DNA of 64,000 nucleotides from Myxococcota bacterium (GTDB lineage Bacteria > Myxococcota_A > UBA796 > CAJQPC01). Below the pieces are notes generated by a model. It was not told where the DNA came from, did no database searches, and saw only the letters and a program-made list of their open reading frames with translations. This document shows positions 1 through 64,000 of the stretch, piece by piece. The first letter of the stretch is position 1. Every line of letters begins with the position of its first letter. The position numbers and the translations under genes were made by a program. The stretch spans positions 32,001 to 96,000 of the forward strand of contig DASCPX010000059.1 in the NCBI GenBank assembly GCA_036012755.1. Reading direction: 5' to 3'.

Positions 1-2
1 TC

Positions 3-185
3 GCAGAGGTCGACCGCTTCGTCATCGAGGACCACTTCCCGGGCCCCCGGGTCCACACGGCGGAGGGCTTCGCGAACCTCCACGCCTTCGTCGTCGCAGG
101 CGATCCCCCGGTGGAGACCTACGCTCCGTGGTCCTTCTCCGACGAGCCATACGAGGTCGTGGTCGTCTACCAGCGCTGCGATTGA
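3..185 (+). CDS. 3' end of a hypothetical protein running in from the window edge
   Basis: Open frame AEVDRFVIEDHF...VVYQRCD ending at TGA 183-185, with GC3-rich codons. Confidence 0.6.
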   Translation, partial: AEVDRFVIEDHFPGPRVHTAEGFANLHAFVVAGDPPVETYAPWSFSDEPYEVVVVYQRCD

Positions 186-197
186 TAGGAAAGGAGG

Positions 198-1061
198 GTG
201 GCGCTCCCGCCTCCCGCCCAGAGACCCTGGCTCCTCGAGCAGCTCGCGGTGCTGCTGCGGGAGCACGGCCACGCCCGCTGGTTGCAAGCGCCGCTGGTCG
301 AAGACGACTCCCACGACCTGGAAGACCTGATGCGCCACGCCTCTGTCGGCAGCCTCCCCCCGGAGCTGGCCCACGCAGGCATCGGCGGCTCCATGGCGGC
401 CCTCTGTGTCGACGTCGCCCGGGCCTTCCGCGTCCAGCACGGGCTCGTGGCCGACGATGAAGGCCTGGAGGCGCTGCTCGCCGATCTGACCGCGGCATAC
501 CTCGGCTTCGGCCTCCAGGTCCTCCGGCCGCCCTTGCGCCAGCGCGAGGTCCGCGGCTTCCTCCTCCAGACCAAGGCCCCCACGGCGCTCGACACGGAGT
601 CGATCGCTTTTCTGGTCGGCGCCCAGCTGGCCGCCCGGGATCCCAGCGAGCGCCAGCTCGAGCGCCTCCTCGGCTCCTTGCCGCCGCGCCGCCATCGGCT
701 CGTGCTGGAGGCGATGACCTGGTTTCATGGCGAGGGGCGGGCGTCGCTGTCGGCGCTGCTCCATGACGACGAGCCGATCGGTCGGGTCGTCCAGATCAGC
801 GGTGGCCGGCCGGTTGGTCGGGTCTCGGTCAGCCATGGCGTGGCTGGAGTGGTCGCGGGGGCGCTCTTCGGTCTGGCGCTCGGGCTCGTGGGCCTCGCGG
901 CCCTCGGCGAGGCCCGCAGCCTCCTTCTGATCCCCCCGTTGGCGCTGCTCGGCGGCTTGGTGGGCTGGTCTCTCCGCGGCGGTCGGTGTTCCAGCTGCCG
1001 CGCGCAGATCGGGGACCAGGACGTGCTCTGTCCGGGCTGCGGCGGCCTTGTGACCGATTGA
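198..1061 (+). CDS. Hypothetical membrane protein with C-terminal zinc ribbon
   Basis: AGGAGG before GTG; two C-terminal hydrophobic helices; CSSC-x10-CPGC. Confidence 0.65.
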   Translation: MALPPPAQRPWLLEQLAVLLREHGHARWLQAPLVEDDSHDLEDLMRHASVGSLPPELAHAGIGGSMAALCVDVARAFRVQHGLVADDEGLEALLADLTAAYLGFGLQVLRPPLRQREVRGFLLQTKAPTALDTESIAFLVGAQLAARDPSERQLERLLGSLPPRRHRLVLEAMTWFHGEGRASLSALLHDDEPIGRVVQISGGRPVGRVSVSHGVAGVVAGALFGLALGLVGLAALGEARSLLLIPPLALLGGLVGWSLRGGRCSSCRAQIGDQDVLCPGCGGLVTD

Positions 1062-1063
1062 GC

Positions 1064-2332
1064 TCAGCCGCCCCAGAACAACTGCAACAGGGCTGAGTCG
1101 GGCCAGGCGACCCGAAGCATGGCGAGGACCACCTGCCAGGCGATGACACCGATGGAGATGACCAACAGCCCGGCTCCGACGCGCAGCCGAGGTGCCCAGC
1201 GGGAAGGTGGTTCGGGCTTCGGCCAGGCTGGCTCGACTCCTGCCTCGACCATGCGGTCGTAGAGGTCCGGGTGCGGTCCCCGTCCGACCACGGCGGGGGC
1301 CCTGTTGAAGCGGTAGAGCGCCTCGAGCGCGCGAGCGTGTGTTCGACCGTTCTCGCGGTGGGCGTGGGCGTCCGCGCGCTCCTCCATGCGTCGCCGCATG
1401 CGCCCCCCGAGCGCCAGGAGCAGGATGATGACGACGGCCACGCAGAGGACGGCGGCGGGGCCCCAGGTGAGGTAGATCGGGCCGATCGCCACAATCGGCG
1501 TCAGCGCCAGCGTCGACGCGAGGCGGGCGAACAGGACGGAGCGTGGCTCGCAGAGGTGGCCCAGCTCGTGGTCCGTGATGCTGGCGAGCTCTGCGTCGTC
1601 CAGCACCTCGAGGCAGCCGCGCGTGAAGGCGATCCGACGTGCCAGCGGCAGCGCCAGGGCGTTCGCGAGCTGGTGCTCGAGGACGTGCACGCCCCGGAGC
1701 TCGATCCCGTGGGCCCTCGCACGTCCCCGCACGAGCGCCACCAGCTCCGGCGAAGCGGGCCTCGCCAGACCCATCCGCAGGGCCAGGTCCATTCCCCAGC
1801 CAAGGGACCAGCCGGAGAGCAGGGCGATCGCGACGGGCACCGCCGGAACCACCGCCTACACAGGCAACCAGCACAGCGCCAAGCCGAGGGCGAAGCAGAG
1901 CAGGATGTGGCCGAACCGGACGATCACGACGGCGGCGCGACCTCGCAGGAAGCTCCCGTGAGCGAGGCGCTCGGGCTCTGGGTGCATGGCGCGCTCGAAG
2001 CGCATCCGCAGCAGGTGCACCGGAAGGCCCGCCGCCAGGAAGCAGCGGGCGGCCGCTGGCAGCCTGGTCCCCTCCAGGCCCGCCAACAGTGGCACCACGG
2101 CCCCAGCGAAGAGAGGGAAGACCAACATCACCAACGCGCCGTCGATGCGCGCTGGCCAGGTGTGGCGCGCTCGCTCGGGCCACTCGACGTCGAGATCCTT
2201 CGGGCTGAGCAGCCAGAAGGAGACCCCACCTCCTACGAGCCCGATCAACAAGGCGACGAGGGCTTGGCTCAGGAGACTCCAGAACAGCAACTTCAGGACC
2301 CGGGGCAGTGTCGGACCCAGACAACGTCGCAC
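1064..2332 (-). pseudogene. M48 (Ste24/HtpX-like) membrane zinc metalloprotease interrupted by one in-frame TAG at 1856-1858
   Basis: ORFs 1856..2332 and 1064..1852 share a frame (WLPV*AVVPAV); motifs ANALA, HELGH, EERAD, HP-x-LYDR. Confidence 0.75.
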
Positions 2333-2398
2333 GGGATCGCGTCCTTACGGATGCAGACGCTCGCGTCAGTTAGCCTCGAAGCAGCGAAGGAGAGCGCC

Positions 2399-4135
2399 TT
2401 GGACGAGCGGAACCTCCCGGCCGCAGACGGCCTGGCCGCACAAGCCCTCGACAACCTCGTCAACCAGTTCGCTCGCCCCCTCGACTTCCTGCGTGAGCTG
2501 GTGCAGAACTCCATCGACGCGGGCACACCTCGGGTCGAGATCTGGCTCCGCTTCGTGGCGGACGACGTGAGTCACGGCGTGCTCGAGATCCATGTGGACG
2601 ACTTCGGCGAGGGCATGGACGAGCGCATCATCGACGATCACCTGACGCGGCTGTTCTCGTCGACGAAGGAAGACGACCTGACCAAGATCGGCAAGTTCGG
2701 CATCGGCTTCACGTCGATCTTCGCGATCCAGCCGGACGCCGTGATCCTGAAGACCTCGCGCCACGGTGAGTCCTGGGAGCTGCTCTTCCATCCGGATCGG
2801 AGCTTCGACAAGGTGCGCTCCGAGCAGCTCGTCGACGGGACGAAGATCACCCTCTTCAAGCGGATGCCGAGAGCAGAGGTCGAGGGCTTCGTGCGGGACT
2901 GTCGCTGGATCCTCGGCTGGTGGTGCGAGCACAGCGACACGCCGGTGACGTTCTGGGATCGGACCGGCGACGACGAGGTCCCGGCCCAGGGCAGCGGCGT
3001 CGATCCCTTCGCAGCCTTCGCGGAGGGAGGCGCCCGCCAGCGACCCGAGGCGATCAACAAGCCCATGGACATGGTCGGCGCGACGCTGAAGCGCAGGCTC
3101 TCCGAGCGCGGGGTCGAGGCCGTCGTCGCCTACCAGCCGAGCCCCCGGTATGGCTACTACAACGGTGGCCTGACCCTAGTGAACACGCGCAATCGTGACG
3201 TGCTCGGCCCCCTGGACGAGCGCCTGGCACACCTCGGATTCAAGCTGAAGACCAACACGCTCGAGCACACGCTCACTCGTGACAACGTGCTCCAGGACGA
3301 GCACTGGCAGAAGGCGATGGAGGTGCTCCTGAGTGCCTCGGACCTGCTCCGGGCGGATCTCGTAGAGCGGGTCGAGCAGGCCCTGCGTGCCGGCGAGGAG
3401 CTCAGCCCCTGGCACGGCCATCTCGCGCAGGAGTGCGGGAGCGCGCTGGGGCCGAACGCGCTGGACGCCTTTCGTGATCGCCCGCTGTTCCGCGACACCC
3501 GCGGCACGTCGCGCACGCTGGAGGAGATCGAGGACCAGGAGGACGACCAGGGCGTCGTGCTGATGGCCACCGCGTCTGAGCGCCTCGACGATGCCCTCGC
3601 CTCAGAGGGCATCTTCCTCGTCGAGGACAGCCCCGAGACGCGAGAGCTCTTGATGGCTGCGGACCGCCCCCCGCTGTTCGCGTTCTGGTCCGATGGGCGC
3701 AGCCTGCGCAGCGCGGACGAGATCTACGTGCTCCCCGACCTGATCCGGCCCGACTCCCTGCCCCCGCGGGAGCGCCTGCTCGTGAACAGCACCGCGGCCC
3801 TGTTGAAAGAGGCGCTGGGGCGGCGTGTCCAGCTGATGGTCGGTGCCCTCGGAGGCAGCCAGCAGGCGCGTGACCAGGCCCTCGCGATGGAGGGTCCAGA
3901 GGACGGGCGTGTCTTCCAGCGACCAGAGGCCAGCTGGCTGCGCATTCCGGCCTTCCTGAGATCGCGGGCGCTCTTGTTGAACCGCCACCATCCCTTCTTC
4001 CAGCTGCAGTGCACCGCCGGGGCAGAGGACCTCGACCTGGCGTCCTACGCCCTCGCCCAGGCCTTGCTGCACGAAGAGGACGCCGAGCTCGAGCGCAGCT
4101 ATCGCCTGCTCATCGAAGCAGCGGCTGGAGAGTAG
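2399..4135 (+). CDS. GHKL (Hsp90-like) ATPase with intact motifs
   Basis: ELVQNSIDA, DDFGEGM, GKFGIGF, GT motifs; AAGGAG before TTG 2399. Confidence 0.85.
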   Translation: MDERNLPAADGLAAQALDNLVNQFARPLDFLRELVQNSIDAGTPRVEIWLRFVADDVSHGVLEIHVDDFGEGMDERIIDDHLTRLFSSTKEDDLTKIGKFGIGFTSIFAIQPDAVILKTSRHGESWELLFHPDRSFDKVRSEQLVDGTKITLFKRMPRAEVEGFVRDCRWILGWWCEHSDTPVTFWDRTGDDEVPAQGSGVDPFAAFAEGGARQRPEAINKPMDMVGATLKRRLSERGVEAVVAYQPSPRYGYYNGGLTLVNTRNRDVLGPLDERLAHLGFKLKTNTLEHTLTRDNVLQDEHWQKAMEVLLSASDLLRADLVERVEQALRAGEELSPWHGHLAQECGSALGPNALDAFRDRPLFRDTRGTSRTLEEIEDQEDDQGVVLMATASERLDDALASEGIFLVEDSPETRELLMAADRPPLFAFWSDGRSLRSADEIYVLPDLIRPDSLPPRERLLVNSTAALLKEALGRRVQLMVGALGGSQQARDQALAMEGPEDGRVFQRPEASWLRIPAFLRSRALLLNRHHPFFQLQCTAGAEDLDLASYALAQALLHEEDAELERSYRLLIEAAAGE

Positions 4136-7100
4136 ATGTCTCAGCTCTCCGACCTGGTTGCACGCAGCCGCTCACCGGGCGCCTTCGTCGAGCGCAGGCG
4201 GTTCACGCTCTCCCGCGCCAAGGCGATCGAGAAGCAGCGAGAGTACGCGCTCCGTCATCCGACACAGTATATCTTGGAGTTGATCCAGGCCGCGGTGCTC
4301 TCTGGGGCGACCTACATCGCGATCGACATCACGCGGGAGACGCTGCTCATCGCCTTCATCGGTGGGCGTCCCTTCGAGCCCGAGCAGCTCGAGAACGTCT
4401 TCGACTACCTGTTCGCGGATCGGGCCGACGCGCGCCACCGCCACATGGTGCAGTTGGCCATCGGGCTCAACGCGCTCCTCCAGCGCAAGCCAAAGTCGAT
4501 TCGTATTGAATCCGGGGACGGAAAGAGGGCTGTGCGCCTCGACATGGACGCGAAGGGCAAGGGACAGATAGGCGCCCCCGTGGATCCGATCCGTGGCACC
4601 TACCTGCTCATGGAGAAGCCGGGCAACTGGTTCACCCGCTTCCAGAACGTGACGCTCTTTCCTGAGCAGGCGCTCATCGAGGAGCGCTGCGTGCAGTGCC
4701 CGGTGCCGATAATCCTGAACGGTGTTGCACCCTTCGGCTACACCTCGAAGAAGGAGGTCCGGCTCTTCGGCGAGAAGCGACAGCGCAGCTTCAAGGCCGA
4801 CGGTGCTCGCCGCGGCGTGCTCGCGATCCCGAAGAAACCCGGCCAGGCCAAGGGCTTCAAGATCGTGATGGGTGGCGTGTGGGTGACGTCGCTTGAGTTG
4901 CCGGAGCTCGGCACGGTCGAGATGCGCACCGGCACCGGAAAGCGGGCGGAGGCCCAGCTCTTCGGGGTCATCTGCGACGACAACCTCCGCAAGACCGCCG
5001 ACCAGTCCGACATCGTCCAGGACGCTCGCTTCACGGCGATGCTCGCGGCGGTGCAGCCCCACGCGAGCAGCTTCATCGAGGACGAGACTGGACAGAGGTC
5101 CGAGCCTCCGCCGCTGCCAACTGTCGACGTCGACGGCCCCACGGTGCTCCCGCTGCCGAAGCGCATCAGCGCCATCGGACCAGAGACGACGCTGCCGATC
5201 GACGAGGTCCGGCTCGAGGCCGTCACGGACCCCATCTTCTGGCTGGAGCCAGATGACCGGGCAGCGCTCGAGGGTCTGGCCGATCCCTGCCGCTTCCCCT
5301 TCCGTGTCCTGGTGCTCCAGGAGGGCGAGGCCCGGGCCCTCGTCCAGGAGGTGCCGCACATCTCGCTGCAGCGGATCGGCACGGCGGCGGATGTCGACTT
5401 CGTCCGCCGTGTCATGGAGCGCAACCTGCGCGTCCACGAGGTCGCCGTCGACATTGACGAGCCATCGGGCACCCTGAAGCTGCGGTTTCACGGGCGGGGG
5501 CCGCGTCCGCCATGGGGGACCCAGGACCGCGCCCCGGGGCTCATCGCCCGGCGCGGGCGTACGACCTGGTGTGGGGCACTCCACACAGATCTCCTGCACG
5601 TGTCCGCGGTGTTCGAGCTGAACGTCGACATCGACATCAGCGATCGGCTCCGCCATCGGCTCGGCAACCTCGTCGTAGATCACGCCTGGCGCCTGCTGGA
5701 CCCGCTCCCGGCACTCGTGGAGGGGGCCCGCCTCCAGGCCTTCGCTGCCTCGGTCCTGGCCCAGCACGCGCGGCCCCAGTTCGCTGAAGAGGGCGGCCGG
5801 ACGCGCCTGGCCGCAGCGCTTCCTCCAGAGTGGGGAGACAGCGCAACGGCGCTGCGTCGGCTGTCGCTCGCAGACGCGGGTCCCGGACCGTTGAGCCTCG
5901 ACGGACTCATCGGCCTGCAGGGCACGGACAAGGTCTGGCCCCTGCCTGCGGAGGCCTTCGAGCGCCTGGCGCCGCTGCAGGCGCTGTTCGGTTGGGGACA
6001 CCTCCGTCCGGTTGGGGACGACGCGCCGCTGATGGCTGTCGGGCGGGTCGGGGACCGCTGGGTCGTGCTCTCGGAGCAGTGGGGCAATGCAAATCCGAGC
6101 CAGGTCCTGTGGTTGGCGGGGCACCTCGATCCCCAGCTCGACGACCCGCGCTGGACGCAGGTCGAGGGCCCTGCGCCCATGGTCGGCGCCGCCCTGCGAG
6201 TGGGAACAGAGCCCGGTGACTGGGCTCCTGCCGAGCGCACCCTGCTCGATCGCCTGGAGCGCGACAATGCCTGGGACTCCGCCAGGTACCCGGACCAGGG
6301 TCGAGCGATGGCGCGGCTCGCGGCCTGGGCCCTGGCCGAGCGTCTGGAGCGTCCGCCTCTGCCCCTGACACCTTCCGACGGCTCCCAGCCTCGCGAGCTC
6401 GCCGAGCTGCGCGAAGCGAACGCCCGCGCCTCTGCCCGAGGCGGAGTGGAGGTCGCTGAACACGACACGATCCTCCTCACCCTCGCCGAGCTGCGCTGGC
6501 TGGAGCGGGACGGACCATTGACCCTGCGCTTCGACGACGATCCCAGCGTCTGGCGCTCCCTGGCCTCCAGCGAAGAGGGCTGGCTGATCCGACACGAAGT
6601 CCGCTTGCCAGGCCTGCACGGTTGGCTCGGACTGCGCCATCCATTCGACGCCACCACGGCCATCTTGGTGCGTCGTGGCGGACGCATCCTCTCCGTACCA
6701 GAGGTCGACGCGCGCATCCCCTGCCACGGGCTCCTGTACCTGGAGCGCGGCCACGCGACCCTGACCAGGGCCCAGGCGGAGCTGCTCGCATTGGAGGGGC
6801 TCCAGCTGTACCAGAAGCTCGCGGAGGGACTCCGCGGGGGCGGCTTCGGCGGGTCGGGCTCCAGCGGCGACGCTCTCGTGACGGCCCAGCGCTATGGCAC
6901 GCTCTTCGCGTGGCTCGCCTGGCGAGGTGGCCGGCAGCAGCTGGGAACGGTCCAGGAGCTGGCGCGTTCGATCCCCATCGAGGTCGACGGCGTCGTGTGG
7001 GGGACCCTCGAGGCCTGGCTTCGGAGCCCCTCCGAGGGCCGTCCCGGTCTGCCTATCGCGCTCCCCGCCCTCAGCCGGCGCTCACAGACCACCACGGCGC

Positions 7101-7429
7101 TCGTGCCGGAGGGCGACCTCCAGAAGCGAACACGGGCCCTGCTCACGCAGCTGGGCCGGCGCACCGACGTGCACTTCCAGACGACACGCGAGCGCTTCGG
7201 TCCGCCCGTCCGGGTGGACATGCGCTACAGCCGCTACGAGCTGCTCGTGCTGGTGTTGAACCACGGCCACCCGGTCGTCCCCCGCGCGATGAGCCCGGGC
7301 CGGGTGCAGGAGATCCTGCTGTTGGAGATCGCCCGCCTGATCGCCTGCTGGTCGAAGGAGGTCGAGGCCCCCCTCGACCTGCTCGCGATGCAGCAGATCC
7401 TGCTCGCCCAGAGGTTGAACCCGGGTTGA
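4136..7429 (+). CDS. Large protein with a degenerate N-terminal GHKL-like domain
   Basis: Starts right after the upstream stop; YILELIQAAVLSGAT resembles the N-box without Asn; LAIGLNA; C-terminal LN-x-x-HP as in the upstream gene. Confidence 0.75.
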   Translation: MSQLSDLVARSRSPGAFVERRRFTLSRAKAIEKQREYALRHPTQYILELIQAAVLSGATYIAIDITRETLLIAFIGGRPFEPEQLENVFDYLFADRADARHRHMVQLAIGLNALLQRKPKSIRIESGDGKRAVRLDMDAKGKGQIGAPVDPIRGTYLLMEKPGNWFTRFQNVTLFPEQALIEERCVQCPVPIILNGVAPFGYTSKKEVRLFGEKRQRSFKADGARRGVLAIPKKPGQAKGFKIVMGGVWVTSLELPELGTVEMRTGTGKRAEAQLFGVICDDNLRKTADQSDIVQDARFTAMLAAVQPHASSFIEDETGQRSEPPPLPTVDVDGPTVLPLPKRISAIGPETTLPIDEVRLEAVTDPIFWLEPDDRAALEGLADPCRFPFRVLVLQEGEARALVQEVPHISLQRIGTAADVDFVRRVMERNLRVHEVAVDIDEPSGTLKLRFHGRGPRPPWGTQDRAPGLIARRGRTTWCGALHTDLLHVSAVFELNVDIDISDRLRHRLGNLVVDHAWRLLDPLPALVEGARLQAFAASVLAQHARPQFAEEGGRTRLAAALPPEWGDSATALRRLSLADAGPGPLSLDGLIGLQGTDKVWPLPAEAFERLAPLQALFGWGHLRPVGDDAPLMAVGRVGDRWVVLSEQWGNANPSQVLWLAGHLDPQLDDPRWTQVEGPAPMVGAALRVGTEPGDWAPAERTLLDRLERDNAWDSARYPDQGRAMARLAAWALAERLERPPLPLTPSDGSQPRELAELREANARASARGGVEVAEHDTILLTLAELRWLERDGPLTLRFDDDPSVWRSLASSEEGWLIRHEVRLPGLHGWLGLRHPFDATTAILVRRGGRILSVPEVDARIPCHGLLYLERGHATLTRAQAELLALEGLQLYQKLAEGLRGGGFGGSGSSGDALVTAQRYGTLFAWLAWRGGRQQLGTVQELARSIPIEVDGVVWGTLEAWLRSPSEGRPGLPIALPALSRRSQTTTALVPEGDLQKRTRALLTQLGRRTDVHFQTTRERFGPPVRVDMRYSRYELLVLVLNHGHPVVPRAMSPGRVQEILLLEIARLIACWSKEVEAPLDLLAMQQILLAQRLNPG

Positions 7430-7480
7430 GCGGGCTCAGGGCCACAGGACTGTCTCTTCTAGATCTCGGCGGGTGATCTC

Positions 7481-8359
7481 CTACCCGTCGATGTCGACGT
7501 GGACGCCGATGCTGCCGTCGACGTTCGTGCACCTGGGGTGGGGATCGGCCAGCGAGCCTGGCGTGGTGACCCAGATCTGCTCCACTCGTGGGCCGAGGCG
7601 CTCGAGGACCTCTTCGTCCGGAGCCGAGAGATAAGCACGGTTGGCGCCGACGATTCCGTGTCGAATGTGACCATCGTCGGGAAACACCGCGTCCACCCAG
7701 GCGGAGTTCGTGCTGCTTGCGATCCCGTGGTGGCTGATGTGGGCCACGTCGACGTCGGGCAGGGCGATGCGGTTCGCCAGGAAGCTCTCCACGTCCTCTG
7801 TGTCCTTTCCGCCCCCGGTCAGATCGCCGGCGAAGAGGTAGGCGAAGTCCCCGTACCGGACCACCCCCACGAGGCTGCGCGCGTTCTCCTCGGTGATCTC
7901 GATGGTGGTCCCATCGGGGAGCACTCCGCCCGCGACGAGGACCTCGAGCGTGGCCTCGTCCCCGAGGTCGAGGACGAAGGGGAGGTCGCAGCCAGCGCTC
8001 GTGCAGAGGGCGATCTCGTCATCTGGCTCGACCCACTCGTCGGTGTCGGGCTGGACACCACCGCGCCATATGAGCGCGCCGAAGTCGCCGAGATCGCTCA
8101 GCCCGCCGACGTGGTCGGCGTGAAAGTGCGTGATCAGCGTGTAGTCCGGGGAGTCCCTTCCCGTGCGAAGCTCGAGGGCCGCACGGACCTCGTCGTCGTG
8201 GGCGTCGTTGCCGACGTCGATCAGGACGCTCGTGCCATCCGGACCGACGATCAGCGCGCTCTCTCCGGTGCTGCGCGAGCCCAGGTCGAGCTGCTCGATC
8301 AGCAGCGGAGCCTCCAGGAGCGGCCCTGGCGATGCGCAGGCGAGCAGCGAGCTGATCAT
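7481..8359 (-). CDS. ComEC/Rec2-like metallo-beta-lactamase-fold lipoprotein
   Basis: GESALI, LIDVG, THFHADHVGG, FAGD, HHG motifs; N-terminus MISSLLAC. Confidence 0.85.
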   Translation of the reverse strand: MISSLLACASPGPLLEAPLLIEQLDLGSRSTGESALIVGPDGTSVLIDVGNDAHDDEVRAALELRTGRDSPDYTLITHFHADHVGGLSDLGDFGALIWRGGVQPDTDEWVEPDDEIALCTSAGCDLPFVLDLGDEATLEVLVAGGVLPDGTTIEITEENARSLVGVVRYGDFAYLFAGDLTGGGKDTEDVESFLANRIALPDVDVAHISHHGIASSTNSAWVDAVFPDDGHIRHGIVGANRAYLSAPDEEVLERLGPRVEQIWVTTPGSLADPHPRCTNVDGSIGVHVDIDG

Positions 8360-8393
8360 CCCAGCAGGCTACCGGGCCCTGACCGGGGGTGGT

Positions 8394-8409
8394 TGTTCCA
8401 CGTGGAACA
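8394..8409. promoter_or_regulatory. parS site (ParB-binding palindrome)
   Basis: Perfect intergenic palindrome TGTTCCACGTGGAACA matching the parS consensus. Confidence 0.85.
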
Positions 8410-8412
8410 CCC

Positions 8413-9462
8413 TCAGGGGAGGCCCTCGTCCTCCAGGTCCGCGTCGAGGAAGCGTAGGGTCGCCATCCTGGCGGCGAGCGGCTTGACGACATCCATCCCT
8501 CTGCGGACATCGACCAGCGCGATGTCGATGGTGGAGAAGTCCCCCCCGGCGCCTCCACCGGTCACTGCACCCAGCTCGTCCTGGCGCAGGCGGGCATCCA
8601 GCGCCTCTTCGAGCTCGTACTTGTCCCGGGTCTCGAGGCGAAGGGTCGCGAAGCGCTCGCCGTGGCGGGAGAAGCGCTCGGAGACGAACATCGGCGAGGT
8701 GCGCGCGGCCTTCCACATCGCCGGGTGCGTGGAGCGCGCGACGATGAGGTCATTCTGTGTGGCATCCTCGAGCTTCCACATCGCCGACGGGGTCTCGTCC
8801 GGAGGCCGCTCGTGGAAGGGCAGATCGGGGAGGCTCCTCAAGACTGTGTTTCGTGCGCCATGGAAGAGCACCGGGAGGGTCTCCCATGTGCGCAGTCCCT
8901 CGCTGGAGTCGGCTGGCTCGATGGCGCCGACCCAGTCGTCGAGCATGCGCTCTCCCAGCAGTCGCTCGGTCGCGACGAAGGCCGCGTCGAAGACCCCCTG
9001 GGCTGATGCCTCCGGGATGTGCCAGCGGACGCCGATCCGGTGGTCCTCTGCGGGCTCCACTCCGATCGAGGCGCCCGCCAGCTTCACCCCCACGCGGTGC
9101 TCGACGAAGTTCGCGGCGATCTCGGGCCCCGCAGGTGGACGCGCGGACGAAAAGGCCCATCCAGGCAGCTCGGGCGCTCGCTCCATCAAGGTGGCGACCA
9201 CGGCGCGCTTGCTGCGCACGGACTCCGGCGTGATGACGAGGCGGTGACCGCCGGCGCCTTCTGGGCCAGGCCCGAACTCCCACAAGAGCCCCGGCGTGAT
9301 CGGGGCCAGGTGCTCGTTCATCCAAGCGACGAGGTCCCACCGGTCATGCATGCGGAACAGCGCATCGATGCGATCGACGCGCTCCGAGAAGGCTCGCCAG
9401 AAGTCGTCGATGGCTTCGAGGACGGGCTCGCGCTCCAGGTCGGAGAGGGTGATCCAGCGCAT
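8413..9462 (-). CDS. Hypothetical protein, DUF695-like
   Basis: FW..F, WEFGP, LVITPE, APELPGW segments resemble DUF695-type proteins; TGATG-coupled to the upstream gene. Confidence 0.55.
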   Translation of the reverse strand: MRWITLSDLEREPVLEAIDDFWRAFSERVDRIDALFRMHDRWDLVAWMNEHLAPITPGLLWEFGPGPEGAGGHRLVITPESVRSKRAVVATLMERAPELPGWAFSSARPPAGPEIAANFVEHRVGVKLAGASIGVEPAEDHRIGVRWHIPEASAQGVFDAAFVATERLLGERMLDDWVGAIEPADSSEGLRTWETLPVLFHGARNTVLRSLPDLPFHERPPDETPSAMWKLEDATQNDLIVARSTHPAMWKAARTSPMFVSERFSRHGERFATLRLETRDKYELEEALDARLRQDELGAVTGGGAGGDFSTIDIALVDVRRGMDVVKPLAARMATLRFLDADLEDEGLP

Positions 9463-10388
9463 CAGATGGCCGAGACCTGGAGCTCCATGCCGGTGGCGGC
9501 GCCCCAGTCCTGCACCGCCGCGAGCACGGGCGGACTCGCGGCGAAGCGCCGCTGACGGAAGAGCCCGACACCCTCGACCACGTCCTCGCTCTCGTCGGGC
9601 AACAGCGGGTCCATGTGGCGGGACTCCTGGACGTCCTCTGCGAGGATCTCGCTGACCAGATGCAGGAGCAGCCCGCTCCCCAGGTCCTCTGGCACACCAC
9701 GCGGGAGCTTGATGCCGGGGAACCAGAAGGGGCCGATCGTGCCCCTGGACAGCCTGAGGATCTGCCCACCCAGACCCGCCGCGAGCTGCTCCCGCAGGCC
9801 GAGGATGGGTACGTCCGCGTGGCGGGAGAACAGGTGGACCACGCCCTCTGGCACGAAGATGCCCTCCTCCGTGAGCTCGATGGGGCCCAGGAAGTGGCGC
9901 GAGGGCCAGCGCACGGTGCAGCGGACGCGCCGCCAGCGCCCGTCCGCGGCGAGGCGATCCCAGGTGACCGTCACGTCGATGGTCGGCTTTCTCCGGTGCA
10001 GCGCCGCGATCAGGCGAGAGCTGGGCAGGATGGGGTTGCGACGCAGGAAGCGGTGGAGGCGGCGGCGCGCCTGCATGCGCTGTCCGAGGTCCGGATCGAG
10101 GCGCAGGGCCCGCTCGATGCTCTCGTCGTCGAGGTCGGTGTCGTCGTCTCCCCGACTCGCGAGGTGCTGCTCGGCGACGACGCGGCTGATCCAGGCGAAG
10201 TCGGGCATGCCGCTGGCCGGCTCGGCGCGGGCGGGGAGGACGACATCAGCCGAGAGCGCGGGGTCGAGGGCCTCCAGCAGCGCGGTGGCCTCCGACAGGG
10301 GCACGTAGTCTCCGTGGGGGGCCAGCGTCTCCAGCGCAGCACGGAGTGCGCGGAGATAGGGTCCGGCGCGCTCCGGGCCCAGCTCCAC
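9462..10388 (-). CDS. Hypothetical protein
   Basis: 308-aa ORF abutting both neighbours; typical codon bias. Confidence 0.7.
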   Translation of the reverse strand: MELGPERAGPYLRALRAALETLAPHGDYVPLSEATALLEALDPALSADVVLPARAEPASGMPDFAWISRVVAEQHLASRGDDDTDLDDESIERALRLDPDLGQRMQARRRLHRFLRRNPILPSSRLIAALHRRKPTIDVTVTWDRLAADGRWRRVRCTVRWPSRHFLGPIELTEEGIFVPEGVVHLFSRHADVPILGLREQLAAGLGGQILRLSRGTIGPFWFPGIKLPRGVPEDLGSGLLLHLVSEILAEDVQESRHMDPLLPDESEDVVEGVGLFRQRRFAASPPVLAAVQDWGAATGMELQVSAI

Positions 10389-11423
10389 TCAGTCGTCCTC
10401 GCCGAACCAGGCCTCGACCTCGGCCTCGGCATCTGTGCGCATGGCCTTGTCGGCGAGGGCCTTGGTGCGCTCGCGGCTGACCCCTTCGAGGCTGTCGGTG
10501 AGCAGCAGGTTCCTGCCCTCGACCTCGGCCTTGATGCGGGTGCTCAGATCAGGGAGGACCTCTGTCAGGAGGCGCTGGGTCTGCTCGACGTAGGCGGCGG
10601 TGACCTCCATGGCCGTGCCCAGCTCCGTGAGCGACTCCTGGAGCTCCGCGACAACAGTGGGGGCGTCCGCCGCCATGCCGAGGGCCTGGATCCGGCGTCC
10701 GGCCGAGTCGACCGCGCCGCTGGCGTTCAGGACATAGCCGGACATGCCCTCGTGGAGCTCCAGCACTGCATCGCGGAGGGCTCGCGTCGGTCCCAGGGAG
10801 CCCTTGGAGAGCTCGCTCGCTGCCCGGAAGAGCTCGAGGTTCAGGGACTCCTGGCGAAGCTCGAAGGTGAGGCGGTCGATGCGCCGGGCGGCCTCCTCCT
10901 CCGTGTAGTCGTGCTCGCCGCTCTCCACTGCCCCCAGCGCGCTCTCGAGCTGGATCACGCGCTGAGCGGCGATGCGCTCGTTCGCGCGGGCTTCGACTCG
11001 ACCCTCGTGGAGACGATCGACCTGCTCCTGCAGCTCCAGGGCCGACAGGCGCAGCTCATCGGAGAAGGCGGTGGCTTGTCGGAGGCGTGTCGCTGCGACC
11101 TCGTACTGGCGCAGCAGGCCCTCGGCGACCGATCTGCGGCCGAGGATGGCCGAGCGCGCAGAGAAGCGGCGCACGAGGGAGTTCCAGATGGAGTCGTCCG
11201 CCTCGCGGCGCTCCAGGTCGCGCAAGGTCGTCTCGTGCTGCTCGAGGTTCCTGAGCTCACCACCGAGGGCCTTCCCGAGCTCGTCCTGGGTCTTCACCAG
11301 CTCGTCGACCTTCGTCAGCGCCTCCTTGTGTCTCTGGTGGATGTCGTCGCGCCGCTGTTGCAGCTCGGCCTGCGAGGTCGTCTTTCCTCGGTACTTCGGC
11401 AGGTTCTGGAGCACGTTGCCCAC
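10389..11423 (-). CDS. Coiled-coil protein (PspA/TelA-like)
   Basis: All-helical E/L/R/A-rich heptad composition over 344 aa. Confidence 0.65.
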   Translation of the reverse strand: MGNVLQNLPKYRGKTTSQAELQQRRDDIHQRHKEALTKVDELVKTQDELGKALGGELRNLEQHETTLRDLERREADDSIWNSLVRRFSARSAILGRRSVAEGLLRQYEVAATRLRQATAFSDELRLSALELQEQVDRLHEGRVEARANERIAAQRVIQLESALGAVESGEHDYTEEEAARRIDRLTFELRQESLNLELFRAASELSKGSLGPTRALRDAVLELHEGMSGYVLNASGAVDSAGRRIQALGMAADAPTVVAELQESLTELGTAMEVTAAYVEQTQRLLTEVLPDLSTRIKAEVEGRNLLLTDSLEGVSRERTKALADKAMRTDAEAEVEAWFGEDD

Positions 11424-11516
11424 GCCTCTGTTGTGCCTCCGAACCGGTCACCTGGCAAGGATCGTAGACGCTCGAGAGCCCTGCATGTTCCAGCCGACTC
11501 CGATAGGCGAGCACAG

Positions 11517-12467
11517 ATGCATGCTGCCGAGCCGATTCCCTGCCTCCAGTGCCTGGAGCGGATCGTCGTCGGAGGCGTGCTCGACGCGGGGCCCATGCCT
11601 GCCTTGGACGACGTGGAGGGGGCCATGGTCCATCCGGACCTGCCGCCGGTCGTCGACGGTCACGTCCACCTCTTCCCGGACCTGGTCTTCGATGCGCTGT
11701 GGACCTGGTTCGAGCGTTACGGCTGGCCGGTTCGCTATCCGCTGCGCTCGCCCGCGGTGCTGGAGTTCCTGCTCTCGCGCGGGGTCGAGCACGTCGTCGG
11801 TCTCCACTACGCCCACAAGCCGGGCATGGCGCGCGGGCTGAACCGCTACATGGCCGGGCTCGCCCAGCGGGAGCCACGCCTGACCGCCCTGGCGACGGTC
11901 TTCCCCGGCGAGGAGGGGGCGGTCGACGTGCTGGTCGAGGCCTTCGTCATGGGCCTGGCCGGGGTGAAGCTGCACTGCCACGTCCAGTGCTTCGCCCCCG
12001 ATGACCCGCGGATGGCCTCGCTCTACGAAGTCTGTGTTGAATACGATCGCCCGATGGTCATCCACGCCGGGCGCGAGCCGAAGAGTCCGGCCTACAAGGT
12101 CGACACCTGGGCCGTCAGCGGCGTAGATCGTGTGGAGTCCGTCTTGCGGGACCATCCCCGCTTGAAGCTCTGTGTGCCGCACCTCGGGGCCGACGAGTTC
12201 GACCAGTTCGCGGCCCTGATGGAGCGATACGAGGGCCTGTGGCTCGACACGACCATGATGATCTCGGGCTACTTCCCGATGGAGGTGCCGCTCCGGGCGG
12301 TGATGACCGATCCGGGCCGCGTCATGTACGGCAGCGACTTCCCCAACCTGCCCTACGCCTGGGATCGCGAGCTCGAGGCCCTGCGAGCGCTCGGTCTCCG
12401 CGAGGAGTGGCTGCCGGGGCTGCTGGGCGGCAACGCGCGCTGTCTGTACGATCTCCAGGCCGACTGA
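11517..12467 (+). CDS. Amidohydrolase family protein (start uncertain, 11517-11595)
   Basis: DGHVH, GVKLH, IHAG, HLG, YGSDFP motifs. Confidence 0.85.
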   Translation: MHAAEPIPCLQCLERIVVGGVLDAGPMPALDDVEGAMVHPDLPPVVDGHVHLFPDLVFDALWTWFERYGWPVRYPLRSPAVLEFLLSRGVEHVVGLHYAHKPGMARGLNRYMAGLAQREPRLTALATVFPGEEGAVDVLVEAFVMGLAGVKLHCHVQCFAPDDPRMASLYEVCVEYDRPMVIHAGREPKSPAYKVDTWAVSGVDRVESVLRDHPRLKLCVPHLGADEFDQFAALMERYEGLWLDTTMMISGYFPMEVPLRAVMTDPGRVMYGSDFPNLPYAWDRELEALRALGLREEWLPGLLGGNARCLYDLQAD

Positions 12468-12471
12468 TGTC

Positions 12472-13155
12472 TCAGAGATCGTATTCGATACGGATCAGCA
12501 CGCTGCTGCGTTGGGGGATCCCGTTCACCACCATCGGATCGAGGCGCCAGCGCTGGACCGCTGCCAGGGAGCTGTCGACGAAGATCTCCGGACACTCGTC
12601 GACGACGGCTCCGTAGGGGCGCCCGTCCGAGTCGACGTACAGGCGCACGAAGCACTCGCCCTCGATGACCCGGTCGCGGGCCACCTGCGGGTAGCGCGGA
12701 GGCACTCCCGGCCACTTGACGAGCACCGCCCAGTCGAAGGCGGTGGTGCTGGTGTCGGCTTCTTCGGGGGGCACTGCGCCCGTGCGCCACCACTCCATCG
12801 AGTCGGGGGCCGGAGCCGCCCGCTGTTGCTGGAGGCTGCGCTCCTTCGGCGCGGGCTTGAAGGTGAGGTTGGCCTCGATCCTGACCGCTGTCGGTGCACC
12901 GTCGACGAGGTAGGGGTCGATGCGCCAGGCGCCCATCGCCTCTCGGGCTGCGGCTCGATAGCCCTCTGGACAGGCCAGGCCGTGGACGTCGACAAGGACC
13001 ACCTCGCCGCCCTGGTCGAAGTCGATTGCGGCTGAGCAGGTCCTCGTGCCGCTCTTGTCGTCCTCTGGCCACGCTGGCGCCTCGTACTCGAGGAACTCCA
13101 CCTCGTAGGCCGGGACGACCAGCGGCTCGGCAGAGGCCAGCGCGACGAAGAGCAC
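12472..13155 (-). CDS. Secreted protein with two TonB C-terminal-like domains
   Basis: Two repeats of P-x-W/YP...A..W...P..VDG/VNG-x-P; short signal MLFVALASA. Confidence 0.7.
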   Translation of the reverse strand: MLFVALASAEPLVVPAYEVEFLEYEAPAWPEDDKSGTRTCSAAIDFDQGGEVVLVDVHGLACPEGYRAAAREAMGAWRIDPYLVDGAPTAVRIEANLTFKPAPKERSLQQQRAAPAPDSMEWWRTGAVPPEEADTSTTAFDWAVLVKWPGVPPRYPQVARDRVIEGECFVRLYVDSDGRPYGAVVDECPEIFVDSSLAAVQRWRLDPMVVNGIPQRSSVLIRIEYDL

Positions 13156-13171
13156 GCACGCAGCGTAGCCC

Positions 13172-13187
13172 TGTTCCACGTGGAACG
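13172..13187. promoter_or_regulatory. parS site
   Basis: Intergenic TGTTCCACGTGGAACG directly after the stop of the response regulator. Confidence 0.8.
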
Positions 13188-13877
13188 TCAGGCGATGCTG
13201 AAGCGGTACCCGACCCCGCGCAGGGTCTCCAGGCACTTGCCGGTCTCCGGTCCGAGCTTCCGGCGAAGTCGCTTCACGTGTGTGTCGACGGTCCGCGAAG
13301 TGATGCCCTCGCGGTAGCCCCAGACATCCCTCAAGAGCTGGTCCCGGCTCTGGACCTGGTTCTTGTGGGTGAGGAAGTGGGCCAGGAGCTTGAACTCGAT
13401 CATGGTCAGGGGGACCTCCTCGCCCTCGAGCCAGACCCGGTGGGCACCCTCGTCCAGCCTCAGCGAGCCGAAGTCGTGGGGGCCCCCGCCCTGTTTTGCG
13501 CTGCGTTCTGATCGTCGCAGGACCGCGCGAACCCGGAGAACCAGCTCTCGCGGGCTGAATGGCTTGGTCATGTAGTCGTCGGCGCCGACCTCGAAACCCA
13601 CGACGCGATCGATCTCCTCTGCCCGAGCCGTGAGCATCACCACCGGGATGTCCGCCGTCCTCGAGTCCGCGCGCAGCTGCCGGCAGACCTCTGTGCCGGG
13701 GATGTCGGGGAGCATGAGGTCGAGGAGCACCAGGTCCGGTCGGGGGTCCGCCCAGGCAGCGCTCAGGCCATCGCGCCCCGTCTGGGCGCTGATGACGTGG
13801 AAGCCCTCTCTTCGCAGCTTCCACGTGAGGGTGGCGACGAGGTCGGCTTCGTCTTCGACGAGGAGGATCGTGTGCAT
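13188..13877 (-). CDS. OmpR/PhoB-family response regulator
   Basis: LVEDE, LLDLMLP, LTA, KPF receiver motifs; RTVDTHVKRLRRKL and GVGYRF winged helix. Confidence 0.95.
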   Translation of the reverse strand: MHTILLVEDEADLVATLTWKLRREGFHVISAQTGRDGLSAAWADPRPDLVLLDLMLPDIPGTEVCRQLRADSRTADIPVVMLTARAEEIDRVVGFEVGADDYMTKPFSPRELVLRVRAVLRRSERSAKQGGGPHDFGSLRLDEGAHRVWLEGEEVPLTMIEFKLLAHFLTHKNQVQSRDQLLRDVWGYREGITSRTVDTHVKRLRRKLGPETGKCLETLRGVGYRFSIA

Positions 13878-14914
13878 CAGAACAGCTTCTTCAAGTGGTC
13901 TTCATGGGTCACGGGGAGCGGCCCGGGCTCGCCGTCGCGCCCGCGTCGTCCTCCGGCACCGGTCTGTCCGGGGACGTCGCCGGCGCCGCCCTGGCCGCTG
14001 CGCCCTCCCTCACCGCCTGGTCCGCCTCCGTGGTCGACGACGAGCTTGTCCAGGTACGAGGTGACACCGGGATCTACAAAGAGGACGGCGTCGCCCCCGG
14101 GGCCTCCGTCTCCCCCGTCACCGCCGTGGCCTCCGTGCCCGCCGGAGCCGTGGCGTCCCATCGGGTCGCCCTCTCCGCCGAGTCCGCCGTTTCCTCCGTC
14201 CTGGCCGTCCTCGCCATGGCCGCCGCCTCCGCCCCGAACGTCGATGCGCAGCGTTCCGCCCTCGGGATCGAGCAGGTAGCGCCGCGTCTTCGACCTCCAC
14301 TCCCCGTCGACGAGCACCTCACCCTCCACCTTCACCTGCACCAGATCCTCGTGGGCGTAGACGAAGACCCGCGCGTGGCCGCCAGCGCCGCCATCGTTGC
14401 CGTGCTCCCCGTTCCGGCCGCTGCCACCTGCCGTCCCGTCCTGGCCGGCGCCCTGGGCTCGCCCGTCGTCATCCGTGGACGCCGGCGCCCCGTCAGAGCC
14501 GTCGAGGTCGTCCCACGCACCGCTCGGCGTCCAGCCCGACCCACCCCGAAGGTCCGCCACGTAGTCGCAGTCGTAGCGGGGCACCACCGAGTATCGGCGT
14601 GCCAGCTCCGGCCGGTCGGCGAGGCGCACGATGAGGTCGAGCTCCTTGCCCTGGCTCTTGCGCGGATCCTGGTAGAGCGTCACGCCGGTGCCGTCCGAGG
14701 TCTGACCGTCCAGGACCAGCTCTATCTCTCGCCAGGCCACGCCGTCCCGCCCCGAGCTCCGCGTGTGCTTCGTCCGGCCGTTCTTCAGCCTCAGCTCCAC
14801 CTCCAAGGGCTGGACGATGCCGGGACAGAGCGCCAGCGTGTCACCGACATCCGGGCTCACGACCTCTATGTCCGTGACCTTCTTCGAGGCGAGGCAACCA
14901 ATGAGTAGAATCAC
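13877..14914 (-). CDS. Gly-rich (collagen-like) lipoprotein
   Basis: MILLIGC start overlapping the upstream stop (GTGA); three G-x-x repeat blocks. Confidence 0.75.
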   Translation of the reverse strand: MILLIGCLASKKVTDIEVVSPDVGDTLALCPGIVQPLEVELRLKNGRTKHTRSSGRDGVAWREIELVLDGQTSDGTGVTLYQDPRKSQGKELDLIVRLADRPELARRYSVVPRYDCDYVADLRGGSGWTPSGAWDDLDGSDGAPASTDDDGRAQGAGQDGTAGGSGRNGEHGNDGGAGGHARVFVYAHEDLVQVKVEGEVLVDGEWRSKTRRYLLDPEGGTLRIDVRGGGGGHGEDGQDGGNGGLGGEGDPMGRHGSGGHGGHGGDGGDGGPGGDAVLFVDPGVTSYLDKLVVDHGGGPGGEGGRSGQGGAGDVPGQTGAGGRRGRDGEPGPLPVTHEDHLKKLF

Positions 14915-15138
14915 GGATTCTCCTGGTTCAAGCGGCGCTTTCGGCGTTTCCAGCCGCGCCACAGCTCGTGGGTCACGCCCACCACACAGACGACGTGGTG
15001 GAGACCGAGCCAGATCCATCCGCGCAGTCCGAGCTTGGCACCAAAGACCACGGTCACGCCCACGGCGACGAACAGCCAGGCGAGCGCGACGATCACGCCC
15101 CCGTCGGCGCGCTGCCGCCGCTCAGCGCCTGTAGACAT
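14911..15138 (-). CDS. Small two-TM membrane protein
   Basis: 75 aa, two hydrophobic segments, basic tail; overlaps both neighbours. Confidence 0.65.
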   Translation of the reverse strand: MSTGAERRQRADGGVIVALAWLFVAVGVTVVFGAKLGLRGWIWLGLHHVVCVVGVTHELWRGWKRRKRRLNQENP

Positions 15139-16477
15139 GGTTCCCCACGGTCCGATCCCAGTGACTCACCGCCAGGTCACGTGGCGCTGGAGCCAGGTAG
15201 CTCGCCTCCACCACACCTGGACCGGAGACGTAGCCGTCGCCAGCGACCCCACCGGCGATCTCCAGGACCGGGCCCCTCCCAGGCACCTCGACGAGCCCCA
15301 TGCCCGACACAGTTTCTACGATCTCGTGTGACAGGTCGAGGTCTGCCCAGGCGAAGGCCTCGATGACCCCTTTCGAAGAGCTGCTCCACGTCGTCTCGGT
15401 GTCCAGCACCCCGTCGTTGTTGCGATACAGACGCACGACATCTCCGTAATAGTCGACGACCCCCCACGCCCCCGCGGCAAGGTCGAGATCGCCGTCCTGG
15501 TCGACGTCTTCGAGCGAAACGGCCGACTGGAAGCGGGGCTCGTCCTGTGAAATCCAGCACAGGCTGAAGTCCGGGCCGCAGTACAGGCTCACTGTCCCGT
15601 CGCCCCCGAGCTGATCGTTGTCCGAGACGACGAGATCCATCGTCCCGTCCCCATCCACGTCGCCCCAGTCCAGGGTGTTTCCTTCGAACTTCGAGTCGGC
15701 CCCCGCGGCGGTCCACCAGGGCTCGGGATCCAGCTCCCCGTCCTCGCTGAGGTAGATCGTGTGGGGTGTCTCTGCGTTCGCGAAGGCGAGGTCGAGGTCC
15801 CCGTCCGCGTCTGCGTCGAACCAGGCCACGTCGAAGCTGTAGCGCGGCGTCTCGGTCGTCCAGGTCTCGGTGAAGGTGGCCTCTCCGTCGTTGTAGTAGA
15901 CCCGGGAGACCTCTGGCTCGTGGTAGTAGGGCTCACCCGCGGCGATGGCCAGATCCAGGTCGCCGTCGAGGTCCACGTCTCCAAGGGCGCAGGAGAAGGT
16001 GTAGAAGCCCTCGGTCTCCCAGGCTGGGGTGGGAGACAGGGTCCCGCCGGAGTTGAGGTAGACCTGCACACCGCCAGGCTCGTCCCACCTGTCATCGCCC
16101 AGAAAGCGGCTCACCACGACATCGACGAAGCCGTCGCCGTCGAGATCCCCGACGGCCAGGTGTCCGAAGTAGTGGTCCTCGGCCGAGGTCCAGGACGCGC
16201 TCTCTTCCAGGGAGCCGTCGAGGTTCTCGTAGACGGAAAGGGGACCTGGCTCGACGTCGTTGCCGTAGGCCACGACCAGATCGGCGTCTCCGTCTCCGTC
16301 GATGTCCGCGAAGGCCGCCCCAGTAGCGGCGCCGGAGTCCTTGGACTCGTAGTCCGGGTGCTCGGGCAGCGGCTCCCACTCCGAGTCCTCGATCCCCGTC
16401 TCCGCACGGCTCTCGTTCGACTCCGAGGGGGAGTCAGGGCCCACCGGAGATGTGCACGCCACGAGGACTGCGATCAT
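15122..16477 (-). CDS. FG-GAP/VCBS-repeat beta-propeller lipoprotein
   Basis: Repeated D-x-D-G-D-G-x-x-D-L units; MIAVLVAC; TATCCT 6 nt before ATG. Confidence 0.85.
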   Translation of the reverse strand: MIAVLVACTSPVGPDSPSESNESRAETGIEDSEWEPLPEHPDYESKDSGAATGAAFADIDGDGDADLVVAYGNDVEPGPLSVYENLDGSLEESASWTSAEDHYFGHLAVGDLDGDGFVDVVVSRFLGDDRWDEPGGVQVYLNSGGTLSPTPAWETEGFYTFSCALGDVDLDGDLDLAIAAGEPYYHEPEVSRVYYNDGEATFTETWTTETPRYSFDVAWFDADADGDLDLAFANAETPHTIYLSEDGELDPEPWWTAAGADSKFEGNTLDWGDVDGDGTMDLVVSDNDQLGGDGTVSLYCGPDFSLCWISQDEPRFQSAVSLEDVDQDGDLDLAAGAWGVVDYYGDVVRLYRNNDGVLDTETTWSSSSKGVIEAFAWADLDLSHEIVETVSGMGLVEVPGRGPVLEIAGGVAGDGYVSGPGVVEASYLAPAPRDLAVSHWDRTVGNHVYRR

Positions 16478-16501
16478 GGGGGCAGGATACCCAAGCCGAC
16501 G

Positions 16502-17425
16502 ATGGGCCCCGGACAGCGCATGCTCCGCACCTCGCCAGCCGAGGCCGGGATGCGTGTGGACGCCTTCCTCTGCCTGCGCTTTCCCGACTGGTCGAGGAAC
16601 GCCGTGGCCCGGGCGATTCGCGACGGCCAGGTGTGCTCGAAGACCCGCCGCCTCAAGCCCAGCAGCACGCTGCGCGCCGGAGAGGAGCTCCTCATCGCCG
16701 GTCCCGAGCCTGGCCCCAAGCCGGAGTGCCCGCCGATCCTGCACGAGGACGAGGACATCATCGCCTTCGCCAAGCCTGCCGGACTGCTGATGCACCCGGT
16801 GGGGCGCGACTTCGCTTGGGGCCTGATCAACCTCGCCCGGGACCGCTTCCCCGACGAGGACCTCCACCTGGGCCATCGCCTGGACCGGGAGACATCTGGG
16901 GTGGTGGTCGTCGCCCGCTCGGCGGAGGCCAACCGCATGGTCAAGGCGGCATTCAAGACCCGGGCCTGCGTGAAGACCTACTGGGCGATCGTCCACGGTG
17001 AGCCGAGCTGGGAGGAGGAACGTGTCGACGCTGCGATCGGCCCCGACACGACGAGCCCGGTGCGCCTCAAGCAAGGAGTGAGGCCGGACGGCGCCCCGGC
17101 GCGCACCTTCGTCCGCGTGCTCCGTCGGCTGGGTCGCTACAGCCTCGTGAGCTGTCGACCCAAGACCGGGCGCACCCACCAGATCCGGGTGCATCTGGAC
17201 CACCTGGGGCACCCGATCCTCGGGGATCGGCTCTACGGCCAGGACCCGGAGGTCTTCCTCGGGCTCTTCGAGAAGCGCCCGGTTCCGCGTCTTCGCCAGC
17301 GTCTCGGACACCCCCGACACTGCCTCCATGCACGAGCGCTGCACCTTCCCCATCCCCGCGGCGGCATGCTGAGCCTCCGCGCGCCGATGCCCAGCGACAT
17401 GGCGCGGGTGGTCCATCGGAGATGA
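16502..17425 (+). CDS. RluA/RluD-family pseudouridine synthase
   Basis: S4-like N-terminus; KPAGL, HRLDRETSG, TGRTHQIRVH, GDRLYG, LHA. Confidence 0.95.
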   Translation: MGPGQRMLRTSPAEAGMRVDAFLCLRFPDWSRNAVARAIRDGQVCSKTRRLKPSSTLRAGEELLIAGPEPGPKPECPPILHEDEDIIAFAKPAGLLMHPVGRDFAWGLINLARDRFPDEDLHLGHRLDRETSGVVVVARSAEANRMVKAAFKTRACVKTYWAIVHGEPSWEEERVDAAIGPDTTSPVRLKQGVRPDGAPARTFVRVLRRLGRYSLVSCRPKTGRTHQIRVHLDHLGHPILGDRLYGQDPEVFLGLFEKRPVPRLRQRLGHPRHCLHARALHLPHPRGGMLSLRAPMPSDMARVVHRR

Positions 17426-18990
17426 AGCACCTCGAGCTGTCGCTGCTGTTCGTCCTCCCCGTGCTCTGGGTGACCGGAGCCGGCTCGGCGGCCTTCGGCC
17501 CCTTCTCGGTGGACCTCGCGGGCCACCTGTGGATGGGCTGGCACGCCTCTCGCGAGGGGCTGACACACACGGAGCTCCTCGCCGCCCCGGACGGAGTCGA
17601 GCTCCTGCCCGTCCTCGGTGGCTGGCTCGACGTGTGGCTCGTGGGTCGCCTCCACGCGCTGGGCGTACCGCTGGAGCGGGCCTACGACCAGGTCGTCGGC
17701 TTCTACGTCCTCGTGGCCGGTTTGGGCGGAGTCGTGCTCGCGCGGGCCTGCGGAGCCGGTCGCGCGGCGCTCCTGGCCGGAGTGCTGCTCCAGTGCGATG
17801 GCTTCCTGCTCGAGCACCTGGGCGCCGGACGCCCGGAGCAGGTCGGTATCGGTTTCGTGGCCCTCGCCCTCGGTGCCGGTGGGCTCGCGCTGCGCGGACG
17901 CCTCCATCCCGGGCTCTGCGGGCTCGCGGGCGCGCCGCTGTTGTTCGTCAGCTGGGAGCTCAGCCTGCTCACGGTCCTCGCGCTCGCTTGGATGCTGCCC
18001 TTTGTCCGTCCGATCCCCTGGAAGACGCTCGGCATCGCGGCGCTCACCTGCGCAGTGCTCGCCGGTTGGTGGGTGGTCTTCTTCCTCCTCCACGCCGGCG
18101 AGGTCCGAGCCCTGGACGAGGGGGACTTCGCCCTGGAGACCGCGCGCAGCGCGAGCGTGGGGCTCCTCGGCTGGTTCGGTCCGGGCACCGTGCGTCCGGG
18201 CTGGCTGGCCCTGGCTGCGATCCCGCTGGTGCTCCGCGGGCGAGTCGGGCTCGGCGTGGCCGCGGGCCTTGCCCTCACCCTGCTGCTCGCCGCTGGCCCG
18301 GGTCCAGGTCTGCTGGAGCCTGGAGACGGCAACTGGGGGCCCTTCGCCTGGCTCCAGCGGCTCCCGGTGCTGGGCTGGTTCCACTGGCCGGACCGTCTGC
18401 TGGTGATCTGGAGCCTCGCCGCTGCCACCTGCTGCGCCCTCGCCGTGGAGCGGCTGCCCAGGCTCTGGATGGCCCTCGCGGCCGCCGGCGTGCTGGTCGG
18501 AGACGCCCTCATCGAGCAGCAGGACCGCTGGCCACGCGGCATCTTCGCGCTGCAGGATCACCCGGGATCCGCCTGGCTCGCCGAGGGAGAGGGCGTCGTC
18601 CTGGATCTGCCGATCCAGCCGGAGCCGCAGAACCACTTGCGGTACATGCTCCTTCAGGTGCAGCACGGACGACCCATCGTCTTCAACATGGTCCTCGACC
18701 ACCTCAGCGACCCGACACTCGCCAGCCGCGTCGACGCCGATCCGGTGCTGTCCTGGTTCCGGACGCTGATGGACAGGGACAAGCCCGAGGCGGTGGTCTT
18801 CGACCTCGAGGACTTCTCGGGACTGCGAGCCGACGGGGTCCGAGACATCGTGCTTCATCGGCAAGGCTGGCCTCCTGACCGCTGGCAGCTCGCCTCGGTC
18901 GTGCTGGAGAAGAGCCTCGGCGAGCCCGAGATGCGGGTCGGCCCCGAGTGGACGGCGTGGAGCCTCTCAGTCGCGCCGGCGCCAGACTGA
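17422..18990 (+). CDS. Polytopic membrane protein, possible GT-C glycosyltransferase
   Basis: About 10 TM segments; WPDR; C-terminal soluble VLDLP...QVQHGRPI domain. Confidence 0.6.
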   Translation: MKHLELSLLFVLPVLWVTGAGSAAFGPFSVDLAGHLWMGWHASREGLTHTELLAAPDGVELLPVLGGWLDVWLVGRLHALGVPLERAYDQVVGFYVLVAGLGGVVLARACGAGRAALLAGVLLQCDGFLLEHLGAGRPEQVGIGFVALALGAGGLALRGRLHPGLCGLAGAPLLFVSWELSLLTVLALAWMLPFVRPIPWKTLGIAALTCAVLAGWWVVFFLLHAGEVRALDEGDFALETARSASVGLLGWFGPGTVRPGWLALAAIPLVLRGRVGLGVAAGLALTLLLAAGPGPGLLEPGDGNWGPFAWLQRLPVLGWFHWPDRLLVIWSLAAATCCALAVERLPRLWMALAAAGVLVGDALIEQQDRWPRGIFALQDHPGSAWLAEGEGVVLDLPIQPEPQNHLRYMLLQVQHGRPIVFNMVLDHLSDPTLASRVDADPVLSWFRTLMDRDKPEAVVFDLEDFSGLRADGVRDIVLHRQGWPPDRWQLASVVLEKSLGEPEMRVGPEWTAWSLSVAPAPD

Positions 18991-20577
18991 CTGTCGCTCC
19001 CCCTCCACGACGAGGTCGTGGGTGTCGGAGAGCGATGCCCGGACGGCCCCGACGGTGTCGATGCGGTCCTCGAGCAGCACCAGCAGCGGCGGGGCGTGGT
19101 CCTCGTCGAGTCGGTCCCGACTTCGGTACAGCTCGATGCCGACGGGGACATCGCCCGCCTCTGCCAGCCGCAGCGTCAGCCCCAGCGAGGGGGCCGTGGC
19201 GCCGGTCGCGAAGTCGTAGCCGATCGGCTGGTCGGCGAGGCCAGCGAGCAGCATGCTCTCGCCGAAGCCGACCTCGGGCTGCCAGGCCGGCGGGTCTCCG
19301 CTCGGGAAGATGGAGAAGGGGTCGTCGATGGCGTCCACCACGACCTCGTCGAAGGGCTGCTCCACCGAGGGGAGCTCGAAGCCGCGCTTGAGGACGAGGG
19401 GCTCCGCGAGGGCGAGGATCGCGCAGGCCACCGCCCAGGCTCTGTAGCGGTCTATGACCAGGCCCAGGCCGACCGCGGAGCTCAGGATCCACGGCACGAG
19501 CAAGCGGGTGGGATTGCTGAGGAAGTCTCCCCCCACGAGCCAGGACAGCGGCGCTTGGATGTCGCCGGGGCGCCCGAGCTGGCGCAGCAGCATCGGGATG
19601 CCCGGACCCAGAGCGAAGAAGACGAGGGCCAGGATCGACCATGGCCGGGAGCGACGGAAGCCCAGGCCCACGAGGGCCGCCAGGGCCACCAGCCAGCCAG
19701 GTTGCCAGCGGGCCATCGAGCGCAGCCAGGCTGGCGGGGGCTCGGCGGCGATGGCACCACCGGTGGACGGGCGGCGAGCCACGACCTGGCCGGTCGAGGG
19801 CGACACGAGCTCGCCGGGGTGGAGGGACCAGCCGTGACTGTGGACCTCTGAGAGGCGTCCGTCGTCGCCCCGCTCGGTCAGCCAGATCGGGGCGATTGCC
19901 ACCGCACAGGCGACCGCTGCGACACCGGCAAAGGCCAACCAGCGGCGCCAGGCGCGCCACGTCCAAGCCGCAGCGCAGAGGCATCCGATCGCAAGGTAGA
20001 TCGCGAAGTATGGGCTGCTCGCGGCTGTGGCGAAGACTCCCAGGCCCGCCAGCGCGAGGTCCCGACGCCGGCCGCTCGCGTGCCACCGGACCAGGCCGGC
20101 CACCGCCAGCGCGGCGATGCCGACACAGCTCACCTCGACGATGGCGTCGCCGAGGTTGGTCAGCAGAAAGGGAGAGAGCTGGACGACGAGACCGGCGGCG
20201 AGGGCCCCGGGCCGACCGCCGCCGCAGACCCGGACGAGCAGGTATGGGCCGACCCCGCTGAGGACCAGCAGCACCAGCGCGAGCACGCTCAGGCCAGCGA
20301 TGGCGCCCAGGGTCAGGCTGAAGGGGAGCTGGACGAGGTCCAACAGCGGCGCCACCGGCCAGAAGCCACGGCCATCGGGCCAGTTGATGAGATCGGCGTG
20401 GCCGACCGGTGCCTCCAGCCGCAGCCACCGAAGGAGTTGCAGGTGGCCGAAGAGCTTGCGAGTGGCCTCGCCGTATGGCCCGCCGAGCATGCGGCCTGGT
20501 GCCAGAGCGCCGCGCAACAGCGCCAGCGCGGGCAGCAGGTAGAGGGCCCAGGACAGGCGCTGGAGCTTCACGCGCAT
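18967..20577 (-). CDS. Polytopic membrane protein, possible GT-C glycosyltransferase, similar to its convergent neighbour
   Basis: LINWPDG, many TM segments, SPYF, NPTR; TACGCT upstream of TTG/ATG. Confidence 0.6.
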   Translation of the reverse strand: MRVKLQRLSWALYLLPALALLRGALAPGRMLGGPYGEATRKLFGHLQLLRWLRLEAPVGHADLINWPDGRGFWPVAPLLDLVQLPFSLTLGAIAGLSVLALVLLVLSGVGPYLLVRVCGGGRPGALAAGLVVQLSPFLLTNLGDAIVEVSCVGIAALAVAGLVRWHASGRRRDLALAGLGVFATAASSPYFAIYLAIGCLCAAAWTWRAWRRWLAFAGVAAVACAVAIAPIWLTERGDDGRLSEVHSHGWSLHPGELVSPSTGQVVARRPSTGGAIAAEPPPAWLRSMARWQPGWLVALAALVGLGFRRSRPWSILALVFFALGPGIPMLLRQLGRPGDIQAPLSWLVGGDFLSNPTRLLVPWILSSAVGLGLVIDRYRAWAVACAILALAEPLVLKRGFELPSVEQPFDEVVVDAIDDPFSIFPSGDPPAWQPEVGFGESMLLAGLADQPIGYDFATGATAPSLGLTLRLAEAGDVPVGIELYRSRDRLDEDHAPPLLVLLEDRIDTVGAVRASLSDTHDLVVEGERQSVWRRRD

Positions 20578-20659
20578 CAAGTGCGAGAGCGTAGCCGTCT
20601 CGGGCCTGGCCGTGAATGATCCTCGGGCGCGGCTACACTCATGGGACAAAGGAGAGCGC

Positions 20660-21718
20660 ATGATCCTGGCCCTCGCGATGCTCCTCGGCACTGCACGTGC
20701 GGAGGAACCAGCCCCGCCAGCCCCGGCAGAAACGTCGTCGTCGCCACAGCCCACGGCGGCGACCTTGTCCCTGGGCGACGAGGAGCGCGAGGGGCTGCGC
20801 GAGGCGCTCGGGGCGGTCTCGGAGCTTCGCGGCGAGCAAAGGCGCGACGCTCTGCTCCAGCTCCTGGACGACGAGTCCCTGTCTCCGGCGCAGAAGGCCG
20901 CCGTGTCTCGTGCATTGGGGGCGGCGTGGGACGACGAGGCGCCCTTCAGCTCGGTCATGGCCGCTGCGATGCGGGACAAGCGCTCCAAAGGGGACAAGGA
21001 GCGTGCGCCCAGCGTGGTGCAGCTCACTCCAGAGAAGCTCACGAACGTGCGCGAGTATCAGCGTCGGCGGATCATGATCCGCCAGGAGACAGAGATCCGC
21101 GGCGGGGGCACCAGCGTCGTCTCGAGTCCTTGGGCCAACCCCTACAGCGTGACTCCGAGCCAGGTCGTCCAGGACCCCATCTACACCGTACAGGGCTGGG
21201 GCATCTACCAGGGCAGTCGGCGCCTGAGCGTGCCGGAGTACCTGGGCGTCATCGACAGCGCGCAGATGCAGCAGTACCTCGAGGACGACATCCTGCGCCT
21301 GAACCGCACGAGCAAGGCGCTGTATGCCTTCGGCGGCCTGGGCGTCGCCGCCACGGTCGTCGGCGTGATCGGCATGAACGCTGCCAGGCAGCAGAACGAC
21401 AGCGATCTGTGGCTGATCTTCTTCGCCACCGCCGGCGGAGGCGTCGCGACCATGCTGACCGGCTTCGTCGGCGGCTCGATCCCGGCGTCGAAGGCCACCC
21501 GCGTCGAGCAGGACCCGGAGTACACCTTCACCCCCGAGCAGGTCCGCGAGGGCATCGACGGCTACAACGACGAGCTCAGGCAGGAGCTGGAGCTGAGCCC
21601 CGAAGAGGTCCTCTTGATCGAGGCAGCCGGCAGCGGGGCCAACGTCCAGCCCTACGTCGTGCCGACGGCCACACCCGGGGGGCTCGGCCTGTCCCTGGGC
21701 GTCGGGGGCAGCTTCTAG
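20660..21718 (+). CDS. Secreted/membrane hypothetical protein
   Basis: AAGGAG RBS; signal ending ARA; two Gly-rich hydrophobic helices; C-terminal GLSLGVGGSF strand. Confidence 0.7.
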   Translation: MILALAMLLGTARAEEPAPPAPAETSSSPQPTAATLSLGDEEREGLREALGAVSELRGEQRRDALLQLLDDESLSPAQKAAVSRALGAAWDDEAPFSSVMAAAMRDKRSKGDKERAPSVVQLTPEKLTNVREYQRRRIMIRQETEIRGGGTSVVSSPWANPYSVTPSQVVQDPIYTVQGWGIYQGSRRLSVPEYLGVIDSAQMQQYLEDDILRLNRTSKALYAFGGLGVAATVVGVIGMNAARQQNDSDLWLIFFATAGGGVATMLTGFVGGSIPASKATRVEQDPEYTFTPEQVREGIDGYNDELRQELELSPEEVLLIEAAGSGANVQPYVVPTATPGGLGLSLGVGGSF

Positions 21719-21730
21719 CGGCCTGCTAGC

Positions 21731-22741
21731 TCAGAGGTCCCGGACGCAGCGGAAGCCCAGGCCGTTGCTGGTCGCGTCGGAGGGCTCGAGGAAGCGGGCG
21801 TAGGTGTTGTCGAAGGGACTGCCGAGGGCGAAGCTGCCACCTCGCGCGATCCGGGCCAGGGTCTCCCTGCCGGGGAACTTGGTCAGCTCGGCGTCATCCT
21901 CTGTGGCGCAGGGATCCTCGTCGGGCCCCTCGCTGTAGAAGCTCCCGTTGTACCAGTCCGCGACCCACTCCCCCATGTTGCCGGTCATGTCGTGGGCACC
22001 GTAGGGTGAGACCGAGTCGGGGTAGAGGCCGACGGGGAGCGTGTCCCCGATGCACATGTCGCGATCCTCCGAGATGTTGGCGTCTTCGCAGCCGCTGGGC
22101 CCCTCGCCCCAGGGATACTCACGCCCGTCGTCACCGCGGGCCGCCTTCTCCCACTCCGCCTCGGTCGGAACGCGCTTGCCGACCCATTCGCAGTAGGCGT
22201 CCGCAGAGTGGGACCACACCTCGGCGACCGGGTGGTCCTCGAAGCCCTCCATGATCTCGAAGGAGTCCCCCAGATCCAGGATGCGCTCCGGGAAGGTGTC
22301 GTCGTCGTCTTCGAAGTCGTAGAGCGGGAGGCCCTCTTCGGTCTCGTTCCAACGGCCCGCCTCCGCTTCGGCCTCCAGGAACTCTACGAAGTCGCTGTTG
22401 ACGACCTCGTACACGTCGACGCAATAGCCCGAGACGTAGATGTCACGGCGTTCTGGCTGCTCGATGTCGACGAGCATGTCGCCGCTGGCAGTGACGACGT
22501 CCGGGTGGCCACGCAAGAACCAGCCCTCGGGGACGAGCCGCTCGGTCAGGGGGGTGACGGCGGGATCGCCATCATCGCAGTCCACCAGGGCGGCATCCTC
22601 GTCCAATGCGTAGTAGCCGTCACCGTCGGCGTCGATCCTGCTGTCGTCGATCCCGCTGTCGTCGACGACAGCCGTTGGGCCTGCCCGCTGAGGTCGGTCC
22701 ATGTACGTCGGGGAGGCGCAGCCCAGGATGAGAATAATCAT
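21731..22741 (-). CDS. SUMF1/EgtB/PvdO (FGE-sulfatase domain) lipoprotein
   Basis: RVPTEAEWEKAARG, YPWG, SPYGAHDMTGNMGEW, RGGS, GFRC. Confidence 0.92.
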   Translation of the reverse strand: MIILILGCASPTYMDRPQRAGPTAVVDDSGIDDSRIDADGDGYYALDEDAALVDCDDGDPAVTPLTERLVPEGWFLRGHPDVVTASGDMLVDIEQPERRDIYVSGYCVDVYEVVNSDFVEFLEAEAEAGRWNETEEGLPLYDFEDDDDTFPERILDLGDSFEIMEGFEDHPVAEVWSHSADAYCEWVGKRVPTEAEWEKAARGDDGREYPWGEGPSGCEDANISEDRDMCIGDTLPVGLYPDSVSPYGAHDMTGNMGEWVADWYNGSFYSEGPDEDPCATEDDAELTKFPGRETLARIARGGSFALGSPFDNTYARFLEPSDATSNGLGFRCVRDL

Positions 22742-22745
22742 TATC
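22727..22745. promoter_or_regulatory. Fur-box-like site over the SUMF1 gene start
   Basis: GATGAGAATAATCATTATC matches 16/19 of GATAATGATAATCATTATC. Confidence 0.65.
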
Positions 22746-22763
22746 GAAGAGGTACATTTATCA

Positions 22764-23678
22764 TTATTCGAAGGTCTCGATCACTAGAATCCGGGCACCG
22801 TTGACGAGGTCTCGACCTGACAAGGGACGCCGCCCCGGGAGTTGACCTTCGACGACCTCGATCGCATCTCTGTGACAAGCGATGACGAGTCGGCTCCCCG
22901 CCTCCAGGATCTCGCCGGGGGTCCCCCGACCCGAGATGACCCTGCTCCGCTTGATCTTGAAGGGCTCGCCGCGGAATGAGAGCGCCGCCCCGGGCCAGGG
23001 CTGGAGAGCGCGGACGTGGTCGTGGACGCGCTGAGCCTCCTGCCCGAGATCCAGGCGGGCGTCCTCCTTGGTCAGCGGTCTCGCGTGGGTCGCGGCGGCG
23101 TGGTCCTGGGGCACGGGAGTCAACGTCTCCAGGGTCTGCAAGGTCTGGACGAGGACCTCTGCGGTGAGGGCGGCGAGCCGGAGAGCGAGCTCCGGTTGCT
23201 GCTCGTCTGGCCCGATGGTGAGGCTCCGGGACAGCAGCACGTCTCCGGTGTCGAGTCCCGCGTCCATCTGCATCGCGCACACGCCGGTCTCGGTGTCCCC
23301 GCTCCACAGGGCGTGCTGGATGGGGGCCGCTCCTCGCCATCGGGGGAGGAGGGAGCCGTGGCCGTTGATGCTGCCCAGACAAGGCGTATCGAGGACGGCC
23401 TGCGGGAGGATGCGCCCGTAGGCGACGACGACAGCGACGTCGAGGTCGAGGGCCCCGTAGTTCTGCGGGAAGGGGCCGGATCGGAGGCCCCGAGGCTGGC
23501 GAGTCCGGATGCCGAGCTCTCGGGCGCGCACGATCGTGGGGGGGCTTCCGACCTTGCGCCCTCGACCCGAGCGTCGGTCGGGCTGGGCGACGACGGTGAC
23601 CACCTCGTGCCCGGCCTCGACCAGGGCATCGAGGGTGGGCAGGGCGTAGGCGGGGGTTCCGAAGAAAGCGACCTTCAT
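22764..23678 (-). CDS. fmt: Methionyl-tRNA formyltransferase
   Basis: FFGTP, QPDR-x-x-GRG, VVAYG, HGSLLPRWRGAAPIQ, MDAGLDTG; follows def. Confidence 0.97.
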   Translation of the reverse strand: MKVAFFGTPAYALPTLDALVEAGHEVVTVVAQPDRRSGRGRKVGSPPTIVRARELGIRTRQPRGLRSGPFPQNYGALDLDVAVVVAYGRILPQAVLDTPCLGSINGHGSLLPRWRGAAPIQHALWSGDTETGVCAMQMDAGLDTGDVLLSRSLTIGPDEQQPELALRLAALTAEVLVQTLQTLETLTPVPQDHAAATHARPLTKEDARLDLGQEAQRVHDHVRALQPWPGAALSFRGEPFKIKRSRVISGRGTPGEILEAGSRLVIACHRDAIEVVEGQLPGRRPLSGRDLVNGARILVIETFE

Positions 23679-23697
23679 TGGCCGCTGGCCCTAACCT

Positions 23698-24252
23698 CTA
23701 CCAGTACTCGGCGTGCTCCTCGGCATCGCGGCGGATCTTCTTCACCCTCTTCAGGTACCGGGTCTTCTTGAGCCGGCTGACCCGGTCCAGGAGCGTGATG
23801 CCCTCCAGGTGATCCAGCTCGTGCTGGACGATGATCCCGGGGTAGTCGCTCACGTCGAAGCTGTGCTTGCCGCCGTAGGGATCGCGGTGCTCGATCGTGA
23901 CGTAGCGCGGACGCTCGAAGTACTCCCAGAACTCGGGCACCGACAGGCAGCCCTCCTCCCACCGGAACATCTCCTTGCTGCGCATGGAGATGCGCGGGTT
24001 GACCATCAGGATGAGGCACTCGCCCTTTTTGCGGATGCCGTCCTCGTCCCGGTCCGCTGTCAGGTCGACGACCACCAGGCACCGCAGATCCCCTACCTGC
24101 GGTCCCGCGAGGCCGACGCCGGGGGCGGCGTACATGGTCTCCGCCATGTCCCGCATGCGCTGCTCCAGGTCGGCTCCGAACTCGTCCTCTCGCACGGCCC
24201 GCGCCTTCTGGTGCAGCAGCGGGTTCGGCTCCATGAGGATCGGGAGGATCAT
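23698..24252 (-). CDS. def: Peptide deformylase
   Basis: GVGLAGPQVG, EGCLSVP, QHELDHLEG. Confidence 0.97.
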   Translation of the reverse strand: MILPILMEPNPLLHQKARAVREDEFGADLEQRMRDMAETMYAAPGVGLAGPQVGDLRCLVVVDLTADRDEDGIRKKGECLILMVNPRISMRSKEMFRWEEGCLSVPEFWEYFERPRYVTIEHRDPYGGKHSFDVSDYPGIIVQHELDHLEGITLLDRVSRLKKTRYLKRVKKIRRDAEEHAEYW

Positions 24253-24278
24253 GCGCTCATCCTAAGGTCCTGGCGCCT

Positions 24279-25754
24279 TCACGACACCAGCGACACCGCC
24301 CGGTGGGCGAGGCCGTAGATCGTCTCGCTGGGGTTCACCCCGAGCGCGGTGGGTAGCACGGAGCCGTCGACGACGTAGAGGTTCTCGAAGCCGTTGACCT
24401 TGTAGTCGGGGGTGACCACACCCTTCGCCGGGTCGCTGTCCATGCGGCAGCCCCCCATCTGGTGGGCAGAGAAGATCGAGTGCCTCAGGGTGCCGTAGTC
24501 GGCCTCGGAGAGACGGGCGAGGTCGGCTTCGGTCCGCAGGGTGACCGGCTCGGGGTGCAGCGTCGAGGCCTCTTTCACGCCAGCGGCGAGGTGGATGCGT
24601 GCCATGGCGACGTGGGCATCGCGCATGCCCGCGGCGAGCTGCTCGGAGATGGGGTAGTCGACTCGCGGCCGCCCGTCGGCGCGGACGCTCACGGTGCCGC
24701 CCCGGGTCCCGTCGTGGAAGCCGTCGGCGAAGATCGACAGGATCGAGCAGACGTGCGGGAGCTGGGCCATGAACTCGCGCTGCATCGTCCCGAAGCCGAG
24801 GAAGCCCGCGCTGGCGAGCATCGGCTGCAGCGGGGGCACCTCCATGAACCATCCGACCATCTCGCCGCGATCGATGAACTGGTGGCTGCCGATCGACTGG
24901 GGAGCGCCATGCCAGCCGGCGATGCGCTCGGTGTAGAGGCCGCCTACCGCCACGACCGGGTGGAGGTAGGTGTTCTTGCCGACGAGCCCGTTCGGGTCGA
25001 TGTCGTTGGCCAGCAGCAGGCAGGGCGAGTTGATCGCGCCGCCGCTGACGACGACAGTGGTGGCGCTGACGGTCACCCGGTGGCCGTTGCTGCGGCCGTG
25101 GACCTTCGACACCTTGCGCCCATCGTGCTCGAGCCCGACCACCTCGCACTCGCTCAGCAGCGTCCCGTCCGCATCCAGCAGGTCTTGAATCGTGGTCACC
25201 AGCATCGCTTGCTTGGCGTCGTAGGGGCAGCCGAGGCCGCAGTAGCCGCTGTCCGCGCAGCCGCGCACGTTTCGGCGCAACCGCCCCCACTCCCACCCGA
25301 GGGCCTCGCAGCCTCGCCGGAGGACCTCGTTGTTGTTGTTGTTGATCGGCCACTGGGCGATGCCGAGGCGGGCCTCGACGGCCTCGAAGTGGGGATCGAG
25401 ATCGAGCTGGAGGCCGAAGTTCGCGGCCCAGAAGTCCCGAACCCTCTGCGGCGTCCGGAAGCAGGTCGTCCAGTTGATCGTCGTGCCGCCACCCACGCTC
25501 CGTCCCTGCAGGATGGCGACGCTGGCGTCGGCCGTCGCTCGCAGGAAGCGGTCCTGGTAGAGCATCGGGTAGGCCTCGCCCTCCTTCTGGGAGAAGTCGA
25601 GGCGCGTTGCGTATGGGCCGGCCTCGAGCACGACGACGGACAGCCCCTTCGCCGCGAGCCCGGCAGCGAGGACCGAGCCCCCGGCGCCGCTGCCGATGAT
25701 GCAGACATCCGCTGTGAGATCGAGGTCTTCCTGGGTGCCGCGGTAGAGGCTCAT
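24279..25754 (-). CDS. GMC-family oxidoreductase
   Basis: GSGAGG, GGGTTINW, CADSGYCGLGC, SAHQMG, GVNP; ATGA overlap with the upstream gene. Confidence 0.92.
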   Translation of the reverse strand: MSLYRGTQEDLDLTADVCIIGSGAGGSVLAAGLAAKGLSVVVLEAGPYATRLDFSQKEGEAYPMLYQDRFLRATADASVAILQGRSVGGGTTINWTTCFRTPQRVRDFWAANFGLQLDLDPHFEAVEARLGIAQWPINNNNNEVLRRGCEALGWEWGRLRRNVRGCADSGYCGLGCPYDAKQAMLVTTIQDLLDADGTLLSECEVVGLEHDGRKVSKVHGRSNGHRVTVSATTVVVSGGAINSPCLLLANDIDPNGLVGKNTYLHPVVAVGGLYTERIAGWHGAPQSIGSHQFIDRGEMVGWFMEVPPLQPMLASAGFLGFGTMQREFMAQLPHVCSILSIFADGFHDGTRGGTVSVRADGRPRVDYPISEQLAAGMRDAHVAMARIHLAAGVKEASTLHPEPVTLRTEADLARLSEADYGTLRHSIFSAHQMGGCRMDSDPAKGVVTPDYKVNGFENLYVVDGSVLPTALGVNPSETIYGLAHRAVSLVS

Positions 25755-26293
25755 CGGTCGGCTCCGATTGCGGTCGTCAGCGCGGAGAGATCCGGCGGGC
25801 CGGGGTAGCCGATGCCCTCCCAGAGGGACTCGTTCGCCCAGTAGGTCCCGGTGCAGAGACCGGTGAGCGCCTTGTAGACGGTGCGGCGGGTCTCCAGCGA
25901 GGAGTCCGACCAGTCTGCCCAGATCTGGTCCTGGACCTCTGGAGGGGAGGCGGTGAAGGTGTCGTACCGACCGTCGAAGAGGAGCGCCGCGAGCGCGTTC
26001 TCTACGAGCAGCAGGGCCTGCTTGATCTCCATGGCGATGCCGGGATGTGCCGAGGCCAACAGCGCGTCGATGTGCTCCGCGACCTCGAGCTCGTGAGCTG
26101 GCGGGAAGCCCTCGCCACTCGGGGCCACGCGATCCGCGATGGCGGCGAGCACCGAGTACTCGGTCTCGCTCAGGACCTTCAGCGCGTGAGCAGGCGTTCG
26201 AAGCCGACTCCCGCGCAGCGCCAGGCCCCCGCAGGCGAGCAGGGCGGCGCCACCGAGGCCGAGGCCGAGCAGGGATCGACGGGACAGACTCAT
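25751..26293 (-). CDS. Tat-exported gluconate 2-dehydrogenase subunit-3-like partner of the GMC enzyme
   Basis: SRRSLL twin-arginine signal; C-terminal W..IGYPGPP. Confidence 0.85.
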   Translation of the reverse strand: MSLSRRSLLGLGLGGAALLACGGLALRGSRLRTPAHALKVLSETEYSVLAAIADRVAPSGEGFPPAHELEVAEHIDALLASAHPGIAMEIKQALLLVENALAALLFDGRYDTFTASPPEVQDQIWADWSDSSLETRRTVYKALTGLCTGTYWANESLWEGIGYPGPPDLSALTTAIGADR

Positions 26294-26334
26294 GCTTCGT
26301 GCCTCTAACGCCGAACTGCTGCTTGGAGGCAGGC

Positions 26335-26589
26335 ATGAAGGTCCTCATCGAGCACCGCCCCCACGACAAGGCGTTCATGGCCGAGCTCTGCGAGGCCGCC
26401 GTCGCGCTCTTCGGTCGTCGATATGAGACGAACGTCCTGGACTTCGACGGCCCCGTCGTCGAGCTGGTCTGCAGCTGCTGCAACCCGGGAGAGGCCAACC
26501 ACCCGGGCGCCTGGATCGACATGGACGAGGTGACCGTCGTCGCGCTGGGGGCCTTCCTTCGAGGCGTCGCCAGGAAGCAGGCAGCCTGA
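26335..26589 (+). CDS. Small hypothetical protein with CSCC motif
   Basis: GGAGG RBS; 84 aa; GC3 bias. Confidence 0.55.
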   Translation: MKVLIEHRPHDKAFMAELCEAAVALFGRRYETNVLDFDGPVVELVCSCCNPGEANHPGAWIDMDEVTVVALGAFLRGVARKQAA

Positions 26590-26615
26590 GTCCTCCCTGG
26601 ACGTAGACTCGCCGG

Positions 26616-27739
26616 GTGGTGGACAGCATCCGCGTCTTGATCGTCGATGACGACCCCGACATCATCTTCTATGTGCGCGAGCTGCTGACCCCGCCGGGCT
26701 TCGACGTGGTCGCCGAGACCACCTCCGACGGGGGCCTCCTCCGGATGCTGGGCGAGCCCTGGACATCGTCCTGGTGGACTACCGCATCGACCGCCGGAAT
26801 GGCCTGGAGCTCGTGACAGAGGCGCGGGGTGGCGGCTTTGTCGCCCCCGTGCTGATGCTGACGGGCGCGGGCGGCGTCCAGGTCGAGCGGCAGGCCATGG
26901 AGCAGGGCCTGACCCAGTTCCTCGAGAAGCAGCAAATCACCGGCCCCAGCCTCGCCCGCAGCATCCGCTGGGCCATCGACCACGACCGCACGCTCAAGGC
27001 GCTCGCCCGGGCGAACACGCAGCTCGGGCGCCGCAACCAGGAGCTGCAGCGCTTCGCCGGGGTCGTCGGTCACGACCTCCGCGGACCCATGCACCGCATC
27101 GCGACCACGCTCGAGCTGCTGGAGCTGCGCTTCGCGGCGGAGCTCGGCGACGCGGGTGTCGCGATGATCGGGAACACCATCTACGCCGTCGAGGAGCTCG
27201 GACGGCTCGTGGACGACCTCATCTCCTACGCCAGGCTCAACGACGTCCGCTTCACGGAGGTCCACCTCGACGTCTGCCTCGGGCGCGCGCTGGAGACCTA
27301 CGAGGACAGCATCGTCGAGCGCGAGGCGCAGATCGATGTCCAGGTCCTCGGCCCTATTCGGGGGAGCCGCTCGCACCTCACCCAGCTCTTCCAGAACCTC
27401 GTCGGCAACGCGCTGAAGTTCAGTCCCCAACAGAGGCCGGTCCTGCGTGTCCGCAGCCGCGACGAGGGGCCCTACCGGGTGGTGGAGGTAGAGGACGAGG
27501 GCATCGGCGTCGCCCCCGAGCACCACGGGCGCATCTTCGAGGTCTTCCAGCGCCTCCACCGGGACGACGAGTACCCCGGCACCGGCATCGGGCTGGCGAC
27601 CTGCGCGAAGGTCGCGGAGATACACGGTGGGCGCATCGAGGTGGAGTCCCAGCCGGGCGAAGGCAGCATCTTCCGCGTGTACCTCGCTCAGAGGCCGCCC
27701 GAGCCACGCTCTCCGGGTACCTGGAGTTCGGCCACCTGA
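26616..27739 (+). pseudogene. Receiver-histidine kinase hybrid, frameshifted near 26760
   Basis: VLIVDDD in one frame; DIVLVDY, HDLRGP, NLVGNALKF, DEGIG, GTGIGL in another. Confidence 0.8.
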
Positions 27740-27750
27740 TACCCTGAGGC

Positions 27751-28578
27751 ATGCTGCGATGGGGCCTCATCGGAGCGGGCCGCGCAGGCAGGGCCCGTAC
27801 AAAAGCGATCCTCCACGACCCACGCTCGAGGCTGATCGGCGCCTTCGGGGGAGACCCCGAGACCCTTGGTGTGGGGGTGATGCCCAGCCTGGAGGTGCTG
27901 TTCGACTCGGTCGACGCGGTGGCCATCTGCACCCCCGACGTGAGCCACGCCGCCCTCGCCCGCACTGCCCTGGTCGCCGGAATGCACGTGCTCGTCGAGT
28001 ACCCCCTGGCCGGGTCTCGAGAGGTCGCGGCCACGCTGTTGGAGTTCGCTGCTTCCAGGAGTCGGGTGCTCCACGTGGAACACATCGAGCTCCTGAGCGC
28101 CACCCACCTCGTCTTCGCCAGGCACCTGCAGGGCGCCTCGGTGCTCGGCGGCCACGTGCGCTTCACGGGGCCGCCGAGACAGGGCCTCCTCAGCGTCGCC
28201 CACGCCAACGTCGCCCGGCTCCACCGGGTGGTCGACGCCATCGGGCTCCCCGACTCGATCGAAGGCTCCACCACCGGCGGCCTCGTCGAGGGATCGCTCG
28301 GCTACGGCGCCGCGGGCGTGAGCCTGCGCTTCGAGCTCGGCGAGGATCTGCCTCGCCGAACCGACATGCTGATCGAGACCACCAGCGGCAAGGTCAGGCT
28401 CGAGGGCAAGGAAGTGCTGGTGGACGGGGTGGTCAGCCAGCTCGACGAGCAGCCGGGGCTGTTCGCCAGCGACCAGCGTCGCGCGACCGCCCGCATCCTG
28501 GATGGCGGCCCGTCTTATGTGTCCGACTCCCGGGTGCTCGATGTCCTTGGACTTGCGGATGCGCTTTCCAGCACTTAG
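27751..28578 (+). CDS. Gfo/Idh/MocA oxidoreductase (biliverdin-reductase-like)
   Basis: GAGRAG, ICTP...H, HVLVEYPLA, LHVEHIELL. Confidence 0.85.
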   Translation: MLRWGLIGAGRAGRARTKAILHDPRSRLIGAFGGDPETLGVGVMPSLEVLFDSVDAVAICTPDVSHAALARTALVAGMHVLVEYPLAGSREVAATLLEFAASRSRVLHVEHIELLSATHLVFARHLQGASVLGGHVRFTGPPRQGLLSVAHANVARLHRVVDAIGLPDSIEGSTTGGLVEGSLGYGAAGVSLRFELGEDLPRRTDMLIETTSGKVRLEGKEVLVDGVVSQLDEQPGLFASDQRRATARILDGGPSYVSDSRVLDVLGLADALSST

Positions 28579-28604
28579 AGCGTCGCCTTCTTTGACGTTC
28601 AGCC

Positions 28605-28763
28605 CTGCAGGTGTCCCACGTCGTGGGATGAAACGGGAAGTCGGTGAGAGACCGACACGGCCCCCGCCACTGTGACCGGGTACGCCCTCCGCGATTGCCA
28701 CCCCTGATGAGGGGGAAGGCGCGACGGGGCGGATGATCCGGGAGTCAGGAGACCGGCCTGTAG
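28605..28763 (+). ncRNA. Cobalamin (AdoCbl) riboswitch
   Basis: AGGT...AAACGGGAAGTCGGTGAGAGACCGACACGGCCCCCGCCACTGTGA...GCCAC...GGGAAGGC...GAGTCAGGAGACCGGCCT; ends pair (CTGCAGGT/GCCTGTAG); lies before a TonB receptor. Confidence 0.93.
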
Positions 28764-28796
28764 CAGCTCGACCAGCCTTTCGGGAGGAAAGGCGGC

Positions 28797-30797
28797 TTGC
28801 TCTACATCCTTGCCACCAGCGCCATCGCCGAAGACGAGACCACCATCGTGGTCGAGGACGAGGCCGTGCGTCAGACGCAGGTGCTCGAGACCTCGGCCAG
28901 CGTGACCGTGCTCGAGGTCGACCAGACGGTCGCGGCCAGCACGGACGTCGCTGGCCTCGTCGAGAGCGCCACGGGGACGACGGTGGTGCGGCTGGGCGGC
29001 CTCGGGGACTGGTCCGGAGTGAGCATCCGCGGCTCCACGGCTCGGCAGGTACAGGTCCACCTCGACGGCATCCCACTGAATCCCGACGGGGCCTCGACGG
29101 TGAACCTCTCGGAGCTGCCACTGCAGGCCTTCGAGCAGGTGGAGGTCTGGCGAGGGAACGCGCCCCCGCAGTTCGGGGCGGCGCCGATCGGCGGGGTCGT
29201 GAACCTCGTGACCGGGACTCCGGATGATGGCGAGCTGCACGGCGCCGCCGGCTCCTTCGGCACATGGAAGCTCGGCGGCCTGGTCGCCGCACCGCTCGGA
29301 GACGAGGTCGACGGCCTGTTCATGGCGGACACCTTCAGGACGCGCGGTGACTTCGACTACTTCGCGGACAACGCCACCCTCTACAACACCTGGGACGACA
29401 GCTGGAAGGTCCGCGAGAACAACACGACGGACCAGGCCAGCCTGCATGGCCGGCTGTCCTTCGACACACCGCTGGGCGAGGTCGACATCGTCGAGGCCTG
29501 GCTCGCCCGGGACGAGGGCGTGCCCGGTCACGTCAACGCCGAGGCTGCGGCCACCTCGCTCGAGACCAGGCGCAGCCTGACGGCCCTTGGGCTGGAACAC
29601 CGAGGAAACGGCTGGCAGATCGACACCCGGGCCTGGGGCAGCCACCGTCGCGAGCTTTGGGCCGATCTCGACGGCGAGGTCGGCACCGGCGGCCAGCTGG
29701 GGCTGACCCGACTCAGCAGCCTGGGTGTGTTGGCCAGCGGTCGCTACGGCCTCCGTCTCTGGCTGGTCCCGGGCGTCACGGTCAGCGGGCGTGTCGACCA
29801 CCACCGCAGCGAGGACCGCCTCGCTGACCTGGAGAGCGAGGCCAGCCGCCGCCTGCACCTCGACGGGGCGCTCCACGCCGATGTCCTGCTCTGGGGCGAG
29901 CGCCTGACCATCTCGCCGGTGCTCGCGGGTCTGTGGCTCGACAACCGCGCCCTCGGCACCGTGCCCTTCGAGGACACCCCCGTGGCTCCGGCGGGGGAGG
30001 ACACCCTGCTCACGGCCACACCGCGCATCGGAGTGTTGCTGCGGCCTCTCCCCAGCCTCGCCTTGAAGGCCAACGCCGGGCGCTACGTCCGGCCCCCCGA
30101 CTTCACCGAGCTCTTCGGTGACCGCGGCACCATCATCGGCAACACCGAGCTGGTGCCGGAGACAGGTCTGCACTGGGATGTCGGGGGCCGCGTCGAGCAC
30201 GACGGGGAGCAGCTCGGCGTCGCCTTGGACCTCGGCCACTACTGGCTCTGGTCGAAGGACCGCATCGTCCTGCTCCAGAACAGCCAGCGCACCAGCGTGC
30301 CGAGGAACCTCGGCGAGGCCTGGATCCAGGGGGTCGAGGCGGCGCTGTCCCTGGAGATCGTCGGCGTCGTCGACTCCCGCTCGGCCGTGACGCGGAACGT
30401 CAGCGTCAACATGGTCCGGACCAGGGCCTACGCGGGCAACCAGCTGCCGCGTGTTCCGACCTGGGAGATCTCCCAGTCCACCTCGCTGCACTGGGAGGAG
30501 CGCGTCCGGGCTGGCCACACCTGGTCCTACACGGCGGGCAACTACTGGGACGCCACGAACTGGCACCTGGCGCCGCCGCGAAACCTGCACAGCGTCTTCC
30601 TGCGCGTCCAGCCCACACCGGCCTGGCCCTCTGCGGAGCTCAGCGTGCTCAACCTCTTCGACAGAACGGTCGAGGTCGTCCCACGCAACGTCCTCGACGA
30701 GACCGACACCTCGCGCATCGTTTCACCAATCACCAACTTCGTCGGATACCCGCTGCCCGGTCGCACGCTGCTCTTCAGCCTGCGCTGGGCTCTCTGA
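28797..30797 (+). CDS. btuB: TonB-dependent receptor, probably for cobalamin
   Basis: Plug motifs SIRGS...LDGIPLN, VEVWRG...GGVVNL; C-terminal YPLPGR; riboswitch upstream. Confidence 0.85.
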   Translation: MLYILATSAIAEDETTIVVEDEAVRQTQVLETSASVTVLEVDQTVAASTDVAGLVESATGTTVVRLGGLGDWSGVSIRGSTARQVQVHLDGIPLNPDGASTVNLSELPLQAFEQVEVWRGNAPPQFGAAPIGGVVNLVTGTPDDGELHGAAGSFGTWKLGGLVAAPLGDEVDGLFMADTFRTRGDFDYFADNATLYNTWDDSWKVRENNTTDQASLHGRLSFDTPLGEVDIVEAWLARDEGVPGHVNAEAAATSLETRRSLTALGLEHRGNGWQIDTRAWGSHRRELWADLDGEVGTGGQLGLTRLSSLGVLASGRYGLRLWLVPGVTVSGRVDHHRSEDRLADLESEASRRLHLDGALHADVLLWGERLTISPVLAGLWLDNRALGTVPFEDTPVAPAGEDTLLTATPRIGVLLRPLPSLALKANAGRYVRPPDFTELFGDRGTIIGNTELVPETGLHWDVGGRVEHDGEQLGVALDLGHYWLWSKDRIVLLQNSQRTSVPRNLGEAWIQGVEAALSLEIVGVVDSRSAVTRNVSVNMVRTRAYAGNQLPRVPTWEISQSTSLHWEERVRAGHTWSYTAGNYWDATNWHLAPPRNLHSVFLRVQPTPAWPSAELSVLNLFDRTVEVVPRNVLDETDTSRIVSPITNFVGYPLPGRTLLFSLRWAL

Positions 30798-30807
30798 GGA
30801 GACCACC

Positions 30808-31911
30808 ATGACCATCCTGACCCTCGCGTTGTCACTCGGCTGTCCGCCGAGCCCCACCCCCGACTCCAGCCTGGAGGCCGACACCGACGCCGACACGGAC
30901 GCCGACACCGACACCGACACCGACGCCGACACGGACTCGGACACCGACACCGACCCACAAGGCCAGACCACGGCCTACTTGACGACTTCTGACTTCTCTG
31001 TCGGAGCTCTGGCGGTAGTGAACCTCGAAGACGGCACCTTCGACGAGCCGACGGACATCGCCGCTGACGCCTCGGTGCACGTCGAGGACGGCCACGTCTA
31101 CGTGATCGGGCGCCTGGGCTTCGACTACGTGCGGCGGTACCTTCCCGGCAGCTGGGACGCTCCGGTCTCCGAGTTCTCTGTCGGCACCAACCCCAACGAC
31201 CTCGAGATCTGCGACAGCAAGACCTTCGTGAGCCACTACGGCGAGACCTGGATCGGCATCTACGACGACGACGGCACCCTCACCGGGACCGTCGATCTCT
31301 CGACCTATGGCGACTCCGACACGATCGGGCCAGAGGCCTCGAACCTCGCGGAGGTCGCCGGCACGCTCTACGTGGTCCTCCAGCGCCTCAATCGTGACGG
31401 CGGCTGGGTCACGGAGGGCTCCAAGGTCGTCGAGATAGACTGCGCCAGCGAGTCGATCACCGGGGACTGGGACGTCGGCGGAAACGCGCAGCTCTGGCAG
31501 GCTCCCACGGGCGAGCTCTACGTCACCCACGAGGCCTGGGACACCACTCCGGCGGGGCTCTCCAAGCTCGATCCGGGTGGAGACGGCTTCACGACCGTCG
31601 TCGAATTCACCGACGGCAACCCCGTGGGCATCGCCGTCAGCCAGGACGGCACCACCGGCCTGATGAACATCACGAACTCGAGCTACCAGTACGGCGTGCA
31701 GTGTGTCGACCTGGGCGACGGCAGCACCACCGAAGCCGAGTGGCTCGACTACGGCTACATGGTGGGCATCGGCGGAAACGACAGGGACGAGGCCTTCATG
31801 GGCGGTCACTACGGCGCCGCCAACGGAGTCGTGGTCTACGACATCGCGAGCTGCGCCCAGACCTCGGTCATCGGCACCACCTTGCCTGGCACCTCGGTCG
31901 TCTTCGACTGA
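30808..31911 (+). CDS. YncE/BtuG-like beta-propeller lipoprotein with (DX)n linker
   Basis: LSLGC lipobox; DT/DA repeat; NPNDLE, LYVVLQRL propeller motifs. Confidence 0.75.
   Translation: MTILTLALSLGCPPSPTPDSSLEADTDADTDADTDTDTDADTDSDTDTDPQGQTTAYLTTSDFSVGALAVVNLEDGTFDEPTDIAADASVHVEDGHVYVIGRLGFDYVRRYLPGSWDAPVSEFSVGTNPNDLEICDSKTFVSHYGETWIGIYDDDGTLTGTVDLSTYGDSDTIGPEASNLAEVAGTLYVVLQRLNRDGGWVTEGSKVVEIDCASESITGDWDVGGNAQLWQAPTGELYVTHEAWDTTPAGLSKLDPGGDGFTTVVEFTDGNPVGIAVSQDGTTGLMNITNSSYQYGVQCVDLGDGSTTEAEWLDYGYMVGIGGNDRDEAFMGGHYGAANGVVVYDIASCAQTSVIGTTLPGTSVVFD
30877..30954 (+). repeat. Coding low-complexity (D-T/A/S)n repeat
   Basis: Tandem GACACC/GACGCC hexamers encoding ADTDADTDADTDTD... Confidence 0.9.
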
Positions 31912-32237
31912 TGTTGTTGTTCCTCGCCGCTTGCGCCGTCGAGGCTCCCAAGGCCTGCGACCCCATGTGCTCCTCTGCCGCCGAGCTCTACGGCGGCTGC
32001 TTGGAGGACTGGGGCGTGGGCTGGGAGGCCGCCGGCTACGACGACGAGGACGACTTCCTCGGCTCATGCTCGACCTGGGCCTGGGAGATGCAGGTGCTCG
32101 AGGACGACGCCGTCGAGCGAGGCGAGGCCACCGGCGGAGAGGTTGCCGCGATCTGCGCCGAGCGTCGCGCGTTGTTCGAGTCGGAAGACGCGACCTGCCA
32201 GACCTACACGGACCTGGAGTGGGGGGCCCCGTGGTGA
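31911..32237 (+). CDS. Small Cys/Trp-rich acidic lipoprotein
   Basis: MLLFLAAC; six further Cys; TGATG overlaps at both ends. Confidence 0.75.
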   Translation: MLLFLAACAVEAPKACDPMCSSAAELYGGCLEDWGVGWEAAGYDDEDDFLGSCSTWAWEMQVLEDDAVERGEATGGEVAAICAERRALFESEDATCQTYTDLEWGAPW

Positions 32238-33724
32238 TGCTCGTCTTGCTGGGCTGCGGGACCCCTGAGGTCGAGGGGGACTTCGTCTTCCTCCGCGACG
32301 CCATCTTCGTCGACGGCGAGGTCGTCCCCACCAGCTGGAGCCCAGGCCAGCAGCTCGAGCACGAGGGCCGCGTGGCGACGGCACCCCACCGCGCCGAGTG
32401 CATCACGCTGTTCGGCGTGGGGCTCGGCGACGTCTCGCGGGAGGTGGCGATGGGGCTCCCCGCACCCGACACCGCCCTGGCGTTTTCACCAGACGGCTCC
32501 TTGCTCGCCGTGGGCTCCTACCGGGGCGAGGTGCTCGTGCTGGACGGCTGGACCGGCGAGGTCGTCGCGGACAAGCAGCTCTCCGAGACCATGGTGAAGT
32601 TCGTCGCCTGGAGCGCCGACGGCCAGACCCTCTACGCCGCGGAGCAGTCCCCCGACGCCTTCGTGCACGCCTTCGATCCCAGGACCCTGGAGGTGCGCTG
32701 GAGCTTCCGCGTCGCCGACGAGGTCGAGAGCTCTCCGCTCCCACCCGCAGAGGAGAAGTACGGGGTCTACGATCTCCCGGCGGCCTTTGGCATGGCGGCG
32801 CTGCATGACGGCGGCCTCGTGATGACCGCGATGCACGGCTGGAACACCCCCGAGGGGCGTCGCAACGCCTCCAGGGTGCTGCGTCTCGACGCTGACGGGA
32901 AGCTCGTCGACGCCTGGCCGGAAGCGGGGGTCGCCGACGCCACCTTCAAGCACCCCCGGGTGGACCTCGAGGGGGACCGCATCGTCTTCGCCGTCCATCG
33001 CACGGCGAGCGGAGAAGCCCCGACGGACCTGCCCATCGGCGGAATCCAGGTGCTGTCGCTCTCTGGGCTGGAGCCCGTGGTCTCGGTCATCGCCCCGGCG
33101 CTGGAGCCCTGGTACGACACGCCCTTCGTCTGGGAGGCCCTGGATGTCGACGGCGACGCGGTCTTCATGGGTTTTGGTGACGGGCGCGTCCTGCTCTTCG
33201 GCCAGGACGGCACCGAGCGGCTCGCGCTGACCCCGGGCACGCCGATCCTCTCTGGCGAGGTCCCCATCGCGGCGAGCGTCGGCTACGGCCAGTTCGCCGG
33301 GGACTTGCTGATCTTCCAGACGAGCACGACCCTGATCCCCTGGGGCGCCGCCTCGCCGGAGCTGCGGCCTCCGAGCACCCACCCCCGCGAGAACGCGCTG
33401 TGGGTCCACGACCTCGACGGCGAGCTATCCTGGACCTGGACCGGCGAGCAGGAGCTGGCGGGCCTCACGGTCCTTGGCGACACCCTCGTCGCGGGCGCCG
33501 GCCCCCGGAGCTCGGACAGCCGGGCGGATCTCTACGGGGCGCTGATCTTCGAGCTCTCCGGCGAGGGCTCGGGAGACGAGCGCCTCCGCGCCTTCTGCCC
33601 CACAGAGGGCCCCGCCTTCTTCCGGCAGACCCTCACAGAGGACGGACGCGTCGCGGTGACCGAGTTCCCCTACGCCGATGAAGGCGGCCAACACGGCACC
33701 TATCGGGTGACCGTGCTCCGCTGA
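32237..33724 (+). CDS. WD40/PQQ-like beta-propeller lipoprotein
   Basis: MLVLLGC; LAFSPDGSLLAVGS, VAWSADGQTLYA repeats. Confidence 0.8.
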   Translation: MLVLLGCGTPEVEGDFVFLRDAIFVDGEVVPTSWSPGQQLEHEGRVATAPHRAECITLFGVGLGDVSREVAMGLPAPDTALAFSPDGSLLAVGSYRGEVLVLDGWTGEVVADKQLSETMVKFVAWSADGQTLYAAEQSPDAFVHAFDPRTLEVRWSFRVADEVESSPLPPAEEKYGVYDLPAAFGMAALHDGGLVMTAMHGWNTPEGRRNASRVLRLDADGKLVDAWPEAGVADATFKHPRVDLEGDRIVFAVHRTASGEAPTDLPIGGIQVLSLSGLEPVVSVIAPALEPWYDTPFVWEALDVDGDAVFMGFGDGRVLLFGQDGTERLALTPGTPILSGEVPIAASVGYGQFAGDLLIFQTSTTLIPWGAASPELRPPSTHPRENALWVHDLDGELSWTWTGEQELAGLTVLGDTLVAGAGPRSSDSRADLYGALIFELSGEGSGDERLRAFCPTEGPAFFRQTLTEDGRVAVTEFPYADEGGQHGTYRVTVLR

Positions 33725-35452
33725 GTGCTGGCCCTCCTGCTGGCCTGTGCCGCCGAGCGTATCGAGCCCGAGGTGCGGGTCGACCTTGGCGGCGTCGAGG
33801 TGGTCGGGAGGGACATCGAGCGCGTCGAGGTGGTCGATCCCCAGGGCGTGCCCCTCGCCGCCCAGCGGGCCCCAGCGGCGCTGGAGCAGATGCGGGTCAG
33901 CGTCCCGTGGCAGGAGGGCGGGACCCACGAGGTGATCGTCCGAGACGAGGCCGGGACGCACTCGATCGAAGTCGAACTCCCTCACGAGCGGCCCGTCTAC
34001 ACCATCGAGGTCCAGGCCCCGCTCGGCCAGGCCCAGGTCGAGGTCGGCGACGGCGAGGTCATCAGCGTGCCGCTGATCGGCGGGCGCCCGGCAGAGGTCG
34101 GCGTCTTCGCCCGAGCCTGGGAAGAGGTCGTCATCGAGACCCGCTTCGGTGGCGAGGACCCCGAGACCCACGACCTGCGACCGGGGGAGCGAGCGGTGTT
34201 GGTGCGAGCCCTGACCGAGGAGGTCGAGGTCGTCGTGGGAGAGGTCGGCTTCGTCCTGGAGCCGACGCACAGCTCGGTGGAAGACGCCGCCGCGCTGCTC
34301 CACGTCGAAGAGGTCGTCTTCCCAGCAGAACCCAGCGGTCACGCGGATCCGGCGAGGGTCCGCGACCGGGTGGCGCTGCCCTCTCACTGGTGGCGCTCGG
34401 TGCTGAGGTCTACGGGCCTGGGTTTCCGGCCTCGGGACGAGTTCGCCGTCTACGCCTGGCAGGCGGTCCACCTGCGAAACGACGGCGAGGACGCCATCAA
34501 CGTCGTGCTCGAGGCCCGCGTCGTGGACGAAGAGGGCGACTACGCACCGGCCTTCAGGCCTCGCATGAGGGCGGGGGACGATGGCAGCGGGCGAGTCCGG
34601 GCGCTGATGCGGGTGCCCCCGGGCTCCAGCGCCGTCGGCACACTCCCGCTCTACGTCGACGAGGATCTGCTGGGCATGGACGAGGTGCGCTCCAAGAGCT
34701 GGACCGCCGAGATCGCCGTCATCCCCCTGGGCGCGAGCGAGGCCGTCACGGTCCACCGGCGACCGATCCACGCCTCTCGAGGCTCCTCGACCGCCTCGCT
34801 GGGCCTGCTCGCCGCGCTGGTGGCCGCCGTGCTCGGCACCGGCCTGCTGGTCACCCGCGGACGCCGATGGCTCCAGGACTTCCAGACCTCCGAGCTCATG
34901 ACCATCGCGCTCTTCGGGGCGCTCTCGTTCCTGGTGGGCGCCGCTGGACGCTTGCTCAGCACCGGAGTGGCCACGCTGCTGGGGCCTTTTTCGCCCTTCC
35001 TCACCGGCCTCGTCGACGACGCCTTCCGCTACACGCTCATCGCCACGCTCCTGGTGTTGCTGCCGCGGGTCGGGGTGGCCTCTCTGGCCGTGATCGTGAG
35101 CTGGATGCTGTCGGGGCTGATGCTCGGCACCTTCCAGGTGACGGACCTGTTGTTCGTCGGCGGTCGGGTCTTCTGGCTCGAGGGCTTCCTGTGGCTGGCT
35201 GGCATCACCCGCCAGAGCGGCTGGCTGGACGAGGTCCCTTGGAGGCGATGGCTGCGCCTGAGCTTCGGGCTCGGGCTGGCCTCTGCCTTCACCAGCGCCA
35301 CCGGCGTGGTGCTGATGGTGACGCTGTATCGGCTCTTCCTGGCGGACTGGTTCGTCATCGCGCTGGTCTCCGGCCCCGGCTTCCTCTACGTGGTCCTCGC
35401 CTGCCTGATCGCCGTGCCCTTCGCGGACTCCCTGCGGAGGATCCAGCGGTGA
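33725..35452 (+). CDS. ECF S-component-like protein fused to a large N-terminal lipoprotein ectodomain
   Basis: MLALLLAC; about 350 aa beta-rich region; then a TM and an S-like domain beginning ELMTIALFGAL; adjacent to ecfA/ecfT. Confidence 0.7.
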   Translation: MLALLLACAAERIEPEVRVDLGGVEVVGRDIERVEVVDPQGVPLAAQRAPAALEQMRVSVPWQEGGTHEVIVRDEAGTHSIEVELPHERPVYTIEVQAPLGQAQVEVGDGEVISVPLIGGRPAEVGVFARAWEEVVIETRFGGEDPETHDLRPGERAVLVRALTEEVEVVVGEVGFVLEPTHSSVEDAAALLHVEEVVFPAEPSGHADPARVRDRVALPSHWWRSVLRSTGLGFRPRDEFAVYAWQAVHLRNDGEDAINVVLEARVVDEEGDYAPAFRPRMRAGDDGSGRVRALMRVPPGSSAVGTLPLYVDEDLLGMDEVRSKSWTAEIAVIPLGASEAVTVHRRPIHASRGSSTASLGLLAALVAAVLGTGLLVTRGRRWLQDFQTSELMTIALFGALSFLVGAAGRLLSTGVATLLGPFSPFLTGLVDDAFRYTLIATLLVLLPRVGVASLAVIVSWMLSGLMLGTFQVTDLLFVGGRVFWLEGFLWLAGITRQSGWLDEVPWRRWLRLSFGLGLASAFTSATGVVLMVTLYRLFLADWFVIALVSGPGFLYVVLACLIAVPFADSLRRIQR

Positions 35453-36714
35453 TCGAGCTCGCCGGCGCCGGCTACCGCTACCCATCGGGTCCCCTGGGCA
35501 TCGAGGACGTCGATCTGCAGGTCGCCGCCGGGGAGATCGTGCTGTTGACCGGGCCGACGGGCTGCGGCAAGAGCACCCTGTTGCGCCTGGCCGCCGGGCT
35601 CCTTCAGCGCCACGGGCAGGGCGAGGTCCAGGGCGAGGTCCTCGTCGATGGCCGCGACCCCGCGGGGCTGTCGCCCTCCGAGCGCGTGCGGCTGCTGGGC
35701 TTCGTCGCCCAGGAGCCCGGGGATCAGCTCGTCGCGGGCACCGTCGGGGACGAGCTCGCCTTCGCGATGGAGTCGGCCGGCTTCGGAGCCGAGGCCATGG
35801 GCCAGCAGCTGCCGGAGCTGTTGCGGACCATCGGCCTGCACATCGGGCTGGAGCGCTCCACCGCGGCGCTCTCCGGTGGCCAGACCCAGCGGCTGGTCGT
35901 GGGCGCCACCCTGGCCGCTGGCGCCAGGGCGCTGTTGCTCGACGAGCCCATCGCACAGCTGGACCCGGAGGGCGCCCAGGCGCTGCTCGGACGCCTGCGG
36001 GCGCTGGCCGACTCGGGACTCGCGGTGCTCTTGGTCGAGCACCGCATCGACACTGTGCTGCCCTTCGTGGACCGGGTGGCGACCATGGCAGCCGGTCGGG
36101 TGGTGTCAGCAGAGGAGGCGGCGATCTACCAGGCGCCGCCTCGGTCCTCGGCTCGCCTGCCCGTGACCGAGCCAGGGGAGCTCTTGTTCTCTGCGAGGGA
36201 CCTGTGCCACGACTACGACGGCATCGAGGCCCTGCGTGGCGTGGACTTCGAGCTGCGCGCCAACGAGCGCGTCGCCCTGGTGGGGCCCAACGGGGCCGGC
36301 AAGAGCACGCTGTTGTCGAAGCTCCCGGGGCTGATGGTGCCCCAGGATCCCGACCTGGCGCTGTTCTGCGGCACCGTCCGCAGGGAGCTGGCCTATGGGC
36401 CGCGGGAGAGGGGGAGTGAGCTCGGCGTCGTCGAGGACACCGCCGAGAAGCTGGGCCTCTCGGAGCTGCTGGATCGGGCGCCCCAGGCGCTCTCGCGCGG
36501 ACAGCGGCTTCGCTGCGCGGTGGCCGCAGCGCTCACCTGCGAGCCCAGGGTGCTGCTGCTCGACGAGCCGACCAGCGGACAGGACCAGGTCCAGGTCGAG
36601 CACATGATGTCCGCCCTCGGAGACGTGACGCTGGTCTTCGCGACCCACGACCTCGATCTGGCCAGGCGGCACGCGACCCGGACGGTGCGGCTGGTCGACG
36701 GGCGGGTGGCCTGA
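35449..36714 (+). CDS. ECF tandem (fused A-A') ATPase
   Basis: GPTGCGKS/LSGGQ/LLLDEP and GPNGAGKS/LSRGQ/LLLDEPT; ECF-type Q-loops. Confidence 0.9.
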   Translation: MIELAGAGYRYPSGPLGIEDVDLQVAAGEIVLLTGPTGCGKSTLLRLAAGLLQRHGQGEVQGEVLVDGRDPAGLSPSERVRLLGFVAQEPGDQLVAGTVGDELAFAMESAGFGAEAMGQQLPELLRTIGLHIGLERSTAALSGGQTQRLVVGATLAAGARALLLDEPIAQLDPEGAQALLGRLRALADSGLAVLLVEHRIDTVLPFVDRVATMAAGRVVSAEEAAIYQAPPRSSARLPVTEPGELLFSARDLCHDYDGIEALRGVDFELRANERVALVGPNGAGKSTLLSKLPGLMVPQDPDLALFCGTVRRELAYGPRERGSELGVVEDTAEKLGLSELLDRAPQALSRGQRLRCAVAAALTCEPRVLLLDEPTSGQDQVQVEHMMSALGDVTLVFATHDLDLARRHATRTVRLVDGRVA

Positions 36715-37514
36715 TGGACCCGCGGACCCGCATCGTGCTGATCCTCTGCGCTGGAGTGGCGGCGATCTCGCTGGAGAGCCCCCAGGCCCTGAGCGCGCTG
36801 ACGCTTGTGTGCGCGCTGTCGCTGGTGGCGCTGAGGGTGTCCTGGTCCTGGTGGCGCCGGGGTCTCCTCCTCGTCGTAGCCCTGCTGTGGGGGACGGCGC
36901 TGTCCCAGGGCCTCTTCTACTCGGAGCAGCCAAGGGTGGCGCTTGTCCACCTGGGCCCCCTGGTGCTCTGGCGAGAGGGGGTGACCTGGGGCCTGGCCCA
37001 GTCACTCCGCTTCATCGCCGTGGCGCTGGCTGGCATCGCGCTGGCGGTCTCTACCCCCCCGGATCGACTCTTCGCCGCCCTCCAGCGCATGCGCGTGCCC
37101 TTCGGGCTGGCCCTGATGGCCTCTACGGCGCTGCGGCTGTTGCCGCGAATCGCCAGCGAGGTCCTCACCGTTCGCAAGGCACGAGCGGCCAGGGGACGCC
37201 CGGTCTGGAAGCGCTCGCCGTGGGCGTGGCTGGTCCTCGAGGTCTCCTTGATGCGGCCGGTGGTTGCCCGCTCCTGGAGGCGAGCCCAAGTGCTGGCAGA
37301 GGCCCTCGACTCCCGGGGATTCGACCCCGTCGCCCCCCGCGCGGTGCGCAAACCCCTCCGCTTCGGTGTCTTGGACTACATGCTGCTGCTGTCGGGTCCT
37401 GGCATCGCGCTGGCGGTCGCGGGCTCGCGCGTCGCCTACCTTCTGTATACGAGCGAGACCCTGTACATCCAAGCGCTGCGGCCGCTATACGGCTTTGTCC
37501 GCGCATACCTGTGA
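36714..37514 (+). CDS. ECF T component (CbiQ/EcfT)
   Basis: MDPRT start; ALRLLP; ARG and SRG coupling motifs. Confidence 0.9.
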   Translation: MDPRTRIVLILCAGVAAISLESPQALSALTLVCALSLVALRVSWSWWRRGLLLVVALLWGTALSQGLFYSEQPRVALVHLGPLVLWREGVTWGLAQSLRFIAVALAGIALAVSTPPDRLFAALQRMRVPFGLALMASTALRLLPRIASEVLTVRKARAARGRPVWKRSPWAWLVLEVSLMRPVVARSWRRAQVLAEALDSRGFDPVAPRAVRKPLRFGVLDYMLLLSGPGIALAVAGSRVAYLLYTSETLYIQALRPLYGFVRAYL

Positions 37515-37523
37515 GGTTCTAGA

Positions 37524-37985
37524 GTGCTGCTTCTCATCGCCCTGGCCCAAGGCGCCGACAAGGCCGAGTACGACAGGGAATACGGGACCCGTACCCTGAA
37601 CCCGAGCGAACTCGCGGCGGTGAACCGCTGCCTCGTCGCCTGAGGGGACCACCCCTTCGCCGAGTTGGCCTCCGAGGAGGTCCGCGTCATCGAGACCAAC
37701 GTCCGCGTGATGGGCTTCGGCGGCACGGAGCCCCGCGACGAGCTCCAGACCGATCTCACGACCAGCTCGTGCTGATCGGGCCGGCGATCTCCGCGGTCAC
37801 GCGGACGACCTACGAGCTCCAGAACCCAAACGGCTGGTACTGCTTCCACACGACGACCACGGTGCTCGGGCAGAACCGCATCAACCTCGCCTGCGGTGCG
37901 CAGCTCGCGAACTCGCGTGACGGGGTGGCGGTCTCGGGGGTCTCGGCGAGGGCGAGGCTGGCCAACAACAGGGTCACGGACCCAC
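37524..37985 (+). pseudogene. Disrupted secreted hypothetical protein (TGA at 37641, frameshift near 37755, unclear 3' end)
   Basis: MLLLIALAQG...CLVA*GDHPF, continuing in another frame as LVLIGPAIS...NPNGWYC. Confidence 0.6.
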
Positions 37986-38060
37986 CATACGTTCGGGAGG
38001 GCCGGCTTCATGCAGTCCCGCGATCATGCTGTCTGCGTGACGCTCGGATAGTGCGAAGAG

Positions 38061-39566
38061 GTGAACGATCCGCCCCAACAAGACGACGCACTGCTGCGCC
38101 TCGGGACGTGGCAGCTGGCGCTGGCGGAGGGCGCGCCCGGGCAGCTCTTGAGGCTGGATACGGACGCGGCGTGGATCACGATCCCCAAGTTCGGCGCTGT
38201 CCTCTTGACCACAGCGCACGGACCCGAGCGGCTGGTCGAGCTCGCCACGGAGTTTCGCCAGCGGGCCACGAAGAAGGCCACGCTGGTGGTGCTCGGCGGC
38301 GGTTTGGACGTTCGCGAGCAGCTCGAGACGAACCCCCCCCTGCCCGAGCAACTCCCAGCTGGCTTCTCCGTTGGCCGCCCGATGGGAGTCGACGTGATGC
38401 ACGTCGATCACTGGGGCCGGAGGTGGCCGGGGGCCGTCGGAGAGCTCGCGCTCCTCGACCCCCGCGAGCCAGAGGTCCCCCCCGGCCAGTTCCAGGCAGC
38501 CGCGGACGAGGCCCTGCGGCAGGCCCGCGCCTTCTCTCGCTGGCAGAGCGTGATGCAGGGCCGAAAGCCCTGGGGGACCTGGCTGCTGTGCGCCGCGATC
38601 GCAGCGGTCTTCCTCATCGAGCTGGCCTCGGGAGGCACCGACAGCCTGCCGGTCCTCGTGCGCAGCGGCGGGCTCACCTCGGACGTGCTCTTCAGGGGCG
38701 AGCTCTGGCAGCTGGCGTCTGCCTCCTTCGTCCATGGAGGCTGGCTGCACATCGGCTTCGCCGTCTTCGTGCTGTGGATGCTCGGGGGCTTCCTCGAGCG
38801 CCTCATCGGCACGCCGCGCTTTTTGGTCCTCTACTTTCTCTCTGCGCTGGGTGGGAGCCTCCTCGCCATGCCGACCGCCCTGGCGGGGGCGACGGTCGTG
38901 GGTTCCTCGACGGCCCTCTGGGGCATCCTCGTCGCCCACTTCGTGCTCTCCCGTCGACCGCGCGGGCTGTTGCCCCCGGCGCTCTTGCCCCAGGCTCGGC
39001 GAGTCGCCACCATCAACCTCCTGCTCAACGCTGCGGTCTCCTTCCTTCCTGGTGTCTCCCTGCTCGGTCACCTGGGCGGGGGCCTCGTCGGCTTCATGCT
39101 CTTCATGCCCGGGATCCTCCAGTGGGGTCTGTCGGCGAAGGTCGAGACGCCGCTGTCGAAGCGCATCTTTCGTGGCCTCGCCGCCGGATTGACGGGCTTG
39201 TTCCTGAGCGCCCAGGTGGTGGCGCTCTCCAGCGGCACACCCTGGGTCGTAGAAGGTGAACCGACCCTCGAGGAGCGCGAGCTCGTGTCCGGACTGGTCG
39301 TGGAGATCCCCGACTACCTCGAGCAGGATGGCCAGAAGCACGGGCGCGTGCCTCGCGATCCGGCCTCTGTGAAGGCCGTCGAGCACCGCCCGAAGGACCC
39401 CGATCGCTTTGTCGAGAGTTGGGCGCGCCTGCATCCCGAGGACACGATCCTGTGGGTCGACGACCGCCTTGTCACGGTCCGCATCGAACAGGTCGAAGGG
39501 ATGGACGTCCCCTGGGTGGGCGCCCTGGAGAGGCAGCTCTCGGCCCACGCCCGGCCAGAGGAATGA
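38061..39566 (+). CDS. Rhomboid intramembrane protease with extra N- and C-terminal domains
   Basis: GELWQL...FVHGGWLHI, LER.IG, VGSS, GHLGG. Confidence 0.85.
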   Translation: MNDPPQQDDALLRLGTWQLALAEGAPGQLLRLDTDAAWITIPKFGAVLLTTAHGPERLVELATEFRQRATKKATLVVLGGGLDVREQLETNPPLPEQLPAGFSVGRPMGVDVMHVDHWGRRWPGAVGELALLDPREPEVPPGQFQAAADEALRQARAFSRWQSVMQGRKPWGTWLLCAAIAAVFLIELASGGTDSLPVLVRSGGLTSDVLFRGELWQLASASFVHGGWLHIGFAVFVLWMLGGFLERLIGTPRFLVLYFLSALGGSLLAMPTALAGATVVGSSTALWGILVAHFVLSRRPRGLLPPALLPQARRVATINLLLNAAVSFLPGVSLLGHLGGGLVGFMLFMPGILQWGLSAKVETPLSKRIFRGLAAGLTGLFLSAQVVALSSGTPWVVEGEPTLEERELVSGLVVEIPDYLEQDGQKHGRVPRDPASVKAVEHRPKDPDRFVESWARLHPEDTILWVDDRLVTVRIEQVEGMDVPWVGALERQLSAHARPEE

Positions 39567-39604
39567 GCAGAGACATCATCTGAACCTGTGGTATCCAAAA
39601 CCGG

Positions 39605-41245
39605 ATGCCCGAACATGGTCTGGACCGTAAGACGCACGAGTCCGCAGCGGGCCTCTTCAAGGCCTTCGACAAGCTGCTGCGGGCGATCCGCCTGTACGAG
39701 GGGGAGGGCCCGCTGGTGGACCGGCTGGTCGAAGAGGTCGCCACCAGGGCGAAGGACACCGTGGTGGGAGAGCTGACCCTGCGCGTGACCCCGGTGGGGC
39801 TCGTGCTCGATGGCAAACCCCTCATCTCCGGAGACGACAAGGTCCCTTCCTACCTCTTCGAGCTCTTCTGCGATGGCGCGCGCGAGCTGACGCTCATCGA
39901 GGGCATCGACGGCCCCCAGATTCACAAGCTCGCCGAGGTCTTCACCGCGCAGTTCGCGGACGAGGAAGAGGATCGGGTCACGCTGTTGTGGAAGGCCGAT
40001 CTCACCCACATCCGGTACTTCGCCACCGACACGCTGGAGGTGGGCGAGTACGTCGACGAAGAGACCCAGTCCCAGCTCGCATCCGGACGCCAGGTCCGCG
40101 GACTCTCCGGCACTGGCGATGGGGACGAGGTCGTGCTCTCCAGCGACGATCTGCGCATCCTGCGGACGAACGAGGCGCTCCTCTGGGTGCGCGACGCTCG
40201 GACGCCCATGACCGCTCCCGAGAAGCTCGAGGACGCGATCGCGATGGTGCGAAAGTCCTTCGAGACACCCTCGGACCACCGCCGCTTCCTCGCGATGACC
40301 ATTCGCTTCGGCGTCGACGAACCCGGCGTGGCCAGTCCGCTCGCGCTCGGACACTACGACGCGCTGCTGATGTCGCGGGACCACGAGGGACTCGCGGCGA
40401 CGCTGGAGGGACTCGCCGCGCTGATGCCCCGGGCCGGCACGCCTGGGAAGACCCTGCGGGCAGCGCTCTTCGAGCCACGCCGGCTCGCCGGGATCGCCCC
40501 GATCGTCGAGCACCACCCAGGCACCACGCTCTCGGCCCTGAGTGCCCTCTGCGGAGAGGAACTCGCCCCGCTCGTGGGTCTGCTGAACCACCTGCGCCCA
40601 GGCAAGCCGCAGCAGCTCCTGCAGAGCATGCTGGAAGAAGGCGGCGTCGATCTCTCTGCCTTCTACACCCGAGGCCTGGACGATCCGGACATCGAGGTGG
40701 TGGTGGCCGCGGTGAAGTCGCTCGCCCGGACCGGCACGCCCCAGGCCTATGGCGAGATCGCGAAGGCCCTCGCCCACACGCTGACGCCCGTCCGCCAGGC
40801 TGCCCTGCAGGCCCTCGTCGGCAACTACGTCGAGAGCGCGAGGCTGTCCCTGGGGCGCGCCCTCCGTGATCCGGTACGAGAGAATCGCTTCCTCGCCCTG
40901 GACGTCCTCGAGCACTCCGGCGAGACCCGGGCGGCCGGGCTGATCCTGGGCGCCATGCAGGACAGCGGGTTCTCGAGCCGAGACGACGAGGAGCAGGGAG
41001 CCTTCTACAAGGCGCTGGCCTCCTTCGAGGACCCGCGCACCGTGAGCTTCTTCGCCAGGGTGCTGATGTCCAGCAACATCACCCGCAGCGAAGGCCTGGA
41101 GAGGCGCCAGATCCAGGCGGCCCAGGCGCTGGCGCGCATCAAGACCGACGAGTCCCGCGCGGCCCTGGCCAAGAGCCGAGGACGCTGGCGCCTCTCTCCG
41201 CGCGTTCGCAGCGCCGTGGACGACGCCACCCGTGAGTCGACGTGA
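39605..41245 (+). CDS. HEAT-repeat protein with RLY-containing N-terminal domain
   Basis: C-terminal LDDPD/VR..A..AL repeats. Confidence 0.8.
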   Translation: MPEHGLDRKTHESAAGLFKAFDKLLRAIRLYEGEGPLVDRLVEEVATRAKDTVVGELTLRVTPVGLVLDGKPLISGDDKVPSYLFELFCDGARELTLIEGIDGPQIHKLAEVFTAQFADEEEDRVTLLWKADLTHIRYFATDTLEVGEYVDEETQSQLASGRQVRGLSGTGDGDEVVLSSDDLRILRTNEALLWVRDARTPMTAPEKLEDAIAMVRKSFETPSDHRRFLAMTIRFGVDEPGVASPLALGHYDALLMSRDHEGLAATLEGLAALMPRAGTPGKTLRAALFEPRRLAGIAPIVEHHPGTTLSALSALCGEELAPLVGLLNHLRPGKPQQLLQSMLEEGGVDLSAFYTRGLDDPDIEVVVAAVKSLARTGTPQAYGEIAKALAHTLTPVRQAALQALVGNYVESARLSLGRALRDPVRENRFLALDVLEHSGETRAAGLILGAMQDSGFSSRDDEEQGAFYKALASFEDPRTVSFFARVLMSSNITRSEGLERRQIQAAQALARIKTDESRAALAKSRGRWRLSPRVRSAVDDATREST

Positions 41246-42621
41246 ACGAGGCTCGCCGCCAGCGCCTCCAGGAGGCGGGTTGCCAGGTCCTGCTCCTGCT
41301 CCAGGGCCTGACCCGCGCCGTGGTTCTCTACGAGCCGAACAACGCGACGGTCACGCGGCTCGTCGACATGCTCGAGGCCGCGCTCGCCGAGTTCCTCGGA
41401 TCCGCTACCGAGCTGCGCCTCCAGCTGCGAACGGACGAGTTCTTCGCCAACGGCAAGCTCCTGAAGCTCGACCCCAACAACTACGAGCGCTTCTCCGAGC
41501 TCGGGGCCACTCTCAACAAGTACGACGCGGGGGAGATCCGCTTCGAGAAGGGGGTCACCCGGGCGCACATCGAGAAGTTCGTCGACGAGCTCGCAGCCGC
41601 CCAGCGCAGCTCGGATGGCACGCTGGAGCGGCGCTATGGCCGCATCGGGCTCGCCACCTTCAAGGGTCGCTCGATGGCGAGCTTCCGCATGGAGCCGGAC
41701 AAGCTGGCGGTCTGGCTCTACAGCGGCTTCCTCGACATCGTCGAGCGTCTCTACGCGGCCCAGGGCGACGGCGAGGCCCCGTCGCTGCTGCCGGTCCGGC
41801 GGATCCTGCAGCTCATCATCGACAACATGCGCCGCCACGGCGCGATCTACCAGCTGCTCACCAACGTCCGGGACCACAGCCAGCCCATCGACTATGTCCG
41901 CCTCCGGGTCGGCATCTGCATCGACACCCTCGGCCTGGGCATCTGGCTCGGTCTCGACAACAACCAGCTCATGATCATCGGACTGGCCGCCATCACCGGG
42001 GGGCTTTCGGAGGCGGCGGAGCCCGAAGCGCGGCTGCGCCCGCTGTTTCGATACGCTGGCCTCGCCGAGACCGCCATGCCCCTGGTCGTCACGGTGCACG
42101 ACGCCGCCTCCTCCCGCCTCGGCAATCCTGCCGGGACGCCGGGTCGGCTCCTGGCTGTCGTCGAGACCTTCCACGAGGCTGTCAGCTACCCGCGGGCTGG
42201 CGAGGAGATGCGCTCGGAGTCCGCGGTCATCGCGGACCTCGTCGCGGGCCGGATCGAGAACGTCCACCTCGGAGCAGCGCGCATCTTCGGTGTGTACAAG
42301 GGTCGCTATCCGCTGGGCACCGCGCTCCGCCTCGACGACGGGCGGCTGGCGATCGTCTACAGCCACGGAGTGAGCGAGGGCGGCAAGTCCAAGCCGCAGG
42401 TCGGCATCGTGGACAACGGGTGCCTGATCGAACGCATCGACCTCGCCAGCTCCAAGCTGAAGATCGCCAGCGTGGCACACGCTGGCTCACTGCCCCTGGT
42501 CCTCGATCCCGACCGTGGACGAGTCAGCTCAGGGCAGGTCGGGGTCGATGTCGGGAGGGCGGCCTCGGGCGGTCCGGACGACGAACCCGACAATGGCGAC
42601 CATGCCCCACCCGAGCCCTAG
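41242..42621 (+). CDS. Degenerate HD-GYP-like protein
   Basis: GRLLAVVETF and GRYPLGT resemble the HD-GYP C-terminus; no HD dyad visible; GTGA overlap. Confidence 0.6.
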   Translation: MNEARRQRLQEAGCQVLLLLQGLTRAVVLYEPNNATVTRLVDMLEAALAEFLGSATELRLQLRTDEFFANGKLLKLDPNNYERFSELGATLNKYDAGEIRFEKGVTRAHIEKFVDELAAAQRSSDGTLERRYGRIGLATFKGRSMASFRMEPDKLAVWLYSGFLDIVERLYAAQGDGEAPSLLPVRRILQLIIDNMRRHGAIYQLLTNVRDHSQPIDYVRLRVGICIDTLGLGIWLGLDNNQLMIIGLAAITGGLSEAAEPEARLRPLFRYAGLAETAMPLVVTVHDAASSRLGNPAGTPGRLLAVVETFHEAVSYPRAGEEMRSESAVIADLVAGRIENVHLGAARIFGVYKGRYPLGTALRLDDGRLAIVYSHGVSEGGKSKPQVGIVDNGCLIERIDLASSKLKIASVAHAGSLPLVLDPDRGRVSSGQVGVDVGRAASGGPDDEPDNGDHAPPEP

Positions 42622-43026
42622 GACGACCCCCAGGTCCACGAGGCCTCGCCATGGCTGAGCCAGCATGCCGATCGCGAGGACGAGTCCGGCGATGCCCCCG
42701 ACCAGGGCCCAGTTGGCGATGATGCGCTTTCGAGATGCGTGGATGAGGCCCATGCAGAAGAGGGGAGCGAACAGCAGGTGGAGTGGCCGCGGGTTCTCGA
42801 AGAGATGGATGGCCCGGCGCACGACGCGGGGTGAGAAGCGGGTCTGGAATCCGCGGTAGCCCTCGGCGTAGCCCATGAAGAGGACCCAGCTGACGGCGAA
42901 GGCCCACTGTCCGGCACTCCAGGGCATCTCGATGGCCGCGCAGGCAAGCGGGACCAGCGCCGTGAGCGCCTGCGCGAGGAGCAGGAAGATCCCACCTATT
43001 CCCCAGGCCCAGGCCAGCCAACGCAT
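42529..43026 (-). CDS. Conserved-looking membrane protein
   Basis: Four TM segments; FMGYAEGYRGFQ.RFSP, QPWRGLVD.GVV. Confidence 0.75.
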   Translation of the reverse strand: MRWLAWAWGIGGIFLLLAQALTALVPLACAAIEMPWSAGQWAFAVSWVLFMGYAEGYRGFQTRFSPRVVRRAIHLFENPRPLHLLFAPLFCMGLIHASRKRIIANWALVGGIAGLVLAIGMLAQPWRGLVDLGVVLGLGWGMVAIVGFVVRTARGRPPDIDPDLP

Positions 43027-43094
43027 CAGGCGCCTCTAATCCGCAGGGAGGGCGAACTCAACGGCAGTTATGCTGGCGATCCGGAGAACGAACC

Positions 43095-44249
43095 ATGCTG
43101 CTGTCGGTCCTGCTCACCGCAGAGGCCTCGTACTTCGTCGGACTCGGCGAGGAGATCACGATGCCGACCAACGGCACCTTCCACCGGAGCGCACCACGGG
43201 GGGACGATGGCTGGTGGTTCTTCATCGGGGCGGGTGGCTCCTACGTCGCCTTCGAGGCGGACAAGGACCACGGCTACGACGACAGGGAGCGTCTGGACGT
43301 CGCGGAGCGGGACGACCTCGTGGATCGGGCGATCACCAAGTGCCCGGACGGGACCTGGTTCATCGCCGGCTCCGGCAACTTAGATGACTTCAACGACTCG
43401 GTCTGGGTCTTCAAGGCGGACGCGGAGCTGAACAAGACCAACGAAGACACCGTCGCCGAGAGCTCGAGCGAGCGGCAGCACAACGACATGGCCCTGGTCT
43501 GCAGCTCTGTCTTCAGCGGGGTGTCCTTCCTCTCCAACAGCGGAGGGTCGGACCTCTTCGAGGTCGACAGCGAGGGCAGCATCATCGAACAGCACCACCT
43601 GTCTGACACCCCAGGCATGATGGGTGGCTCCATGATCGCGCTGGAGGACACTGGAGAGCTGGTCCTGATCGGTCGAGGCGTGGAGATGATGAGCAGCGAG
43701 ATCGAGATCGGGGTCTACGACGAGGAGCTGCAGAGGATCTCGTCGAAGTCGGTCGAGCTCATGGCAGGTCGGACTGAGCGAGTCTGGTGGCCCCAGTCGA
43801 TCCTGAAGGTCGGCGACATCTTCCTCCTCGCGTACATGGCGCGGATCGAGGCCAACGGCGACTTCCCCGCGGACGAGGGTGAGGTGTGGCTCGCGGTGCT
43901 CGACTCGAACTTCGACTTCGTGGAGAGCATCCAGGTCACCGACCTGGCTGGATCTGGTGCCGGTGCCATGCGGCCGGGCCTCTCACGGCGCGGAGAGACA
44001 CTCACGGTGAGCTACGACGTCCAGGTGAGCCCACGCCTGCGCGAGGTCACCCTCGACCTCACCGGCGCGCACGTGCCCGGAGACTCGGGCGATCCCCAGG
44101 ACTACGGCGACGAGACCGGGGATGGCTCGGACGACTCCGGCGAGGACGGCGGCGGCGGGGGGATCTGCGGCTGCACCACTGGCGGTCTCGGGGGGACCGG
44201 CCTGGCCCTCGGCGCGACGCTGCTCCTCTGGGCTCGCCGCCAGCGTTGA
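43095..44249 (+). CDS. Secreted beta-rich protein with MYXO-CTERM-like tail
   Basis: Short signal; C-terminal CGCTT, hydrophobic stretch, RRQR. Confidence 0.75.
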   Translation: MLLSVLLTAEASYFVGLGEEITMPTNGTFHRSAPRGDDGWWFFIGAGGSYVAFEADKDHGYDDRERLDVAERDDLVDRAITKCPDGTWFIAGSGNLDDFNDSVWVFKADAELNKTNEDTVAESSSERQHNDMALVCSSVFSGVSFLSNSGGSDLFEVDSEGSIIEQHHLSDTPGMMGGSMIALEDTGELVLIGRGVEMMSSEIEIGVYDEELQRISSKSVELMAGRTERVWWPQSILKVGDIFLLAYMARIEANGDFPADEGEVWLAVLDSNFDFVESIQVTDLAGSGAGAMRPGLSRRGETLTVSYDVQVSPRLREVTLDLTGAHVPGDSGDPQDYGDETGDGSDDSGEDGGGGGICGCTTGGLGGTGLALGATLLLWARRQR

Positions 44250-45694
44250 CCCCGCACAGAGTCCGGATCCTCGCCCGCAAGTTCGGGCTCAGGGAGCGCC
44301 TGCCAGAGGCCTGCGAGGCCGAGGCGGACTCCTTGTCGGTCGACCTCGGCGGACTCGAGGATCTGTCGCACCTGCCCTTCGTCACGATCGACGAGCCGCA
44401 CAGCAAGGACCTCGACCAGGCGCTCTACGTCGAGTCTCGAGAGCCCGGCTGGGTCGCCTGGTATGCCATCGCGGACGCTGCCTTCTTCGTCCATCCGGAC
44501 TCGGCGCTGTTTGCGGAGGCCCTCCGCCGGGGCGCCACCTACTACCTCCCCGGGCTCATGGTTCCGATGCTGCCTCGCCGCCTCTGCGAGGACCTCGTCT
44601 CCATCAACCCGCAGGTGGAACGGCGCGCGCTGGTCTTTCGGATGGAGGTCGCTGCGGACGGCACGGCCACCGCGACCCGCGTCTGCAGGGCACACGTGCG
44701 CTCGAGAGCCAAGCTCCACTACGACGGCGTCCAGGCTTTCCTGGACGGCCGCAGCGAGTCCGGCTGCGCCGAGGCCGAGGACTCCTTGCGCAGCCTGGTC
44801 GACTTCGGGGAGGCGCGCCTGGCCCACGCCGAAGGGCGTGACGTCGTGCACTTCCATCGGCGCGAGTTGGAGCTCTGTGTTGGGGGCCAGCACCTCCACG
44901 TCTTCGCCCGAGAGGACCCGCGCAACGACGTCGAGCGGTACAACGAGCAGCTCAGCTTGCTGGCAAACATCGAGGGCGCTCGCCTGCTGGCGACCGCGCA
45001 CGACGCCTGGGTCCAGCCGGTCTTTCGGACCCACGACCCGCCGGCGCCGGAGCGGCTGATGACGCTGAGACGACAGCTTGGGATCATCACGGCGGCCCGG
45101 CCCGACCTCGCCTGGGACCGGGGAGAGAGCCTCGCGGCGTACATCCGCCGGCTGCCTGACGAGCCCATGTCGCAGGTCATCTCCCGGCAGGTGATGCGAG
45201 CGGGCGGAAGGAGTGGTTTCTCGGCCGAGCCCGGCGTTCACCATGGAGTGGGCGCCGACGTGTACGCGCGCTTCACGGCGCCGATGCGCGAGGTGGTGGG
45301 CGTCTTCGTTCACAAGGAGATGTGGGAGCTCCTCGCTGGCGGCGGCCGGGTCGACCCCGAGGTGCAGGCGGCGGTGATCCGTGCCGCGAGCAGAGCCAAG
45401 TCCCTCCAGCGGCGTCTCGACGGGGCCTGTGAGCGTATTGCGCTCGACCGGCTCTTCGAGACCCGGAGCCACTTCGAGGCCATCGTCATGGGCCTGGGAA
45501 AGGGCAGGCTCCACCTCCAGCTCCTCGACCCTCCGCTCGACGTCAAGCTCTACCTCCGCGATCTCCCGGGTGCCCGCGCCGCTGGGATCCGTTTGCGGCG
45601 CGACGGCGAGGAGATCTGCCGCCTCGGTGACGTCGTGACGGTCTGTGTCCAGGGACTGGACGAGCGAAGGAACCGATGGGTCCTTGGGCTCTGA
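44246..45694 (+). CDS. Compact RNB-domain exoribonuclease (RNase II/R family)
   Basis: TIDEPHSKDLDQA, AIAD, PMLP, YARFTAPMR. Confidence 0.85.
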   Translation: MTPHRVRILARKFGLRERLPEACEAEADSLSVDLGGLEDLSHLPFVTIDEPHSKDLDQALYVESREPGWVAWYAIADAAFFVHPDSALFAEALRRGATYYLPGLMVPMLPRRLCEDLVSINPQVERRALVFRMEVAADGTATATRVCRAHVRSRAKLHYDGVQAFLDGRSESGCAEAEDSLRSLVDFGEARLAHAEGRDVVHFHRRELELCVGGQHLHVFAREDPRNDVERYNEQLSLLANIEGARLLATAHDAWVQPVFRTHDPPAPERLMTLRRQLGIITAARPDLAWDRGESLAAYIRRLPDEPMSQVISRQVMRAGGRSGFSAEPGVHHGVGADVYARFTAPMREVVGVFVHKEMWELLAGGGRVDPEVQAAVIRAASRAKSLQRRLDGACERIALDRLFETRSHFEAIVMGLGKGRLHLQLLDPPLDVKLYLRDLPGARAAGIRLRRDGEEICRLGDVVTVCVQGLDERRNRWVLGL

Positions 45695-46386
45695 TCCTGT
45701 CCTGCGGCTCCGAGCCGCCGTGGAGAGAGGCCCTCGACGCGCCCCCGGCTGAGGCGCTGGCGGCCTGCCGCATGCTCGAGGGCAACGCCGCCGAAGAGTG
45801 CGCCTTCGGGGTGCTGAAGACCAACGACCTCGTGGACGAGGTCGCCTGCGAGGCGCTGGCCGAGGGACCCTACCGGAACGAGTGCCGGTTCATGGTGGCG
45901 GAGGAGCTCGCAGAGGCCGGCTCCCACAACGCGGCGGCCCGGAAGTGTCGCCAGACCGGCCCGTTCGAGCGCAGCTGCCTCCAGCACGGTTGGTTCCGGG
46001 CAGCGGACCAGGCGCTCCTGGTCTCGGGACCCCAGGGGTCGAACCCGGAGGTCGAGGAGATCATCTCCACCGCCGTGGCGGCTTATGGCGCGGGCCTCGG
46101 CGATCCGGAGGGCGTCGTCTGGGCCGCATACTGGTGGGCGTGGTGGGAGGGCAGGCCCCAGGTCGTGCTCGCCGCGTGCCCGGACGAGCGCTGCCGTGCG
46201 GCCAGCCTGACCGCTGCCGCGCGCTATGGATGGATCGCCGGCTGCGAGGGCGACGCCACGGCGAAGTGCGCCGAGGAGGCGGACTGCCTGGCGGCGGTCG
46301 CGCTCGGCAAGGAGCTCGCCTGCCAGGGCATGGAGCGGCCAGGCACTCCGGTCTTCCGCCGGGACGGCGTCAGAAACGAACGCTGA
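45676..46386 (+). CDS. Cys-rich helical lipoprotein
   Basis: LILSC lipobox; regularly spaced Cys pairs. Confidence 0.65.
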   Translation: MGPWALILSCGSEPPWREALDAPPAEALAACRMLEGNAAEECAFGVLKTNDLVDEVACEALAEGPYRNECRFMVAEELAEAGSHNAAARKCRQTGPFERSCLQHGWFRAADQALLVSGPQGSNPEVEEIISTAVAAYGAGLGDPEGVVWAAYWWAWWEGRPQVVLAACPDERCRAASLTAAARYGWIAGCEGDATAKCAEEADCLAAVALGKELACQGMERPGTPVFRRDGVRNER

Positions 46387-46933
46387 GCGCCAGGGACCCG
46401 GGCGTCAGGATCGGGCGGATCTCGATGCGCCGTCCGCGTTGCTCGAGGCCCGCGTTGTAGGAGTCGGCGAGCTCGTGGAGCTCCGTGATTCGCCACCACG
46501 CCAGCGGATCGTTGAGGCGCTTCTTGCCCTGGAAGAACCACACGAAGCCCATGGGCAGCGAGATCACTGCGCTGGCCATGAACCCCAGCCCGGCGGCGGA
46601 CAGGGCGAGGAACTGCGCGCTCCCGGTGGTCATCCCGATGAGCCCGCTGCCGTAGGCCAGGTAGAAGCCACCGACCAGGCCCACGCCGCCGTAGACCCAC
46701 ATCATGATGCTGGCTGTCTTGTGGAGCCGGTAGCTCTTCTTGTAGCGCTCGGCCGTGTGCCAGTCGCCGATCCGATGGGCGAACTCTCCCGGGGTGACGG
46801 GACGCATCTGGCTGTCGAGGATCTGGGTGCCGCCCATGTCGTCGGTCTCCACGACCACGCCTCGATAGGGCAGGGCGTCGGCGGCGTGCGCTTCTCCGAA
46901 GAAGAAGGCAAAGAGCAACAGCAGGTGGGTCAT
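46370..46933 (-). CDS. Secreted/membrane hypothetical protein
   Basis: Signal ending AHA; two TM helices; YN..L; C-terminal LALSVRF, the same plan as 20660..21718. Confidence 0.65.
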   Translation of the reverse strand: MTHLLLLFAFFFGEAHAADALPYRGVVVETDDMGGTQILDSQMRPVTPGEFAHRIGDWHTAERYKKSYRLHKTASIMMWVYGGVGLVGGFYLAYGSGLIGMTTGSAQFLALSAAGLGFMASAVISLPMGFVWFFQGKKRLNDPLAWWRITELHELADSYNAGLEQRGRRIEIRPILTPGSLALSVRF

Positions 46934-47058
46934 TCGGTCTCCGTCCGGGCGATCGCGCTGTCTCGGGTGTACCAGGAGGTCGGTTCGTCGAGGTTCCGGC
47001 GCCCCACCGCGCACACCGGGTCCGCGGCCAATGTCGAGCCGAGCAGTGCAAGCAGCAT
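46930..47058 (-). pseudogene. 42-aa signal-peptide ORF, probably an internally deleted gene
   Basis: TACGCT-N6-ATG; MLLALLGSTLA-AD; stop overlaps the next start (ATGA). Confidence 0.45.
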
Positions 47059-47105
47059 GGGCGGAGCGTAGCAGCCGCTTTCGTCAGCAGTGTAGGCTCG
47101 CTGGG

Positions 47106-47993
47106 ATGTACGTCGTCTTGCTGCTGTCCTGCACCGAGCCTGGGGACCTCGACTACACCCTCCCACCCGAGGAGGAGGACGACTCCAGCGTCGCCGAGTC
47201 GGCCCCCCCGGACAGCGATGACCTTGGAGATCCATGCGCCTACGAGGCCGGCGTCCAGAAGGGCACGGTGGAGAGCGCCGAGCTCGGCGAGATCTCCGGG
47301 CTCGCCCCGATGCAGGACTACGTCTGGGTCCACAACGACAGCGACAACGAAGGGCTGATGTACGCGATGGAGGTGGATGGGAGCCATGTGGGCACGGCCT
47401 GGATCGAAGACTACCTCTTGATCGACCCAGAGGACTCCGCTCGAGGCGACGGCAAGCTCTACCTGGGCGACATCGGCGACAACGGGGAGAACCGCGAGTT
47501 CATCCGCGTCTTCCGCTTCCCTGAGCCGGAACCCGACTTCGCGGTCGGCCAGCTCGAGTCCTTCCACATCACCTACCCCGACGGCCCCCACGACGCGGAG
47601 GCGATGGCCGTGGACAAGGACGGCTCGCTCTTCATCATCACCAAGTCTGCCAGCGGTGACAGCGGCATCTACAAGCTCGCGGCCCCGCTCACAGACGGCG
47701 AGCTGGAGAAGGTCGGCAGCCTCACCGTCGGATCGGGCGATCTGCCAGGCGGAACCGGGGTGACCTCGGCAGACGCAGACGACACGCGGGTCGTGCTGAG
47801 GACATACACCCACCTCTTTCTCTGGCCGCGTCTGGGCCGCACGTTGGACGAAGCCATCTCCACGCCGCCCGCCTGCAGCATCGACATCGAGTCCGAGCCA
47901 CAGGGCGAGGCCGTCGCGCTCAACAAGGCCGGCTTCTTGACGGTCAGCGAGGGCGAGAACCAGCCGATCTGGTTCTACAAGAAGAGCGACTAG
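47106..47993 (+). CDS. Beta-propeller lipoprotein
   Basis: MYVVLLLSC; EISGL, HNDS, GDIGDN, YPDGPHDAEA, QGEAV, TVSEG. Confidence 0.8.
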   Translation: MYVVLLLSCTEPGDLDYTLPPEEEDDSSVAESAPPDSDDLGDPCAYEAGVQKGTVESAELGEISGLAPMQDYVWVHNDSDNEGLMYAMEVDGSHVGTAWIEDYLLIDPEDSARGDGKLYLGDIGDNGENREFIRVFRFPEPEPDFAVGQLESFHITYPDGPHDAEAMAVDKDGSLFIITKSASGDSGIYKLAAPLTDGELEKVGSLTVGSGDLPGGTGVTSADADDTRVVLRTYTHLFLWPRLGRTLDEAISTPPACSIDIESEPQGEAVALNKAGFLTVSEGENQPIWFYKKSD

Positions 47994-47995
47994 TA

Positions 47996-48960
47996 CTATT
48001 CCTCTGCGAGGACGCGGCGGACCTCGTCGAAGGAGGTCAGCCCGGCCAGGGCTCGCTGGAGGCCTGCGTGCCTCATCGGGACGAAGCCCGAGCGCCGCGC
48101 GGCCTCGATGAGATCCTGGTCGTCGGCGCCGTCGCGCAGGATCTCGCGGATGTTCTCTCGGGCGCCATCATCTCGTAGACACCCACGCGTCCGCGGTAGC
48201 CGGTGCCCATGCAGTCGTCACAGCCGACCGGGCCCTTGTGGATGGCGCTCTCCAACTGCTCGGGGCTGAGCCCGTACTCCTTTTGGGCCGAGGCCGGAAT
48301 CGGTGTGGAGATCGAACACTTGGAGCAGAGCCGCCGCAGTAGCCGCTGGGCGACGATGAGCTTCACGCAGCTGGCGAGGAGGTAGGGCTCGATCTCCATG
48401 TCGAGCAGGCGATTGAAGGTCGGGATGACCCCGTTGGTGTGCAGCGTGCTGAGCAGCAGGTGGCCAGTCATCGAGGCCTTGATGGCGATCTTGCTGACCT
48501 CCTTGTCTCGCATCTCGCCGACGAGGACCACGTCCGGGTCCTGGCGGAGGATGGCTCGGAGCCCCGAAGCGAAGGTGGTGCCGTGTTGCTTGATCGGGAC
48601 GTGGTTGACGCCCTCGATCGTGGACTCGACCGGGTCCTCGACCGTCACGATATTGATGTCCGGCTCGTTGATGAAGTTGACCATGGCGTGCAGCGTCGTG
48701 GTCTTGCCCGAGCCGGTCGGCCCCGTCACGAGGATCAGCCCCTGGGACAGGCGCGTCTTCCTGCTGATCTCGGCGAACTGCTCCCTGGAGAAGCCGAACT
48801 GGCCGATGTCGGCGAGGTGCGCCTCCTTCTTGAGCAGGCGTACGACGCACTTCTCTCCGTAGCTGGTCGGGAGCGTAGAGACGCGGAAGTGGCAGGTCTC
48901 GCGCTTGTAGGAGACAGCGAGGTGACCGTCCTGGGGCCGCCGGCGCTCTGAGATGTCCAT
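47996..48960 (-). pseudogene. 5'-truncated, frameshifted GspE/PilB secretion ATPase
   Basis: DISERRRPQDG, GPTGSGKTT, GEMRD, TGH..STLHTN, CSKC/CDDC; last ~55 aa (G.TSFDEVRRV) in another frame from ~48160; N-terminal domains absent. Confidence 0.85.
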
Positions 48961-48971
48961 TCGTCTCGTGC

Positions 48972-49980
48972 GTGGGCCCGAGGGGGCTCATCGTGGTTCT
49001 TGACCTCGCCGGTGTCGACCGCGCCGAGGCCAGGCGGCTCTCCCAGCGCTACGAGCTGAAGGCGAACGAGACATACTCCAAGCTCGTGGGGGACGAGGTC
49101 GTGCTCGTGGACAGCGGTGAGATCATCGTCTGCGACGATCGCCACCTCGAGGGCGTCTTCGAAAAGGACCAGGCCTTCAACGCCTTCCGCGGCCAGGGCG
49201 TGGAGGCGCCCGGGTACAGGATCCTCGCGGCGACGGATGCGACCATACGCGTCTTCTCGCGGAGCGACTTCGACGAGCTCGTCGAGGCGCGCCCCGTCGG
49301 AGCGGGCGGGGAGAGACGGCAGAGGGCCATCGAGGCACGCGTGCGCGCCGAGACCGAGCACTTCAGGCGCCTCCGGGCTTCGGCAGACTTCATCTTCCAG
49401 GACCACGAGGCGCTGCTGAGCGAGCGACGGCCCTACATCGTGCGGGTGCGCTCCCAGGTGTGGCCCGTGTCGCAACAGACCTTTCAACCGGCCCCCAATC
49501 TCTGGGGAGTCAGCCAGTCCTACTTTGTCCTCCAGCACCTGGTCGACATCGGTCCAGAGGAGACCGGGGCCCGCTTCTCCTTCCGCCAGGCAGCCATCTG
49601 GCAGGCCGTCGTGCACTGGCGCTGGTGGTTGCCGCTGGTGCCCCCCGTCCTCGGGTTGCAGCTCCACGCCGCGTGGGAGGACAGCGTGATGGCGCTCCAG
49701 ATCAGCCGCGAGCTGGGGAACTACCCGACTCGGCTCGGGCAGGTGCTGATGGTCGACGGCGGTCGCCGTCACATCGTGCTGGTGGATGGCGAGATCATCT
49801 TCTCCGGCCCCAACCTGCAGTTCGGAAGGCCCGCCGAGCCACCGGAGTCGAGCCGGACCCGGAGATCGCTGCGGTCGATGATCCCCGAGTTCCCGATCCC
49901 GACCTTCGCCTGGCACCAGGAGCCCATGCTCGGCCCGGCGGGCACGCTCATGCGCGCGTGGCACGCTCATGCGCGCGTGG
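48972..49980 (+). pseudogene. Remnant of a cNMP-binding-like plus acetoacetate-decarboxylase-like protein
   Basis: VVLVDSGEI...ILAATDATIRVFSRSDFDELV (cNMP-like); SRELGNYPTRLG (ADC-like); loses sense at a 19-bp duplication. Confidence 0.4.
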
Positions 49981-49981
49981 C
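49941..49981. repeat. 19-bp tandem duplication
   Basis: GGCACGCTCATGCGCGCGT twice, then GGC. Confidence 0.9.
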
Positions 49982-49999
49982 GAGGCCTGGATCGAACCC

Positions 50000-50663
50000 T
50001 CAGGAGATCTTTCGGAGGACACCCGAAGCGAGGCTCTTCCGACGAGACCCCATGACCGGACCCTGGGCCAGGAGGATCCTCGTCAACCTCTTGGCGTTGC
50101 GGTCGTTCATCGGCAGGGCGGAGAGCGCGAACCGGACCTCGTCGGCGTCGAGCTCTGCGCGCTCACCGGCGAGCCAGACCTGCAGGACCCGCAACATCGA
50201 CGAGTGCGGTGCGGCGGACAGGACCCCGACGAGGAGCTGATCCGCCATGCCGAGGTCTTCGCGTGTCACCGCGGTCAGCACCGAGCGCGTCGTCTCCTTC
50301 GCGAAGTCCCCGCCATCACGCCGCTGGCGCCGACGCTCGTGGATGCGGTAGGTCCGCAGCCACCCTGCGACAGTGGTCCTGTTGCCGCACTTGCCTGTCA
50401 GCGGCAGGAGCTTCGCGCGCGCGAGGTCATTAGGGGCGGAGCTGTAGAACGGTCGTCAGGAACTCCTTCGAGAGCGCTGCTGGGCGGTGGATGCCCCAGA
50501 CGTCGTCGCGAACTCCTGCCAACACGGCGAGCGGGGAGACCGTCCTCACCAGTTCCCTCCAATCTTCGCCCTTCTCGCGCCTGGCGATGCTGATCTTGAC
50601 CTCGTGGCTTGGAAGATCCGTCTGCTCCAGCACGCGGCGACTTCGAGGGATTGCGACCGTCAT
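50000..50663 (-). pseudogene. Frameshifted hypothetical helical protein
   Basis: ORF 50430..50663 appears to continue after a shift near 50450 into the frame ending at 50000. Confidence 0.4.
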
Positions 50664-50745
50664 GGATGGCCCTCCTGCGGTCCATTGTCAGCCGTGGATC
50701 CCCGGGGACGTCCTTTCACGAGAGTGAAGTGAAAGCCTACTCCGG

Positions 50746-50790
50746 TTCAGAGTTGACTGAACATTGTGAACGGCGTAATAAATTCATAAT
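50746..50790 (+). promoter_or_regulatory. AT-rich promoter with TTCAG-N6-CTGAA inverted repeat
   Basis: TTCAGAGTTGACTGAA overlapping TTGACT; TAATAA and CATAAT downstream. Confidence 0.55.
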
Positions 50791-50798
50791 AAACGGGA

Positions 50799-51092
50799 AT
50801 GAACGCCACTTCATCGAGCGCGTGGGACTCTTCTACGAAGGGGTCGGGTGCCCCAGGATGGCGGGGCGCGGTCTGCACGATCCGCGAGGGCTGCTGGTCC
50901 AACGTGCTCGAGTTCAAGCTGCGCAACAACACCGCCTTCCTCCAGATCGCGGAGGAGGGCCTCGATATACTCGCGGACGCCGAGCCGAACCGGCGCGTCC
51001 GGCTGGAGGAGGTCCACGACCTCTACTCCTTCTTCGACGAGGAACTCCCCGCCCTCATGGCTCGTTGGCGGGCACGAAAGGAGAAGGCATGA
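50799..51092 (+). pseudogene. GbsR/MarR-like repressor with the DNA-binding core deleted
   Basis: ERHFIERVGLFYEGVGCPRMAGR in one frame joins IREGCWS...RLEEVHDLYSFFDEELPALMARW in another; HTH/wing missing. Confidence 0.7.
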
Positions 51093-51805
51093 TCCTGGCG
51101 CTCATCGGCGTGGTCCTCGCGGACGACACCGAGGACATCATTCGACTGCTCGACGCGACTGACGACCTCGCCCGCGGCGAGTCTTCGGTGGCGACGCTCA
51201 CGATGGAGGTCAAGACCGCTCGCTACGAGCGCAGCGTGACCATGAAGGCGTGGTCCAAGGGCACCGAGAAGTCCCTCATCGTCATCGAGTCCCCCGCCAA
51301 GGAGAAGGGCGTGGCGACGCTCAAGGTGGATGACGACATCTGGAACTACCTGCCCAAGGTCGACCGCACGATGAAGATCCCCGCCGCGATGATGGGCGGC
51401 GCGTGGATGGGCTCCCACATCACGAACGACGACATCGTGAAGGGCTCGCGAATGTCCGAGGACTACACGGCGAAGCTCCTGGAGCGCCCAGAGGACGGCG
51501 CCGACCGCTACGTCATCGAGCTCGTGCCGAACCCGGACGCGCCGGTGGTCTGGGGCAAGGTCGTGGTGACCGTCGGCGGCGACGAGCTGCCCGTGTCCAC
51601 CGAGTTCTTCGACGAGAAGGGCAACATCGTGCGCACGATGCTCTACCAGGACGTGCGCACCCTGGACGGGCGCACGATGCCCACGACCTTCATGGTGGTC
51701 CCCGCCGACCACCCCGACGAGTACACGAAGATCCGCTACGACGACATCGACTTCGACGTGGACCTGCCGGAGCAGACCTTCACGCTGCAGGCGCTGAAGC
51801 AGTGA
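51089..51805 (+). CDS. LolA-like outer membrane lipoprotein-sorting protein
   Basis: PAKEKG.ATLK, WNYLPKVDR, WMGSHITNDD. Confidence 0.85.
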   Translation: MILALIGVVLADDTEDIIRLLDATDDLARGESSVATLTMEVKTARYERSVTMKAWSKGTEKSLIVIESPAKEKGVATLKVDDDIWNYLPKVDRTMKIPAAMMGGAWMGSHITNDDIVKGSRMSEDYTAKLLERPEDGADRYVIELVPNPDAPVVWGKVVVTVGGDELPVSTEFFDEKGNIVRTMLYQDVRTLDGRTMPTTFMVVPADHPDEYTKIRYDDIDFDVDLPEQTFTLQALKQ

Positions 51806-53019
51806 GGTTCCTCCTTGCAATGGCCTGGCGCAATCTCTGGCGTCAGTCCCGCCGCAGCATGCTCACAGCGGTCGCGATGGGTCTCGCGGTGGCCCTCTGC
51901 CTCGCTTCGGTGGCCCTGACCGAGGGGATCTACGCGACCATGGGCGACGCGCTCGTCACCCAGAGCCTCGGGCACGTGCAGCTCCACCACGCCGAGTACC
52001 CCACGACGAAGCAGCCCTGGCTCACCATCGAGGACGAGGGCCTCGTCGACCGGATCTCGGGACTGGAGGAGGTCGAGGGGGTCACAGCCCGACTCTATGG
52101 GCAGGCCCTGCTCGGAAACGAAGAGGACAGCTCCGGGGCCATCCTCGTCGGCATCGAGCCTGGCCGCGAGCTCGACATCTTCCCCCTCGACGACAAGGTG
52201 GTCGAGGGACGCTTCCTGGCCGAGGACGCCGCCTTGGAGGTCGTGCTCGGCGAGGGGCTCGCTGACGACCTCGACGTCGGGGTGGGTGACCAGGTGGTGA
52301 TCATCACCCAGGCCACCGACGGCTCCCTCGGCAACGCGGCGCTGGAGATCGTGGGAGTGGTCCGGAGCGGCCGGACCACCATGGATCGCTCGGGAGCCTG
52401 GCTTCACCTCTGGGACCTCCAGGGGGTGCTGGCGCTGGAGGGCCAGGTGCACGAGATCCTGGTGATCGGCCCGGATCCCGAGGAGTCCGGAGCGCTGCTC
52501 GCTGACATCGAGGACCTTGGGACCGGCGATCTGCTCGTCCGCACCTGGCAGGCCGCGAGCCCGTCGACCGCCCAGATGATGGCCATGCAGGACGTCTCGA
52601 CGATGATCTTCCTAGGCATCATCTTCGGCGTCGCGGCGCTGGGTGTGCTCAACACGATGCTGATGGCGGTCTTCGAGCGCACACGCGAGCTCGGCTTGAT
52701 GAAGGCGTTGGGGCTGACACCCCTGCGCATGGTGGCACTGGTCCTGACCGAGTCGGCGCTGTTGGCGCTGTTGTCCTGCGTCTTCGGAGGCGCGCTCGGC
52801 GGGCTGCTCGACTGGTACCTGGTGACAGAGGGCCTCGACTTCGGCGCCGGCTTCGACGGCATGGGGGTCACCTTCGATCCCGTCATCAAGGGCAGGGTCA
52901 CCCTCCTCGGCATCGCCCAGGTGCTCTCGAGCCTCTTCGTCATCTGCGTGCTCGCCTCGGTGTGGCCCGCGGTCCGGGCGGCGCGCCTGCGCCCGGTCGA
53001 GTCCATGAGGAGCATCTGA
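51802..53019 (+). CDS. FtsX/LolE-like ABC permease
   Basis: AWRNLWR, NTMLMAVFERTRELG, PAVRAARLRPVE. Confidence 0.92.
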   Translation: MRFLLAMAWRNLWRQSRRSMLTAVAMGLAVALCLASVALTEGIYATMGDALVTQSLGHVQLHHAEYPTTKQPWLTIEDEGLVDRISGLEEVEGVTARLYGQALLGNEEDSSGAILVGIEPGRELDIFPLDDKVVEGRFLAEDAALEVVLGEGLADDLDVGVGDQVVIITQATDGSLGNAALEIVGVVRSGRTTMDRSGAWLHLWDLQGVLALEGQVHEILVIGPDPEESGALLADIEDLGTGDLLVRTWQAASPSTAQMMAMQDVSTMIFLGIIFGVAALGVLNTMLMAVFERTRELGLMKALGLTPLRMVALVLTESALLALLSCVFGGALGGLLDWYLVTEGLDFGAGFDGMGVTFDPVIKGRVTLLGIAQVLSSLFVICVLASVWPAVRAARLRPVESMRSI

Positions 53020-54236
53020 TGTTGCTGAAGCTCGCAGCCCGCAACCTCATCCGCCACCGGCGGCGCACGGGGATCACGGTCTTCGCCATCGCCGGCGGCC
53101 TGGCCCTGATGGTCCTGTCGATCACGGTCGGCAACGGCGTCTACGTCGAGATGCTCGACCAGGGCATCACGAAGCAGGCAGGCCACGTCGTGGTCCAGGC
53201 GATCGGCTTCCAGGACGAGCGGGAGCGCCACCAGGTGGTCGAGAACGCCCCCGACATCGAAGCCGCCCTCCTGGAGGCCGCCCCCGACGGCAAGGTGCTC
53301 TCCCGCACCTGGCTCCGCGGGCTCTTGACCTCGACGACCAACGCGGTCGGAGCGGCGGTGGCCGGGGTCCAGCCCTCCGCCGAGATCGATGTGACGGACT
53401 GGGACGAGAAGCTGGTCGAGGGGGAGTGGCTCGCCGACGACGACGAGCGCGGCATCGTGCTGGGTGCCGGACTCGCCCAGAGCCTCGGGGTGGAGCTCGG
53501 CGACAAGGTCGTCTTGATGGTGCAGGGGGACGACGAGGTCGACTCGCGCCTGTTCCGGGTACGCGGGGTGCTCTCGACAGGCTCCGCCGACATCGACGGC
53601 TTCCTCGCCATGGCCCACATCGACGCGACGCGAGAGCTCCTGCCCGGCATCGAGCCGGCCCACCAGGTCAGCCTCCACCTCGAAGAGGACACCAGCCTGC
53701 AGCTCGCCGGGGTGCTCCAGGTCCCGGACGGCAGCGAGGTGCTCACCTGGAAGGAGGCCCTGCCAGAGCTTGTCGAGTACATCCGGATCGACCGGAAATC
53801 CAACGACGTCTTCATGATCATCATCGGGCTGATCGTCACCATCGGCGTGCTGAACACGGTCTTGATGTCCGTCCTGGAGCGCGTGCGCGAGTTCGGCGTG
53901 ATGCTGGCGGTGGGCATGACGCCCGGGCGGCTCTTCACCCTGGTCGTGACCGAGGGCTTGCTGCTGGGGCTCGTCGGCATGGCGCTCGGTGTGCTCGGTG
54001 GCGCGGCGCTGTCCTACCCCCTGGTCACGAGCGGTCTCGACTACACGGGCATGATGGGTGGGGACAACATCGACGTCAGCGGGGTGACCGTCAGCATGGT
54101 CATCTACGGCGTCTACGACTGGCTGCGCGTCGCCCACTACGCCCTCGGGGCCGTCCTGCTGACCCTGTCGTCCACCCTGTACCCCGCCATCAAGGCCTCC
54201 CGGCTCCAGCCGGTCGACGCCATGCGGCACATCTGA
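53019..54236 (+). CDS. Second FtsX/LolE-like ABC permease
   Basis: ARNLIRHRRRT, NTVLMSVLERVREFG, YPAIKASRLQPVDA. Confidence 0.92.
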   Translation: MLLKLAARNLIRHRRRTGITVFAIAGGLALMVLSITVGNGVYVEMLDQGITKQAGHVVVQAIGFQDERERHQVVENAPDIEAALLEAAPDGKVLSRTWLRGLLTSTTNAVGAAVAGVQPSAEIDVTDWDEKLVEGEWLADDDERGIVLGAGLAQSLGVELGDKVVLMVQGDDEVDSRLFRVRGVLSTGSADIDGFLAMAHIDATRELLPGIEPAHQVSLHLEEDTSLQLAGVLQVPDGSEVLTWKEALPELVEYIRIDRKSNDVFMIIIGLIVTIGVLNTVLMSVLERVREFGVMLAVGMTPGRLFTLVVTEGLLLGLVGMALGVLGGAALSYPLVTSGLDYTGMMGGDNIDVSGVTVSMVIYGVYDWLRVAHYALGAVLLTLSSTLYPAIKASRLQPVDAMRHI

Positions 54237-54244
54237 GAGGAAGC

Positions 54245-54928
54245 ATGTCGATTGTCTCGGTGCGCGGAGCGACGCGCGACTACACCCAGGGCGAGCACAC
54301 CGTCCACGCCCTCCGTGGCGTCGATCTGGACGTGGAGAGCGGCGAGTTCACCGTCTTGATGGGCCCCTCGGGCAGCGGCAAGACGACGCTCTTGAACCTC
54401 ATCGGGGGGCTCGACGAGCCCAGCGGCGGCACCATCCAGGTCGAGGGCAAGGACCTCGCGGCGATGACCGGCGGCGAGCGCAGTCGGCTGAGGCTCAAGC
54501 GCCTGGGCTTCGTCTTCCAGGCCTACAACCTCATCCCGGTGCTGTCCGCCTTCGAGAACGTCGAGTTCGTGCTGGAGATGGCGGGCATGCCCGCCGCCGA
54601 GCGACGAGAGCGCGTAATGGAGACCCTGGCGAGCGTGGGACTGGCCGGGATGGAGCACCGTCGGCCGGACCAGCTCTCCGGTGGGCAGCAACAGCGCGTC
54701 GCGGTAGCCCGGGCCATCGCGAGCAAGCCCGCGCTGGTGCTCGCGGACGAGCCCACGGCGAACCTCGACAGCAAGACCGGCACGGAGCTCGTCGAGCTCA
54801 TGCGCGAGCTGAACGAGGAGCAAGGCGTCACCTTCGTCTTCGCGACCCACGACCCCAAGGTGATGGAGCGCGCCAAGCGCATCGTGCGCCTGGTCGATGG
54901 CAGCGTAGAGAGCGACGAGATCAAGTGA
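54245..54928 (+). CDS. LolD/MacB-like ABC ATPase
   Basis: GPSGSGKT, LSGGQQQRVA, LADEPT, ATHD. Confidence 0.95.
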   Translation: MSIVSVRGATRDYTQGEHTVHALRGVDLDVESGEFTVLMGPSGSGKTTLLNLIGGLDEPSGGTIQVEGKDLAAMTGGERSRLRLKRLGFVFQAYNLIPVLSAFENVEFVLEMAGMPAAERRERVMETLASVGLAGMEHRRPDQLSGGQQQRVAVARAIASKPALVLADEPTANLDSKTGTELVELMRELNEEQGVTFVFATHDPKVMERAKRIVRLVDGSVESDEIK

Positions 54929-55938
54929 TCTGGCTCTGCGGGCTGGCCCTCGGGGCAGACCTCGACGCAGGCGCGGACGTGAAGGTCTTCGCGGTCGGAG
55001 TGGTCCTTCCGGAGCCGCTGGATCCCTTCTCTTCGAGCGTCCTGGATGTCCGCGGCAAGCTGGACGCCGAGGTGGGGCCGCTGGACGGCGAGCTCCACGG
55101 GACCGCCGGCGCCGGCGCTGCCGACCTGCCCCTCGGCGTGGGACTCGGCGAGGACGAGCTGGTCGACCTGTCGTGGTCTGGCGACTACGCCCGGGCCCGG
55201 ATCGACCGGGCCTCTGTGCGCTACCGGCGAGACCATCTCGATGTGCGCGTGGGTCGACAGCCCGTCAGCTTCGGCACGGGCTACATCTTCCGCCCCATGG
55301 ACCTCGTCGCGGCCTTCTCGGGGACAGAGGTCGACCAGGAGTACAAGCCTGGCGTCGACGCGGCCCGGGTGGATGCCTACGCCGGGGTGTCCAACACGAT
55401 GTCCCTGGTGCTGGCCTACGACCGGCGCGCCCTGGTCTACGGCCAGACCACCCTGAGGGGCTGGGACGTGGGCGCGATGGGCGCTGCGCTCGACGGCTGG
55501 CGACTCGCCGGCCTGGTCACCTCCGGCGCCGTCGGACCGGTCGGGGTGCGCGCGGAGGCCACCGTCGACGCGGACCAGGAGGTGCGCGCGGCCCTGGGGC
55601 TGGATGTGCGCTTCGGGCGCGGCTACCTCGCGGCGGAGGGCTACTTCCAGACCGAGCCTCCCGACAACTACTGGCTGACCGGACGGAGCTACGCCGCGGT
55701 CTCGGGGTCCTTCGAGATCGTCCCGCTCTGGAACGCGTCTGTTGCGGTCATCGCCAACGTGGAGGAGCCCTCTGCGCTGTTGGTGCCCGGGATCTCCTGG
55801 TCCGTCGCCGACAACGCCGAGCTCACCGGGAGCGGCTTCATCGGCCTCGGCGAGCGCCCCGACGACTTCTTCGTGCCCCAGTCCGAGTTCGGCACGCTCC
55901 CGGCCGCCGGGGTGCTCGCCATGAAGGCCTGGTTCTGA
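54925..55938 (+). CDS. Probable outer-membrane beta-barrel of the ABC operon
   Basis: IDRA, VGRQ..SFG.G, GVDA motifs; terminal KAWF. Confidence 0.75.
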   Translation: MIWLCGLALGADLDAGADVKVFAVGVVLPEPLDPFSSSVLDVRGKLDAEVGPLDGELHGTAGAGAADLPLGVGLGEDELVDLSWSGDYARARIDRASVRYRRDHLDVRVGRQPVSFGTGYIFRPMDLVAAFSGTEVDQEYKPGVDAARVDAYAGVSNTMSLVLAYDRRALVYGQTTLRGWDVGAMGAALDGWRLAGLVTSGAVGPVGVRAEATVDADQEVRAALGLDVRFGRGYLAAEGYFQTEPPDNYWLTGRSYAAVSGSFEIVPLWNASVAVIANVEEPSALLVPGISWSVADNAELTGSGFIGLGERPDDFFVPQSEFGTLPAAGVLAMKAWF

Positions 55939-56020
55939 GGGATCAGCGGCTCCCGACTCCGAGCTGGCTTTCGATTTCGAGGTTGCCGATCTGAGTGCCA
56001 GGGCGGATGATCACGCCGCC

Positions 56021-57997
56021 ATGCTACTCGCGCTCCTCACCCTCGCCTGCCGCAACAAGGACCCCCTCGACACCGGAGGCGTCATCGACAGCTCGCCGCC
56101 CGAGGCCGTCGACGCGGACGCCGACAACTACGACGCGGACGAAGACTGCGACGACCACAACGACACGGTCTACCCGGGCGCCGAAGAGGTCCCCTACGAC
56201 GGCCTCGACAACGACTGCGACCCGGAGACCCCCGACGATGACCTCGACGGCGACGGCTTCGGCGAGGCCGAGGACTGCGACGACACCGACGCGGCGGTGA
56301 ACCCGGATGCGACGGAGGCGTGCAACGGCCTCGACGACGACTGCGACGGCGAGGTCGACGACGCGGCGGGCGACCTCTGGTACTCCGACGCCGACGAGGA
56401 CGGCTACGGCGACCCGGACACCGAGACCCGGAGCTGCGACGGCGAGACAGGCCAGGTGGCCGATGGCACGGACTGCGACGACACCGACGCCAGCTCCTTC
56501 CCAGGCGGTGAGGAGGTCTGCGACGAAGCAGACAACAACTGTGACGGCACGGTCGACGAGGGGGTGCAGACCACTTTCTACGTCGACGTGGACGGTGACG
56601 GCGAGGGCAGCACCGACGGCACGGCCGAGGCCTGTGACACTCCGACGGGCTACGCCGACAACGCTGACGACTGCGACGACGGCGACGCGTCGATCTCGAC
56701 TCATGCCACCGAGCTCTGCGACGGGGTCGACAACGACTGCGACGGGGACATCGACGAGGACGACGCCGCCGACGCCACCACCTGGTACGAAGACGGCGAC
56801 AGCGACAGCTACGGCAACCCGGACAGCACGACCGACAGCTGCGAGCAGCCCAGCGGGTACGTCGACAACGACGACGACTGCGACGACACCGACGCCGATC
56901 TCAACCCGGAGACGACCTGGTACCTGGACGCCGACGGAGACGGCTACGGTCGCAGCGACATCACCTTGGAGAGCTGCGAGCAGCCCAAGAACTACGTCGA
57001 CGACGACACCGACTGCGACGACACCTCAGAGGACGTCTCCCCGGAGGGGACCGAGATCTGCAACTCGGGGGTCGACGACGACTGCAACGGCGTGGCCGAC
57101 GACGACGACAGCGGCGTGACCGACCCCGAGACCTGGTACGCGGACAGCGACAGCGACGGCTACGGCGACTCCAGCTCCACCGACGAGGCCTGCGAGCAGC
57201 CCAGCGGGTACGTCGAGGACGACACCGACTGCGACGACACGGCGGACGACGTGAACCCTGGCGCCGACGAGGAGTGCGACGCCACCGATCACGACTGCGA
57301 CGGGGACGACGGGCTGGAGACCTGCGAGGACTGCAACGCCATCCTCACGGCGGACTCGACCTCCACCGACGGGGTCTACACCATCGACCTCGACGGCACG
57401 GGGACCTCGGGCTTCGAGGTCTACTGCGACATGACCCTCGACGGGGGCGGCTGGACGCTGTGGTGGTGGTACGAGGGCGGTGCCGGCATGAGCGCCGTCA
57501 CCGACGTGCTCGGAGAAGAGGAGCTCTGGGACTGCGACCCCTCCAGCGACACGAGCTGCTTCTCGACCCTGCCGGTGTCCAGCCCCTCGGAGCTGATGGT
57601 CACGAACCAGGCCGGGAACTGGGCCGTGTGGGAGTTCGACTCCGGCAACGACACTTCCAACAACATCCTCGGCGCCTTCACGAGCCAGACCACGGTGACG
57701 CGCTCGACCTCGTCGGCTTGCGGTGACGCCTGGAATCCGGTGGCCCAGGACGGCACGATGACGGACGACCCCTACACCTGCGACGAGAACAACAACTCCG
57801 ATCCCGGCTGCGACTGCTTCTGGTACGACAGCTACAGCGGGGTCTACAGCTTCTACCTCGACGACGACACGGGCTGGGCCGAGACCGCCTTCGGGGCCGG
57901 CTACGACAACTCCGGAACCCTGGGAGTGGACAGCCTCGAGACGAGCTATCGGTACCACTCGACGACCAGCTACGACCTCTGGATGTACTGGCGCTGA
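56021..57997 (+). CDS. Lipoprotein with MopE-like metal-binding repeats and a fibrinogen-like C-terminal domain
   Basis: Many DCDD...P.A.E.C.G.DNDCDG and WY.D.D.DGYG repeats; DGVYTID...YCDMTLDGGGWT. Confidence 0.88.
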   Translation: MLLALLTLACRNKDPLDTGGVIDSSPPEAVDADADNYDADEDCDDHNDTVYPGAEEVPYDGLDNDCDPETPDDDLDGDGFGEAEDCDDTDAAVNPDATEACNGLDDDCDGEVDDAAGDLWYSDADEDGYGDPDTETRSCDGETGQVADGTDCDDTDASSFPGGEEVCDEADNNCDGTVDEGVQTTFYVDVDGDGEGSTDGTAEACDTPTGYADNADDCDDGDASISTHATELCDGVDNDCDGDIDEDDAADATTWYEDGDSDSYGNPDSTTDSCEQPSGYVDNDDDCDDTDADLNPETTWYLDADGDGYGRSDITLESCEQPKNYVDDDTDCDDTSEDVSPEGTEICNSGVDDDCNGVADDDDSGVTDPETWYADSDSDGYGDSSSTDEACEQPSGYVEDDTDCDDTADDVNPGADEECDATDHDCDGDDGLETCEDCNAILTADSTSTDGVYTIDLDGTGTSGFEVYCDMTLDGGGWTLWWWYEGGAGMSAVTDVLGEEELWDCDPSSDTSCFSTLPVSSPSELMVTNQAGNWAVWEFDSGNDTSNNILGAFTSQTTVTRSTSSACGDAWNPVAQDGTMTDDPYTCDENNNSDPGCDCFWYDSYSGVYSFYLDDDTGWAETAFGAGYDNSGTLGVDSLETSYRYHSTTSYDLWMYWR

Positions 57998-58009
57998 CCG
58001 GGACGGACC

Positions 58010-58468
58010 GTGCTCTTGATGCTGCTGGCCTGCGAAGCTGGCGATGACACGGGGAGCGACCCTTGCGCTCCGGGCGGAGAGCCGACACTGCGGATCGGCG
58101 TCGGCGAGGTCACCTTCGAGGAGGTGCCAGACGGCGACGTGGAGCTCATCCACGGGCCGCAGGGGGGCTACCACGTCGTGTTGGCGCTCGAGGCCACGCA
58201 CTTCGACCAGGACGAGCAGCTCCTGGGCGTGCTCAGCGGAACCGTCGGTGGCGAGGAACTCGCCCACACGGAGCCCTTCGTGACCCTGCGCTGCAACCCG
58301 ACGGCGGAGGCGCAGCAGGTCTGGAACCTCTTCCTGATCATCGACGAGGATCTGGGGCCAGAGGACGTGCACGGAAGCACCATGGAGGTGCTGGCCTCGC
58401 TCTCGGGCGCATCGACGAGCGCTGAGGCCGAGGCTGAGATCCTTGTGAACTACCCAGATCTGGAGTGA
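58010..58468 (+). CDS. Lipoprotein
   Basis: MLLMLLAC; IGVGE..F, HGPQGGYHV. Confidence 0.75.
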   Translation: MLLMLLACEAGDDTGSDPCAPGGEPTLRIGVGEVTFEEVPDGDVELIHGPQGGYHVVLALEATHFDQDEQLLGVLSGTVGGEELAHTEPFVTLRCNPTAEAQQVWNLFLIIDEDLGPEDVHGSTMEVLASLSGASTSAEAEAEILVNYPDLE

Positions 58469-59026
58469 ATCCGGTACCCTTGGCGGGCACGGCCCGAGGA
58501 TGGGGATTCGCGGGAGGGCCACTTGGTCCGATCGAACTGGAGCCTGGGTGACACGGTCCGCCGCTGCGGGCCGCTGACGCTGCACGAGGCCACCCGATCG
58601 GGTCGGCTCGCTGGTCACGCCTGGCGCTGCCGCGGACCCAAGAAGCTGCGGGAGCTCTTCATGAGCCGCAGCAGTGTCCTCGGCGAGGCAGCCGTTGCGG
58701 GGCTCCGCGTCTCCACGAAGGTGAGCACGACGAACAAGGGCTCCCCCTTCCGGATCGACGCGCTCCCCGCCGGAGCTCCAGCCCTCGTCTGCCTGGAGGA
58801 TGTCCGCTTCGATGACGAGGACATCCGGGAGATCCTGGGGCGAGCGGCGCTGACCCTCCGCGATCTCCACGACGTCGGGAGGGCGCCCCGTAGTCGCCGA
58901 GACCCCACTGGCCGGTGACTTCGGTACCCCAGGGGTCGCGAACGACTGCAACTGACACCAGCCCGGATCACAGGCTGGTGGATGCGCCCATGGTGATCGT
59001 GCTCCGTACACACACGCGGAGGTGCG

Positions 59027-59639
59027 ATGAGCGCGCGCGAACAGCTGGTCGAACACACGACCCGAGGTGGGGTCCCCCACCTGCGCTTCGCCGATATGGA
59101 GGTCCCGAAGCTGGGACCCGTGGTCGAAGAGGACATCCCCCACTTCGCGAAGATCCTGGGAGAAGACGAGGCCCGCCAGCGGCTCGCCGCGTCGCTGGCG
59201 CGCCAGGCCGCCTTCGCTGGTCGCTTCCACCTGGACGACACCACGGCCCGCACCCTGTTGCGTGTCGTGAAGCCCACCGGACGAAGGTCACGACCTCGTG
59301 CTGGTGATCACCGATGGCTACCCCCGCAGCTCCCGCGTCCGCTTCTTCGCCAAGCCGACCCGCTTCTCCAGCACCAACGACAGCGGAGAGCAGACCGGAG
59401 AGAGCCTCAAGAGCGGGAGGGTCTCCCTGTGGCAGACCCAGGAGGACGAGACCCGCGACGTCGCGAGGGCCCTCGAGGCGCTCGAGGATCCCTCGCGTAC
59501 GGTGCTCGGCATCGGCATCGGGGTCGACGCGCCCGTCGACGAGTTCTTCGAGCACGCTCACGCATACGCGGACCACGAGGCCTTCGCGGAGGGCTTCCCG
59601 GCCCTGTTGGAGAGCGCCCTGTCCGAGCTCTTCCTCTAG
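59027..59639 (+). pseudogene. Internally deleted VWA (CobT/NorD-like) protein
   Basis: GGAGG RBS; frame switches near 59285 to LVLVITDGYP...VLGIGIG; MIDAS DxSxS absent. Confidence 0.55.
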
Positions 59640-59664
59640 TCCGAGCTCTTCCTCTAGTCCGAGC
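59621..59664. repeat. 18-bp tandem duplication spanning a stop codon
   Basis: GTCCGAGCTCTTCCTCTA twice, then GTCCGAGC. Confidence 0.9.
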
Positions 59665-59864
59665 GCGATCGAGAAGTGCGCGTCCGACGGACGGTGCGCG
59701 AGGGGGTGTCACCCGCGTCGAGCAGTCCGTTGTCGTTGAGGACCACCACCAGCGAGTAGCCGACAAGGGCTATGCCAGGGCTGAGGGCCCCGGATCGCCA
59801 TCCTCGGCGGACAAGCTGTCGATCGTGTGCAGATCGGCCCTCGGTATCCGACAGGCTGACAGGG

Positions 59865-60401
59865 CTACCAGATGGTCTTCGGCGCCTGCACGGTGGGGAG
59901 GAGACGCTCGATGTGTGCGATGACGGCGCGAGGGCTCGTCGCCCGGTGGATCGGTCGGGCGTAGCGCTCGTCGAGCTTGGTGCCGGCGAGCTTGGCTGCC
60001 CAGCCCACCCCCTGGTCGAGGGCCACGATGGGCTTGCCGTACTGCCAGGCCAGGGCGATCTCGGACAGCGTGCCCGAGGCGCCGGCTACGGCCACGACCA
60101 CATCTCCTGCAGCCACCACCAGCGCGTTGCGGGCGAAGTTCAAGCCGGTCGGAACGACGATGTCGCAGAAGGAGTTCGCGGTCGAGCCGTCCAGGTTCGG
60201 CAGGATGCCGAGGGTGGCTCCCTCTGTGTAGGCCTCTGAGGCGTGGGCGCCCCGACAGACGGCCTCCATCACACCCTCGCGCCCTCCGCAGACGATGCGC
60301 CAGCCGGCGTCGATCAAGAGCTGGCCGAGCTCCTCTGCGGGTTCGAGGATGGCCGGGTCGGTGAAGGCGCTTCCGATGACGGCGATCTGGGGACGACGCA
60401 T
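59865..60401 (-). CDS. LOG/SLOG-family protein (TIGR00725-like)
   Basis: IAVIG, CGGREGVMEA, ARN, GTLSEIALA. Confidence 0.9.
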   Translation of the reverse strand: MRRPQIAVIGSAFTDPAILEPAEELGQLLIDAGWRIVCGGREGVMEAVCRGAHASEAYTEGATLGILPNLDGSTANSFCDIVVPTGLNFARNALVVAAGDVVVAVAGASGTLSEIALAWQYGKPIVALDQGVGWAAKLAGTKLDERYARPIHRATSPRAVIAHIERLLPTVQAPKTIW

Positions 60402-60443
60402 GGCCTTCGCTAACGCGCTCCGTAGTGGGCGTCGGAGGCAGTC

Positions 60444-60719
60444 ATGACGTCCACACTCGACGAGCTCTTGCCCGAAGGCTGGGCGACCGCGTTGGCGCAG
60501 TACGGCTACCGCAGCCCGGCCGACTTCGTCTCGACCGTCCAGCTCGAGGGTGGCGCCGAGTCCCTGGCGACGCTGTTGGGCTGCGAGGTGGAGGAGATCG
60601 AGCGCCTGGCTGGCTCGCTGGCGACGAGCCTGACGACTCCGCTCGAGCCCGTGGATCACCCTCTGGGCTGCCTCTTCGAAGACGAAGACGAAGCCGAGGA
60701 GGTGGACGATGCGACTTGA
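60444..60719 (+). CDS. Small acidic protein homologous to the N-terminal domain of the downstream protease
   Basis: GGAGG RBS; manual alignment to 60709 residues ~10-100. Confidence 0.7.
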   Translation: MTSTLDELLPEGWATALAQYGYRSPADFVSTVQLEGGAESLATLLGCEVEEIERLAGSLATSLTTPLEPVDHPLGCLFEDEDEAEEVDDAT

Positions 60720-62253
60720 ACGCACCACCCCCCTGCGCGAGAGCGCCATCGTCCGATCCGGGCTGCCGGGTCGAGCGCTGAACCGAATCGAGCGGGACCA
60801 CGGGGCCCGGACCGTCGGAGAGCTGCTCCAGCTCATCCTGAACGCGGACATCGACGCCGACTTCCAGGCGGCCTTCGGGCTCTCGAACGAGGCTGTCCGC
60901 ACGCTGGCAGGCGACCTCCTCGGAGCTCTCCCGCGCGAGCACGCCAGCGCGATCCAGGCACCGGCCGACTTCGTCCTCGGGGCGGAGCTCGAGGACGGGG
61001 GACCGCCGGCCTTGTCGGCTCCACCACGCAGGCAGATCCTGCCCGATCGGTGCTCCATGGTCGAGGACCTCCTGCCGGTCGCGGACCAGGGCCGACGTGG
61101 ATCCTGCGTCTCCCAGGCCGCCACGGCGGTCAACGAGTTCTACCAAGGAGGCAAGCGCAGGCTCAGCTCGCAGTACCTCTACGCCCGCTGCAAGGAGGAC
61201 GACGGCTACCCCGGTCCGGGTACCTACCCGCGCGTCGCCGCGAAGCTCCTGCGCGAGGAAGGCCAGTGCACCGAGCGCACCTTGCCCTACAACCCGAACC
61301 AGATCCCCGGCAACGAAGGTCAGGGCCCCGTGCCGTTGAAGGCCCGGCTCGAGGCCTCCCTCTACAAGTGCCACCTGCCCTACGCCATCGACTCCACGGA
61401 CGTGGATTTCATCCAGCGCCTGCTGGTCGGGCTGGAGGTCGGCGGAGAGCGCCTCCCGCCCAGACCGATCTTCTTCGCGGTCCAGACCTTCCGCGGGCTG
61501 ATGGGCGGCGAGACCGCGCGCACCGGCCGCGTCCTGATGCCTCTCCCGGGGGCGCGCCCCTGCGGGGGTCACGCGATGGTCTACGCCGGCTACTGCGTCG
61601 GAGACGACCCAGGCGGTGGTCGCTTCATCGTCCGGAATTCGTGGGGGGCGGGTTGGGCCCACGAGAATCCAGATGGTCCAGGCTACTGCTGGCTCCCCTT
61701 CGCCTATGCCCGGCAGCACAGCCGCGGGGCCGCCTACGCGCTGTTCACGAAGAAAGAAGCTGCCCTCATCGAGCGGAGCTCTCTGCCCGACCACGGAGAC
61801 AAGGCGGCAGGCGGTCCTCGCCGCCGCTGGGCAGGACTCGCCGTCGTCGCGGCTCTCGCAGGAGCCGTGGCGGTCGCGATCCACGCACCCGAAGCCCTGA
61901 GGCCCGAGCCCGACCAGCAGCGCTCCGGCTGCTACTCGTACTGGGCAGAGGACAATGTCCTCCAGAAGCGAGTCATGCCCGCGGAGACCCTGTGGGGTCT
62001 GAGTCAGTGGTTCGGCGTGGGTTCAGAGGAGCTCGCGGACTGGAATGACCTCGACCCGGAGGCGCGCATCGTTCGGGATCAGCACCTCGAGGTCCGCCTG
62101 GACGCGGAACCCTACTTCTACGTGGTGCAGCCCGGGGACACGCTCAGCGAGATCCAGGCGTCCCGAGGAATCGACAACCCTTGGAAGGTCAAGGGCCTCA
62201 ACTGCATGACCGACGGGACCGTCTACGCCGGAGAGACGCTGATGCTGCTGTGA
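60709..62253 (+). CDS. C1A (papain-family) cysteine protease with TM and two LysM domains
   Basis: DQGRRGSCVSQA, GGHAM, RNSWG; hydrophobic segment; V.PAETLWGLS and YVVQPGDTLSEI LysM motifs. Confidence 0.88.
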   Translation: MRLERTTPLRESAIVRSGLPGRALNRIERDHGARTVGELLQLILNADIDADFQAAFGLSNEAVRTLAGDLLGALPREHASAIQAPADFVLGAELEDGGPPALSAPPRRQILPDRCSMVEDLLPVADQGRRGSCVSQAATAVNEFYQGGKRRLSSQYLYARCKEDDGYPGPGTYPRVAAKLLREEGQCTERTLPYNPNQIPGNEGQGPVPLKARLEASLYKCHLPYAIDSTDVDFIQRLLVGLEVGGERLPPRPIFFAVQTFRGLMGGETARTGRVLMPLPGARPCGGHAMVYAGYCVGDDPGGGRFIVRNSWGAGWAHENPDGPGYCWLPFAYARQHSRGAAYALFTKKEAALIERSSLPDHGDKAAGGPRRRWAGLAVVAALAGAVAVAIHAPEALRPEPDQQRSGCYSYWAEDNVLQKRVMPAETLWGLSQWFGVGSEELADWNDLDPEARIVRDQHLEVRLDAEPYFYVVQPGDTLSEIQASRGIDNPWKVKGLNCMTDGTVYAGETLMLL

Positions 62254-63130
62254 GCAACAGCAGCAAGGATCCGCCTGCCCCTCCGCCGCAGCCCTCGCAG
62301 CTCTCTCCGCCGGGGCCGTCGGTGTCACCCCCGTCGCAGAAACCGTCGTCCTCGGCGTCATGGAGGTCGGGCTTTCCGTCGCAGTCGCTGTCCTCGCGGC
62401 AGGACTCCTCGCCGTCCAAGAGGCCGTCGTCGTCGGTGTCGCGGTCGCGCGGGTCCGAGCCCAGCACCAGCTCCTCCGAGCGGGACAGGCCGTCGATGTC
62501 GAAGTCCACGGCGAAGGCATCCGACCAGGATCCGTCGAGCTCGTGGAGACCATCGAGATCGCTGCCGCTCCCGAGATCGGAGGTCAGCCGCTCCATCTCC
62601 GGGTCGTCGCCGGTCACGGGGAGCACGCAGAACACCCACTGGTCGTCGACGCCCTCGAAGTGTCCGTAGAGGTCGGCGACGGGAAAGGCCAGGTCGATGA
62701 AGTAGTCGGTGTCGCCGCGAAAGGTGGTCTCGGCCTCGACCGTGCGCCAGGCGTCGCTGTAGGTCTCGGCCACCTCGAGGGAGACGTCCGCGCCCTCGGT
62801 GTCCTCGTCTGCGAGGAGGAACGCCGCGCTGCCGTCTGAGCTCGCCGCGAGCACCGCCTCCACGTCCGCCGTGTCCGCGTTCAGCTCGAAGGCCAGGCCT
62901 CAGGCGCCCTCGGCGGCGGTGGGATCCTCGTTCAGCCGCACCCGCCACCAGAGCGTCGTGCCGTCAGAGGCCCACTGCAGCATCGAGTCGTCCACGCTGC
63001 CGACGAGGTCGAGGGCCCGGTCGCCGTCCTGGTCCTCGAAGGTGTCGGTCATGCCCTCTTCGTCGAGGGTGACCGGCACCCAGTCGCTGTCCGCTGGCCA
63101 GGCCAGGGCCGCGCTGACTAGAGCAAGCAT
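62198..63130 (-). pseudogene. Secreted acidic protein with MYXO-CTERM-like tail, interrupted by in-frame TGA at 62900-62902
   Basis: MLALVSAALA-WP...EGA*GLAFEL continues in frame; DTDDDGLLDGEE; CEGC, hydrophobic stretch, RRRR. Confidence 0.7.
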
Positions 63131-63999
63131 TCCTCGAAGGGCTCCTCGCCGTCGAGGCTCACGTAGAAGCACTCGTCACAGCTCTCGTCTGCGTCGTAGT
63201 CGACCAGCGCGTGGCGCTTGCCCTGGAACTGGGCCTCGCCGGTGTAGGGCGACTCGGCGTCGCAGTCCGGCTCGACGTGGAGCTGCCCGAAGTGACAGTA
63301 GCTGCCGATGTACACGCTGTAGGCGTTGGCGTCGAGATCCGCGAAGCCCTCCCACTCGACGTAGTCGATGACGTAGTCCCCGTCGCGGTCCTCGTAGGTG
63401 TAGTCGACCTGGCGGTAGCCCAGGAACTCGGACAGATCCAGGGGTGGCGTGCCTTTGAACCAGCGCATCTCCTCGAGATCCTGGGAGACGCTGTAGTCCA
63501 CTCCATCCGTCACATAGAGCGCCAGGTCCCCGTTCGCGGTGTACTCCAGGCTGTGGCTGCCCGCGTCGCCTTCGAAGGAGCCGTAGACCTCGAAGTTCGA
63601 GTAGGACACGGTCAGCGGGTCCGAGCTGGCGTCCACGAACAGGGTGCCCCCCCACTCGACGCCGGTCTTGTCCGTGCAGCCGCCGACGAGCTCCGCGGTC
63701 TCGTCTCCGTAGGTGACCACGGGACAGTCGTAGAGGTGGCCGTGGGTCTCCGCGAGGTCGATGAGGTAGCTGTGCCAGTGCAGCTCGCCGAGGCCGCTCA
63801 TGTAGAGCGCGATCGGCATCGCCTTGGACATGCCCATCGGGTAGTCGACGTCCTCTCCACAGTCGAGGTAGGGCACGTCTGTGTCAGCGTCGGCGTCGGT
63901 GTCGGCGTCTGAGTCAGCGTCCGTGTCGGCGTCGGAGTCAGCGTCGGAGTCGGCGTCGGTGTCGCTGTCGCTGTCGCTGTCGGCGTCAGCCTCGAGCCC
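63118..63999 (-). CDS. Secreted acidic protein with (DX)n linker, 5' end outside the window
   Basis: Frame stays open to the edge through EADADSDSDSDTDAD... Confidence 0.7.
   Translation of the reverse strand, partial: GLEADADSDSDSDTDADSDADSDADTDADSDADTDADADTDVPYLDCGEDVDYPMGMSKAMPIALYMSGLGELHWHSYLIDLAETHGHLYDCPVVTYGDETAELVGGCTDKTGVEWGGTLFVDASSDPLTVSYSNFEVYGSFEGDAGSHSLEYTANGDLALYVTDGVDYSVSQDLEEMRWFKGTPPLDLSEFLGYRQVDYTYEDRDGDYVIDYVEWEGFADLDANAYSVYIGSYCHFGQLHVEPDCDAESPYTGEAQFQGKRHALVDYDADESCDECFYVSLDGEEPFEECLL
63877..63990 (-). repeat. Coding (D-A/S/T)n repeat
   Basis: Tandem GAC-NNN hexamers. Confidence 0.9.
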
Positions 64000-64000
64000 G

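Follow-up and report, generated by a model that had tools for sequence, protein, structure and literature searches.

Within the 64,000-nucleotide stretch of DNA analysed here (the window), a cobalamin riboswitch aptamer occupies positions 28,592 to 28,776 of the forward strand (RF00174; cmscan 124.1 bits, E 1e-30). The match spans the full model (positions 1-189) against a cut-off of 31.5 bits, and is the only RF00174 match in the entire genome. A first-pass annotation had placed a cobalamin riboswitch here; the Infernal search of Rfam confirmed the element and moved its start from 28,605 to 28,592. The minimum free energy fold contains a hairpin after the aptamer (28,775 to 28,793, forward strand) whose loop and 3' arm contain the Shine-Dalgarno-like sequence of the receptor gene. 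This hairpin is a probable translational expression platform, predicted from the fold, and a C-rich loop near 28,661-28,666 would be its kissing-loop partner. A kissing-loop mechanism is described for cobalamin riboswitches (PMC7689651), and G-rich-loop hairpins of similar type lie 3' of the aptamer in several of the 11 related loci that were folded.

Seven forward-strand genes follow, all with GC3 of 0.87-0.92. Their six junctions comprise one 10-nt gap, one abutting pair and four stop/start overlaps, in keeping with the tight coupling described earlier. No sigma-70-like promoter was found at the operon, and of the terminator-like sites five lie inside genes and none after the EcfT gene. Pfam recognized TonB plug and barrel domains, a WD40-type propeller, two ABC domains and CbiQ/EcfT, leaving the second, third and fifth genes without a match at E 0.1; pattern scans with single operon proteins returned no relatives, or one self match. 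The operon consists of two modules rather than a single relay: an outer module of a TonB receptor, a distant BtuG-like propeller and a Cys-rich lipoprotein, and an inner module of a WD40 lipoprotein, an S-component fusion, an A-A' ATPase and EcfT.

The receptor (28,797 to 30,797, forward strand; 666 aa, TTG start) is single-copy in the genome and matches PF07715 (E 5e-16) and PF00593 (E 7.5e-25). Its top NCBIfam match was MxcH (1.5e-29), followed by TonB-B12 (6e-22), all far under cut-off, and it scored below the cut-offs of the BtuB families TIGR01779 (77.9 versus 599.7 bits) and NF007926 (75.1 versus 836 bits). These scores count against a reading as corrinoid import; despite them, the protein may work like BtuB, the role we infer for it. 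The second gene (30,808 to 31,911, forward strand) encodes an acidic beta-propeller lipoprotein of 367 aa with an Asp/Thr linker, for which no Pfam family match was found and which adjoins the receptor in most receptor loci. In the PDB, a profile of 25 homologues matched 8blw_B best (E 2.4e-4) and also 3dsm, 8bmy, 8bmx, 8p97 and 8okv (E 0.006-0.016), all of them entries for BtuG structures (PMC10404256), with unrelated propellers such as Lp49 and YbhE interleaved among the BtuG chains. The protein appears to be a distant BtuG-like propeller, and the weakness of this likeness also counts against corrinoid import. Weak "propeller" matches in relatives (E 1e-4 to 1e-13) were attributed to the Asp/Thr linker and left out of the counts. 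The third gene (31,911 to 32,237, forward strand) encodes a small acidic lipoprotein of 108 aa with six invariant cysteines in addition to the lipobox Cys, as judged from an alignment of 23 homologues; it had no match in Pfam or NCBIfam and belongs to no known family. Rop and Frizzled fragments returned for it by a PDB profile search were judged spurious, Rop being a short helical match.

The inner module begins with a WD40/PQQ-type beta-propeller lipoprotein (32,237 to 33,724, forward strand; 495 aa), with Pfam propeller matches under the curated cut-offs and Atlas look-alikes at 0.92 in Bacillota and Methanobacteriota. It was found in 42 of 61 genomes, namely all 41 with the S-component (S-positive) and one other, G001. 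This co-inheritance suggests a dedicated partner of the S-component fusion, and is likewise the basis on which we consider the lipoprotein a candidate corrinoid-binding protein. The fusion itself (33,725 to 35,452, forward strand; 575 aa; AlphaFold2 model pLDDT 91.8) is predicted to carry a lipobox-like Cys8, Ig-like domains at about 13-86, 90-183 and 186-353, an extra helix at 355-385 and a six-helix S-component at 388-574. A single-sequence fold of the membrane domain gave pLDDT 47 and was not used. The lipobox-like Cys is kept in 66 of 69 aligned rows, making the fusion a fourth predicted lipoprotein of the operon beside the three counted originally, all four having very short signal sequences.

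We compared residues 357-575 of the predicted model with 48,161 chains using VIA-align, and the best four were all ECF S-components (Z 13.8 to 5edl_A, 11.3 to 4hzu_S, 11.0 to RibU and 10.7 to 4m5c_A), which counts for ECF import, with the proviso in the tool's own note that a Z of about 13 is a borderline value where helical bundles are compared. The closest of these, 5edl, is a thiamine-type protein that we take to be YkoE, and such a neighbor at a borderline Z counts against a corrinoid substrate. The membrane part is predicted to have a YkoE-like six-helix S-component fold. CbrT and BtuM were absent among the best 50 rows listed, which does not exclude CbrT. Foldseek returned only Ig-type matches, and S profiles run against PDB sequences yielded weak Ig matches or none, the S-domain profile matching no chain at E 10. 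No Pfam match, PF09819 included, was found for the fusion; PF09819 matched one of 60 family members (E 0.003) and is present in 24% of the Atlas structure-neighbor cluster. The fusion profile matches 479 clusters (50% identity) at E 0.001. Helix 1 carries an AxxxA motif, described previously for S-components (PMC11109136), at A395 and A399, with A, G or S at the former in 69 of 69 rows and at the latter in 66 of 69.

The motor is encoded by the last two genes. The fused A-A' ATPase (35,449 to 36,714, forward strand; 421 aa; best NCBIfam match ECF_ATPase_2, E 2.4e-67) has paired motifs (Walker A at 35 and 279, signature at 141 and 348, Walker B at 162 and 369, H-loop at 197 and 399). The EcfT scaffold (36,714 to 37,514, forward strand; 266 aa; PF02361 E 8.8e-24) has two X-Arg-Gly motifs, ARG at 159 and SRG at 200, and is the only EcfT in the genome. 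The motifs, EcfT, predicted S fold, AxxxA and dedicated module are, as read from sequence and model, those of a group I ECF transporter.

We searched the genome, which is 95.95% complete, for genes of B12 use and supply. MetH was present over cut-off, MetE was not found, and there were three mutase loci, 26 matches to B12-binding domains, 13 to TonB_C, and CobS. No FecCD/BtuC, Peripla_BP_2/BtuF, CbiC, CobN or SbmA/BacA family match was found anywhere in the genome, so the reported lack of a BtuF- or BtuC-like gene extends well beyond the operon. MetH without MetE, three mutases and the missing families amount to need without supply, which counts for corrinoid import.

The phylogenetic distribution of the module provides a further line of evidence. 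FecCD clades X, Y and Z occurred in 17 of 20 genomes without the S-component (S-negative) versus one of 41 S-positive genomes, kin among these not being independent; clades X and Y alone gave 12 of 20 versus one of 41. In a second genome set, BtuC-type clades were present in seven of eight S-negative versus none of 20 S-positive genomes. Both states occur within families f1, f2, f3, f5 and f6. Several relatives appear to be natural swaps, in which the outer cassette precedes BtuFCD genes instead: riboswitch-receptor-propeller-Cys-BtuF-D-C in G017, receptor-propeller-Cys-C-D-F in G009, and receptor-propeller-D-C in G029. This complementarity, with the exchanges behind the same cassette, counts for an ECF transporter replacing BtuCDF. 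Counting against corrinoid import are clade Z, in whose loci no B12 link was found, one genome with both systems (G003) and two with neither (G044, 78% complete; G052, 80%).

Gene order was conserved in part. The WD40-S-AA'-T genes stood side by side in 28 of 40 loci and in 19 of 20 others. Linkage to the receptor was not universal, the full seven-gene order occurring in 17 of 60 loci; an actinobacterial locus has WD40 with the S-component and no receptor. The lipoprotein relay to ECF of the first-pass annotation accordingly needs refinement: the propeller and Cys-rich lipoproteins follow the receptor, even in relatives that use BtuFCD, and the WD40 protein follows the S-component. In only 14 of 41 genomes did the contig that carries S also have a riboswitch upstream of it, several contigs ending early, and this, with the splitting of the two modules in several relatives, counts against a corrinoid role. 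Such separation, together with WD40 genes apart from S in nine genomes, could mean that two unrelated modules share a promoter and that the ECF part moves another micronutrient. We give this very little credence, in view of how rarely the ECF part and BtuC clades occur together in either of the two genome sets, and of G046 and G047, where a riboswitch directly precedes WD40-S without a receptor, an arrangement that counts for corrinoid import.

Together, genome content, complementary distribution and natural module swaps lend good support to the original proposal of two-membrane corrinoid uptake with ECF in place of BtuCDF. We consider it likely that the operon is the principal route by which the cell imports corrinoids (B12 and/or cobinamide), built of two modules, with a group I ECF transporter replacing BtuCDF and a corrinoid as its probable substrate. 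The presence of CobS, the best fold match to a small-vitamin S-component and the PF09819 content of the Atlas cluster would also fit import of a corrinoid precursor or of part of the lower ligand (benzimidazole or ribazole type) rather than the corrin ring, intact corrinoids entering by an unrecognised route. This appears unlikely: the module stands in for BtuFCD after the same receptor cassette, and searches for FecCD/BtuC, EcfT, BtuF and SbmA/BacA families revealed no other route across the inner membrane. We consider it very unlikely that the module imports cobalt or nickel in the way of CbiMNQO, using the Ig arm and WD40 protein as accessories. The extra helix does align with 4m5c and CbiM, metal S-components of seven helices, distant loci adjoin CobN-type chelatases, and cobalt importers can be under B12 riboswitch control (PMC7689651). 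However, the 69-row alignment has no conserved His, Met or Cys column beyond the start Met and lipobox Cys, and this genome lacks CbiC or CobN for cobalt use. CbiC is missing from 36 of 41 S-positive genomes, and the five that have it carry a separate FecCD clade W.

The distant loci also bear on whether the cargo of the module is heme or a different metal tetrapyrrole, its B12 link here being secondary. Some adjoin CobN/ChlD/ChlI-type genes, and a CobN-like protein, BtuS, acts in heme iron release (PMC10846266). The scan of distant loci, which covered all but L082-L091 and L101, found no riboswitch at L081. At L207 (riboswitch-receptor-ATPase-WD40-S) the receptor is of a different type and scores better against TonB-hemin (1.6e-68) than TonB-B12 (1.9e-44). 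Yet the riboswitch at that same locus counts for corrinoid import, as do those here and in G046 and G047; the BtuG-like partner, the exchange with riboswitch-linked BtuFCD, and a CbiZ-like gene at L211, which also has TonB, ExbB and ExbD, point the same way. We regard tetrapyrrole transport as highly improbable for this operon; it may apply to some distant members only.

For corrinoid import, the following mechanism can be proposed. A shortage of coenzyme B12 would free the ribosome site and allow translation of the operon. The BtuG-like propeller, probably aided by the small disulfide-rich lipoprotein, would catch corrinoid at the receptor, which would bring it in with the aid of one of the TonB proteins that the genome encodes. 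The WD40 lipoprotein would take BtuF's role in the periplasm, binding corrinoid and docking on the Ig-like arm of the fusion. The six-helix S-component would then accept the substrate and, by way of its AxxxA face, topple against EcfT, with the A-A' ATPase supplying the energy; the extra helix would meanwhile stay upright and keep the arm outside.

Known systems share parts of this design. BtuM has an S-component-like fold. In proteobacteria it accompanies BtuB as an inner-membrane B12 route other than BtuCDF, with about 22 kDa, a conserved Cys ligand and another mechanism (PMC6072759); the fusion here has 575 aa, a full ECF motor and no conserved membrane-domain Cys. ECF-CbrT of Lactobacillus delbrueckii imports corrinoids through an ECF module and S-component where BtuCDF is missing (PMC5997447), and toppling would be expected in both, with a corrinoid the putative substrate here. 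It differs from the present system, in which the operon of a two-membrane cell includes its own fused A-A' and EcfT genes, and the S-component has an extra helix, an Ig-like ectodomain of about 345 residues and a co-inherited WD40 lipoprotein. The outer module resembles BtuB-BtuG of Bacteroides thetaiotaomicron (PMC10404256) in that a riboswitch leads a TonB receptor gene and a beta-propeller lipoprotein comes next, the propeller here having a weak profile likeness to BtuG1-3, but the sequences are very distant, no counterpart of the Cys-rich lipoprotein was found, and the inner step there is BtuCDF (PMC13398666) rather than ECF. YkoEDC and CbiMNQO/NikMNQO, both group I, likewise have dedicated operon-encoded motors, and the fold matches include 5edl, 4m5c and 5x3x; unlike them, the present system has no PF09819 match or conserved metal ligands, and has a large ectodomain and a paired TonB receptor. 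CbiM and NikM have seven helices and a free N-terminal Met-His metal-binding motif. Their count resembles that of the fusion, whose extra N-terminal helix falls within the 4m5c_A alignment (357-575), whereas this helix is preceded by Ig-like domains and no conserved His column was found.

No description of the module was found in the literature searched (open-access texts, without supplements), and the inner-membrane pump is most likely a new form of ECF corrinoid import, given the corrinoid substrate favored above. Somewhat short of an even chance, in our estimate, is the broader proposal of a new ECF subclass, in which a lipid anchor, an extra helix and three Ig-like domains hold the S-component and an obligatory WD40 propeller, a new kind of corrinoid-binding protein, feeds it. 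The four genes would form a portable module, able to trade places with BtuFCD after a BtuB/BtuG-like cassette, that fills part of the known gap of receptor-bearing B12 auxotrophs with no known inner-membrane importer. ECF transporters have been described as toppling in the membrane. An S-component that carries an external arm of 345 residues and is paired with its own propeller would put this view to the test, as well as the account of ECF transporters, in PMC7689651, as having no separate binding protein. Many cobalamin-auxotrophic Gram-negative bacteria have BtuB and lack BtuCDF (PMC6072759), and missing B12 transporters are an open problem (PMC6593275), for which the module is a concrete candidate at the inner membrane. 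It also adds an S-component family missed by Pfam and up to three candidate corrinoid-binding protein families. Holders of the four-gene module comprise the organism's own class, Desulfatibacillum, a Deferribacteres bin and the actinobacterium, with Atlas leads in Bacillota and archaea; a search of 151 genomes from the actinobacterium's phylum found it in one, and in the organism's own phylum (401 genomes searched) strong matches were confined to its class, in at least 50 genomes.

The genome scan found a single cobalamin riboswitch, matching Rfam RF00174 at positions 28592-28776 of the plus strand (124.1 bits), close to where the first-pass annotation had placed one, and the seven genes behind it are as tightly coupled as claimed there: a 10-nt gap separates one neighbouring pair, another pair abuts and the other four overlap; GC3 is 0.87-0.92 across all seven. 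RNA folding predicts a hairpin (28775-28793, plus strand) holding the Shine-Dalgarno-like sequence of the receptor gene. This agrees with translational control by a kissing loop, a mode of such riboswitches according to the accessible part of PMC7689651; the loop pairing itself we infer. A GFO/IDH/MocA oxidoreductase gene (27751-28578, plus strand), not found in the related loci examined, ends 13 nt before the aptamer, which leaves scant space for a promoter. Downstream of ecfT lies a small broken reading frame (37524-38050, plus strand) with a signal-like start, an in-frame stop near 37641 and an apparent frameshift near 37770, for which the genome and compared loci gave no clear homologue.

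Searches of the genome (95.95% complete) found MetH without MetE, three mutase loci, CobS and 26 matches to the B12-binding domain, mostly in frames of 430-620 aa and many presumably B12-dependent radical SAM enzymes; they gave no match to CbiC, CobN or SbmA/BacA. This organism must be a corrinoid salvager that cannot make the corrin ring. The same search recovered neither the FecCD/BtuC nor the BtuF family, which agrees with the earlier claim that the operon has no BtuC- or BtuF-like gene; EcfT is present as a single copy and TonB domains are many. Among the families searched (FecCD/BtuC, BtuF, SbmA/BacA and EcfT), the operon is the only candidate for corrinoid import.

Of the outer proteins, gene 1 is a TonB-dependent receptor by Pfam; BtuB models matched far under their cut-offs, and MxcH scored best. 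Gene 2 has no Pfam family, and a profile of 25 homologues searched against the PDB matched 8blw_B best (E 2.4e-4), followed by 3dsm, 8bmy, 8bmx, 8p97 and 8okv (E 0.006-0.016); unrelated propellers scored in between. All of these named entries are BtuG structures according to the available text of PMC10404256. Gene 3 has six cysteines invariant across an alignment of 23 homologues, and family searches and a PDB profile search assigned it to no known family. The signal peptides predicted at 31911, 32237 and 33725 comprise just 6-7 residues ahead of a lipobox-like cysteine, without a basic N-region; these short lengths are set by stop/start coupling and recur in many relatives. The receptor signal (28797) is likewise short, at about 11 residues, and very short export signals are possibly a lineage-wide trait. 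Riboswitch-led short lipoproteins with an Asp/Thr linker and no Pfam family, found at six loci (L219, L220, L223, L140, L227 and L225), are candidates for additional B12-binding proteins.

The inner module begins with gene 4, a propeller of WD40/PQQ type, and ends with a fused A-A' ATPase (gene 6) and EcfT (gene 7), both with every expected motif. Gene 5, the S-component fusion, has no Pfam match. Its AlphaFold2 model (pLDDT 91.8, built from 69 sequences) predicts three beta-sandwich domains and, after a helix at residues 355-385, a bundle of six helices. When this model was compared with 48,161 chains, ECF S-components took the first four places (Z 13.8, 11.3, 11.0 and 10.7), and the alignment with the metal-type 4m5c takes in the extra helix. 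Cobalt as the substrate is nevertheless very unlikely, as the metal ligands are not conserved and the synthesis pathway was not found; a corrinoid precursor or lower ligand is somewhat less improbable. An AxxxA motif, which couples S-components with EcfT according to the accessible part of PMC11109136, lies at residues 395-399. The N-terminal cysteine is conserved in 66 of 69 alignment rows. If the usual S-component orientation is valid here, as we assume, the seventh helix would place the Ig arm on the outside. The S-fusion profile, in the region of its first Ig-like domain, also picks up the N-terminal part of distant WD40 proteins (loci L204 and L207-L212; E 1e-6 to 1e-8; 32237-32410 in the window), a sequence similarity suggesting that the WD40 protein and the fusion have a stalk domain in common.

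The S-fusion is present in 41 of 61 relatives, and strong matches occur in at least 50 of 401 genomes of the phylum, all within the same class. Eleven of 40 first-set loci carry all seven genes in order, five more reach a contig end past the propeller gene, and 28 have the WD40, S, A-A' and EcfT genes adjacent; among 20 further loci, six have all seven genes and 19 the four-gene core, while five lack the Cys-rich gene alone and four have the receptor behind EcfT. In 14 of the 41 genomes S is preceded on its own strand by a riboswitch, at a distance of 1.6-5.6 kb, and the same is true of six of nine further loci scanned; in G046 and G047 it stands immediately ahead of WD40-S, without a receptor. 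Speaking against one fixed operon, several genomes have the modules in separate places, and four loci (L033, L048, L056 and L099) have S without adjoining A-A' and EcfT genes. That these are unrelated modules, merely co-regulated, appears highly improbable. The WD40 gene occurs in 42 of the 61 genomes, namely all 41 with S and G001, whose contig ends at WD40, where the cassette runs off, and in nine of the 41 it lies on another contig than S.

The propeller and Cys-rich genes accompany the receptor whichever inner system is present. The order is riboswitch-receptor-propeller-Cys-BtuF-D-C in G017, receptor-propeller-Cys-C-D-F in G009 and receptor-propeller-D-C in G029. A tree of 33 FecCD (BtuC-type permease) proteins, one short row excluded, resolved four well-supported clades: X and Y contain the B12-linked members of these three genomes, loci of clade Z have no B12 link, and W comprises exactly the five CbiC-bearing genomes, from which we infer a cobalt importer. 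CbiC itself occurs in only G019, G030, G046, G056 and G058 of the 61 genomes, three with clade W on the CbiC contig; this is probably a synthesis cluster that was acquired along with a dedicated ABC importer for cobalt. Clades X, Y or Z were found in 17 of 20 S-negative versus 1 of 41 S-positive genomes, and if Z is set aside the figures are 12 of 20 versus 1 of 41; because kin are not independent, we attach no p-value to these counts. The three S-negative genomes without X, Y or Z are 73-80% complete. In a second set of 28 new genomes, X or Y was present in 7 of 8 S-negative versus 0 of 20 S-positive genomes, and the FecCD protein of G302 is a long-branched neighbour of clade Z without support. 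Both states are represented within each of five families. Receptors of BtuC users lie scattered among ECF-linked receptors in a FastTree of 45 sequences, where G012 and G005 pair as sisters (support 1.0). The receptors of G017, G029 and G055 instead make up a group of their own that branches deeper, and therefore the entire cassette of these three may have moved as one.

This genetics of natural variation argues that the ECF module substitutes for BtuFCD; co-inheritance points to the putative roles of the WD40 protein, Ig arm and Cys-rich protein. We consider it likely that the receptor and BtuG-like propeller would carry corrinoid to the periplasm, where the WD40 lipoprotein, in place of BtuF, would hand it to the Ig arm; the S-component would then topple against EcfT while the extra helix keeps the arm outside. 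Every single idea here has precedent, in ECF-CbrT (PMC5997447), BtuB-BtuG (PMC10404256) and BtuM (PMC6072759), as described in the accessible portions of those papers. In the available part of PMC11109136, which surveys S-component fusions by structure, the terms 'immunoglobulin', 'periplasmic' and 'extracellular domain' do not occur, and the full-text literature searched, with subscription papers and supplements outside its scope, held no description of the module. The operon is a real, conserved form of ECF corrinoid import, undescribed in that literature, with import itself predicted.

The S-fusion profile matches 479 clusters, and full-length homologues occur in Desulfatibacillum aliphaticivorans, a Deferribacteres bin and Ca. 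Oleimmundimicrobium. An actinobacterial locus (L081), in which neither receptor nor riboswitch was found, has WD40-S-AA'-T adjoining a two-piece CobN. In metagenomic loci L208, L209, L211 and L212, CobN and chelatase ATPases accompany the module, and L211 also has a CbiZ-like gene, TonB, ExbB and ExbD. CobN and ChlD/ChlI-type genes lie by the module in these four and L081, some with a radical SAM or CbiZ-like gene, and these are possible corrinoid salvage or metal-stripping loci. Metagenomic locus L207 has the order riboswitch-receptor-ATPase-WD40-S, and its receptor scores higher to the hemin model than to the B12 model. Heme as the module's substrate is highly improbable overall, but because of this score it may remain a candidate for such distant members, in which the tetrapyrrole theme persists. 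Look-alikes from the Atlas protein and structure resource in Bacillota and archaea serve as leads only.
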